From assembly GCA_900767005.1 (NCBI GenBank), contig CAAFXL010000096.1, forward strand, positions 1 through 38,219: 38,219 nucleotides of DNA, given 5' to 3'. This DNA comes from an uncultured Ruminobacter sp. (lineage in GTDB: Bacteria; Pseudomonadota; Gammaproteobacteria; Enterobacterales; Succinivibrionaceae). Of this stretch, positions 1 through 38,219 are shown in pieces. A program made the position numbers and the translations under genes. The first letter of the stretch is position 1; each line of letters starts with the position of its first letter. The notes beneath the pieces were generated by a model. The model had not been told where the DNA came from, ran no database searches, and saw nothing but the letters and a program-made list of their open reading frames with translations.

Positions 1-28
1 CAAAGCAGAATTCAAATTGGATTCTCGA
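1..28. repeat. Terminal direct repeat, copy A. This is the assembly overlap closing a circular or circularly permuted genome of about 38,173 bp.
   Basis: caaagcagaattcaaattggattctcga occurs at 1-28 and at 38174-38201. The frame of the gene starting at 37911 continues exactly into the ORF at 17..1069. Confidence 0.9.
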
Positions 29-1069
29 ATAACAAAATTTGTCGGGCAAGTATCAATGAACTTGGTTATTTTGCATAAGACCGGTGAATATTCAACAATT
101 ATTGATGATTCAGGAGAAACACAAGAAATTGAAAAAGTAATTACAATTACATCGGATACATTATCGTTAAACATTGAAAAATCTAGTAACTTTATTTCAT
201 TTAGTTTTTCAACAGCAGAAGAACTAGAAGAAGCTGGTTCACTTGTTACCGAATTAATAAAAGGATTATCTTCATTCCCTACTGAGTACATTAAAAAATC
301 GGATGGGATTATTTGTTTAGATTCTTTGCCAACAAATTTATTGCCTTACGCAGAAAAATGTATATTTGTTAGAGATTCGGGTGCGCTATATACAATAGAT
401 GAAAATGGCAATTCTAAGCAAATATATATGTCTAGTGATCAATTGCAATCGATTATAAAAACACAGGGAAACACTGCGGTTATAATTGATGTCGACAATA
501 TTACTGATAAAGATTACTATTATGACATTGATAATTCATACTTTAATAACAAGAAACCTGTTGTTATATTGCAAAAAGTAAATGGAGACAATTACAATTA
601 TTATACTTGTCAAGAATTATTACACGATGAAATCAATCTAAGATACAAAATCACATATAATAAAACCACTACAACACAATACGGAGTAACAGTACAACCT
701 TTAGTAGTTACTTTGTATAAAGATAAATCACAAAATACATATACTGAAGAAGAAGAAATAAGCGTTAGCTCTACTGATGATCTAACAGATATGATTAATA
801 ATAAGATAAGAACTGCTGATGAAATTCCCAAGAATATGAGTTTGAACGATTATCTTTTCTTAGTGTCTGAAAGTTATATTGCACAAAATAATACATTAAA
901 TGAAAATGCTGATTCAAATGAAAGTACTTATTTATCAATTGATGAAAATGATAGTCTTTCTTTAAGCACTAGTTATACTAATTCATATTTAGTTATTGAT
1001 GATAGTATATCCGAATCAAACATTTCAATTTTAAATAATAATAATAATGAACTTAAATTGAGTTATTAA
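2..1069 (+). CDS. C-terminal part of the wrap-around tail/baseplate-associated structural protein
   Basis: Continuation of the 37911 frame. It sits between the large tail protein and the tail fibre genes, is N/S/T/Y-rich, and has no enzyme motif that I could see. Confidence 0.7.
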   Translation, partial: KAEFKLDSRITKFVGQVSMNLVILHKTGEYSTIIDDSGETQEIEKVITITSDTLSLNIEKSSNFISFSFSTAEELEEAGSLVTELIKGLSSFPTEYIKKSDGIICLDSLPTNLLPYAEKCIFVRDSGALYTIDENGNSKQIYMSSDQLQSIIKTQGNTAVIIDVDNITDKDYYYDIDNSYFNNKKPVVILQKVNGDNYNYYTCQELLHDEINLRYKITYNKTTTTQYGVTVQPLVVTLYKDKSQNTYTEEEEISVSSTDDLTDMINNKIRTADEIPKNMSLNDYLFLVSESYIAQNNTLNENADSNESTYLSIDENDSLSLSTSYTNSYLVIDDSISESNISILNNNNNELKLSY

Positions 1070-1079
1070 AGGAGGAAAT

Positions 1080-2222
1080 ATGGCAACATTAAGCTCAACA
1101 GTAAAAAAAGGAAAACTTACACAAAAAACTTCAGCGACTGAATTAACTGCTTTGTATCCTGTTACTAGTGCTGATATAGTCGAGGAAACCACTAGTAAAA
1201 AAATAATGACTTCCGATGAAAGAACAAAATTAAGTGGGATTGCATCGGGAGCACAAGTCAATATATTAGAAGGTGTACAATTAAACGGAAAAGATTTAAC
1301 CATTACAAATAAGAAAGTTAATATTGTTGTTGATACATCGGATAAAATCAATGTTAGTGATAAAGGAGTTGCTAATGGGGTTGCAACACTTGATTCTGGC
1401 GCAAAAATACCATTATCGCAAATACCTGATGCTGTTTTAGGTCAAATGACTTTTGGTGGTATCTTGTCAGTTACAAACAATGGTGTTTCACATATCGAAG
1501 TGTCAGCAAATGCGATTTCTTTAGGGATACCCGCTAGTTCTAGTGCTAGTGCTATTGATGATTTATATAGAGCTAATCCAACTAGATTTGCTGGTCTTTA
1601 TTTTATAGTTAGTGAGTCTATTACTAATGCTACATTGACCTTTGGCTCTGCACAAATTAATAATGTTACAACTGGTGACTGGATTGTATTGTTAGGAACA
1701 TATACATCAACTGCCGCTCCATATGGAAAAGTAGATAATACTGATGCAGTTACAAGCGTTGCGGGAAGAACTGGCGCTGTCACTTTGACAAAATCAGATG
1801 TCGGATTGGGGAATGTTACAAACGAATCAAAAGCAACAATGTTTGCAAGCGCAGCATTAACAGGCACTCCAACCGCACCAACTGCAGATGCTGGTACAAA
1901 TAATACTCAAATCGCTACTACTGCCTTTGTTCAAACAGCTGTAACTAATGGCACTGCTGATAAAGCAAAAAAATTAGAAACCGCTAGAACTATATCAGCA
2001 ACTGGCGACATTTCATGGTCAGTGTCGTTTGATGGAAGTGCAAATAAATCAGGTACTGCTACTTTGGCAAATAGTGGAGTTACCGCTGGAACATATAGCG
2101 CGGTCACAGTTGATGCAAAAGGAAGAGTGACCAATGGAGCGCAATTTATTAAAGTCATCGACTCTATAACTGCGGATATTAGCGATGTTGCTACAGGTGG
2201 ATTAGTATTTGTTGCACAATAA
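1080..2222 (+). CDS. Tail fibre protein
   Basis: RBS aaaggagg. Classic phage fibre motifs are present: GAVTLTKSDVGLGNVTNESK and TGTPTAPTADAGTNNTQIATTAFVQTAV. Composition is Gly/Thr/Ala/Ser-rich. Confidence 0.8.
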   Translation: MATLSSTVKKGKLTQKTSATELTALYPVTSADIVEETTSKKIMTSDERTKLSGIASGAQVNILEGVQLNGKDLTITNKKVNIVVDTSDKINVSDKGVANGVATLDSGAKIPLSQIPDAVLGQMTFGGILSVTNNGVSHIEVSANAISLGIPASSSASAIDDLYRANPTRFAGLYFIVSESITNATLTFGSAQINNVTTGDWIVLLGTYTSTAAPYGKVDNTDAVTSVAGRTGAVTLTKSDVGLGNVTNESKATMFASAALTGTPTAPTADAGTNNTQIATTAFVQTAVTNGTADKAKKLETARTISATGDISWSVSFDGSANKSGTATLANSGVTAGTYSAVTVDAKGRVTNGAQFIKVIDSITADISDVATGGLVFVAQ

Positions 2223-2231
2223 GGTGATTAA

Positions 2232-4304
2232 ATGGCTACTGTATCATCGGAATATTTAAGAGGATATTTATCTCAAAAGCAAGATGACGGTTCATTGAAA
2301 AAATTATTACCAGAAATATCCGGAAATGCTATTCATTATATTGAGGGTAATACAACTGGTACAGCCGGCACTTGGACAGGAACAAGCGAAGAAATCACTA
2401 GTTATTATAATGGGCTTACAATAGCATATAAAATGGGCATTGCAGGAGCTTCAACAACTACTTTAAACATTAATAATTTAGGTGCTTTGATTGTATATCG
2501 TAATGCTACATCAAAAATTACTACTCATTATCCAGTCAATTCAGTATTAATATTAATATATACTACTAATAATAGTGGTGTAGGCTCTTGGCAATTAGTG
2601 GATTATGATAGTACTAATACATTTCAATTTAGATCATATAGTGGGGCGCTTGTTACGCTCGACGCTCTTTATAGATATATGCTCGTAGTTACAGATTTTG
2701 AAGGTAATTTAATACCTTTAAATACAACTAATAATTCAACTGCGACAAATAAAGTAATGACTACAAGAGAATTTAATCCAAAAGGATTAATTTATTATTA
2801 TAATTCATCTACAACAATATCAGCAAACGGAACTGTTACTCCAACTAACTTATATTTTCAATTAACATTTGACGCTCGCTATTCATTAAATTGTGGGCAA
2901 ACTTTAAAAACTAATTCCCCTTTATATTTAGTTGCTAATAAATCCACTACAAAAAATAGTGTCACTTTAGCTGACCCGGCATACTCTCAAAGTTTGCCAA
3001 CTGAAGATGATGGGAAAATATATATTTATTTAGGAAGAACCTATTCAACTTATCAAGCTGAATTATGTATTCATCATCCTATATATGAGTTTGTAAATGG
3101 AAAAATAAGAATTTATCAACCATCATTAAGCTATAATGAATTAAAAGATAAACCAACATCTTTAAAAAATCCTAACGCTCTTAAATTTGGCTCAAATTCA
3201 TACGATGGTAGCGAAGCAAAAACGATTACATTAAGTGACTTGGGCGGTCAAACTGCTGGAAATTATATTAGCTATACAAATAATACTGCAACAGTGGTAG
3301 GAAACTCTAAAACTGTAAGTAAAACTTATCCTGAAACACTATTTGTGCCTAATGGTCTTATCATGGGTGGAACTGCTCTATCGGCAGGATTAGTTACAAG
3401 AGGAATATGCGGTATTGATGTTCCAGATGAATCTAACGGTTCTACAAATAAATCTCAATTGTATCTCAACTATGATGGCAACAATACGAATAATCCAGCT
3501 GGGCGAGGAATTGTTATTAATGCAGGTTCAGTTGGTTCGGATTTGGGCAATGGTGTATATAGTTATTGTGCTGTTCGTGGCGATGCTTTGAAATCTTGGG
3601 TGGAAGCAAAAGGATATACAACCAACACAGGAACTGTTACATCGGTTGCTGTTAAAATGAATGGAAGCACAAAAGGAACCATTACTTCTAGTGGGACTAT
3701 TGATTTAGGAACAGTAATTACTGCACATCAAGATATTAGTGGAAAATTGGATAAAACTGAAGCGCAAAGTACTTATCAACCAATAGGGGATTATGCTTTA
3801 AATAGTAGTATTCCTACGGTTAATAATCCTACAATCACTATTAAACAGGGTGGAACTACCAAAGGTTCATTTACTTTAAATCAATCCACAGCTTCTACAA
3901 TTGAATTAGATAGCGGTGGAGGTTCAATTACTATAGATAGTTCATTATCCTCTACTTCAACAAATCCTGTTCAAAATAAAGTAATATATACAGCATTAAA
4001 CAAAAAATTAGATGGGTCAATAACTAATGTATCATCTTCTACAACTGCTGCATTCGTTAATAATTGTTATTTATGCTTACCTAAAACTACATCAAATGTT
4101 ACTTTAACGATTGAAAGTACTACTTATACAATTAAAGGATTTTTCTTGATTTATGCGACCCAAAGTATAATTTATTTATGTTATTATAATACAAGTGGAG
4201 CATTAACCATTACATCAAAATCTTGGACAGCTTCTAGTTCATACTATTTTTCTGTAAAATGTAATTATGCTTGGTGTTATCAAATTTTAGGCAAATCATT
4301 ATAA
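2232..4304 (+). CDS. Long tail fibre / receptor-binding protein
   Basis: 690 aa, directly downstream of the fibre gene. Fibre-type motifs include SSTSTNPVQNKVIYTALNKKLDG and TGTVTSVAVKMNGSTKGTITSSGTIDLG. The C-terminus is Cys/aromatic-rich. Confidence 0.7.
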   Translation: MATVSSEYLRGYLSQKQDDGSLKKLLPEISGNAIHYIEGNTTGTAGTWTGTSEEITSYYNGLTIAYKMGIAGASTTTLNINNLGALIVYRNATSKITTHYPVNSVLILIYTTNNSGVGSWQLVDYDSTNTFQFRSYSGALVTLDALYRYMLVVTDFEGNLIPLNTTNNSTATNKVMTTREFNPKGLIYYYNSSTTISANGTVTPTNLYFQLTFDARYSLNCGQTLKTNSPLYLVANKSTTKNSVTLADPAYSQSLPTEDDGKIYIYLGRTYSTYQAELCIHHPIYEFVNGKIRIYQPSLSYNELKDKPTSLKNPNALKFGSNSYDGSEAKTITLSDLGGQTAGNYISYTNNTATVVGNSKTVSKTYPETLFVPNGLIMGGTALSAGLVTRGICGIDVPDESNGSTNKSQLYLNYDGNNTNNPAGRGIVINAGSVGSDLGNGVYSYCAVRGDALKSWVEAKGYTTNTGTVTSVAVKMNGSTKGTITSSGTIDLGTVITAHQDISGKLDKTEAQSTYQPIGDYALNSSIPTVNNPTITIKQGGTTKGSFTLNQSTASTIELDSGGGSITIDSSLSSTSTNPVQNKVIYTALNKKLDGSITNVSSSTTAAFVNNCYLCLPKTTSNVTLTIESTTYTIKGFFLIYATQSIIYLCYYNTSGALTITSKSWTASSSYYFSVKCNYAWCYQILGKSL

Positions 4305-4313
4305 GGAGATTTT

Positions 4314-4706
4314 ATGAAATTTAAACTAGATAAAAATAATAAAATATTAATGTATGGAGGTGATATTTTTGATTATTCAATAGATATTGAAATATCTGAT
4401 ATCGATTTAGAATTGTTAAATAACAAATTTACGAGTAATGAATGTTTTTTAAAAAATACTAATGTTATTATTGGCTCAACAATAAAGACTTCACTATTAG
4501 ATGAAGAAATAAAAAATAATCTGAGAGCCCAAAGAATTGAAATATTAAAGGCTTTCGATATTTACAAAACTAATGTATTATATGGTTTGATAAATGAAAG
4601 TGAAGAAGAACATCTTATCATATTTGACTGGTACAATAAAATGCTAGAATTAGAAGAATCGGCGTTTGCGAAAATACCAGAAAAAATTAAATATTATATG
4701 AATTAA
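4314..4706 (+). CDS. Hypothetical protein; possible tail-fibre assembly or accessory protein by position
   Basis: RBS aaggag, tightly packed after the fibre gene. No motif recognised. Confidence 0.5.
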   Translation: MKFKLDKNNKILMYGGDIFDYSIDIEISDIDLELLNNKFTSNECFLKNTNVIIGSTIKTSLLDEEIKNNLRAQRIEILKAFDIYKTNVLYGLINESEEEHLIIFDWYNKMLELEESAFAKIPEKIKYYMN

Positions 4707-4745
4707 TTGCAGTAAAAGATAATTCCTCTACTTTTAGGAGGATTT

Positions 4746-5198
4746 ATGATCTTAGAAATAGATGATAAAAAATTTATTAAAGACACTAATGGCGACGCTC
4801 TAGTTTTCTTTAATGCAAAAACGAAATCTTTTTGTTTTAAAACTTTTGAAGAACTAAACTGCGAAACATCCAAAGAACTAAAAAGGTTAAATGAAAACAT
4901 TGAGAAATTAGAGCAATCTTTTGAATTATTTAAAACTGACAGTATAAATCAAATTAATAATTTAATGGGCTTATTTACCAATGATGAAGTGAAGAAATCA
5001 TTATTGTATAATATGGCAGTTATATTATTATTTTTAGATTTACAAGTGAACGATATTAATCAAGAAGTAGATTTAGTTTCTATTATTGATTGGAGCAAGA
5101 AGCTGGATGAAAGCAACATCCCTGAAGCATTAAAAACTTACATTGAAAGATTATCTAATCCTTCTTTTAGTAATGTTGATACAAAGGAGGAGAAGTAA
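4746..5198 (+). CDS. Hypothetical protein
   Basis: RBS taggagg 6 nt upstream of the ATG. 150 aa with coiled-coil-like acidic sequence. Confidence 0.55.
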   Translation: MILEIDDKKFIKDTNGDALVFFNAKTKSFCFKTFEELNCETSKELKRLNENIEKLEQSFELFKTDSINQINNLMGLFTNDEVKKSLLYNMAVILLFLDLQVNDINQEVDLVSIIDWSKKLDESNIPEALKTYIERLSNPSFSNVDTKEEK

Positions 5199-5202
5199 TA
5201 AT

Positions 5203-5628
5203 ATGATTGAAAATCTAATACATTTTTTAATCGATGAAACAGAAATCATCGAAACTGCTCAAACTTCTTTACAATGGCTTTTTGATTTATTAAATACAAA
5301 GCTCTTTGTATATGGCGGAACTACCATTACTATCTTATCTTTTGTTTTAATGGCGATTAAATTCTTTGTTCCTAGAAATAAACAATTAAGAGTACTTGAG
5401 ACTGAAAAGACACAGCATTTAGCGGAAATAGAAAGTCTCAAATCACAAATTAGTGAAATGAATTCTGAAATTGATGATTTAAAAAATCAAGTAAATGTTT
5501 TAATTGAGGCTAATGCTTATAATTGCAAAGTTAAAGCGCTAAAAAAAGCGAAAACCTCAACTTTGAATACAGCTCCTGATACTTTGAAAAAAGTGAAAGT
5601 TAAGGTGATTAATAATGTCAAGCAATAA
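5203..5628 (+). CDS. Single-pass membrane protein with a C-terminal coiled coil; candidate lysis or exclusion factor
   Basis: ATG at 5203 follows aaggagg. TM segment is LFVYGGTTITILSFVLMAIKFFV, followed by heptad-like EIESLKSQISEMNSEIDDLKNQV. Confidence 0.6.
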   Translation: MIENLIHFLIDETEIIETAQTSLQWLFDLLNTKLFVYGGTTITILSFVLMAIKFFVPRNKQLRVLETEKTQHLAEIESLKSQISEMNSEIDDLKNQVNVLIEANAYNCKVKALKKAKTSTLNTAPDTLKKVKVKVINNVKQ

Positions 5629-6088
5629 AAGAAGCTCGATGAATCGAGTTGTTTTATCCAAAAGAAAACATTCATTTCTTGAAATCTTAGCCAATACAAT
5701 TATTTATATAGGACCATTAATTTTAATTTCCTCTATTTTTGCTTTTAAATTTGATAATATTGTTCATTGTCAAAAATCGGTTAAAATCGAATTTGCTTTT
5801 CTTCTTGTGTTAATTGTTATGTTTTTAGTTTATTACAAAATTCTTAAACGAAAAGTAAAAGAGAAACTTCAAGCAAATAAGATTAATCAAGAGAAAAACA
5901 CTCCTGTTTTAATATTTTGCAATACAATATTTAATCTTATGCCTTACGCAATTATATTGCTTGCATTTGACTTTTTACAATCAATTAATGAACCTATTCA
6001 CATGGTTGTTATTAGCCTTTTAATTGTTGAAGGGATTGGAAATTTATTATTGTTTATTGATAGTTTTAGGGAGGCGCAATATGAATAG
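5615..6088 (+). CDS. Membrane protein with four predicted TM segments
   Basis: Hydrophobic stretches are FLEILANTIIYIGPLILISSIFAF, FAFLLVLIVMFLVYY, FNLMPYAIILLAF and MVVISLLIVEGIGNLLLFI. The start overlaps the upstream gene. Confidence 0.6.
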   Translation: MSSNKRSSMNRVVLSKRKHSFLEILANTIIYIGPLILISSIFAFKFDNIVHCQKSVKIEFAFLLVLIVMFLVYYKILKRKVKEKLQANKINQEKNTPVLIFCNTIFNLMPYAIILLAFDFLQSINEPIHMVVISLLIVEGIGNLLLFIDSFREAQYE

Positions 6089-6299
6089 ATTCAAGTTATG
6101 GTTTTGTCGTTACGGATGGATAATTTTATTAACACTTAGTATTGCTATTTGCGCTATTATTTTACTTTCCATCTTTAATATTAATCTTTTAGTTTGGATT
6201 AATAGTCACAAAGACAAAATAATAACAATTATGATTTTCTTAATCTTAATTTTAATTACAGTTCTATCTGTATGGCTCAGACATCGAGCGGAAAAATAA
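6081..6299 (+). CDS. Small two-TM protein; holin-like by topology
   Basis: ATG at 6081 follows gggagg. 72 aa with two TM helices and a charged C-terminus (RHRAEK), which is class II holin-like architecture. Confidence 0.5.
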   Translation: MNRFKLWFCRYGWIILLTLSIAICAIILLSIFNINLLVWINSHKDKIITIMIFLILILITVLSVWLRHRAEK

Positions 6300-6309
6300 A
6301 TATAATTAT

Positions 6310-7302
6310 ATGAGTATTACTATGAAAAAAAATCGTTATTTAATTTCTGCGCTTTTTTATTCAATCATCATTGTTTTTGTTGTAATAGTCTCATTAATTC
6401 CTTATGTTTTTGATTTAGAACACGCGAATTGGAAAAAAGTTTTTGCAAATTTTATTATTCAAGTCATTTTAATTTTGATTACATTCTCTTATCAATCAGT
6501 AGTAAGTCGTACAGCGAACATACAAGACCCACAAAGCGATTATTCTGTTGCTAAGGTAGAATTTGTCACAAGCGTAAAAAACATTCAAAATAAGACCTAC
6601 ACAAGACTTCACGAACTCTATGTGAAAGATTATAATGAAAATTTAATCAACGAGCATATTAAAGAATTAATGCACGCTTATGAATTAGAAAATTCTTTTC
6701 TTACTTGTGAAAAATCAATTATTTACACTGCTTTTCAAGAAAAGAAAATCACTTCAAAACAATTAAGGATTATTGAAAAGTGCAGAAAACGTAAATTCAA
6801 CTTATCTTTTTATAATGTTAAAGATTTAACTTGTTCTGTGACATTAGAAACGACTAAAAACGCTAATAAATCTCAAAAAACAAGTATTACTATGGAAGTA
6901 TTGCTATCTCGTGTTTTATGGCTTTTAGTTTGCTCTTTCTTATTCGCTACAGTAGCACCTGAAGCAATTCAAAATGGGATTACTCTTGAAAATATTTCTA
7001 ATATGATTTTTAGATTGATTGCTGTTGGTAGTGGTATCTTAACTGGATATACTTGCTCTCAAATGCTTATCAAAGATGATGTTAGATTATTTAATAATTT
7101 CACTAACTTTAATATTAAATTCATCCAGGAATTAGAAAATAAAACTTGGATCCCTAAAGATGAAGATGTTAAAGTTTCTATTGTTGAAGAAATCATCAAT
7201 AGACAAAACAAATCTAGTTCTTCTGAAGAAATTATAGAGATATCAGAAGATGATTTAAAAAAATTAAATGAAGTAAAAGAAGTTGTTAATGAATTGAAGT
7301 AA
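6310..7302 (+). CDS. Multi-pass membrane protein of unknown function
   Basis: 330 aa with N-terminal and central hydrophobic helices and an acidic C-terminal tail. No clear RBS, so the start is uncertain (6310 or 6322). Confidence 0.55.
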   Translation: MSITMKKNRYLISALFYSIIIVFVVIVSLIPYVFDLEHANWKKVFANFIIQVILILITFSYQSVVSRTANIQDPQSDYSVAKVEFVTSVKNIQNKTYTRLHELYVKDYNENLINEHIKELMHAYELENSFLTCEKSIIYTAFQEKKITSKQLRIIEKCRKRKFNLSFYNVKDLTCSVTLETTKNANKSQKTSITMEVLLSRVLWLLVCSFLFATVAPEAIQNGITLENISNMIFRLIAVGSGILTGYTCSQMLIKDDVRLFNNFTNFNIKFIQELENKTWIPKDEDVKVSIVEEIINRQNKSSSSEEIIEISEDDLKKLNEVKEVVNELK

Positions 7303-7334
7303 AAATTGGATGTTTTGCAGTGGAAAGCGAAACA

Positions 7335-7598
7335 ATGGAAAAACACAAATTTATTCAGTGCATTAAACTCTTAACCCCTAATCAATTAAAAGATATTTGC
7401 AATTATCTTTATATTGATGAATATTATCTTTTACTTGAAGATTATTATCTAAAAAGATATAAATTATTTGATTTAGAATATCGGCATTCGATGTCATCTT
7501 CAAAACTTGTTAAAACTTTAAAGTTTTGTCGTATGAAAATTGAACATGCTTTATCCGATGATGATTTTTTGAATAAATATGGAAAATTTTTTAAGTAA
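7335..7598 (+). CDS. Small protein with a sigma-70 region-4-like HTH; possible transcription regulator
   Basis: The pattern LTPNQLKDICNYLY...SSSKLVKTLKFCRMKIEHAL resembles region-4 / ArpU-RinA-type regulators. This is a weak call made by eye. Confidence 0.35.
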   Translation: MEKHKFIQCIKLLTPNQLKDICNYLYIDEYYLLLEDYYLKRYKLFDLEYRHSMSSSKLVKTLKFCRMKIEHALSDDDFLNKYGKFFK

Positions 7599-7601
7599 TT
7601 T

Positions 7602-7631
7602 ATGAGAGCTTTTTGGCTCTCATTTTTTTTT
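7602..7631 (+). terminator. Rho-independent terminator
   Basis: 8-bp stem atgagagc/gctctcat with a 6-nt loop, followed by an 8-nt T run. Confidence 0.8.
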
Positions 7632-7671
7632 GCTCTTTTTTTACAATGTAATTGTAAAGGAGAATATGTCA

Positions 7672-8034
7672 ATGCCTCAATATGGTTTAGGTTTTCAAAA
7701 TCCTTATGGATTTATCCCTCAAAATAATACTACTCAATCAATGAACATATATGATTATGTTAATGGTTTAGATGGAATGAAAAATTATCCAATTCAGCCT
7801 AATTCAACAATCCTTTTAATTGATCGTTCAAATCCTTTTGCATATTTAAAAACTGCAAATGCAATGGGTCAGTCGACTATTCAATATTTTAAACTTGAAT
7901 CAATCGATGAAAGCGAAGTAAAAAAATCTTTGACTAATACTAATTCAGAATACATTACTAAGAAAGACTTAGAATTGATTTTAGCGCCTTATTTAGACCG
8001 TTTAAGCGCGGTTAGTAAAGAAGAGGGTAAATAA
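7672..8034 (+). CDS. Hypothetical protein, first gene of the accessory operon
   Basis: RBS aaaggag upstream. Start is 7666 or 7672. The N-terminus is Q/N/P/G-rich (MPQYGLGFQNPYGFIPQNN). Confidence 0.55.
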   Translation: MPQYGLGFQNPYGFIPQNNTTQSMNIYDYVNGLDGMKNYPIQPNSTILLIDRSNPFAYLKTANAMGQSTIQYFKLESIDESEVKKSLTNTNSEYITKKDLELILAPYLDRLSAVSKEEGK

Positions 8035-8037
8035 TAT

Positions 8038-8298
8038 ATGAATCCGCTTTTTAACGCGTTAAATACTACTACAAGCGCTAATAATGCTAGTTCTTTAATG
8101 CAAGCATATAAAACATTTTTAAACGCAGGTAATCCTATGGTTGTTTTTAAACAAATGGCAATAAAAAATCCTCAATTACAACCGATTTTAAGCGTTATTG
8201 AAAGTGGTGGTAATCCTGAACAAATAGCACGCCAAATGATGGCTCAACGTGGAATTAATCCGGATGAATTTATCAAGCAATTAAATGCTTATAAATAG
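8038..8298 (+). CDS. Hypothetical protein
   Basis: 86 aa, tightly coupled to the upstream gene. No motif recognised. Confidence 0.5.
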   Translation: MNPLFNALNTTTSANNASSLMQAYKTFLNAGNPMVVFKQMAIKNPQLQPILSVIESGGNPEQIARQMMAQRGINPDEFIKQLNAYK

Positions 8299-8319
8299 AT
8301 TAGAAAGGAGGTGAACACA

Positions 8320-8913
8320 ATGGAAGGAATAACACCAACATACGACATCACTAGTAGAAGTGGAGATGGCTTTGGATGGGGCTCACAGGGAATATGGCTC
8401 TTTGCAATTTTAGCCCTCATATGGGGTGGCGGTGGATTCTTTGGAAATAGAGGAGCATATGCAGATGGTAGGTCGGCAACTGTTGAAGATTTAAACAATT
8501 CAGCTAACTTTACAAGATTAGAATCACAAGTGCAGGGTATCGGTTCAAATATGCAAGCAGGATTTACCAATTTAGGTAATGGAATTTGCTCTCTTGGATA
8601 CGAATTAGCAAAAAATTTTGGTAGTTTATCCAAAGAATTATCATCCTGTTGCTGTGAAGTAAAACAAGTTGCTTTGGAAAATAGATATTTAGCCGCTCAA
8701 AATACTGCTGAAATAAATGCAAATGTTACTGCACAAATTCAAAAAGTCTTAGATAGAATGGCAGATGAAAAAGCAGCAGCTCAAGCTCAAAGAATTAGCC
8801 AACTTGAATTACAACAAGCATTATGTGGCGTGGTCAGATATCCAAATGCAATGACTTACAATGCCGGATATAGTCCATTTTGCTACAATCAATGCGGATG
8901 CAACAACATTTAA
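8320..8913 (+). CDS. Membrane-anchored coiled-coil protein with Cys-rich motifs
   Basis: RBS aaggagg 8 nt before the ATG at 8320. Gly-rich TM segment is GIWLFAILALIWGGGGFFG, followed by long helical Q/A-rich sequence. Cys motifs are CCCE and a C-terminal CYNQCGCNNI. Confidence 0.65.
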   Translation: MEGITPTYDITSRSGDGFGWGSQGIWLFAILALIWGGGGFFGNRGAYADGRSATVEDLNNSANFTRLESQVQGIGSNMQAGFTNLGNGICSLGYELAKNFGSLSKELSSCCCEVKQVALENRYLAAQNTAEINANVTAQIQKVLDRMADEKAAAQAQRISQLELQQALCGVVRYPNAMTYNAGYSPFCYNQCGCNNI

Positions 8914-8949
8914 TTAAATAGTCTTTATGACAATACTATATGGTAATAT

Positions 8950-8986
8950 AAAGGCTATTCATTAATTGGGTAGCCTTTAATTTTTA
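8950..8986 (+). terminator. Probable terminator hairpin
   Basis: Stem aaaggcta/tagccttt with a 13-nt loop, followed by aattttta. Confidence 0.5.
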
Positions 8987-9001
8987 TGAAAGGAGATATT
9001 T

Positions 9002-9412
9002 ATGCAAAAAAATGATTTAATTTTTATGATTTCTACTGCATCAAGTTCAGTTCTTGCAAATGGATTGATTCCACTTTCTACCATTTCAAGAAGAAGAGGA
9101 TGTACTTTTGACACAGGCACTAATTCTATAATCTTAAAAAGACCTGGTTATTATAAAATAAGTGGCACTATTACATTCACTGCGCCTGTTGCAGGGTTAG
9201 TCAATATTAACACTCAGAAAAATGGGGTTTCAATTCCTGGAATCACCACTAGCGGAACAGTAACAACAGCGACAACGGAAGTCAATACATTGCCTATTGA
9301 GGGAATTGTTAGAGTATTCTGCAATGATGGAATAGCAACTTTGACTCTTGTTAATACTGGTGTTGCAATCACTGTTTCAAATGTTAATTTAGCGATTGAA
9401 TATTTAGGTTAA
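9002..9412 (+). CDS. BclA C-terminal-domain-like (C1q/TNF-like jelly roll) protein
   Basis: PGYYKISGTITFTAP...NGVSIPG...IEGIVRVFCNDGIATLTLVNTGVAITVSNVNLAIEYL follows the pattern I recall for exosporium BclA C-terminal / C1q-like domains. RBS aaaggag. Confidence 0.55.
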   Translation: MQKNDLIFMISTASSSVLANGLIPLSTISRRRGCTFDTGTNSIILKRPGYYKISGTITFTAPVAGLVNINTQKNGVSIPGITTSGTVTTATTEVNTLPIEGIVRVFCNDGIATLTLVNTGVAITVSNVNLAIEYLG

Positions 9413-9453
9413 AAATTTGAATATTACATTTCAATGAAAGAAAAGTACTAAAT

Positions 9454-9482
9454 TTGACAATTATAAAGTTTTTAATTATTAT
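9454..9482 (+). promoter_or_regulatory. Sigma-A/sigma-70-type promoter for the moron gene
   Basis: TTGACA (9454-9459), 17-nt spacer, TATTAT (9477-9482), about 20 nt upstream of the ggagg RBS of the 9502 gene. Confidence 0.65.
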
Positions 9483-9501
9483 CTTCTTATGGAGGTAACA
9501 A

Positions 9502-9708
9502 ATGAAAATTTTAATAAGCAATAATTTAAGAGAAACACTATCACCAACGGATTTATTATTAATGGTCAGTATGCCACCTGAAATGGCAATAAAAAGATTC
9601 CCAATATTCATAGATTTACTTGATAAGTCAATTGTCTATCGCTTGGAAGATGATCCATTAAATTTGCTTGGTGAAGAAAACAAAAATTATAAATTGTTTA
9701 AAAAATAA
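9502..9708 (+). CDS. Moron-type hypothetical protein (68 aa)
   Basis: It has its own promoter, the RBS ggaggtaacaaATG and its own terminator. It is the last + strand gene before the att-like region. Confidence 0.65.
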   Translation: MKILISNNLRETLSPTDLLLMVSMPPEMAIKRFPIFIDLLDKSIVYRLEDDPLNLLGEENKNYKLFKK

Positions 9709-9737
9709 AGAATAGAGGTGAAGGCTCTATTCTTTTT
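9707..9737 (+). terminator. Rho-independent terminator
   Basis: 11-bp stem aaagaatagag/ctctattcttt with a 7-nt loop and a T run. Confidence 0.8.
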
Positions 9738-9767
9738 AAATCGCAGTGAGGTAATTCCTCATTATTA

Positions 9768-9809
9768 TTATACAAAAAATTATACGAAAATTATACGAAT
9801 TTATACAAA
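9768..9809 (+). repeat. Four phased direct repeats TTATAC(G/A)AA; integrase arm-type sites or iterons
   Basis: Copies start at 9768, 9780, 9791 and 9801, spaced 12, 11 and 10 bp, all in the same orientation. Confidence 0.8.
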
Positions 9810-9908
9810 TTTGCGCATAAAATCAAATCCATTAAAACAAGCAATAGCGCAAAAAATGCCTAAACTTAAGCGTTTTACAAATTTCCAAAAAATAACAAAA
9901 AGTTAATA

Positions 9909-9931
9909 TTCAAATCCCGTACAGGTCACCA
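9909..9931 (+). other. tRNA 3'-end fragment (T-loop to CCA); candidate attP core
   Basis: ttcaaat-cccgt-acaggtc-a-cca has exact tRNA spacing: 7-nt T-loop, 5-nt T-stem, 7-nt acceptor strand, discriminator and CCA. No matching 5' half lies upstream. Confidence 0.55.
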
Positions 9932-9941
9932 TTAGTATATT

Positions 9942-9966
9942 AAAAGCCTAAAAATAGGCTTTTTTT
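9942..9966. terminator. Terminator hairpin at the convergence of late and early transcription
   Basis: Stem aaaagccta/taggctttt with a 4-nt loop and a T run on the + strand. The - strand side has a weaker U tract. Confidence 0.7.
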
Positions 9967-9983
9967 GTTGCTATAATTTATAA

Positions 9984-10003
9984 TTATACGAATTTTATAC
10001 GAA
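9984..10003 (+). repeat. Two further direct copies of TTATACGAA
   Basis: Copies at 9984 and 9995 (11-bp spacing), same orientation as the four copies at 9768-9809. Confidence 0.8.
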
Positions 10004-10014
10004 TTCATTGTATT

Positions 10015-10536
10015 TTAAAAATTTTTATTATAGAAATTGTCAAGTTCCTCGCGTGTTATATTGGATTCTTTTTCTATATCTTTGATGAATGATTTATAAT
10101 CAATATTTTTAACTTTTTGATAGAATATTTCTTCAGCTTTTTTTACTGATTTGATTATCCATACTTTAGAATAGTTAAATTTCATTTCAAGAGCGGTATT
10201 TGTTAATCCAAGTATAAATTTGTTGCTTAAAATGATTCCTGCATTTACATTTTCAACACCAATCTCATAAATTATATTTTCTAATTTACTTAATAATATA
10301 GAATTTTGATAAATATCTTTGATCAAGTGTTCTTTCATATCGATTAATTTTGCAATTATTAAATGAGGTAATGTTGGTGTATAAGATGAAGAGAACGAAT
10401 TTTCTTTAGTGAAATCAATGCTTTTAGCAGATATCAAATTTCTTTCTAACTCTTCAATATGATTCAAAATAATGCTTTCTGCTTTTTTATTCTTTTGATA
10501 AGAATTTAATAATTTAAGCGATTCATCTTTTGTCAT
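10015..10536 (-). CDS. Hypothetical protein; possible late-gene regulator by position
   Basis: Last gene of the early operon, 173 aa. The N-terminus LLNSYQKNKKAESII..IEELE resembles ArpU/DUF1492-type phage regulators. This is a weak call. Confidence 0.35.
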   Translation of the reverse strand: MTKDESLKLLNSYQKNKKAESIILNHIEELERNLISAKSIDFTKENSFSSSYTPTLPHLIIAKLIDMKEHLIKDIYQNSILLSKLENIIYEIGVENVNAGIILSNKFILGLTNTALEMKFNYSKVWIIKSVKKAEEIFYQKVKNIDYKSFIKDIEKESNITREELDNFYNKNF

Positions 10537-10780
10537 TTTCTATCTCCTTTCTTTGCAATTCCTGAAAATATTTAATTTTATTTTCAATCATAAATCTTGA
10601 TTTATACATAACTTGCCAATCAAGAGCTTTATCTTCGTTGTAATAATATCGTTTGCCGACTTTTATACAGGGCAATCCCAAAGTTCTATATTTTGCGATT
10701 GTTTTAATTCTCTTAACTTTCAACAAATCGGCGACTTGGGAGGATGTTAGATTATATTTATCTTTACTGCTATTATTCAT
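10523..10780 (-). CDS. Excisionase/MerR-like HTH (HTH_17-type) DNA-binding protein
   Basis: LTSSQVADLLKVKRIKTIAKYRTLGLPCIKVGKRYYYNEDKALDW matches the Xis-family pattern (LT..EVA.LL.V...TI......G.LP..K.G+.Y.F....L..W). Confidence 0.55.
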   Translation of the reverse strand: MNNSSKDKYNLTSSQVADLLKVKRIKTIAKYRTLGLPCIKVGKRYYYNEDKALDWQVMYKSRFMIENKIKYFQELQRKEIENDKR

Positions 10781-11274
10781 TATTTAACTTTTACAATCCC
10801 CTTTTCGTTTTTTTCATAATAATCAATTAACTTCAATGATAGTGGTAGTACTCCATCAATCTTAGTGGTTCTAAATGCTCTTATGACTTTATCGGTTTCA
10901 TTCCCGAAAGTGTCTTTGAAACGCTCACTGATGTGATATACGGATTCGGAGTGCTCATGTAAGTAATAACTATCTTTTAACCACTGTTGTTTTAATTCAA
11001 TAGTCATTGTGAAAGCGTTGCAAATTCTACCTGTACCCGAAATTGTTTCTTCTGGTTTTAATGCTAGGTAGCGTGAACCATAATATTCAATTCTTCTTAA
11101 TACTACTTTCTTCATCTCGATTAATTCATGGATGAAATATTTTACTTGACATACTTTTAAATTAGTTTCTATTGCTAATTCTTTAATCTTTAATGGAATG
11201 TTTTGATGTTCTTTTTGATATTTAATCATAAAAACGTATAGATCATACGAATTTTTGACTTTTCTTCTAATCAT
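10780..11274 (-). CDS. Hypothetical protein with a probable N-terminal winged-helix domain
   Basis: 164 aa. The segment IKELAIETNLKVCQVKYFIHELIEMKKV looks wHTH-like. Translationally coupled to the downstream gene. Confidence 0.4.
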   Translation of the reverse strand: MIRRKVKNSYDLYVFMIKYQKEHQNIPLKIKELAIETNLKVCQVKYFIHELIEMKKVVLRRIEYYGSRYLALKPEETISGTGRICNAFTMTIELKQQWLKDSYYLHEHSESVYHISERFKDTFGNETDKVIRAFRTTKIDGVLPLSLKLIDYYEKNEKGIVKVK

Positions 11275-11297
11275 CTAATACCTCCTTTAATCGTTCT

Positions 11298-11582
11298 TTA
11301 GTGGTCATTTTCTAACCACTCCTTTATTTTTTGATTTTCTTGTCTTTCTTCTTCATCATAGGTTTCTAAATCAAACATTGCTCTTAATTCAAATAAATCT
11401 TTTGCATTTGTTTGATGCACATATAAATGCTTTTTTAAGATTTCTAACATTTCTAAATCTTGTTTGATGATTTTTAACATAACAAGATAATTATCTTTAT
11501 CTTTTACATTATCGTGTTTGGTCGATAAATAGCCAATTTCAATATCGTCTTTAATTCTTTCTAACACTTCTTTGCTATTCAT
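11298..11582 (-). CDS. Small hypothetical protein, paralogue of 12473..12703
   Basis: Both share (I/L)KKDLE(V/M)LEI(I/L)KK and the C-terminus EWLEND. The shared DNA string is tcattttctaaccactcct. Confidence 0.6.
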   Translation of the reverse strand: MNSKEVLERIKDDIEIGYLSTKHDNVKDKDNYLVMLKIIKQDLEMLEILKKHLYVHQTNAKDLFELRAMFDLETYDEEERQENQKIKEWLENDH

Positions 11583-11594
11583 TTTCTAACTCCT

Positions 11595-11753
11595 TTAATG
11601 ACAATGCTGATATGATAATAATTCATAATCTTTAGTCTTAGGTTTAGCAAGCCAATTTCCTAACTGATAATCATATATTAATACATTATCAACATGGTAT
11701 GATTTATCACCATCATAATGTCTGTTATAAACTTTTACTTTTAAAATAAACAT
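11595..11753 (-). CDS. Small hypothetical protein (52 aa, below the ORF-track cutoff)
   Basis: Read by hand: MFILKVKVYNRHYDGDKSYHVDNVLIYDYQLGNWLAKPKTKDYELLSYQHCH. It is preceded by the same aggagctagaacaATG cassette used by neighbouring genes, and it fills an otherwise empty gap. Confidence 0.5.
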   Translation of the reverse strand: MFILKVKVYNRHYDGDKSYHVDNVLIYDYQLGNWLAKPKTKDYELLSYQHCH

Positions 11754-11765
11754 TGTTCTAGCTCC

Positions 11766-12068
11766 TTAATCTACTCTTTCCCAACTCGGATAAAATCCCA
11801 TTTCTCTTAATTTATTATTTAATTTTCCTACTTCTTCCCATCTTTCTTTAAGCATTGTATCGTTACGTTTAATATCATATAAGTCATAAAAATGAGTATA
11901 TGGACTTATTACTGATATGTAATAATATTTTGAACCCACATTATTAGTTAACTCAATCGTATAATAGTCTTCATGATAACGATAGCTTCTAATAAAAGGT
12001 TTATTTTTAATAAACGTTGTATGATGTTTATGAAATCCTAAACTTAATATAGCTTTTTCAAATGTCAT
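11766..12068 (-). CDS. Hypothetical protein
   Basis: 100 aa. Its stop overlaps the upstream ATG. No motif recognised. Confidence 0.5.
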   Translation of the reverse strand: MTFEKAILSLGFHKHHTTFIKNKPFIRSYRYHEDYYTIELTNNVGSKYYYISVISPYTHFYDLYDIKRNDTMLKERWEEVGKLNNKLREMGFYPSWERVD

Positions 12069-12427
12069 TGTTCTAACTCCTCTCCAGATATTTTTTTTGC
12101 TTCTTTTAACAATTCTTCTTCAGTAAATGGTTTAGCCAAACTCCAATGACTAATAAGTTTATTATCTTTATATTGATAAACTGAACATCCAACTTGAATT
12201 AAAACTACATTTTTATAAATGACTTTATATTCGTGATTAGTTTTCTTAACTTCATCCATTTCTTCTTTTGTAGGTTTTATAAACTCAGCTCCGCAAAATA
12301 CACAATATTCATCATCATAAGCTGGCTCATTACAAAATGGACAAAAAGGTAAAGACAAACCATATTCAATTATATAGATTACCTTTCCTTTTTTACCCTT
12401 GTTTCTATTCTTGTTTTTTTGTGTCAT
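12065..12427 (-). CDS. Zinc-ribbon protein
   Basis: CPFCNEPAYDDEYCVFCG gives a CxxC...CxxC pattern after a basic N-terminus (KNKNRNKGKKGK). Confidence 0.55.
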   Translation of the reverse strand: MTQKNKNRNKGKKGKVIYIIEYGLSLPFCPFCNEPAYDDEYCVFCGAEFIKPTKEEMDEVKKTNHEYKVIYKNVVLIQVGCSVYQYKDNKLISHWSLAKPFTEEELLKEAKKISGEELEQ

Positions 12428-12472
12428 TGTTCTAGCTCCTTCAAATCTTGCTGTAATATGTTGAACGCTTCT

Positions 12473-12703
12473 TTACTTGTTGTCATTTTCTAACCACTCC
12501 TGTACTGTCAAAAATTCGTCTTTTGTCATATGGTCAACAAACTTTTGAACCGATCTATAATTGAATACCTTTTTTATAATTTCTAAAACTTCTAGGTCTT
12601 TTTTGATTGTATTTATTAATTTTGTTGCTTGTGCTTCATCTTGACTATCTAAAGATAAATCAAGATAATTTGTTAATTTTTTTATTGCCTCTAAACTATT
12701 CAT
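12473..12703 (-). CDS. Small hypothetical protein, paralogue of 11298..11582
   Basis: Shared internal DLEVLEIIKK motif and EWLEND C-terminus. Confidence 0.6.
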   Translation of the reverse strand: MNSLEAIKKLTNYLDLSLDSQDEAQATKLINTIKKDLEVLEIIKKVFNYRSVQKFVDHMTKDEFLTVQEWLENDNK

Positions 12704-13073
12704 TTTCTTCTACCTCAATTGTTCCATCAAAAACAAAATGTTTAGCATTATCTTTTCTACCTTTAATAGACTTGCATTTAATGTTTTTATACGCAAAACA
12801 AACTGCATAATAACTTATATTTCTAGCCCTAATATCATCAGCCCTAATATCACCAACATTAATATCTCTAGCATTAATATCCCATGCGTTGATATCACCA
12901 ACATTAATATCTCTAGCATTAATATTACAAGCATCAATATTAGCACTTACTTCTAAATCAAAATCAAATACTACTAAATCAATATAATTATTACCTTCTT
13001 TAAAAATATAAGTATTTGCTTTTTCATCATAATATTTTTGTATTTCTTCTAAACTATTAAATTCTTTAGTCAT
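12696..13073 (-). CDS. Mini pentapeptide-repeat protein
   Basis: Nine consecutive pentapeptides: ANIDA CNINA RDINV GDINA WDINA RDINV GDIRA DDIRA RNISY. ATG at 13073 follows aagagga. Confidence 0.7.
   Translation of the reverse strand: MTKEFNSLEEIQKYYDEKANTYIFKEGNNYIDLVVFDFDLEVSANIDACNINARDINVGDINAWDINARDINVGDIRADDIRARNISYYAVCFAYKNIKCKSIKGRKDNAKHFVFDGTIEVEENE
12847..12925. repeat. 34-nt exact direct repeat with a 45-nt period inside the pentapeptide gene
   Basis: atatcaccaacattaatatctctagcattaatat occurs at 12847-12880 and 12892-12925. The period equals three pentapeptide units. Confidence 0.85.
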
Positions 13074-13260
13074 TTTCTTTATCCTCTTTTTTTTCAATTT
13101 TAACAATTCCTTTTTTGCTTAATTCTTTAAGCTCCTCTAATCTGTCTTCTTGAAACCTTGTGAATCGGTAATCTTTGTATAATCCAACTAAAGATTTTAT
13201 TATCATCCATATGCAAGTAATGATGATACAAATGTCAGCTACTGTTTCTAAGTTTGTCAT
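13066..13260 (-). CDS. Small single-TM protein
   Basis: 64 aa. TM segment is VADICIIITCIWMIIKSLVGL, followed by a charged tail. Its stop overlaps the start of the pentapeptide gene (ATGACTAA). Confidence 0.5.
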   Translation of the reverse strand: MTNLETVADICIIITCIWMIIKSLVGLYKDYRFTRFQEDRLEELKELSKKGIVKIEKKEDKEND

Positions 13261-13274
13261 TTTGTTTTATCCTC

Positions 13275-14183
13275 CTATATATCAAATAGATCAAATAGAG
13301 TTAATTGCTCGTATTTTTTTAATCTGTAATTTAATCTTCTGTATTCATCATATACAGGTTTCCAGATTAATTCACATTGTCTCTTTTCATTAGGTAAATA
13401 CTTTTCCATAATAATTAATTGCTCTTGAAGATCTAACGAAAGCGGGCAGCATTTACAACCGGCCCTTTTAAAATTAAATGGCGGATAATAAAGTTTACAT
13501 AATTGTAATTTATATTTATCAATTACATAGTTTTCAAATGATTCATTAACTACCAACAATGGATGAAACTTTTTTAAATTTCCGTCTTTGTCTGTTAAAA
13601 TACAACCTTTTATATTAGCTCTTTGTCCTCCTTCTTCTTTCCTCATTCCTGTAATAGCAATAAGTTTATTGTTTTCCTTTTCCCATTTTTTTACTGGTTC
13701 TTTTTTTAACTTATAACAACATTTATCAGATAATTTTAATTGAAAACTATCTTCAAATTGATATAATAGCAATAAAGGACATCCAAATTGTTTACCAGCA
13801 TTTTCTTTATATTTTATAATTGAGTTTCCTTTACTTCCTTTTTGATATTCACCAACTTTTAAAGAATGTTCTTTACTTTTAAAAGGGTAGCCGTATTTTT
13901 CTAACATTGGTTTAATTGCTAGTGTAGGTTTTAAAATAATAAACCTATCATCTTTTGCACCCAATTCTTTAACAAATTCAACAATATAGTTATATTCAAT
14001 ACCTGTATTTATAAATACTCTAGGAATGCGATTATTTGGAAGCGCTAAATCGATAAGATAATGTAATACTGTGCTATCCTTACCACCACTAAACGAAATA
14101 TAAGCGTTATGATCTAAGTCATATTTTTGATTAATTGATTTAATTACTTCTAAACGATCAAATAATAATAATTCGTTATCCAT
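13275..14183 (-). CDS. PP-loop ATP-pyrophosphatase of the PAPS-reductase / DndC-like family
   Basis: Contains the SFSGGKDSTVLHYL PP-loop motif. Cys motifs are DKCCYKLKKEP and RAGCKCCP. ATG at 14183 follows agagg. Confidence 0.7.
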   Translation of the reverse strand: MDNELLLFDRLEVIKSINQKYDLDHNAYISFSGGKDSTVLHYLIDLALPNNRIPRVFINTGIEYNYIVEFVKELGAKDDRFIILKPTLAIKPMLEKYGYPFKSKEHSLKVGEYQKGSKGNSIIKYKENAGKQFGCPLLLLYQFEDSFQLKLSDKCCYKLKKEPVKKWEKENNKLIAITGMRKEEGGQRANIKGCILTDKDGNLKKFHPLLVVNESFENYVIDKYKLQLCKLYYPPFNFKRAGCKCCPLSLDLQEQLIIMEKYLPNEKRQCELIWKPVYDEYRRLNYRLKKYEQLTLFDLFDI

Positions 14184-14192
14184 AATCACCTC

Positions 14193-14951
14193 TTAAAATA
14201 ATTCTTGTTGAATAGTTGATAACATTTTCTCTTTGGCTTCTTTAACAAAGTTCTTTTTAATCTCGAAGCCGTAAGCGCTGCGACCTAACTCGGCGCACGC
14301 TCTTAATGTTGAGCAACTGCCCGCCACTGGATCGATGACAACATCGCCTTTATCTGTAAATATTTCGATTAGTCTTTTTAAAACGCATACGGGTTTTTGT
14401 GTAGGGTGTATCTTCGGTATGTTTTTCCCGTCCTTTTCCCATTTAAACCAGTTAAATATCATTTCTCCGTTGTTGTTAAACTTCGGCAATTTATCACGAT
14501 ATAAAACTACTGCATATTCACAAGCGTTAACAATTTTCATATTTGCTTTTAATACTTGCGCGCTAAAGTTTTTTATAAATATTAATGGATAGCTATTTTT
14601 TAACCCGTGCTTTGCTGCTTCATCAATTACCATTTGCATTTGTTCAAACGCGCAGAATACTATCATTGCAGGCGCTTTGCCTTTTTCCTTCGGTTCTTTC
14701 CTTAAATACCTTGTACAAAAATCAAAGAAGTTATTAATTTTGAAATCGTTATCGGTATCAAAGAAAGATTTACCCGCTAATTTACTTTCACCGTTCTTGT
14801 TATCGCCGTCAATATACCATTGAGGGTTACTAGCGTATGCGTTATTACCTAAGTTATAAGGTATATCAGCAATAATTAATTGTGCGTGCGGTATGCCGTA
14901 TCTTTTAGCGTTTTCAAAGTGATCATTAAATATTTCTATCTTTGCACTCAT
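14193..14951 (-). CDS. DNA N6-adenine or N4-cytosine methyltransferase (beta-class order, motif IV before motif I)
   Basis: N-terminal IIADIPYNLG is a DPPY-like motif IV. C-terminal VVIDPVAGSCSTLRACAELGR is an AdoMet-binding motif I. ATG at 14951 follows aaggagg. Confidence 0.75.
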   Translation of the reverse strand: MSAKIEIFNDHFENAKRYGIPHAQLIIADIPYNLGNNAYASNPQWYIDGDNKNGESKLAGKSFFDTDNDFKINNFFDFCTRYLRKEPKEKGKAPAMIVFCAFEQMQMVIDEAAKHGLKNSYPLIFIKNFSAQVLKANMKIVNACEYAVVLYRDKLPKFNNNGEMIFNWFKWEKDGKNIPKIHPTQKPVCVLKRLIEIFTDKGDVVIDPVAGSCSTLRACAELGRSAYGFEIKKNFVKEAKEKMLSTIQQELF

Positions 14952-15216
14952 TGTTTTCCTCCTTAATCGGGTATTTAACAACTTCTTCCAAGTGATTCAT
15001 TTTGTAGCGGTATACATAGTTATATAAATAATTCGTGTAGTATTCCAAAGTGACAGATTGACAAGTTGACACTTTTAGAAGCACTAGCATTTTTTTGTAA
15101 TTCTCATATTCAATCAATTCAAATTGATCAGTAATCTTTTGCATTCTTCTCCTTTCTCCAAAACGCTTTTTAGCGCGTTTCAGCAACGTTTTTACGTTCT
15201 TTGATAAATTGTTCAT
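14926..15216 (-). CDS. Hypothetical basic protein
   Basis: 96 aa. Overlaps the methyltransferase start by about 26 nt. No motif recognised. Confidence 0.4.
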   Translation of the reverse strand: MNNLSKNVKTLLKRAKKRFGERRRMQKITDQFELIEYENYKKMLVLLKVSTCQSVTLEYYTNYLYNYVYRYKMNHLEEVVKYPIKEENNECKDRNI

Positions 15217-15243
15217 TAAATCTCGTTTCGTGCGCCATAGCGC

Positions 15244-15435
15244 CTATTTAATGCCTTTGGCGGTCAATAGCGCAACAAACGAAGTAATGTATAGTAGTGT
15301 ATAAAATATTATTAGTATCGTTTTTACGATTTTATTTTGTATGTCAGATGTAAAAAACATGTGATATAAAACATATAAGTAACAAATCACTAAGACAATT
15401 GACATCAAGATTTTAACGACTTTTAATGCTGTCAT
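15244..15435 (-). CDS. Small two-TM hydrophobic protein
   Basis: 63 aa with TM segments ILMSIVLVICYLYVLYHMF and ILIIFYTLLYITSFVALL. Confidence 0.45.
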   Translation of the reverse strand: MTALKVVKILMSIVLVICYLYVLYHMFFTSDIQNKIVKTILIIFYTLLYITSFVALLTAKGIK

Positions 15436-16183
15436 ATGGTTTTCTTCTTACACCCATCTTTTTTGCTAATTCCAGAATCGAGCTGTAAAGATAAGCAGGC
15501 TTGTTTTTAATAGGGTCGACATCAGTATCAATCGCAAAGTTGCTTTCATAGTTATGTCCAAAGTGCCTAATCATCGTGATTACATTTTCTATGGAGTATT
15601 GCGCAAGTAGTTTATTGATACATTGCTCATAAGCTTCGATATTAGCTCTATTAAGACTTTCCTCTTTGGATATGTAGTAATACTGCTCAAGCACTTCAAC
15701 TATGCGCCAAAAGTCATTTTCAAAAATTTTTTGTTCTTCTTCATGCGCATGCGCAAAGTCTTTAGATATTATTTCATTATAGTCAGTCAGATCATTATTA
15801 TCATGTTCACTATCATGTTCACTATCATGTTCATGTTCCTTATCGGTAAAATTCGTATTCGCTTGTAAATCTTGTACTTCTTCGTATACGCTCGTATTCG
15901 GTTGTTCGTTTTCGAATACGTTTGTATTTGATTTATTCCATCGTTTAAGAATGTTTTCCCTATTCTTTGAACATTGATCTTTCCATCGTTTTAAATCGGT
16001 TTTTAAATCTTTTTTGATTCTAGTCCATACGATATTAATTAATGGGTCGATTGGGTCAGGTGGGTTTAAATCGTTCACGTACAAATCAATAGTTTTGAAT
16101 AATATCCCTGCTTGCGCATCGGATAATAATTTTATTTGTTCGTGGTAGTTGACATATAAAATATATGATTCTTTGCCTTCCAT
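15413..16183 (-). CDS. Replisome organiser / replication initiation protein (DUF4373/DUF6291-like N-terminus)
   Basis: YILYVNYHEQIKLLSDAQAGILFKTIDLY matches the LSDxxAGxLFKxI motif of phage replisome organisers. It has an acidic-His repeat linker. ATG at 16183 follows ggagg. Confidence 0.55.
   Translation of the reverse strand: MEGKESYILYVNYHEQIKLLSDAQAGILFKTIDLYVNDLNPPDPIDPLINIVWTRIKKDLKTDLKRWKDQCSKNRENILKRWNKSNTNVFENEQPNTSVYEEVQDLQANTNFTDKEHEHDSEHDSEHDNNDLTDYNEIISKDFAHAHEEEQKIFENDFWRIVEVLEQYYYISKEESLNRANIEAYEQCINKLLAQYSIENVITMIRHFGHNYESNFAIDTDVDPIKNKPAYLYSSILELAKKMGVRRKPYDSIKSR
15801..15836. repeat. 12-nt tandem repeat, three copies (third imperfect)
   Basis: tcatgttcacta tcatgttcacta tcatgttcatgt. 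It encodes the EHDSEHDSEHD linker on the - strand. Confidence 0.85.
15852..15930. repeat. Iteron-like 10-mers (TTCGTATTCG family) inside the organiser gene; candidate origin
   Basis: ttcgtattcg (15852), ttcgtatacg (15881), ctcgtattcg (15891), ttcgaatacg (15911), tttgtatttg (15921). Confidence 0.5.
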
Positions 16184-16221
16184 TTTTACCTCCAGTATGG
16201 ATGGGAAGAGCCTTAATAGGC

Positions 16222-16977
16222 TCATCCGTTATTTTGCTGTTGTTTTATTTGCTTTTCGATTTCTTTACAAATTGCTTCGTAGTCTTTGACTTTGACTTCA
16301 CTTGATGAAGAGTATCCAAATTGTGCAATAATTTGTTTACACAGTGCGCCATTGCCACTTGAAATAGCGTACATTCTATTGGCTTGACTTTTTGTGATTG
16401 GCTTTTCTAGTCCATCTTCTATGCTATTGGTTTTAGCATCATTGCCATTTAAGTCTTTTAAATCGGCATCATCAAAATCTTGAGTAAATACATCGGATAA
16501 GTTTCCTATGAAGAGGGAAGCTGCAACAAGCGCCCTTTTTTGTGCCATTTTTAAAACAGTGTTATCCATGTTTCCAATGCCTACGCGCTCACCATTATCG
16601 TTATATTTGGCATCGCGTTGAAATTTAGTTTCGTAGCTGTTCGCGGAGGCAATGCTTTCAGCGTGAATCAATCCATCACTGCCAATTAATTGACATTGAA
16701 TAATATATTCAAATAAACCGCTTTTAAAATCTCTTGTCTTTTCAATGATGGTGTATCTTGGTTGTAATCCTAGCAATGTACAAATAACTTGCGCTCCAGG
16801 TTGTAAGAGCGTTGGTTTCTTGCCTGTACCTGGAATAATACCCATATGAAAATTTTCTTTAAATTGGCTTTTGATCAATGATTGAAATCGGCTAATTGCT
16901 TCTAATTGGTTTTTGACATTTTCTTGTGTAATATTCATGATTGAATTGTTTTCGACTAAAGTTAAATTGTTTTCCAT
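16222..16977 (-). CDS. Single-strand annealing protein (RecT/Red-beta-superfamily-like recombinase)
   Basis: KKPTLLQPGAQVICTLLGL and NTVLKMAQKRALVAASL are patterns typical of phage annealases. It sits between the DUF1351-like gene and the organiser. Confidence 0.55.
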   Translation of the reverse strand: MENNLTLVENNSIMNITQENVKNQLEAISRFQSLIKSQFKENFHMGIIPGTGKKPTLLQPGAQVICTLLGLQPRYTIIEKTRDFKSGLFEYIIQCQLIGSDGLIHAESIASANSYETKFQRDAKYNDNGERVGIGNMDNTVLKMAQKRALVAASLFIGNLSDVFTQDFDDADLKDLNGNDAKTNSIEDGLEKPITKSQANRMYAISSGNGALCKQIIAQFGYSSSSEVKVKDYEAICKEIEKQIKQQQNNG

Positions 16978-16994
16978 TGTTTTAAATCCTCCTA

Positions 16995-17561
16995 TTATCT
17001 AACTTTGACAATTTTAGTTTTTTCTATATTTACGCCAGGAATATTAATATTTCCTTTAGCGAGTTTTACAAGTTTTTTTATCGCGCTTGTATCAGCTTTT
17101 AAGAGTTGAACACCATTTATTGAAAATGGTATCTTGCTTTCATCGGTGATAATTATGCTATAATCATCTTGGAAGCTTGTGCCTTTAACTTGTGGAGTGT
17201 CAGGGGCTAAACTGATTTCCATTCCGGTTTCTTCACGAATTGAAGATTCAAGCTTCTTTCTTTCTTCTTCAAGAATAACCATATAATCGGCAATTTCTTT
17301 TTTGAGTTTCTTCTCTACTTCTTGAAGAGGCTTTTTCATTTCATTTTCTTTATTGCAAATTGATTTCCAAGATTGATAAGCGTTGCTTTTTGGCTCTTTC
17401 CAGTATCCCTCAATAGAGTCAATTAAATCTTTATCGGCTTTTAAATAATTTGAAGCTCTTAAGTAAGAATCGTTATCAACTACGCTTAAAGCGAGCGCTT
17501 CTGCGACAAAAACATCGCACTTATTTGTAAGTTGTGTTTCTTGATTTTGAATTGTGTTCAT
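16995..17561 (-). CDS. DUF1351-like phage recombination-module protein
   Basis: ATG at 17561 follows aaagggga. The size, coiled-coil centre and position between nuclease and annealase are typical. This call rests on context. Confidence 0.4.
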   Translation of the reverse strand: MNTIQNQETQLTNKCDVFVAEALALSVVDNDSYLRASNYLKADKDLIDSIEGYWKEPKSNAYQSWKSICNKENEMKKPLQEVEKKLKKEIADYMVILEEERKKLESSIREETGMEISLAPDTPQVKGTSFQDDYSIIITDESKIPFSINGVQLLKADTSAIKKLVKLAKGNINIPGVNIEKTKIVKVR

Positions 17562-17584
17562 GTTTGTTCCCCTTTTCATTTTTG

Positions 17585-18184
17585 TTATTTGATTTTTGGT
17601 TTGAAGTAGTGAATTTTTAATAGGCTTTCGAATATGTCCCATCTATCGGGCAAATCCCTAATAAATTCATAAGAGCCATCAGGTCTTAGCAGAAGGGTGG
17701 CGCGCTCATCCACTTCAATATTTTCATTTTTGAATATCCGCTCGTATGCACTCGTTTGCACTGCTACAAGCTCGGGATGTATCGGCTCAGTAGTTTTAAT
17801 ATCGAATAATACACATTTGTTATCTATGAGCGCTAAACGATCGATGGTTCCTGCGTAATAATATTTTGTATGGTAGTGTTGCAATTCGATAAAAATCATT
17901 TGTGGTTTATAATCTGCTACAAACTTTTTATAAGCCTCAAGATAGCCTTTTTCTTCTTCTTTGATATCTTCTACTTTGTAGAGGTCATATAGCTCTGTAG
18001 CGTGGTGGACATCGCTCCCCACGTTGGCTTTTCTCGATACGATATTTGTTGGGATATCTTTGTAAATGTAAGATGATAACGGTGCCATTATTTGAGTGAC
18101 TGAAGGCAATATAATATTTTTACTATGTAAAACATAGGTGTGGTCAATTTCTTTAAATATTAAATCGGTGTTTTTGATCTCCAT
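17585..18184 (-). CDS. PD-(D/E)XK family exonuclease
   Basis: N-terminal EIDHTYVL...PSVTQIM, plus GTIDRLAL...VLFDIKT (D...D-x-K catalytic pattern). Confidence 0.7.
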   Translation of the reverse strand: MEIKNTDLIFKEIDHTYVLHSKNIILPSVTQIMAPLSSYIYKDIPTNIVSRKANVGSDVHHATELYDLYKVEDIKEEEKGYLEAYKKFVADYKPQMIFIELQHYHTKYYYAGTIDRLALIDNKCVLFDIKTTEPIHPELVAVQTSAYERIFKNENIEVDERATLLLRPDGSYEFIRDLPDRWDIFESLLKIHYFKPKIK

Positions 18185-18204
18185 TGTGTTTACTCCTGTT
18201 TTAA

Positions 18205-18630
18205 TTAATCGAAGAAATGATTGAATTTAATTTCTTCGTTTTCAAAATCGATATAAGCATAGTTATCGGTCTTGATATAACTTTTCATTATTAAGATTCT
18301 TTTGTAGATGTTCCAAGCTCTTTTTTTTTCCTTAAAAAGCGCCTTTTTAGCTTCTTCAAGCGTTGCGATTTTATAACCTCGATTGCCATCGGTAATTAAG
18401 ACATGATGCCAGCATTTAGATTTTTTAATCGCGTTGATATCTTGTCTAATTTTTCGATAAGCTGTTGAATTATAATCGGTTGTTGATTCGTTTAATCTTG
18501 AATATGTCTCTGGGAAATTTCCACAGATCATTTCTTTAGTGATGACAGTTCTTTCATCTTCGCAAAATATATCCTCTAGATATTGAGCGAGCGCCCATTG
18601 TTGAGGGGTTAAATCGTTAGTTAATTCCAT
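18205..18630 (-). CDS. Hypothetical protein
   Basis: 141 aa, coupled with its neighbours. No motif recognised. Confidence 0.5.
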   Translation of the reverse strand: MELTNDLTPQQWALAQYLEDIFCEDERTVITKEMICGNFPETYSRLNESTTDYNSTAYRKIRQDINAIKKSKCWHHVLITDGNRGYKIATLEEAKKALFKEKKRAWNIYKRILIMKSYIKTDNYAYIDFENEEIKFNHFFD

Positions 18631-18932
18631 TTTGTTTTTTCTCCTTTCATTGATAATTCTAAACGGTAGTTTTTAATAATTTTCTTCGATGTAATTCCGT
18701 AGTCTTTCAAATAATCAAGTGCGTATTGTAGCGGGATGACATAGCGAGCGGGCGGGATCTTGTTTAATCCTTTGCAATCGGTCAAGTACTTCTTGCGGAT
18801 GTCGTGATACACATCCTGGAGCATTTGCTTACAATCGGCGCCATCAAGTCCCATCAAGATTTTTAAATCGTTTTTAGTGATAAATGCTTTTGTTTGAATT
18901 ATGTTATATTGTTGCTCTATTAAGTTATTCAT
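18621..18932 (-). CDS. Hypothetical protein
   Basis: 103 aa, first gene after the XRE regulator. No motif recognised. Confidence 0.5.
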   Translation of the reverse strand: MNNLIEQQYNIIQTKAFITKNDLKILMGLDGADCKQMLQDVYHDIRKKYLTDCKGLNKIPPARYVIPLQYALDYLKDYGITSKKIIKNYRLELSMKGEKTKWN

Positions 18933-18961
18933 GGTATTACTCTAGAATTGCATCACCTGAC

Positions 18962-19153
18962 TTAATCATCAAAAAAAATCGACTTGTCAACGTTCAACGC
19001 ATCCGCGATTTTAATAATTTCGTTGACTTTAAAATCTGATTTGCCCTGTTCCTTGCTTATGTAAGTAGCCGAAGGCATACCGATTAAATCGGCGAGCGCT
19101 TTCTGCGATAGTCTTTTCTCAGCTCGTAACCCTCTTAATTTGTTCAAGTTCAT
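18962..19153 (-). CDS. XRE-family HTH regulator (Cro-like)
   Basis: LRGLRAEKRLSQKALADLIGMPSATYISKEQGKSDFKVNEIIKIADALNV is a canonical HTH_3 pattern. RBS aaaggagg. Confidence 0.8.
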   Translation of the reverse strand: MNLNKLRGLRAEKRLSQKALADLIGMPSATYISKEQGKSDFKVNEIIKIADALNVDKSIFFDD

Positions 19154-19326
19154 TCTTTTATATTCCTCCTTTGGTTAAATTTAAAACATGATAATTTGAA
19201 TAAAATAATTTTTTTTGTTTGAATTCCTTTGGCTCATCTCCTTTAATTTGCTAATTTGCGCTCTAAGGGGCTTTTTAGCCCCGTCTAGCGCGTTTTATTA
19301 GTTTTATGATAAATATATGTCTTTGA

Positions 19327-19521
19327 TTATTTCACGTTAATTTGGGCTTGTTTTGCCTCCTTTCTTTCATCGTTTAATAATTCACCTAGTGCAATTATTT
19401 TAATATTTAAGTGGCTGATTCTTTCTTGGTAGTCATCCGGGTTGTAGCTCTTTAAGCGGATACAATCGGAAAGCTCCGTAATGTAATCCACTAACTTATT
19501 TATTACTGTGTCTTTATCCAT
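19327..19521 (-). CDS. Small hypothetical protein
   Basis: 64 aa, helical and charged. Confidence 0.45.
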   Translation of the reverse strand: MDKDTVINKLVDYITELSDCIRLKSYNPDDYQERISHLNIKIIALGELLNDERKEAKQAQINVK

Positions 19522-19531
19522 CGGCTTACCT

Positions 19532-20494
19532 CTAAGCGTTCAACGCTTTTAATTTGCTAATGACTTGTTTAGTCGCATAAATTCCGTTATGGTTGAGCAT
19601 TCTTTGCCATGCGCTATTGGATGGTGACCACTTAAAGCCCCATAATTTTAATATGTCGCGCTCTTCTTTTGATGGGATACTATCAAAGATTAATTTGATT
19701 CGCATGGTTTCTTTGTCTTCTTCAACTTGTAAGCCTTCTATTTGCTCATATTCGTTGACACTGTCGGCTGTCCTTTCTTTCATCGCTTCCAATTTTTTCA
19801 CTCTTCCTTTTAATCGGTTGATGTTTTGATTATTGTTTGTTAGTTTAAAAGGTGCATAAGGCATTGTTTTGCACGTTGGCGCATTTTTGATTGCTTCATC
19901 GAGGATTTTAGCTTGTTCATCGGTTAGATTCTCAAATCCTATCATTGTCCCATTTTCGCGATACCACGCATTAGATCTTTTCATTAGGTCTTGCTTCTCT
20001 TCTAATTCTTCAATTCTAAGCTTTAACTTTTCAACGGCGAGAGCGTCGGAGCTTGATATCGTGGCATTGGTTAACAGGTTGCGTATTTTTTTATAAAATC
20101 GGTTATTGAATGGGTCAAATAAAGATTGATTTTTTGCATAAAAATTATCCCTTGCCTGTTGTTGCTTTTGGTGTTTTTTCATTGGATAATTTGCCGGACC
20201 TGAAAGCATCCAAGAAACGCATGATGAATCGATTCTATTTAATTCGTTGATAGCATCGGCTAATTTCTTGCTGTATCGGTCAGCTAATTGATTGATTAGC
20301 TCCATATTATCGCTTGTGGCGTTGTTTGGATGTGCATTGATTAAAAGATTGATGTCTTCGGAAAACTCCGCCAAAATGCTTTTATATTCGTTTGTTGCGC
20401 TGTTCATTTTGTAGTCGCTTGTAAAAGTCGACTCATGCGCTCTTAGTGCGAGCGCCTCATTGATTGGGTAAAAGTTAATTGTTAATTGTTCCAT
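19532..20494 (-). CDS. DUF3560-like early protein
   Basis: SGPANYPMKKHQKQQQARD, PFKLTNNNQNINRLKGRVKKLE and the C-terminal LKLWGFKWSPSNSAWQR resemble motifs I recall for DUF3560-type proteins of phage and plasmid leading regions. Confidence 0.4.
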   Translation of the reverse strand: MEQLTINFYPINEALALRAHESTFTSDYKMNSATNEYKSILAEFSEDINLLINAHPNNATSDNMELINQLADRYSKKLADAINELNRIDSSCVSWMLSGPANYPMKKHQKQQQARDNFYAKNQSLFDPFNNRFYKKIRNLLTNATISSSDALAVEKLKLRIEELEEKQDLMKRSNAWYRENGTMIGFENLTDEQAKILDEAIKNAPTCKTMPYAPFKLTNNNQNINRLKGRVKKLEAMKERTADSVNEYEQIEGLQVEEDKETMRIKLIFDSIPSKEERDILKLWGFKWSPSNSAWQRMLNHNGIYATKQVISKLKALNA

Positions 20495-20521
20495 GTTTGT
20501 TTCTCTCCTTTGATTTACTTA

Positions 20522-20770
20522 TTAATTTTCTTCGAAATAATCGACTGGGTCAGTCTCTAGAGCTTCCTCAGTGTTAGCCCCTTCGAAAATGTACGCGATG
20601 TATTTTGCAGTTTTTGAGGGGTTTTTAGATTCTCGGTCTAAACGTTTTTTTATGTAAGTTTGAGCTTCCTCTAATGTTTCAAATGTGGCGCGTAAATCAG
20701 TCCATTCTTGGGCGCTGTGATGACGTTCTGCATAGCCATCAAGTACAAAATATAATTTTTTAGTTTCCAT
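20522..20770 (-). CDS. Small acidic hypothetical protein
   Basis: ATG at 20770 follows gagaggag. 82 aa. Confidence 0.5.
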   Translation of the reverse strand: METKKLYFVLDGYAERHHSAQEWTDLRATFETLEEAQTYIKKRLDRESKNPSKTAKYIAYIFEGANTEEALETDPVDYFEEN

Positions 20771-20860
20771 GTTTCTTTCTCCTCTCACTCTCTATTTAAT
20801 CGGGCTTGTGACCGCCTTTGGCTAGATTAAGAGGGGCGCTTTAGGTTAAGCGTTAACCCT

Positions 20861-21151
20861 TTAGAATAATATTTTGATGGTGTGGTTTGGTGTTTCTACG
20901 ATTAAATATCTCTTATCGTTTTCTTCGATTAGATATGCACAAGTAAACATGAATGTGTTATATGATAATATCCTGAACCCATAGCCATTATTATTAATCA
21001 TTTTGTTAAAGCAAGATTCATATGCGTTATATTTTGAATGGCTACATGTTGTGTAGATGTCTTCTAATCTGTAAGCGTTTGAATTAAGATAAGAATTAAT
21101 TAAACATCTTGCTCTCTTTGAATTGTTTCTAAATTTTAATGTTGCTGTCAT
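20861..21151 (-). CDS. First early-operon protein, unknown function
   Basis: 96 aa with an RBS aaaggag. It is directly downstream of the divergent regulatory region. Confidence 0.55.
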   Translation of the reverse strand: MTATLKFRNNSKRARCLINSYLNSNAYRLEDIYTTCSHSKYNAYESCFNKMINNNGYGFRILSYNTFMFTCAYLIEENDKRYLIVETPNHTIKILF

Positions 21152-21176
21152 TTTTGTTTTCTCCTTTTTATTTTTG

Positions 21177-21275
21177 ATTTTTAATATATATAATAATTAA
21201 TATCTAATAATTAATAATAATTAATATATATAATATATAAATAATATATAAATATAGTTAGTTAATAATTAATTA
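21177..21275. repeat. Almost pure A/T low-complexity block with TAATAATTAAT(A) repeats
   Basis: Only three G/C in 99 nt (21204, 21257, 21261). TAATAATTAATA occurs at 21191, 21205 and 21215, and TAATAATTAATT at 21263. Confidence 0.85.
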
Positions 21276-21343
21276 GTCGCATGTGTCGTTGAGTGTTTTA
21301 TAATCATCCTCCTTTTGAATAATCAACTTTCACATGTGCGTCA

Positions 21344-21386
21344 TGTATCACCTGACGAGTTCATAATAAATCCTGTATCGCCTAAT
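21344..21386. promoter_or_regulatory. Two operator-like 13-mers, TGTATC(A/G)CCT(G/A)A(C/T), 30 bp apart
   Basis: tgtatcacctgac at 21344-21356 and tgtatcgcctaat at 21374-21386, in the divergent region. A related tgcatcacctgac lies at 18949-18961 next to the XRE gene. Confidence 0.35.
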
Positions 21387-21430
21387 GTCAAGCGCTAATT
21401 AACAATTTTTTATATTTTTTTAAAAAAAAG

Positions 21431-21439
21431 TGTTAGAAT
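21431..21439 (+). promoter_or_regulatory. Extended -10 element (TGtTAGAAT), candidate repressor-operon promoter
   Basis: tgttagaat lies about 45 nt upstream of the repressor ATG. No good -35 element is present. Confidence 0.35.
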
Positions 21440-21483
21440 AATATTGTCTTTTGCTAACGATAGTAAATGATAGGAGGAAAAAC

Positions 21484-21882
21484 ATGGGATTCAAAGAAAA
21501 TTATTTAAAACTGCAACAAAAAAATAAAATATCATTCGCAGAGATTGGGCGCCGTTGCGGTGTGTCGAAAGGTAGCGCATGGGCATGGGCTCACTCGCAC
21601 GAATTGCCAACTATAGAACACTTGAAACAACTTGCGCAGGTCTTCGCTTGCACTGTTGATGAATTAATTAAAGATGATGATTTTTACAACCAAAACATGC
21701 CCGGGATAGTTGCGCAGGTTACACCTCAGCCAACAGCATCAATCGATAATAATCAGGATAGCTTCATTATCGCAATGTGTGCGTTGTCTCCCGTTCTCTC
21801 GGAGCAGGACAAAAGCGAATTGCTTAAGCTTTCACAAGAGCTTATTAATCGAGCTAAAAGCGCTAAAAAAAGCAATAATTAA
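21484..21882 (+). CDS. CI/ImmR-like XRE-family repressor
   Basis: ATG at 21484 follows taggagg. N-terminal HTH is ISFAEIGRRCGVSKGSAWAWAHSHELPTIEHLKQLAQVFACTVDELI. It is divergent from the early operon. Confidence 0.75.
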   Translation: MGFKENYLKLQQKNKISFAEIGRRCGVSKGSAWAWAHSHELPTIEHLKQLAQVFACTVDELIKDDDFYNQNMPGIVAQVTPQPTASIDNNQDSFIIAMCALSPVLSEQDKSELLKLSQELINRAKSAKKSNN

Positions 21883-21897
21883 TTAAACAATGAATAT

Positions 21898-22260
21898 ATG
21901 GAGTATAACGAACAACAAAAAAGCAAGATTGATCAAAAAATTGATCTAATTAAAAAATGCCTTTTAAATTTTGACATCAATTTTTATTTTGAAAAGATGC
22001 CGAAGAAAATAAAAGGGCTTTCGATAGTTCAAAATGATATCAAAATCATTGTTATTAATTCTTGTTTTAGGTGGAATTATAAGCGCATTGAAGAAATAGC
22101 GCGCCATGAATTTTGTCACATCTTGCACCCTGATACGATGTACAACTTAAACGATGGAGCTAAGCTTATTATTAAACGCGAAAAAGACCGCCACACGCTC
22201 GAAAGTGAATTTTATAAGCAATTAAACAATGTCAATATAAAAAGCGCTGTAAGTGGCTAA
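21898..22260 (+). CDS. ImmA/IrrE-like metallopeptidase (anti-repressor protease)
   Basis: Contains the HExxH motif ARHEFCHILHPD and lies immediately downstream of the repressor, as in ImmR-ImmA pairs. Confidence 0.55.
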   Translation: MEYNEQQKSKIDQKIDLIKKCLLNFDINFYFEKMPKKIKGLSIVQNDIKIIVINSCFRWNYKRIEEIARHEFCHILHPDTMYNLNDGAKLIIKREKDRHTLESEFYKQLNNVNIKSAVSG

Positions 22261-22309
22261 TTTTAAGCCAAAGAAAAGAATATAAAAATTTAAAAATGGA
22301 GGAGATACC

Positions 22310-23470
22310 ATGCCCATTTACAAGAACAAAAATAAACAAGGTTATACAGTTAAAATAAATTACACTGATGATAAAGGTAATCACAAGCAAATTTTACGAT
22401 GTAATAAAGACACGCTTAAAAAAGAAGATGCTCGCGACCTGGAGCGTCGATTGATGGAAGAAATCGAACAAAAGACAATCGCAACAAATCAAAAAATTAC
22501 ATTGAATCAATTATTTCATTGTTATGTGAAAGATTTTGAAACACAACGCAAAGCAAACACCATGCGCCAATTAAAAAGCGTTTATAAAAATCAAATAGGG
22601 CAATATTTAGGTAATTTGAACATCTATAAAATGACTGCTCGCGACATTCAACGATGGCAAACTGAAATCAACCATAAAAAAATAAAAGTCGGGCATAAAA
22701 ACACTATTTTTAAAAATCTTAGAAAGCTATTAAATTATGCTGTCAAAATGTACGACCTACCATCCAACCCATGCGCTAAAGTTGAGCCGTTTAAAGACAC
22801 TAAAAGCCTCGAAGATGACCATATTCAATATTTTACATATGAGCAGTTTAAAACGTTCGATAATGAGCTTTTAAAGCGATTAAACAAAGCGAAGCAATCA
22901 AATCAAATAAGCCAATTTATAAGGCTGTCACAAGGTCGAATATTTTTCAATGTCTTATTTTATGCAGGGCTGAGAAAAGGGGAAGCCAACGCTCTTAACT
23001 GGGGTGATATCATCGAAGAAAACAACACTTTATTTTTAAACATCACAAAATCAATAAATCAAAAAACATGCCCATATGAAATTACTAAGCCAAAGAATAA
23101 AACATCAATACGAAAAGTGCCTATATGCGATGAGCTCAAAAGACTATTGTACGAGCATAAAAGTCTTTGCAAAAACTGCATTGATGGATTCAACGAAAAA
23201 TATTTTATCACAGGGGCATTAAATCCACTGTGCGACACTTTTACAAGCGATTTAAAAAATGATATTATTAAAAGTTGTAAACTGCCAAATATACGAATTC
23301 ACGATTTCCGACATTCATATTGCAGTCTTTTAATTAATGGGGGAGTTCCATTGTACGTAATCGCTCGCCTTTTAGGGCATTCAACAATTGAAATCACGCA
23401 AAAAGTCTATGCTCATATCTACCCTGATTCATTTACACAAGCATTAAACTGCATTAATGCGCTCAAATAG
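22310..23470 (+). CDS. int: Tyrosine integrase with an N-terminal arm-binding domain
   Basis: Catalytic pattern is GLRKGE ... HDFRHSY ... LLGHS ... KVYAHI. The N-terminus YKNKNKQGYTVKINYTDDKGNHKQ is typical of arm-type DNA-binding domains. Confidence 0.9.
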   Translation: MPIYKNKNKQGYTVKINYTDDKGNHKQILRCNKDTLKKEDARDLERRLMEEIEQKTIATNQKITLNQLFHCYVKDFETQRKANTMRQLKSVYKNQIGQYLGNLNIYKMTARDIQRWQTEINHKKIKVGHKNTIFKNLRKLLNYAVKMYDLPSNPCAKVEPFKDTKSLEDDHIQYFTYEQFKTFDNELLKRLNKAKQSNQISQFIRLSQGRIFFNVLFYAGLRKGEANALNWGDIIEENNTLFLNITKSINQKTCPYEITKPKNKTSIRKVPICDELKRLLYEHKSLCKNCIDGFNEKYFITGALNPLCDTFTSDLKNDIIKSCKLPNIRIHDFRHSYCSLLINGGVPLYVIARLLGHSTIEITQKVYAHIYPDSFTQALNCINALK

Positions 23471-23521
23471 TTTACTACAAGTATATTAAAATATACCTAA
23501 AGTAGTATTGAAGTTTACCTT

Positions 23522-23550
23522 TTCACAAGCTACAATAATATTGTTAGAAT
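23522..23550 (+). promoter_or_regulatory. Sigma-A-type promoter upstream of the late operon
   Basis: TTCACA (23522-23527), 17-nt spacer, TAGAAT (23545-23550). Confidence 0.5.
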
Positions 23551-23617
23551 ATCATTTTTGTTTTACTCCATGTAGTTTCTCACTATGTTTTATGTTTCTT
23601 TGAGTTCTAACCCCCAG

Positions 23618-23641
23618 AAGAGCCCTCATAGGGCTTTTTTG
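23618..23641 (+). terminator. Rho-independent terminator between the candidate late promoter and the first late gene
   Basis: Stem aagagccc/gggctttt with a 5-nt loop and a T run. It lies about 30 nt upstream of the 23671 ATG. Confidence 0.75.
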
Positions 23642-23670
23642 TTTGCTAATTTTAATTAAAGGAGGTATTA

Positions 23671-24006
23671 ATGCCAGAGCAAGAATACATTTATGTTTTA
23701 TCTATCAAGCGGAGTATCTATAAATCACTTGAGATAATAGGCGCTTTTACTAATATAGCGAACGCCAAAAAAGAAGTTTTAAAAAACTTTGAAACATATA
23801 ACAAAGATAACCCAACGAAGAAAATAAAATATCGACCTAAAAACTGGGAGCGCTCAAAAAAAGATGGGCGCTTTTATTTTTATTCGTTGACCGATGATTT
23901 ACAGTCGTTTTATCAAATCACAAAATTAAAAATAAATCCTGGGTGCATCGTTGAATATGGCAAAGGAAAGGAAAGAAGAAACAAAGCAGTTAAAAATATT
24001 AATTGA
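23671..24006 (+). CDS. Hypothetical protein, first gene of the late operon
   Basis: RBS aaaggagg. 111 aa and basic. Confidence 0.55.
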   Translation: MPEQEYIYVLSIKRSIYKSLEIIGAFTNIANAKKEVLKNFETYNKDNPTKKIKYRPKNWERSKKDGRFYFYSLTDDLQSFYQITKLKINPGCIVEYGKGKERRNKAVKNIN

Positions 24007-24032
24007 TGAACAAATGAGGAGGTGTTAAAGTC

Positions 24033-24554
24033 GTGTCTAATATCAAAAATAAAAAGAAATTTAGAAAAAAGAATCTTCAAATAGGCAATGACAAAATTAC
24101 ACCTGGTGAGCCTTTAACAATGGAGTATTGGACATCAATTGAAGGACTTCAAATCATAGTAGGCTTAATTCTCGATGGCAATGACATTAAAGACATTGTT
24201 AAAGATTACATGCTGATTACTCATCAAACGTTCTTGAATTGGTGCAAAAAATGCCCCGAGTTAAACAAAATACGACTTTTAAAACAAGACTCTTATGATG
24301 CGATGGTAAAAAGCGCATTGCTAAGAAGTTGCGCGGGGTTCTATGAAAATGGCTTATATTATCCACCTAATCCAAAGAGTATAGCTCTATGGTTTGAGCT
24401 AAAACAAAAAAATATTGACTTGCTAGCGATTGAAAATAACAAGCCCCAAATTAATGTTTCAATCAATTTTGATGATGGAAGAAGTGAAGAGATTAAAAGT
24501 CTTGATAAAGACATCCCAAGTGATGAAAACTTGCAAGATGGGAAGGATGAATAA
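24033..24554 (+). CDS. Terminase small subunit (by position)
   Basis: GTG start follows gaggagg. 173 aa with a basic N-terminus and an HTH-like centre. Its stop overlaps the terL ATG (ATAATG). Confidence 0.55.
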   Translation: MSNIKNKKKFRKKNLQIGNDKITPGEPLTMEYWTSIEGLQIIVGLILDGNDIKDIVKDYMLITHQTFLNWCKKCPELNKIRLLKQDSYDAMVKSALLRSCAGFYENGLYYPPNPKSIALWFELKQKNIDLLAIENNKPQINVSINFDDGRSEEIKSLDKDIPSDENLQDGKDE

Positions 24555-25972
24555 TGAACAATATTATTTTTACTCCTAAAGTCCCATTAATCTATAAGCC
24601 CCTATGGGATGAAAACAAGCCAAGAAGATTAATTGATCAATCCAAAAACAAAATTCTTGAAGGGTTAGGGATTGAACCTTTAAACGTTATTAATGAATAT
24701 GTTTTACAAAGCGGAAGAATCAGCGGAAAGACTACAGAATGCAGAGAGTATATTTTATATCGTTTAATGACCATTGAAGGCGCTAATATGGTGGTTACAA
24801 GAGCTGACCAAATCGATATTAGAAGTACAGTATTTAATGGCTTTGTGGGGTTAATCAACAAAATTACAAATAACCATCCTGACGATTGGTTTGACATTAA
24901 AATGTCGCCTTTTTCCATCACTTTTAAACCAAATGGAAATAAAATTTATTTTCTTGCAATTAATGGCGATATTAACAGATCTAAAGGTTTTGAGATAACT
25001 AAAGGCTATCTTGACGTAGTATGGCACGAAGAATGCAATGAAAATGATAAAGCCGACTTTATCGAAGCTTCAAATATGACTTTTTTAAGATTTTTTAAAA
25101 AGTGTTCAAAAATCTTTTATGCTTTCAATACTGAGCCAATTAGAAACCATTGGAGCAATATCCATTTCAAACAAAAGATAAGAGCTGGAGAAGCAATGAG
25201 AATATATGCGACTTGGAAAGACATTTATAAATTTTTGGATGGGTCAACTATTCAAAAGATACTTGATGACAGGTCAAGAAACATTGACTATTATCGATAT
25301 TGGTATTTAGGGCATTTAGTCAATTTAACTGGTTTAGTTTTCCCACAATTCAATAGGTCAAGACATCTTGTGAAAGTTAATTGTGATATTATCGCGTATC
25401 AAATTGGTTCAATCATTATTTCAATTGATGCCGCGAATAAGAACGATGCAACTGCTGCGATTCTTTTAGGTGTTTTAAACGATGGGCGATTGCTCGCCCT
25501 TGATTGTATGTATTATGAACCACTAGGAAGAGAAGGACAAAGAGATATAGGGCAGAAAAACGATTTAGAGGTTTGTGAAATGATTTGTAAATGGTGGCTA
25601 AATTGTAAAGAGCGCTATAAAGGACTTTCAGAGATTAGAAGAGTATATGGCATTGTGGACAATGCAAACTGGTCTTTAATGTCGTTGTTGCAACAATCTG
25701 CAACTTTAAACTATGCTTATTGGCAACCTGCTACAGACAAGATTATTTTAAGAGACACTAAAAGACTACAAAACATGCTTGGTCGTGATTTAATACTATT
25801 CAACATGGCGAGTTATAACGATATTCATTGTGGAATAGAAGAAATTGAATCATATGTTTACGATGAAGATACCTTAGATATTGCAAAAAATCAAAAAGAC
25901 CACTTTATAGATAGTCTTAAGTATGGCACATATGCTTATAACTATCCTGAGATATATAAACAAAATTGTTAA
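24554..25972 (+). CDS. terL: Terminase large subunit
   Basis: Walker A-like SGRISGKTTE, then WHEECNE (Walker B / catalytic Glu region). Size, the C-terminal nuclease-like region and the position before portal all fit. Confidence 0.85.
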   Translation: MNNIIFTPKVPLIYKPLWDENKPRRLIDQSKNKILEGLGIEPLNVINEYVLQSGRISGKTTECREYILYRLMTIEGANMVVTRADQIDIRSTVFNGFVGLINKITNNHPDDWFDIKMSPFSITFKPNGNKIYFLAINGDINRSKGFEITKGYLDVVWHEECNENDKADFIEASNMTFLRFFKKCSKIFYAFNTEPIRNHWSNIHFKQKIRAGEAMRIYATWKDIYKFLDGSTIQKILDDRSRNIDYYRYWYLGHLVNLTGLVFPQFNRSRHLVKVNCDIIAYQIGSIIISIDAANKNDATAAILLGVLNDGRLLALDCMYYEPLGREGQRDIGQKNDLEVCEMICKWWLNCKERYKGLSEIRRVYGIVDNANWSLMSLLQQSATLNYAYWQPATDKIILRDTKRLQNMLGRDLILFNMASYNDIHCGIEEIESYVYDEDTLDIAKNQKDHFIDSLKYGTYAYNYPEIYKQNC

Positions 25973-25981
25973 GGAGGAATT

Positions 25982-27640
25982 ATGTCAGATTATATTTTAA
26001 ATCCTGCAAATTTAACTGTACCAAACACTGATTTTAATAAGTTATTTGGGCAGTATACACAATTTATTTATCAGCAATTAAGACAAAGATATTACAATGA
26101 CACTGGCTTTTTTGCAATGGCTCCGATAGCGTTAAAGAATTTTTATTTTACAACTTTAAAAAGGAATCTTGAATGGTTTAGGGGAGCAGTTCCGGGTATA
26201 CATCCTTATGGGATTTTTCCATGTTTTCAAGGCTCATCAGCTTGTAATTGTGTTGCTAATATGGTTTCCGCTGGAGACTTTAGAATTGAAGCAGAAGACC
26301 CACGACATAAGCAATATATCGAAGATATGATTAATTACAAGAAAGTGAGAAAAAAACTCAAAAGAAGCCTTCCAATGTGGCTTGCTTGCGGTTTTATGCT
26401 TGCTGTAATTGATGTTAATGGTAAAGATGAATGGACTATCAACTATTCAAATGGTAATCGTTACTTTGTCGAAGTTGATGATGAGGGGAAAGTTTTAGCG
26501 TTTAGGCGAATGATAATGTTTAGAAGCTCATCAATCGATAATACTGACAAAGGATATTATTTAGTTGAGGATAGATGGCTTAAATCTATCGAAGGAAGAA
26601 ATAGATGTTTCCATGCTTATCAAGTGTATCAAGGGAAATCAAGCGCTCAAGACATTAATTCTACGCTATCACCATGCTTTAATCCACCTGATAAGATTTT
26701 AAACGAATTAAGGCAAAAATTAGGCGTTTATGAATTAAACACAATCTATGAATTGCCTTTTGAAAATCATATTGGTGCAGTTGTCATTAATGCAACAAAA
26801 ACTTGTCTAGGCATTGAAGACCATCCGGAGTTAAGCGACTCAATATTAGATGGTGCGCAAACATTTTTGCTTGAATACGACCAAACATTTACATCGAAAC
26901 AAAAAGATAGAATAATGGCTGATAAAGGTGTAATTGTACCTGAAGCAATGCTTCCAACTGATTTTACAGTGTCATCACCTGAAACATATAACCAATATTT
27001 AAACTATGTAGATTTAAAGAAAAATGGTCTTTCAAATGTGTTTAGAAGTGTAAAATCAATGGCACCGGACAAGCAAGCGCCTTTCTTTTTCCAATCTGAT
27101 TATAGGCAATCTGACTACAATGCTGATTTAGACCAAATTAAAGGAAGAATAGCGGATGCGATAAAAATTAGCCCTGCCGACTTTGGAAGTCGAACTCAAA
27201 TTGGAGATGGTGGAAGTAATAAAACTGCAACCGAAATCACAGCATTAACAGGAATATCCAAAACCACTGTAGAAGAAATGAGATTATCCATTTCTGATGG
27301 TATGGAAGAATTATTTAGAGTCATTTTAAAACATGCTTTTAACGATGAAAATGCAAAATGTTCAATGGTGTTTAATTCTTCTCAAAGTGCTGACCCAATG
27401 TCTGAAACTGAAGATATCATCAAACAAAAAGATGCTGGATTGTTAAGCCGTAAAGTTGCTATTCAAAGAAAGAATCCAAACTTATCAAATGAAGAAATTG
27501 ACAAATTGATTGAAGAAATCAAGATGGACGAACAAGAGCAACAACAAAATGATATATTTGCTCAAAATGGAGGCGATGAATTTGACTACGGACAGGATGA
27601 AAATATCACGCCAGAAGGCGATAACATTAACGCAGATTAG
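25982..27640 (+). CDS. Portal protein
   Basis: 552 aa immediately after terL, with an acidic C-terminal tail. Order is typical of SPP1-like head modules. Confidence 0.7.
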   Translation: MSDYILNPANLTVPNTDFNKLFGQYTQFIYQQLRQRYYNDTGFFAMAPIALKNFYFTTLKRNLEWFRGAVPGIHPYGIFPCFQGSSACNCVANMVSAGDFRIEAEDPRHKQYIEDMINYKKVRKKLKRSLPMWLACGFMLAVIDVNGKDEWTINYSNGNRYFVEVDDEGKVLAFRRMIMFRSSSIDNTDKGYYLVEDRWLKSIEGRNRCFHAYQVYQGKSSAQDINSTLSPCFNPPDKILNELRQKLGVYELNTIYELPFENHIGAVVINATKTCLGIEDHPELSDSILDGAQTFLLEYDQTFTSKQKDRIMADKGVIVPEAMLPTDFTVSSPETYNQYLNYVDLKKNGLSNVFRSVKSMAPDKQAPFFFQSDYRQSDYNADLDQIKGRIADAIKISPADFGSRTQIGDGGSNKTATEITALTGISKTTVEEMRLSISDGMEELFRVILKHAFNDENAKCSMVFNSSQSADPMSETEDIIKQKDAGLLSRKVAIQRKNPNLSNEEIDKLIEEIKMDEQEQQQNDIFAQNGGDEFDYGQDENITPEGDNINAD

Positions 27641-28781
27641 AAAACTAGAAGCAAAAATCAAAACAACAATAGTGAAAAATGCTCATAGTGGTGTTTCAAA
27701 AATTAACACTATAAAAGATATTCAAAAATTAATTCTAAGTAATTTAAAAGTTTTTAATATTTTGGAAAATCCAAAGTATTATATTGATTCATCGAATTAT
27801 TGGGCGAATGTTTATGCTAATAGTTATTACAAAAAAATTAACGCGATTAAAACTTCATTATTTGCTACTTTGCTCTTGTTAAAGAATAAATCCAAAGAAG
27901 AATATCAGGAAATTAACAAAAAAAACATCTTACCATTGGATGAAAAACAAAATGTTTTATCACCTAAAGAAGAAAAGAAAAAAATCAATGTTGTCAAAAA
28001 TATTGTTGAAAAACTTAAAAAATTTAAAACAACAACGCCAATAAAAGAGGCTATTAACATTATTGATGATGAACATATTATTGAATATGCAAAAGGTCTT
28101 TTGCCAAATATGCCAAACTACAAAAAAATGGTAAAAGATGAAATGAATTTGCTTGCTACTAGAAATTTTGGCGGTATTCCAACAATTGATAAAAATGGGA
28201 GAGTCTATTATGGGCGCTCCCTTTTTGCTAGCGCTGAAAGAGATATTAGATTTAATTATCACTTTCAAAAAATAAACGAAATGAAAGCGAAAGGAGTAAC
28301 AAATGTTTGGGTAACTTCACATGCCAATTGTTCAAAACGATGCCAACCATTTCAGGGGCGAGCTTATACCCTAGATGGAACTACAAGAACTATTGATGGA
28401 ATCACTTTAGAACCAATAGAAAACGCAACTGAAATTTATGTAACTACAAAAAGTGGTAAAGTATGGCGAAATGGTCTTTTTGGTTTTAATTGTCGACACG
28501 ATTTAAAAGAATTTACTCCACGAAGTAAAGCCCCTGTAAGTTATAGTGCGGAAGAAATTGATAAAATGCGCGGAATTGAATCAAAACAAAGAGCATTTGA
28601 AAGAAGACTTTATCAAATTGATATGCAACGCGCAATTTATGAAAGTGCAGGCGATAAAGAATCTTTATCAGAAGCCAATAGATTAAGACAAAAATATAAA
28701 ATTCTTGAAACAAAATACAAATTGTTTTGCGAAAAAAACCAAGTTAAACCGCAACCATCAAGATATAAAACTTGGTTATAA
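27597..28781 (+). CDS. Head morphogenesis protein, MuF / SPP1 gp7-like
   Basis: The C-terminal region VTSHANCSKRCQPFQGRAYTLDG ... GFNCRHDL fits the MuF-like pattern. Start is uncertain: the ORF is open from 27510 and overlaps the portal end. Confidence 0.6.
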   Translation: MKISRQKAITLTQIRKLEAKIKTTIVKNAHSGVSKINTIKDIQKLILSNLKVFNILENPKYYIDSSNYWANVYANSYYKKINAIKTSLFATLLLLKNKSKEEYQEINKKNILPLDEKQNVLSPKEEKKKINVVKNIVEKLKKFKTTTPIKEAINIIDDEHIIEYAKGLLPNMPNYKKMVKDEMNLLATRNFGGIPTIDKNGRVYYGRSLFASAERDIRFNYHFQKINEMKAKGVTNVWVTSHANCSKRCQPFQGRAYTLDGTTRTIDGITLEPIENATEIYVTTKSGKVWRNGLFGFNCRHDLKEFTPRSKAPVSYSAEEIDKMRGIESKQRAFERRLYQIDMQRAIYESAGDKESLSEANRLRQKYKILETKYKLFCEKNQVKPQPSRYKTWL

Positions 28782-28798
28782 AGGAGGATGTAAAAGCA

Positions 28799-29431
28799 AT
28801 GCTTTTTAAATACATCAAAAATAAAATTCAAGAAAGGAGGAAAAAGAAGAGCATGGATAAAATCATTCTTGAATTAAAAAAATTGCTTGATAATGGTGCT
28901 TTAAGTCAAGAAGAGTATAACTTGGCTATATCAAAACTACAACCTGAAAATTCATCTAATCCAAATGATGAAAAATCTTCTGAACCAATTGAATCAGGTG
29001 AAAAAGATAATAGCGAAGATATACAAGAAGTGGAAAATCAAGAAAATGAGTCCGGTGCGGATGAAGTTGAAAACATTGAAGAAGAATCTAAATCCGAAGA
29101 TGAAATCAATGATGATGAAGATGAAATCAATGATGATGAAACTTTTGAGACCGAGAACGAACCTCTTGATAATCCATCTGCTATAGACAATGAGCAAATT
29201 AATCAAGAACCAAACCAAACTTCTCAAACAACACCAGAAGGAGATAATGGTAATGTTTTAAATGTTATTTTAGAAAAATTAACAGCTTTAGAACAAAAAG
29301 TAGAATCTATTTCTACTAATACAGGTGTTGACCCAACAAAACCACTAGGAAAATATAATCAAAAATTTGACAACCAAAAAGAAGACTATGGTGATTATGG
29401 TCCTGGTGTAAGAACCATTTATTCAAAATAG
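28799..29431 (+). CDS. Acidic scaffolding protein with an N-terminal SHOCT-like motif
   Basis: Lies between the MuF-like and capsid genes. The centre is extremely D/E-rich. LKKLLDNGALSQEEYNLAISKL is SHOCT-like. Start is 28799 or 28853. Confidence 0.6.
   Translation: MLFKYIKNKIQERRKKKSMDKIILELKKLLDNGALSQEEYNLAISKLQPENSSNPNDEKSSEPIESGEKDNSEDIQEVENQENESGADEVENIEEESKSEDEINDDEDEINDDETFETENEPLDNPSAIDNEQINQEPNQTSQTTPEGDNGNVLNVILEKLTALEQKVESISTNTGVDPTKPLGKYNQKFDNQKEDYGDYGPGVRTIYSK
29096..29137. repeat. 21-nt tandem duplication in the scaffold gene
   Basis: gaagatgaaatcaatgatgat occurs twice in tandem and encodes EDEINDDEDEINDD. Confidence 0.9.
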
Positions 29432-29451
29432 AAAAAGGAGGATTTAATTAA

Positions 29452-30801
29452 ATGGCTAATATTACAGATGCAATTTTAGATAAATACCTCAGCGGAAGTG
29501 GAGCAACTAAAAAATCAGCTCAAGGTTATACTTACGTTGATGGTAACGCATTACCAAATGTTATTTCAAACGCAGTTTTAACTGCATATCTTGCTAAAAC
29601 TTGGATTGTTCCAGGTGTTGGATGTACTGAAGAATTTGTCGCAGGTTATGATACTCAAAAAATTAATTCAGTCTATGTTGAAATGCAAGCTGACATTGGT
29701 CCAACCACTCGTACAATTGGCGAAGGTGGTACCAGTGGCAATTCTGGTATTATCAACTTACAACCATCAATCATGGTTTCAACAGAAATGTTTGAAATCC
29801 CTTTAAAACAAGTTGATGATCAACCTTTATTCTTCCCAAGAATGCAACTTGAAACAATGAGATATGATAAGACTAAAAAAGCCTTAGCAAATCATATCGA
29901 CAACATGGTACTTTCAAGAGCAACTTATGAAACAGCTGTAGCAATTCAATATGCTTTATTTAGAGCTTCAAAAGAATATACCGCTAGTGGCAATACTGCT
30001 GGAGCATTACCAAGCGCTCAATTCGTTGAAGTTGATTCAACAAAATTCTATGATGACAATTACATTATTTCAGTCTTAGACAAATTAGATGAATTAATGG
30101 ATAATGGTGATGAATTAATGCAAACAATGTCATTCAGTGGCCCAAGAGCATTAGTTGGAAGATTATCATTCTTAGATAAACTTAAATCACCAAAATCAGG
30201 ATTCGTTCAAACCGCTGCAAGTGCTGCATACGATTTATTGATTTCTGAAAACTTTGACTCAAGTTCAGTAAATGATATTTTTGAAGGCACAACCGAAAGA
30301 AAATATCTTGATATAAGAGGTTACTCATGCTATACAGTACCAGCACAAGCATGGAAATATGTTGAAACTTGGTTAGGATTGTCCGAAGGTAAACTTAAAA
30401 ATGTCTTAGGAATTGTTGTTTCACCTCAACAACTTGCAACAGGTGGAGTTACTGAAGATAACACTATTGTTAAAGATACTACATATCCTGCTATTGGTGT
30501 TGGAGCATATCCATACCGTAAATTCGGTGCAAGAGGATATAGAAATATTATTGTTATCGTTGATAGCGGATTTAAAGCACAAGCTTCAGCAGGAGATTTT
30601 GCAACACTTATGGGAACTAAAGGATCAGGAGCACCTATTGAATCATTAACTGGATTAGTTGCACCACTCAACTTTAAGACAAGAACTATTGTTGAAAATA
30701 ATATTGCAGGTGGTCCTGCTATTCAAATTGCAGCAGTAGGCGACAGCAAGTCTAAAGCTGGAAAAGTAACCGGATTAGAATTACCAGAGAAATCTGAATA
30801 A
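29452..30801 (+). CDS. Major capsid protein
   Basis: 449 aa with a strong RBS aaaggagg. It follows the scaffold gene and is itself followed by a strong terminator, which is typical placement. Confidence 0.75.
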   Translation: MANITDAILDKYLSGSGATKKSAQGYTYVDGNALPNVISNAVLTAYLAKTWIVPGVGCTEEFVAGYDTQKINSVYVEMQADIGPTTRTIGEGGTSGNSGIINLQPSIMVSTEMFEIPLKQVDDQPLFFPRMQLETMRYDKTKKALANHIDNMVLSRATYETAVAIQYALFRASKEYTASGNTAGALPSAQFVEVDSTKFYDDNYIISVLDKLDELMDNGDELMQTMSFSGPRALVGRLSFLDKLKSPKSGFVQTAASAAYDLLISENFDSSSVNDIFEGTTERKYLDIRGYSCYTVPAQAWKYVETWLGLSEGKLKNVLGIVVSPQQLATGGVTEDNTIVKDTTYPAIGVGAYPYRKFGARGYRNIIVIVDSGFKAQASAGDFATLMGTKGSGAPIESLTGLVAPLNFKTRTIVENNIAGGPAIQIAAVGDSKSKAGKVTGLELPEKSE

Positions 30802-30814
30802 TTAATAATTTTCT

Positions 30815-30849
30815 AAGAGAAGTTGAAGAAATTTGACTTCTCTTTTTTT
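30815..30849 (+). terminator. Rho-independent terminator after the capsid gene
   Basis: 9-bp stem aagagaagt/acttctctt with a 12-nt loop and a 7-nt T run. Confidence 0.75.
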
Positions 30850-30904
30850 ATCACAAAAAGAGTGTTAAGTGGTGCAAATCCACTATTGTGAAAGGAGAAA
30901 TAAT

Positions 30905-31270
30905 ATGAAAACAAAATTAAATCACGGCGGACATCAACAACCAATTGACGAAGGTGGAAAATATCTTTCAAGCAAAGACAAAGAAAAAGAAACCAAAGAT
31001 AATGGCTTAAAACGTACACCGCAAGAAAAAGCGTTAGATTACAACGCTCAAAAACCAACATTTGAAAGCGATAATAAAGCCCCACAGGAAGAAGATTCTT
31101 TATCTATTATTCAAGACCTTATCGCGGATGAATACGAGGCTATAGATGGCTATAAATACGCTATAGAACACATACATAATGAATTAATTCAAAATGAATT
31201 TAAAACAATTCTTGAAGAAGAAGAAAAGCATATTAAAATGCTTGATTCTATAAAAGAAAAACTAAAATAG
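30905..31270 (+). CDS. Small protein with the shared N-terminal module plus a two-helix ferritin-like (E-x6-Y ... ExxH) C-terminus
   Basis: ATG at 30905 follows aaaggag. The N-terminus MKTKLNHGGHQQPI is shared with the next gene. The C-terminus reads LIADEYEAIDGYKYAIEHIHNELIQNEFKTILEEEEKHIKML. Confidence 0.6.
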   Translation: MKTKLNHGGHQQPIDEGGKYLSSKDKEKETKDNGLKRTPQEKALDYNAQKPTFESDNKAPQEEDSLSIIQDLIADEYEAIDGYKYAIEHIHNELIQNEFKTILEEEEKHIKMLDSIKEKLK

Positions 31271-31280
31271 GAGGTTCCTT

Positions 31281-31886
31281 ATGCCAACAAAAAGAAATAA
31301 AGCTGGATATCAACAACCTTATGTTGGAAAAGGTCATGGCGATGAATCTGGAGAATATCGCGACAATGGATATGGTGGAAGTGCTCCTAGTGTAAATCAT
31401 GGTAGACAAAATGCACAAGTAACAAATAATTATTTAGATTATCAAACTAAACCAATTGAAAAAATGGGCAAAGAAAATCCGACTAACGAGGTATATGAAT
31501 TAAGAACTAATTATAAAAAGATTTTAAACAAATATATAACATATCCTGAGGGTACTTACGATTTATCAACTGGTAAAGAAATAACCTATAAGGATGGATA
31601 TCAAGTTTCCTTCCACCAAACTAGTGACAATTATAGTCAAGAAGAGTATAATAAAATTGTAGATGAATTAAAAACTATTTCTGGTTCAGGTGCTCATATT
31701 GGGGTTTTTGATGAAGAACCTGAAGTAAGTTTTCATTTTAATTCATTAGAAGAAGCTAAAAAAGTCATGAAGAAGTACAATCAACATTCTATATTTGACT
31801 GGAAAGCATATGCAACTGGTAGACCTAGTAAGGAATGGTATATTAAAAATGACAGTTTAGACAAATCTAAAAATAATGTATCATAA
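31281..31886 (+). CDS. Protein with the same N-terminal module plus an unrelated globular C-terminal domain
   Basis: N-terminus is MPTKRNKAGYQQPY and the second shared motif is LDYQTKP. C-terminal domain includes GYQVSFHQTSDNYSQEEYNKIV...IGVFDEEPEVSFHF. Confidence 0.6.
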   Translation: MPTKRNKAGYQQPYVGKGHGDESGEYRDNGYGGSAPSVNHGRQNAQVTNNYLDYQTKPIEKMGKENPTNEVYELRTNYKKILNKYITYPEGTYDLSTGKEITYKDGYQVSFHQTSDNYSQEEYNKIVDELKTISGSGAHIGVFDEEPEVSFHFNSLEEAKKVMKKYNQHSIFDWKAYATGRPSKEWYIKNDSLDKSKNNVS

Positions 31887-31907
31887 AAGAAAGGAGAAAC
31901 AATAAAT

Positions 31908-32186
31908 ATGAACATGGAATTAATCAAAAAATATATAGATCAATATAATGAAGATTACAATTTATTTTATCTTGCTACTGGTGGGGATGGCAATCAAGAA
32001 AAATTAAATGAAAGAATTGAAAAAAATGAGGAGCCTTTACTTGAACAAATGACTGATGAAGAAATTCGTTATTTGTCAAAGAATCATGCCCATGGTATGG
32101 GTGAAAGGATGTATTATCACGCAATTTTAAAAAGAAGACAAGAGCAAAAATTGTCAAAAGAGAATAAAGTTGTTATTAGTAAATAA
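31908..32186 (+). CDS. Hypothetical protein
   Basis: 92 aa with an RBS aaaggag. Last gene before the terminator. Confidence 0.5.
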   Translation: MNMELIKKYIDQYNEDYNLFYLATGGDGNQEKLNERIEKNEEPLLEQMTDEEIRYLSKNHAHGMGERMYYHAILKRRQEQKLSKENKVVISK

Positions 32187-32229
32187 TAATTAGAAATCAT
32201 AGACATTTAATGTACAGGCTATCACATAT

Positions 32230-32260
32230 AAAGCGGAAGTAAAAAATCCGCTTTTTATTT
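32230..32260 (+). terminator. Rho-independent terminator
   Basis: Stem aaagcgga/tccgcttt with a 9-nt loop, followed by tttttatttt. Confidence 0.7.
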
Positions 32261-32279
32261 TGGAAAGGAGAATAGAAAT

Positions 32280-32771
32280 ATGAAGTACAAAACCACTAAT
32301 TACAGTGATAGATTGATTTATGATAAAGGGACACATAGATTTAGTCTTGATGCAGAATGGGTTGAAGCAAATGTAAAAGATATCAATAGATATTCTACGG
32401 ATGTTCAATTACAAGAAGAATTAGACGCTCAAAGCGAATTGCTTTATGACTGGATATATTCAAGCATTCCTCTATCAAATATTAATTATGTTGAATATAT
32501 TCTAGCAAAAAATGAAGTTTGTATTAAACCAATTTATGAAGCGTTATATTTGATTCTTCTTTCAGATTTACAGGGGAATACAACTCAAGCAAGATTTTAT
32601 CTAGGTATTAACTTTAAATCTAATAATGCACTTGACAAAGAAACAATTAGAGCTTCTTTATTAACTGAAAATGTAAAGATGAAAATTGAAAATATTCCAG
32701 GTAATTTGCTCACTACTCGTTCTTTTGGAGTAATTTTGCCAAAAGATAGATACGAAAGGTGGGACTATTAA
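32280..32771 (+). CDS. Putative head-tail adaptor/connector protein (by position)
   Basis: First gene of the head-tail joining block. 163 aa with an RBS aaaggag. Confidence 0.4.
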   Translation: MKYKTTNYSDRLIYDKGTHRFSLDAEWVEANVKDINRYSTDVQLQEELDAQSELLYDWIYSSIPLSNINYVEYILAKNEVCIKPIYEALYLILLSDLQGNTTQARFYLGINFKSNNALDKETIRASLLTENVKMKIENIPGNLLTTRSFGVILPKDRYERWDY

Positions 32772-33130
32772 TGTTAAGAAATTTTTCACCGGATGATCAT
32801 GTTAATTGTGAGCTTATTTCAAGAAATATGAATAAAGAAGATTATTCAAATGAATTAAAGCCGTTTAAAGCAACAATTATTAAAGATATTGAACGTGTTA
32901 AATATGAAATTGTATCTGGTACTAACGCTAATAAAACAACATTACAATTGAAAGCGGATAATTGCCCTTATGAAATCAAACAAAATGACAAAATAAAAGT
33001 TTTTGGAATGGTCAAATTAGTGTCAGCTGTCGGAATTATCTTGTCAGATTTAGATATGTTAGTTAATTCAAAATACAATCATGAATACTTAATGAAAATT
33101 GCTCCAAAAATTATATTTTTAGGTGATTAA
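32771..33130 (+). CDS. Putative head-tail joining protein (by position)
   Basis: ATG at 32771 overlaps the upstream stop (TAATG). 119 aa. Confidence 0.4.
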   Translation: MLRNFSPDDHVNCELISRNMNKEDYSNELKPFKATIIKDIERVKYEIVSGTNANKTTLQLKADNCPYEIKQNDKIKVFGMVKLVSAVGIILSDLDMLVNSKYNHEYLMKIAPKIIFLGD

Positions 33131-33131
33131 T

Positions 33132-33527
33132 ATGTATGAAGAAGAAGAGTTGCAATTACCTAGAGGGTTTAAAACTGAGATTGAATCATATGGAGCAATT
33201 AATTTTTTAACCGTTGCTGGAGAAGTATTTCAAAACATTATTACTGCTCCATTTTTCCCATTTAGAACAGGTAATTTAAAATGGAACGCGACTTCATTAT
33301 TAGTTTCAAACAATTCTTTTGCAATCGTTTTTAATCCTGACAAAGCATTTTATGTACATTTTCTTGAATATGGAACACGACCTCATTTAATTCCTAATGC
33401 TTTTGGTAGAGGGATAACAGTTTTACATCCAGGTTCACAAAAACACGTAGATTTCATTCAAAAAAAATCTGTGGATGTTGCAATTAATACACTTTTATAT
33501 ATAACAGGAGGAAAATTAATAAAATGA
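33132..33527 (+). CDS. HK97 gp10-like head-tail/neck protein
   Basis: FRTGNLKWNATS ... AFYVHFLEYGTRPHLI matches the gp10-family pattern (TG.L ... Y...EFGT). Confidence 0.55.
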   Translation: MYEEEELQLPRGFKTEIESYGAINFLTVAGEVFQNIITAPFFPFRTGNLKWNATSLLVSNNSFAIVFNPDKAFYVHFLEYGTRPHLIPNAFGRGITVLHPGSQKHVDFIQKKSVDVAINTLLYITGGKLIK

Positions 33528-34444
33528 ATAAAGAATCTATAATTAAGTTTGTTTCAAATTTATTAAATAATTATTTGAACGATAATTCTTATGGCATTGC
33601 TTTTAAAACTTTCAATTTTATAAGCTCGTTAGATACACAATATGAAGTAAATTATGGAAAAAAACAAATAGAACATTTTTATCCTGTTTTAATGGGGAAT
33701 TTTACTGGAGATTATATCCCTTTAAAGTTAAATGCTTTTGATTGCACACTACCAATTCAAATTATTTATAATTCTTATGATTTTGATAAAATTGTTAATA
33801 TTTTTAACGAATTTAAAACAAAAATTTTGGGTGAAGTAATAAATCAAGACAATTTATCTTTAGTTGCTTCAATCACTCTTCCATCGCATTCAAGAGCAGT
33901 TAGTCATGATGATTTAGCGGTTATTAAATCTAATTTTGAGTTTGCAACCGAACAAGAAAATATTTCAATTTTAGATTTTACATTATCAATTTACTGCGGA
34001 GATAAAAATAAATTTGTCTTTGGTAATAATACTAAGTATTTTATTTTATACGATGATGAAAATGAGAAAGAACAAGAAGAAGAAATCATTAAGATTAATT
34101 CAGAATTTACTTCTCTTGTAAAATTAAATCCATTTCAATTGATGTCAGGTGAAACTGTTGAAACAGTTGGAGAAAACAATTCAAAATCAAATACTTTTAC
34201 ATTTTTTGATAATGATTCCTATATTGCAAATAAGTTGATTTATATTGCTGAAACTGGTCAAATTCAAAACTATAAATTAAAGATTAAAAAGCAATATCTT
34301 AATAATGATGGAACTTTACGAACTATTAATAATAAATCTTTAGAATTTGTTGATTATTACAATATTCTATCTTTTGACCATACCGAACCAATAGGAGAAT
34401 TTTCTCAAATAGTTTTAGCATTATCAAAAGCAATTACATTTTAA
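33524..34444 (+). CDS. Tail structural protein, unknown role
   Basis: 306 aa with an ATGA overlap to the upstream gene. Lies in the structural block. Confidence 0.45.
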   Translation: MNKESIIKFVSNLLNNYLNDNSYGIAFKTFNFISSLDTQYEVNYGKKQIEHFYPVLMGNFTGDYIPLKLNAFDCTLPIQIIYNSYDFDKIVNIFNEFKTKILGEVINQDNLSLVASITLPSHSRAVSHDDLAVIKSNFEFATEQENISILDFTLSIYCGDKNKFVFGNNTKYFILYDDENEKEQEEEIIKINSEFTSLVKLNPFQLMSGETVETVGENNSKSNTFTFFDNDSYIANKLIYIAETGQIQNYKLKIKKQYLNNDGTLRTINNKSLEFVDYYNILSFDHTEPIGEFSQIVLALSKAITF

Positions 34445-34456
34445 GGAGGTGTAACT

Positions 34457-34930
34457 ATGTACGACCAAATTAGAGGTAGGCACCACGTAATTGAAGTAGT
34501 GCTTAAATCTGTTAATCAAGATACTAGTACTACAACTACTCAATCTCAAACTAACCCAGTAAATAATAAAAGTGTATCTACAAAAGTTAATATTAAACTT
34601 GGGAAATTTGCTGGTAAACTTTATTTAGCAAAATTGGCAATAAATACCGCAAAAACATTGGTGGTTGAAATGCCTTTATCAACGCTTCAAAGAGTAGGCT
34701 CTTATACTGGAAATGATATTGCACAAACTGATATTAATAATACCTTAGATACAATTCAATCTGGCATATCTTTCGCAAAAGGAATGATTACTAATCCAGT
34801 TGGCACTGCGTGGAATGCGATTCTCAAAAGACAAGATTATTTATTATCTGTACAAAAACAAAATGATTCAATTGATTATTTAAAGAAAACATTACTTTTA
34901 AATGTTAATAAAGGTGGTACAAAACTATGA
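34457..34930 (+). CDS. Small structural protein, unknown role
   Basis: 157 aa with an RBS aaggagg. Its stop overlaps the start of the 993-aa gene. Confidence 0.45.
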   Translation: MYDQIRGRHHVIEVVLKSVNQDTSTTTTQSQTNPVNNKSVSTKVNIKLGKFAGKLYLAKLAINTAKTLVVEMPLSTLQRVGSYTGNDIAQTDINNTLDTIQSGISFAKGMITNPVGTAWNAILKRQDYLLSVQKQNDSIDYLKKTLLLNVNKGGTKL

Positions 34931-37908
34931 ACAATGTCGCTTTAATATTTTCAGATAATATTTATACAACAATTGCACAGGGTTTTTCATTCACTGAAAG
35001 AAAAGATGAAGATTATTATTCAGCTTCTTTGACATTATATCTTAGAGATCAAGAGAAAAGCTTTCAAGCAGGTACTGACTGCGTTTTAAGAATCAACAAT
35101 GAAAGAATCAATTTTACTGTTGAAAGTGATAGTGTCACTATTGTGGCTAGGAATCCAATAATGTATGCTCACGCTTTGGAACTAAAAGAAAGAACTATCA
35201 AATTATCAAAATACATTAATGATAATGTTTACTTTTCTAATCAAGACCAATCTAAAAGAACTTTGAGAAATTACACCGATAGATTAAAAAATATTTATCC
35301 TTTGGAAAAGAAAAATTTATTAGAATCGACTAGAATTTTAAAATTTGATGAAAATAATGAAATAATGGATACAATTCTACCAGAAATGAAATTGTCTAAT
35401 GGCACATTATTTGACCAAATTAATACAATCTATACTTATATTGATAGTTTTCCTCGATGGAAAGATACTATTACAGCTGATGTCTTTAATACAAGAAGAA
35501 ATTTAATTACTAAACAAGATAATTTGATTCAATACTCAAATAGTTTTAATTTAGATAGTGCAATATCACAATTGCATCAATATCAAACTGCTGCACTTCC
35601 TTCGATTGAAAATGTTTCACCAAGCGATTATGGATTTATTACTTCAAGAAGTGAAAGTGTTAATTTTAGCACTGACTCTGCTACTTTAACAACTGATTTC
35701 CCAATTGAAAAAATCTTAAAAGTAGAAGTTTATTTGCCTGTAAATAGAAATGATGCATTAAATTATAGTGTCAATATTTATAAGTTAGAAAACGAAAACT
35801 ATTATATGTATAACATTAATTATGCTGACACCACAAATGAGATAGCGCCGTTATCAATTAATAATGTCTATCCTGCAATTAATAACGCATATAATATTAA
35901 ATGTATTAAATCTGATAATAATTTCAATTTCTCATCATATTTTATGACACTAGACATTACATCATCGGTAATGTTAAAAGATAAATGGAGCACGCTTAAT
36001 TTAAGCGCTGACCCATTTCAAAAAGAAGATTATAGAAATAATACTCTTTATTATGAAGTTGGCTCAAACAAAATTTATGGATTAGATAATACTAGGTCAT
36101 ATACCAATGGTGTATTTACAAAAACTTATTATTTAATTGATGAATTGATTAATAAATATAATAACACAATTGACCCTGAAGTTTATTTAGTCAATAAAAC
36201 AAGTGAACAAGATGATTTAAAATATGGCTTTAACGTTTCAAATAACTATTCATTTGATTCAGGGATTGCTATTGACTTAACTAATGTAATGTTTAGAATT
36301 ACATATATTCCTCAAATAAATCCACATGTAAAACTTGCAAAAAATAATAAACGATATGATATGGTTACCGTTCAATCGACCGATAAAATTGAATTAGTCA
36401 AACAAGGGAAAGCATTAAATTCATTATTAAAAAGGTTAAATCATCCACTAAACGTAAAAAATAGAATTTTTAGAAGCTTTGATGATGTCAACCATGTTGG
36501 TGATTATTTAGAAGATAATTATATCATTACTGCAATACAACATTTTATTTATAACGATTATGTAATGTCGGTTGAAGAATATTCCAAAAACTTTAATAGA
36601 ACAAATAATTATGCTGGAATTGACCAAAAAACAAGAACATACAATGTAATCATCGATGATTATTGCAATCGTGATTTAAACTATGCTGAATATATTATAA
36701 TTGCTAAAAGAAAATATATTGATAATAATGGTGGAAGCAATTATTTTGACAATATATATGGAAAATCATTGTTGCTATCATCGTTTAACAACAAGCAATA
36801 TGATTTCACAATTCAGGGTGTAGAAATAAAAACTTATGATTCAAGTGGCAATTCATTAATAAGCGGATATAGTGAAGAAGAAAATAAAAGTTTATTCTTA
36901 CCAATAGTAAAAAGCGAGTTTTCTAACTCGTTTTTATTTTATTTCAAATTTGCTGATATCACTAATGCAGGCGATCAAAAAATTAAAGAACCAGATAGCA
37001 CTTATAAAACAATGAATCCGGTCATTTACACTGATGATAATGGAGAAGTTTATTCAATAGCGTTTTCTTTCATCGCTGTTAATCCAAATGTTGAATATGA
37101 ATATGTTGAGAAGATACCAAAACAATATATGACAACATTCAAAGATACAAGCGTTTATTATGGCTATAATGAAGATGAATTTTCGAATGAATATTCAGGA
37201 GAAAAGTATTATTTAACTCCTGATGGCTTATATCTCAAAACAATGTGTAAAATCAAAGACCTTTATGTTGATAAAGATTATGGGTACTTTGAAACAAATA
37301 TAAAAGTAAGTGAAACTGATTTATTAAATAATTCTTTGCTCCCAGTAAACGATACAAGCGTTATTAAATATTTGCCAAATTCTAAGAAATATGATTATTA
37401 TCCTGAATTTATAGATAATTCATCTAATAGTTATAATCACATCTCAAATGAATGTGATTTTAATACATCTTTGGTTGTTTTAAAAGATTCTCAAGAGATT
37501 TTATCATTGACATATCAATTACAAATGATTGCTGATGGAATAGATATAATAATTGGCGATTTCTTCATAAAATACAACCATTTGATAAATACTCAAACAC
37601 CTTTGTATTACTTGTATTATGGCGGTGCAAAATATTCTGTTTCTGATACAAAAATGGTTCACGGAATCAAAGAAGAAATAGATGGTGTAAAAATGTATAA
37701 ATATGAAATCGATTATGAAAATTGCTCGATTACATTTACAAAGCAACTAGCAAATAAATTACCATCCACTTTTGCTTTTGCTGATGAAAATAAAAACTTG
37801 ATTTTAGCAATAAATCTAAGTGAAGCGGAACAAAATCAAGATTCAATTACTATTTATTTCAATTTTTTAAATAAGATACCTCAAGAGGTTATAGAGAAAG
37901 GAGAATAA
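34927..37908 (+). CDS. Large tail/baseplate structural protein (993 aa); composition does not fit a tape measure
   Basis: It is the largest gene. The sequence is N/Y/I/D-rich and looks beta-rich, without the helical A/G/K-rich character or TM stretches of tape measure proteins. Confidence 0.5.
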   Translation: MNNVALIFSDNIYTTIAQGFSFTERKDEDYYSASLTLYLRDQEKSFQAGTDCVLRINNERINFTVESDSVTIVARNPIMYAHALELKERTIKLSKYINDNVYFSNQDQSKRTLRNYTDRLKNIYPLEKKNLLESTRILKFDENNEIMDTILPEMKLSNGTLFDQINTIYTYIDSFPRWKDTITADVFNTRRNLITKQDNLIQYSNSFNLDSAISQLHQYQTAALPSIENVSPSDYGFITSRSESVNFSTDSATLTTDFPIEKILKVEVYLPVNRNDALNYSVNIYKLENENYYMYNINYADTTNEIAPLSINNVYPAINNAYNIKCIKSDNNFNFSSYFMTLDITSSVMLKDKWSTLNLSADPFQKEDYRNNTLYYEVGSNKIYGLDNTRSYTNGVFTKTYYLIDELINKYNNTIDPEVYLVNKTSEQDDLKYGFNVSNNYSFDSGIAIDLTNVMFRITYIPQINPHVKLAKNNKRYDMVTVQSTDKIELVKQGKALNSLLKRLNHPLNVKNRIFRSFDDVNHVGDYLEDNYIITAIQHFIYNDYVMSVEEYSKNFNRTNNYAGIDQKTRTYNVIIDDYCNRDLNYAEYIIIAKRKYIDNNGGSNYFDNIYGKSLLLSSFNNKQYDFTIQGVEIKTYDSSGNSLISGYSEEENKSLFLPIVKSEFSNSFLFYFKFADITNAGDQKIKEPDSTYKTMNPVIYTDDNGEVYSIAFSFIAVNPNVEYEYVEKIPKQYMTTFKDTSVYYGYNEDEFSNEYSGEKYYLTPDGLYLKTMCKIKDLYVDKDYGYFETNIKVSETDLLNNSLLPVNDTSVIKYLPNSKKYDYYPEFIDNSSNSYNHISNECDFNTSLVVLKDSQEILSLTYQLQMIADGIDIIIGDFFIKYNHLINTQTPLYYLYYGGAKYSVSDTKMVHGIKEEIDGVKMYKYEIDYENCSITFTKQLANKLPSTFAFADENKNLILAINLSEAEQNQDSITIYFNFLNKIPQEVIEKGE

Positions 37909-37910
37909 CA

Positions 37911-38201
37911 ATGAATTATGCTTTAATTAAAAGATTTGAAAAAAAATTCAACGAAAACTTACATGTTACTAATGGTGTTAATATTGGTACTTTATCACAA
38001 TCCGATAATAATTCTTCTATCCTTACAGTATATGTTCCAGGTATTGAAGAAGAAAACGACACTTGTTATATGTCTGTGGTATTGCCTGCAAGATATATTA
38101 CTCAAATTAATATTCCTAAAACATTAAATCAAACTTTCGAATTTGCTTATACAGAAAATAATCTTGATTATTACAAAGCAGAATTCAAATTGGATTCTCG
38201 A
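37911..38201 (+). CDS. N-terminal part of a wrap-around tail/baseplate-associated structural protein. The full gene is about 443 aa and continues at position 2.
   Basis: ATG at 37911 lies 3 nt after the stop of the 993-aa gene. The frame is open to the end of the unique sequence and runs in frame into 2..1069 (..YYKAEFKLDSRITKF..). Confidence 0.75.
38174..38201. repeat. Terminal direct repeat, copy B (identical to 1-28)
   Basis: Exact 28-nt identity with the window start. Confidence 0.9.
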
Positions 38202-38219
38202 GATCGGAAGAGCGTCGTG
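38201..38219. other. Illumina TruSeq-type adapter read-through. This is a library artefact, not biology.
   Basis: agatcggaagagcgtcgtg is the canonical start of the Illumina adapter. It begins exactly where homology to the window start ends. Confidence 0.9.

Follow-up and report, generated by a model that had tools for sequence, protein, structure and literature searches.

Examination of the window, by which we mean the whole 38,219-nucleotide stretch of DNA analysed here, revealed the head module of a temperate phage in which two small genes, A and B, lie 3' of a putative major capsid gene and a terminator-like hairpin, as the original prediction had placed them; the capsid gene is assigned by synteny only. 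The features of the locus are as follows.

22310-23470: integrase, marking a temperate phage.
25982..27640, plus strand: portal protein of the head module, 552 aa, with a weak precomputed Pfam SPP1_portal match on the identical contig and relatives.
27582..28781, plus strand: MuF2 / minor capsid protein 2, 399 aa, matching PF06152 (6.9e-14) and phrog_581, minor head protein (6.7e-23).
28853..29431, plus strand: acidic scaffold-like protein, 192 aa, called by position and composition, with a weak N-terminal SHOCT match.
29452..30801, plus strand: putative major capsid protein, 449 aa, by synteny only.
30815..30852, plus strand: intrinsic-terminator-like hairpin and T-run 3' of the capsid candidate, with a 13-pair stem, 4-nt loop and TTTTTATC tail.
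30905..31270, plus strand: gene A, leader-tagged EncFtn-like half-ferritin, 121 aa, with an ATG start and AAAGGAG upstream.
30905..30964, plus strand: leader motif 1 of A, residues 1-20, MKTKLNHGGHQQPIDEGGKY, a short leader variant.
31034..31063, plus strand: motif 2 of A, residues 44-53, LDYNAQKPTF, aligning with TPQDKAKEYGIEKPNF of P0007.
31094..31267, plus strand: EncFtn-like two-helix domain of A, residues 64-121, with a putative di-iron half-site (D75, E76, E78, Y83, E106, H109).
31281..31886, plus strand: gene B, leader-tagged α/β domain protein, 201 aa, with AGGAGG upstream.
31281..31379, plus strand: leader of B, residues 1-33, MPTKRNKAGYQQPYVGKGHGDESGEYRDNGYGG, of canonical type (canonical-leader HMM, E = 2.4e-20).
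31434..31454, plus strand: motif 2 of B, residues 52-58, LDYQTKP, by direct reading of the sequence.
31482..31865, plus strand: C-terminal α/β domain of B, residues 68-195 (AF2 pLDDT ~90).
31908..32186, plus strand: 92-aa gene, a possible cognate partner or immunity-like protein that travels with the C-domain type of B.

The portal protein shares 20-25% identity with the portals of other leader-encoding phages, and the C-terminus of the scaffold-like protein is kept in relatives. MuF2 would measure 423 aa if counted from a TTG at 27510. The 449-aa capsid candidate is kept in related contigs L001, L012, L013, and L015; it had no match in Pfam, PHROG, PDB, or the GenBank phages, and jackhmmer found no link between it and the capsid candidates of other leader phages. 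The order of A and B is preserved in five related phage contigs. A blastn search with the A/B region against 50,697 GenBank phages returned nothing, and PHROG models gave nothing meaningful on either protein.

The original prediction had read a ferritin-like pair of helices at the C-terminus of A from the segments LIADEYEAIDGYKY and ILEEEEKHIKML. Both segments are exact, as is the spacing of the metal motif (E76 to Y83, 7 residues; E76 to E106, 30 residues; E106-x-x-H109), and homology to the encapsulated ferritins was found. Judged by the profile and alignment searches that follow, the C-terminal 58 residues of A are an EncFtn-type two-helix half-ferritin, homologous beyond mere pattern. AF2 modelled the helices at residues 65-89 and 93-120 with a pLDDT of ~96. 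The top two of the 18,950 NCBIfam models were EncB_fam (6.9e-7) and ferrit_encaps (3.7e-6), with scores of 29.3 bits for NF058679 (cut-off 90) and 26.9 bits for TIGR04535 (cut-off 125), far below the curated thresholds. A fold search with the model, which the same prediction had proposed, placed the encapsulated-ferritin folds EncB, EncC, and EncFtn on top. The best Foldseek matches were EncB 7s5c/7s5k, with an rmsd of 0.8 Å over 58 residues and a TM of 0.8-0.93 on the target; the DF1 di-iron designs and the EncFtn/EncC-type structures 5n5e, 7s8t, and 5da5 were also matched, all at E-values of ~0.1 because the domain is short. By BLASTP, A was 46% identical over 41 residues (E 3e-8) to an archaeal protein, L005:7965-8336, which is a genuine EncFtn as indicated by its C-terminal TTIGSLKE, the encapsulin gene that follows it, and its match to PDB 5n5e (4.7e-13). 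The phage half-ferritins aligned with EncFtn in hhalign with 86.6% probability (E 4.4e-6), and the putative ligands of A fell on those of L005, P. furiosus, and EncC.

The ferroxidase-centre ligands of R. rubrum EncFtn are Glu32, Tyr39, Glu62, and His65, and Glu31/Glu34 form the entry site (PMC5012862). Residues D75, E76, E78, Y83, E106, and H109 of A are spaced like R. rubrum E31, E32, E34, Y39, E62, and H65, all six EncFtn metal-site positions being conserved in A with Asp instead of Glu at position 31. Encapsulated ferritins and EncB-EncC cargo (TIGR04535, NF058679; PDB 5da5, 5n5e, 7s5c, 7s8t) are the best sequence-profile and fold matches of A. Like them, A is a two-helix half-ferritin of ~55-60 residues; its ferroxidase-centre residues have the same spacing and identity (E, Y+7, E+30, H+33), and it has the two acidic entry-site residues; it adjoins a shell gene of the HK97 lineage, presumptive in the case of A, and a flexible linker joins it to a short peptide tag at one terminus. 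However, A has its tag at the N-terminus, that tag bears no relation to the C-terminal (L/I)xxGSLK targeting peptide, and toxins carry it as well. The protein stops at its second helix, ending ...DSIKEKLK, and lacks both the third short helix and a GSLK-type targeting peptide, whereas L005 EncFtn ends ...GGATTIGSLKE. The shell partner of A is a phage capsid candidate without encapsulin similarity (BLASTP E 3.6 against the L005 encapsulin), in a complete tailed-phage genome with terminase, portal, and tail genes; a true EncFtn gene adjoins a Linocin_M18-type shell gene and is not part of a virus genome. Of the proposed likeness to encapsulin cargo, the EncFtn-like domain stands, and the two marks by which true encapsulin cargo is defined, the targeting peptide and the encapsulin shell partner, are absent. 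We regard A as EncFtn-like and not as encapsulin cargo. The Due Ferri (DF1/DF2) helix-loop-helix di-iron proteins have the E...ExxH half-site too, likewise on a hairpin that homodimerises, and the alignments of DF1 with the A domain and with the 56-aa phage versions run over the full length (E 1.6e-3 to 6e-5); as DF1/DF2 are de novo designs, this likeness shows that the minimal requirements are present, not ancestry.

Half-ferritins of this kind recur in other viral contigs. A degenerate DNA pattern for DE.EAI.GY retrieved 36 small ORFs from IMG/VR, 28 of them distinct. Searching the viral and genome collections with full-length A and tblastn confirmation yielded almost nothing, being too strict for a 57-residue domain, and tblastn of two phage half-ferritins against the 50,697 GenBank phages found nothing. 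Matches in NCBIfam to ferrit_encaps (best 5.7e-14) and EncB_fam (best 8.1e-12) were obtained for 18 of 24 phage half-ferritins, and the six metal-site positions are invariant across all 24. The recurring gene map is TerL, portal, MuF, scaffold, capsid (~405 aa), and half-ferritin, with the last directly 3' of the capsid gene in the window and in L083, L099, L103, L039, L102, and L107; the commonest PHROGs beside half-ferritins are portal (8), TerL (8), and major head (7). Leader elements are carried by some (motif 1 in L076; motif 2 in L022, L029, and L033), and the minimal forms consist of 56 aa without any leader, so that the ferritin role cannot hinge on the leader everywhere.

The N-terminal similarity of A and B had been described as MKTKLNHGGHQQP versus MPTKRNKAGYQQP, with 8 of 13 residues identical, followed by a second shared motif. 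Both descriptions are accurate, the second motif being LDYNAQKP at residues 44-51 of A and, in B, the heptapeptide listed above. BLASTP aligned the first 35 residues of A with B at E = 9e-4, and A with the B ortholog P0007 at E = 2e-7, where TPQEKALDYNAQKPTF pairs with TPQDKAKEYGIEKPNF. For an HMM of the canonical leader, 20 leaders on unrelated proteins were taken, A and B not among them. Compared with the 147 six-frame ORFs of the window, it scored B at 2.4e-20 and A at 1.1e-4, the only two above noise, and the next best ORF at 4.2. As measured by these comparisons, the N-terminal similarity of A and B exceeds chance.

Far from being confined to A and B, the module is a widespread leader found in ~100 protein clusters, and the one in A is a short and divergent variant of it. 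Similar short variants occur in L021, L019, L016, and L076. Motif 1 of A is invariant among A homologs down to 50% overall identity and is predicted by AF2 to form a β-hairpin at residues 2-14 (pLDDT 82-85). In motif 2 of A, D45, Y46, P51, and F53 are invariant among A homologs. We tentatively regard this motif as the counterpart of the canonical HFxxFKKP with its register off by one residue, the A and B motifs both showing a one-residue offset against FxxFKKP. Motif 2 of B is kept as [NL]xYQTK in P0008, P0010, P0014, and P0015. The leader of B was modelled by AF2 at a pLDDT below 50, and the linker after the leader is flexible and of low complexity (pLDDT <60).

A sub-optimal leader profile searched against 1.84 billion (1.84e9) representative proteins gave 103 matches at E ≤ 1e-3, or ~100 protein clusters. 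The leader is at the extreme N-terminus, starting at residue 1, in approximately nine of ten matches, and 95 have TKxN inside the first 30 residues. The consensus reads MPTKxNxAGxQQxYVPxGNGDASGEYxDNxxGSNxHFxxFKKP and comprises three elements: motif 1, [MP]TKxNxxGxQQx[YI], the predicted β-hairpin of A; an optional VPxGNGD[AE]SGEY segment; and motif 2, a short [FY]xx[FQ](x)KP. The FxxFKKP element is also seen at the C-termini of small neighbouring proteins. The sequences show a modular leader of ~35-60 residues that precedes many unrelated C-terminal domains, including ADP-ribosyltransferases, zincin and anthrax-LF-like peptidases, papain-fold deamidases, and zeta-toxin kinases. Among 81 leader proteins scanned with Pfam, the C-domains were ADPrib_exo_Tox (6), Gln_amidase (4), ATLF (4), Zeta_toxin (2), M90 (2), and MPTase-PolyVal (1), and no Pfam model covered the leader region; with PHROG they were head morphogenesis (12), ART (6), Alt-like ART (1), and head maturation protease (2). 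The leader of B type occurs on other C-domains in P0008, P0010, P0015, and P0024-P0120. The search for the module on other C-terminal domains, which had been proposed at the outset, thus found three C-domain types within the phage group and the leader across ~100 protein clusters, which rules out a recent local duplication as the whole explanation.

The leader is hydrophilic, glycine-rich, and Q/K-rich, and direct reading disclosed no Sec, Tat, or helical WXG/LXG-type signal features. Its consensus found nothing by tblastn in the 50,697 GenBank phages, the leader was not found in PLSDB plasmids, and its profile had no match in the PDB. Among GenBank phages, P0046 matched only a minor capsid protein of a Stenotrophomonas phage, and that only in its C-terminal part. 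In the literature searched, no paper contains the string 'QQPYVP' or describes either this leader or encapsulated ferritins encoded by phages. Mimicry of the scaffold C-terminus (DPTKPLGKY...DYGPG) by the leader was considered and rejected at an hhalign probability of 0.06%.

The position of leader genes was examined at 16 IMG/VR loci and in L016/L017. In 17 of the 18 contigs with visible neighbours they lie in head-morphogenesis modules, between the portal/MuF-like and the scaffold/capsid genes or, in L023 and the window group, directly 3' of the capsid gene. The exception, the ART P0027, follows genes for replication and for methylases close to the end of its contig, with no visible head module. 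Tandem pairs of tagged genes are frequent (L016, L019, L020, L021), and most leader genes are trailed by small ORFs, several of which are conserved families whatever the effector type. At sampled loci the portal-adjacent gene encodes a PF06152 match (weak in one case), a protein that BLAST shows to be homologous to the window MuF2, or a 258-343-aa NCRH-motif protein. At least two head-module lineages carry the leader, having portal and MuF2-type genes in common and capsids without BLAST-detectable similarity. No prohead protease gene lies between the portal and capsid genes of the window or of related modules, in keeping with what had been noted for this locus.

B carries an uncharacterised α/β domain with the conserved motifs YDL.TGK, GYQVSF, PEVSFH, and YNQHS. 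No PDB fold matched it below E 0.1, the top rows being I-SceI and RRM noise, and its BFVD matches are uncharacterised phage proteins (E 2e-4 to 1e-3). The 92-aa gene is present 3' of the 201/215-aa type of B (window, L014) and absent where B has another C-domain (L001, L012). The distant homologs of the B C-domain also have small genes 3' of them, to which the 92-aa product shows weak similarity (hhalign 47.5%, E 1.9e-4), suggestive of homology between the product and these partners. The distant homologs have an N-terminal HPRDxxGxF motif, possibly a cousin of the GDxSGEY segment of the leader.

The above considerations led us to favor, with a probability of roughly 55%, the view that A and B belong to a large and undescribed class of leader-tagged accessory proteins in siphophage head modules, the leader serving as a virion-incorporation tag. 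The phages encoding it are uncultured siphophages whose hosts are probably Firmicutes, and gene position together with the domain types behind the leader suggests that they load such cargo into their own heads. Most likely, the tag would serve 'split' MuF-type packaged effectors. MuF toxins, 20% of them metallopeptidases and 14% ARTs, have been proposed to be packaged and injected (Jamet et al. 2017, PMC5576092), and the phage polyvalent proteins show a like effector pattern (Iyer et al. 2017, PMC5512222). The leader proteins share with both a head-module location near portal and MuF genes, variable C-terminal ART, metallopeptidase, papain-fold, and zeta/P-loop domains behind a conserved N-terminus, a small ORF often downstream, and a proposed route of packaging and injection; a conserved N-terminal part before a hypervariable C-terminal domain is, along with a cognate small gene downstream, also the pattern of polymorphic toxins in general. 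MuF toxins fuse an N-terminal MuF domain (PF04233/PF06152 or MuF3/4) to the variable one. Here, in contrast, MuF2 stands as a 'short MuF' in a gene of its own, the effectors are encoded apart from it with a leader of ~45 residues as their constant part, and Pfam found no MuF domain in A, B, or the 81 leader proteins. A and B further differ in lying after the capsid gene and in having domains that are not known toxins. We know of no ferritin-like cargo in the MuF or polyvalent families. Such cargo is unreported in the accounts of MuF toxins (PMC5576092) and polyvalent proteins (PMC5512222).

As the tag explanation would have it, the leader holds cargo by non-covalent docking to some conserved part of the procapsid; the portal/MuF2 complex, with MuF2 as the candidate receptor, is the most plausible site, and the inner capsid or scaffold would come next. 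The arrangement would be a split MuF-toxin fusion system and a functional analogue of the T4 capsid-targeting sequence (CTS) and encapsulin targeting peptides. The T4 CTS is ~10 residues long, attaches to the scaffolding core, and is cut by gp21. Like it, the leader is a short N-terminal peptide common to unrelated proteins of one phage, here A and B; that of T4 directs its proteins into the prohead, where the cargo includes the ADP-ribosyltransferase Alt, and one leader protein matches an Alt-like PHROG. Unlike it, the leader is much longer and bipartite, has no sequence similarity to the CTS and no LxE-type motif, and comes with no protease gene, in siphophages with an SPP1-like head type. 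As the head module has no prohead protease gene, the tag would stay attached. A may form head-to-tail dimers, four-helix bundles bridged by two metal ions, and possibly higher oligomers. It could oxidise Fe(II) within the particle, shielding the packaged DNA in the manner of Dps, or in the host once ejected. B would bring in its α/β effector domain, possibly paired with the 92-aa product. Against packaging, an EncFtn-style decamer of ~130 kDa would take up much room in a head filled with DNA.

Decoration protein genes classically lie directly after the capsid gene, the slot that the half-ferritins occupy in the seven contigs listed above, and the half-ferritin might accordingly decorate or cement the capsid, or help in assembly like a scaffold, with the leader anchoring proteins to the capsid exterior instead of bringing them inside. 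The 56-aa forms without a leader and the helix-loop-helix likeness of EncFtn-type cargo to the scaffold dimers of phages, stressed in a 2025 preprint (10.1101/2025.06.18.659913), favor this, and metal-bridged dimers could act as a structural staple. We nonetheless think it unlikely, because the leader is also found on ADP-ribosyltransferases, peptidases, deamidases, and zeta-type kinases, whose targets are cytoplasmic and whose homologs are proposed or known to be injected, and because six metal-site positions invariant in very divergent half-ferritins would be expected of a catalytic or metal-binding protein more than of a plain staple; nor did hhalign find similarity of the leader to the scaffold protein. 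A cleavable propeptide, in which a host or phage protease would remove the leader as a capsid-targeting sequence after assembly, is a sub-variant of the tag explanation. Cleavage has precedents in T4 CTS/gp21 and in the Prp-processed N-termini of the phage 80α capsid and scaffold; the flexible low-complexity linker behind the leader would suit it, and the two C-domains matching head maturation protease PHROGs, or the many zincin peptidases, could process cargo. The lack of a prohead protease gene in the head module of the window and in related ones, and of LxE (T4) and LQFF|A (Prp) cleavage motifs on direct reading of the leader, makes this very unlikely.

A, B, and the 92-aa gene could also be a moron cassette of lysogenic conversion, expressed from the prophage to the benefit of host or prophage, with iron or oxidative-stress protection from A, a toxin/immunity pair from B and its neighbour, and the leader acting in export or localisation outside the virion. 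The phage is temperate, a terminator precedes A, and A and B are each preceded by a strong ribosome-binding site; the presence of the 92-aa gene follows the C-domain type of B in the manner of toxin/immunity pairs, and the distant homologs of that C-domain sit outside head modules. Also compatible with a capsid-independent function is L002:9604-11208, a prophage remnant of a bacterial chromosome, which in at least seven contigs keeps intact A-like and B-like ORFs beside a CRISPR-Cas locus without capsid genes. However, the remnant retains a truncated head-tail gene and so looks like a deletion leftover; by the same token, the idea that A and B form an independent mobile cassette near cas9 (L002-L004) was rejected in favor of a 1.6-kb prophage remnant. 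Promoter-like sites (21, versus 15.1 ± 4.1 in shuffles) are not above expectation, A/B-type genes are co-oriented and tightly packed in late operons in every phage contig examined, PADLOC returned no matches, and the leader has none of the secretion-signal features noted above. Together these points make the cassette quite unlikely.

The encapsulins are currently viewed as domesticated prophage capsids (PMC8346489), and a 2025 preprint explicitly raises the question of cargo-like proteins encoded by viruses and co-assembling with them in the procapsid (10.1101/2025.06.18.659913). If the tag explanation holds, the signature cargo of the encapsulins would have a recurrent place in genuine tailed-phage head modules, often beside the capsid gene, and phages with leaders or half-ferritins would make the viral cargo question directly testable. 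A further-reaching proposal, which we hold to be possible on balance rather than probable and advance only tentatively, is that a portable peptide (the leader and/or FxxFKKP) docks enzymes in the procapsid with an EncFtn-type ferroxidase as standard cargo, that the head or empty procapsid would be an encapsulin-like iron-oxidising compartment, and that encapsulin and EncFtn systems would descend from such a phage module, the cargo predating domestication. If the virion-incorporation tag is real, the leader would be a new sequence-recognisable means of finding virion-delivered phage effectors in metagenomes, most C-domains of the family being unannotated, and a handle by which phage heads could be loaded with foreign proteins. 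In anaerobic gut-type hosts, a di-iron protein that phage heads carry, or that is made along with them, would then add a new iron and redox aspect to the interaction of phage and host.

The window is a complete temperate siphophage genome in circularly permuted form (source contig 38,292 bp). Genes A and B lie 3' of the putative capsid gene, and the features concerned are as follows.

22310-23470, integrase
24554-25972, large terminase
25982-27640, portal
27582-28781, MuF2, minor capsid protein 2 (PF06152 6.9e-14; phrog_581 6.7e-23)
28853-29431, acidic scaffold-like protein
29452-30801, putative capsid protein, 449 aa, assigned by synteny only
30815-30852, terminator 3' of the capsid gene, 13-bp stem and T-run
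30905-31270, gene A, 121 aa, strong Shine-Dalgarno sequence
31281-31886, gene B, 201 aa, strong Shine-Dalgarno sequence
31908-32186, 92-aa gene, strong Shine-Dalgarno sequence
downstream of the putative capsid gene, head-tail and tail genes

The putative capsid protein had no match in Pfam, PHROG, the PDB or GenBank phages (tblastn). The N-terminus of the scaffold-like protein (window 28853-28960) gave a sub-threshold SHOCT match (PF09851, 1.8e-4), and ORFs of ~63-70 aa between the scaffold and capsid genes of related modules carry a motif, ...GKITPEDxExAK..., similar to that N-terminus.

The strings quoted in the original prediction were all present in the window sequence, with the counts right. 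A and B share an N-terminal module, the leader, which aligned by BLASTP over the first 35 residues (E = 9e-4). A aligned with P0007, a B ortholog (55% identical), at 2e-7, and this alignment took in the second motif too (TPQEKALDYNAQKPTF versus TPQDKAKEYGIEKPNF). The gene order capsid, A, B is fixed in the window phage's own group (L001, L012-L015), with A present in every one; B there keeps its first ~60 residues and has its C-terminal domain swapped between a 201/215-aa and a 295-319-aa type. With HMMER, a leader profile built from both types of N-terminus (A and B) matched 103 of 1.84 billion representative proteins at E ≤ 1e-3. The match begins at residue 1 in about nine-tenths, and 95 have TKxN within the first 30 residues; the consensus is MPTKxNxAGxQQ[NP]YVPxGNGDASGEYxDNxxGSNxHFxxFKKP. 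When the 147 six-frame ORFs of the window were scanned with an HMM made solely from 20 such leaders of unrelated proteins, B (2.4e-20) and A (1.1e-4) stood out, the best of the remainder scoring 4.2. A carries a short variant, TKxNxGGxQQPxDxxGKY, without the VPxGNGDAS insert, which was also found in L021 (METKKNNAGEQQPMDEKGRYTFKNFHKP), on an ADP-ribosyltransferase (ART) of L016 (MPLKDGGGGKPQPYDDETGRYTQFQNFARP) and on another half-ferritin, that is, a two-helix protein of the encapsulated ferritin (EncFtn) type, in L076 (MPLKEGGKGHQQSYDHTTGKY). No Pfam model covered the leader itself in the 81 leader proteins scanned. Residues 2-14 of the A AF2 model form a β-hairpin (pLDDT 82-85); the B leader was modeled with low confidence from an input alignment with few leader sequences. 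Judged from these alignments, the common N-terminus is real and a member of a large family. The predicted conservation of the module in relatives, on other C-terminal domains, was borne out in the phage's own group and ~100 clusters, a distribution that excludes a purely local duplication.

The domains attached to the leader vary. Pfam matches among the 81 leader proteins comprised ADP-ribosyltransferase exoenzyme (6), papain-fold glutamine deamidase toxin (4), anthrax-LF-like metallopeptidase (4), zeta toxin (2), M90 (2) and MPTase-PolyVal (1), and the PHROGs comprised 'head morphogenesis' (12), ART families (6), Alt-like ART (1) and 'head maturation protease' (2). Across L016, L017 and 16 IMG/VR contigs, the genes run terminase, portal, MuF-like gene (NCRH motif), leader genes (one or two), small ORF, scaffold and capsid; L023 and the window group differ in having their leader genes directly 3' of the capsid gene. 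One ART, P0027, is exceptional in lying behind replication and methylase genes close to a contig end. Head modules of at least two lineages carry the leader; these have portal and MuF2-type genes in common but capsid candidates without detectable relation; neither BLAST nor jackhmmer linked the window candidate to those of other leader-encoding phages. In repertoire and position, the family resembles phage polyvalent proteins (PMC5512222) and MuF polymorphic toxins, in which effectors (20% metallopeptidases, 14% ARTs) are fused to MuF and for which packaging and injection were proposed (PMC5576092). Because repertoire and position match, yet the effectors here are encoded apart from MuF2 (a 'short MuF') and carry a common leader, the system would by analogy be a split version of MuF toxins, the leader replacing the covalent link.

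In one phage lineage, the ORFs 3' of leader genes (L016:8128-8598, L019:9201-9734, L021:9473-10063, L026:5255-5554, L028:9843-10145) have a common C-terminal module, ...IRKLLKQYGAEDNEIENFMxDL...LKATEEGKDLIxNAPKMAKDELKKAI, whatever the effector type, which argues for an assembly or chaperone role and not specific immunity. Among 288 ORFs from leader loci, the element F..F.[KR][PKN] ('FxxFKKP') was counted 21 times, versus 2.5 ± 1.5 in shuffles. It is present in leaders, in half-ferritins and at the ends of small ORFs just 3' of leader genes (...RFSNFKKN, ...QFNEFKKKEEK, ...LRNFKKGN, ...SFSSFKQPKKE; examples, L018:10545-10826, L020:10128-10388, L022:10224-10490, L029:5140-5364, L022:8764-8997), and behaves like a portable docking peptide that may be usable at either terminus.

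The C-terminus of A matched Pfam below threshold (DUF2383 1.3e-5, Ferritin 6.1e-5), and among 18,950 NCBIfam models the only meaningful matches were EncB_fam (6.9e-7) and ferrit_encaps (3.7e-6), both far under curated cut-offs. Its sole relative among 185,579 reference genomes was a Methanolinea protein (L005:7965-8336), 46% identical across residues 69-109 (pair E 3e-8). That protein is a genuine EncFtn: its match to P. furiosus EncFtn 5n5e scores 4.7e-13, its last residues are ...TTIGSLKE, and the next gene encodes an encapsulin of 265 aa. When a profile of phage half-ferritins was aligned to a small one of EncFtn, the probability was 86.6% (E 4.4e-6). In its AF2 model, A has helices at 65-89 and 93-120 (pLDDT ~96), and Foldseek against 350,542 PDB chains placed M. 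xanthus EncB first (rmsd 0.8 Å over 58 residues), followed by DF1 di-iron designs, P. furiosus EncFtn, EncC and R. rubrum EncFtn; E-values were ~0.1 because the hairpin is short. The EncFtn di-iron centre comprises Glu32, Tyr39, Glu62 and His65 from two chains, with an entry site of Glu31 and Glu34 (He et al., PMC5012862). A residues D75, E76, E78, Y83, E106 and H109 have exactly these spacings, and the six putative metal-site positions are invariant in A homologs and 24 divergent phage half-ferritins. The domain is, by profile and predicted fold, an EncFtn homolog, and to this extent the original prediction stood. Two hallmarks of encapsulin cargo are missing: A lacks the C-terminal targeting peptide, and the adjoining shell gene, the window capsid candidate, shows no similarity to encapsulin. 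A is therefore not an encapsulin cargo protein; its domain is EncFtn-like but stands in a new context.

HMM searches of leader loci revealed further half-ferritins in L022 (8764-8997, 77 aa, starting MTFKNFKRP, motif 2 alone), L029 and L030 (139 aa, containing ...AKQTFEKFSKPDEE...) and L033 (139 aa). A degenerate DNA pattern for DE.EAI.GY found 91 loci in IMG/VR, of which 36 (28 distinct) are small ORFs, 56-217 aa long, in which an [ED]xxH occurs further downstream; the pattern came from A's family and is biased to the 'GY' subtype, so these counts are a lower bound. Eighteen of 24 half-ferritins matched ferrit_encaps (best 5.7e-14) and EncB_fam (best 8.1e-12), and any other family was matched by at most two. 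In GenBank phages, tblastn with two of the phage half-ferritins as queries gave no match. The recurrent map is TerL (~490), portal (~540), MuF (~270-336), x, scaffold (~190), ~63, capsid (~405), half-ferritin and connectors, as in the window; alternatively, the half-ferritin is between portal/MuF and scaffold/capsid. The commonest PHROGs of 119 neighbour proteins were portal (8), large terminase (8) and major head protein (7), with ARTs (4), minor head protein (3) and ADP-ribosylglycohydrolase (3) also found. Phage half-ferritins are thus recurrent head-module genes. Longer viral half-ferritins on very large IMG/VR contigs of 100-233 kb (L048, L062, L087, L120) keep the third EncFtn helix region (...EEHAHVGELHKVLALVNPD...), and the family is accordingly not limited to small siphophages.

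B is disordered over residues 1-67, and 68-195 form a confident α/β domain (pLDDT ~90, AF2) without counterpart in Pfam or the PDB. A weak DUF3293 link was seen; in BFVD, the domain matched uncharacterised proteins of phages and parts of phage proteins 800-1100 aa in length (E 2e-4 to 1e-3). Distant homologs lie upstream of terminase genes and have other N-termini, notably W.E..HPRDKSGQFTSKG.GG. This start replaces the leader in P0012, P0016, P0017, L023:8293-8994 and L007:4308-4937; one such gene in L023 is 3' of the capsid gene, beside a leader gene. By sequence alone, the motif resembles leader segment HGDESGEYRDNGYGG, offset one residue. The alternative C-domain of B (~230 aa; ...LSGFAIT.DGDLVSV[FY]NL...LDCY...GFK...; P0008, P0010, P0015, P0024; L001:10001-10960, L012:10001-10909) looks GNAT-acetyltransferase-like by eye only; phrog_2563 (unknown function, 5e-5) was its sole match, with nothing in Pfam, the PDB or NCBIfam. 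The 92-aa gene accompanies only the 201/215-aa type (window, L014); L001, L012 and L013, whose B carries the other C-domain, lack it. This co-occurrence, with a suggestive profile similarity to small genes 3' of distant B-domain homologs (47.5% probability, E 1.9e-4), hints that the gene may be a cognate partner or immunity-like gene of B.

A 1.6-kb prophage remnant in a spore-former chromosome (L002:9604-11208; also L003, L004) lies directly 3' of type II-A cas9-cas1-cas2-csn2, with two repeat-like GTTTGAGAGTAGT stretches at ~9163 and ~9229. The remnant contains genes for an A-like protein of 121 aa and a B-like protein of 295 aa, together with the 5' part of the 163-aa head-tail gene; the A-like and B-like ORFs are intact in at least seven contigs, the capsid genes being gone.

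The comparisons establish homology, modularity, synteny and conserved metal ligands, whereas docking, location, activity and biological role are inferred. The reading we favor, with a probability of roughly 0.55, is that the leader is a virion-incorporation tag that would dock cargo to the portal/MuF2 complex or procapsid interior; A would act as a metal-bridged ferroxidase, dimeric or of higher order, that is housed in the head or produced along with it, and B would be a tagged effector. The leader would stay uncleaved because the head module has no protease gene; a cleaved propeptide is improbable. The post-capsid position and the existence of leaderless 56-aa half-ferritins would also suit external decoration or an assembly role, but this is unlikely given that the same leader carries toxin cargo. 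Somewhat less likely again is a lysogenic-conversion or export cassette, to which the terminator after the capsid gene, the intact remnant beside CRISPR-Cas and the co-varying 92-aa gene point, whereas the place of the genes in late operons and a leader of non-secretory type speak against it.

Targeting peptides, packaged effectors and EncFtn are known concepts. In the literature searched, which takes in a minority of subscription journals, we found no paper containing the leader motif and no description of phage-encoded encapsulated ferritins, and we found neither cultured-phage homologs nor a family model for the leader. Three things appear to be new: the leader tag, the split arrangement, and the recurrence of a gene for an EncFtn-type protein in the head modules of tailed phages. 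This is directly relevant to the proposal that encapsulins originated from phages (PMC8346489) and also to the recent suggestion that procapsids might carry cargo-like enzymes (10.1101/2025.06.18.659913).
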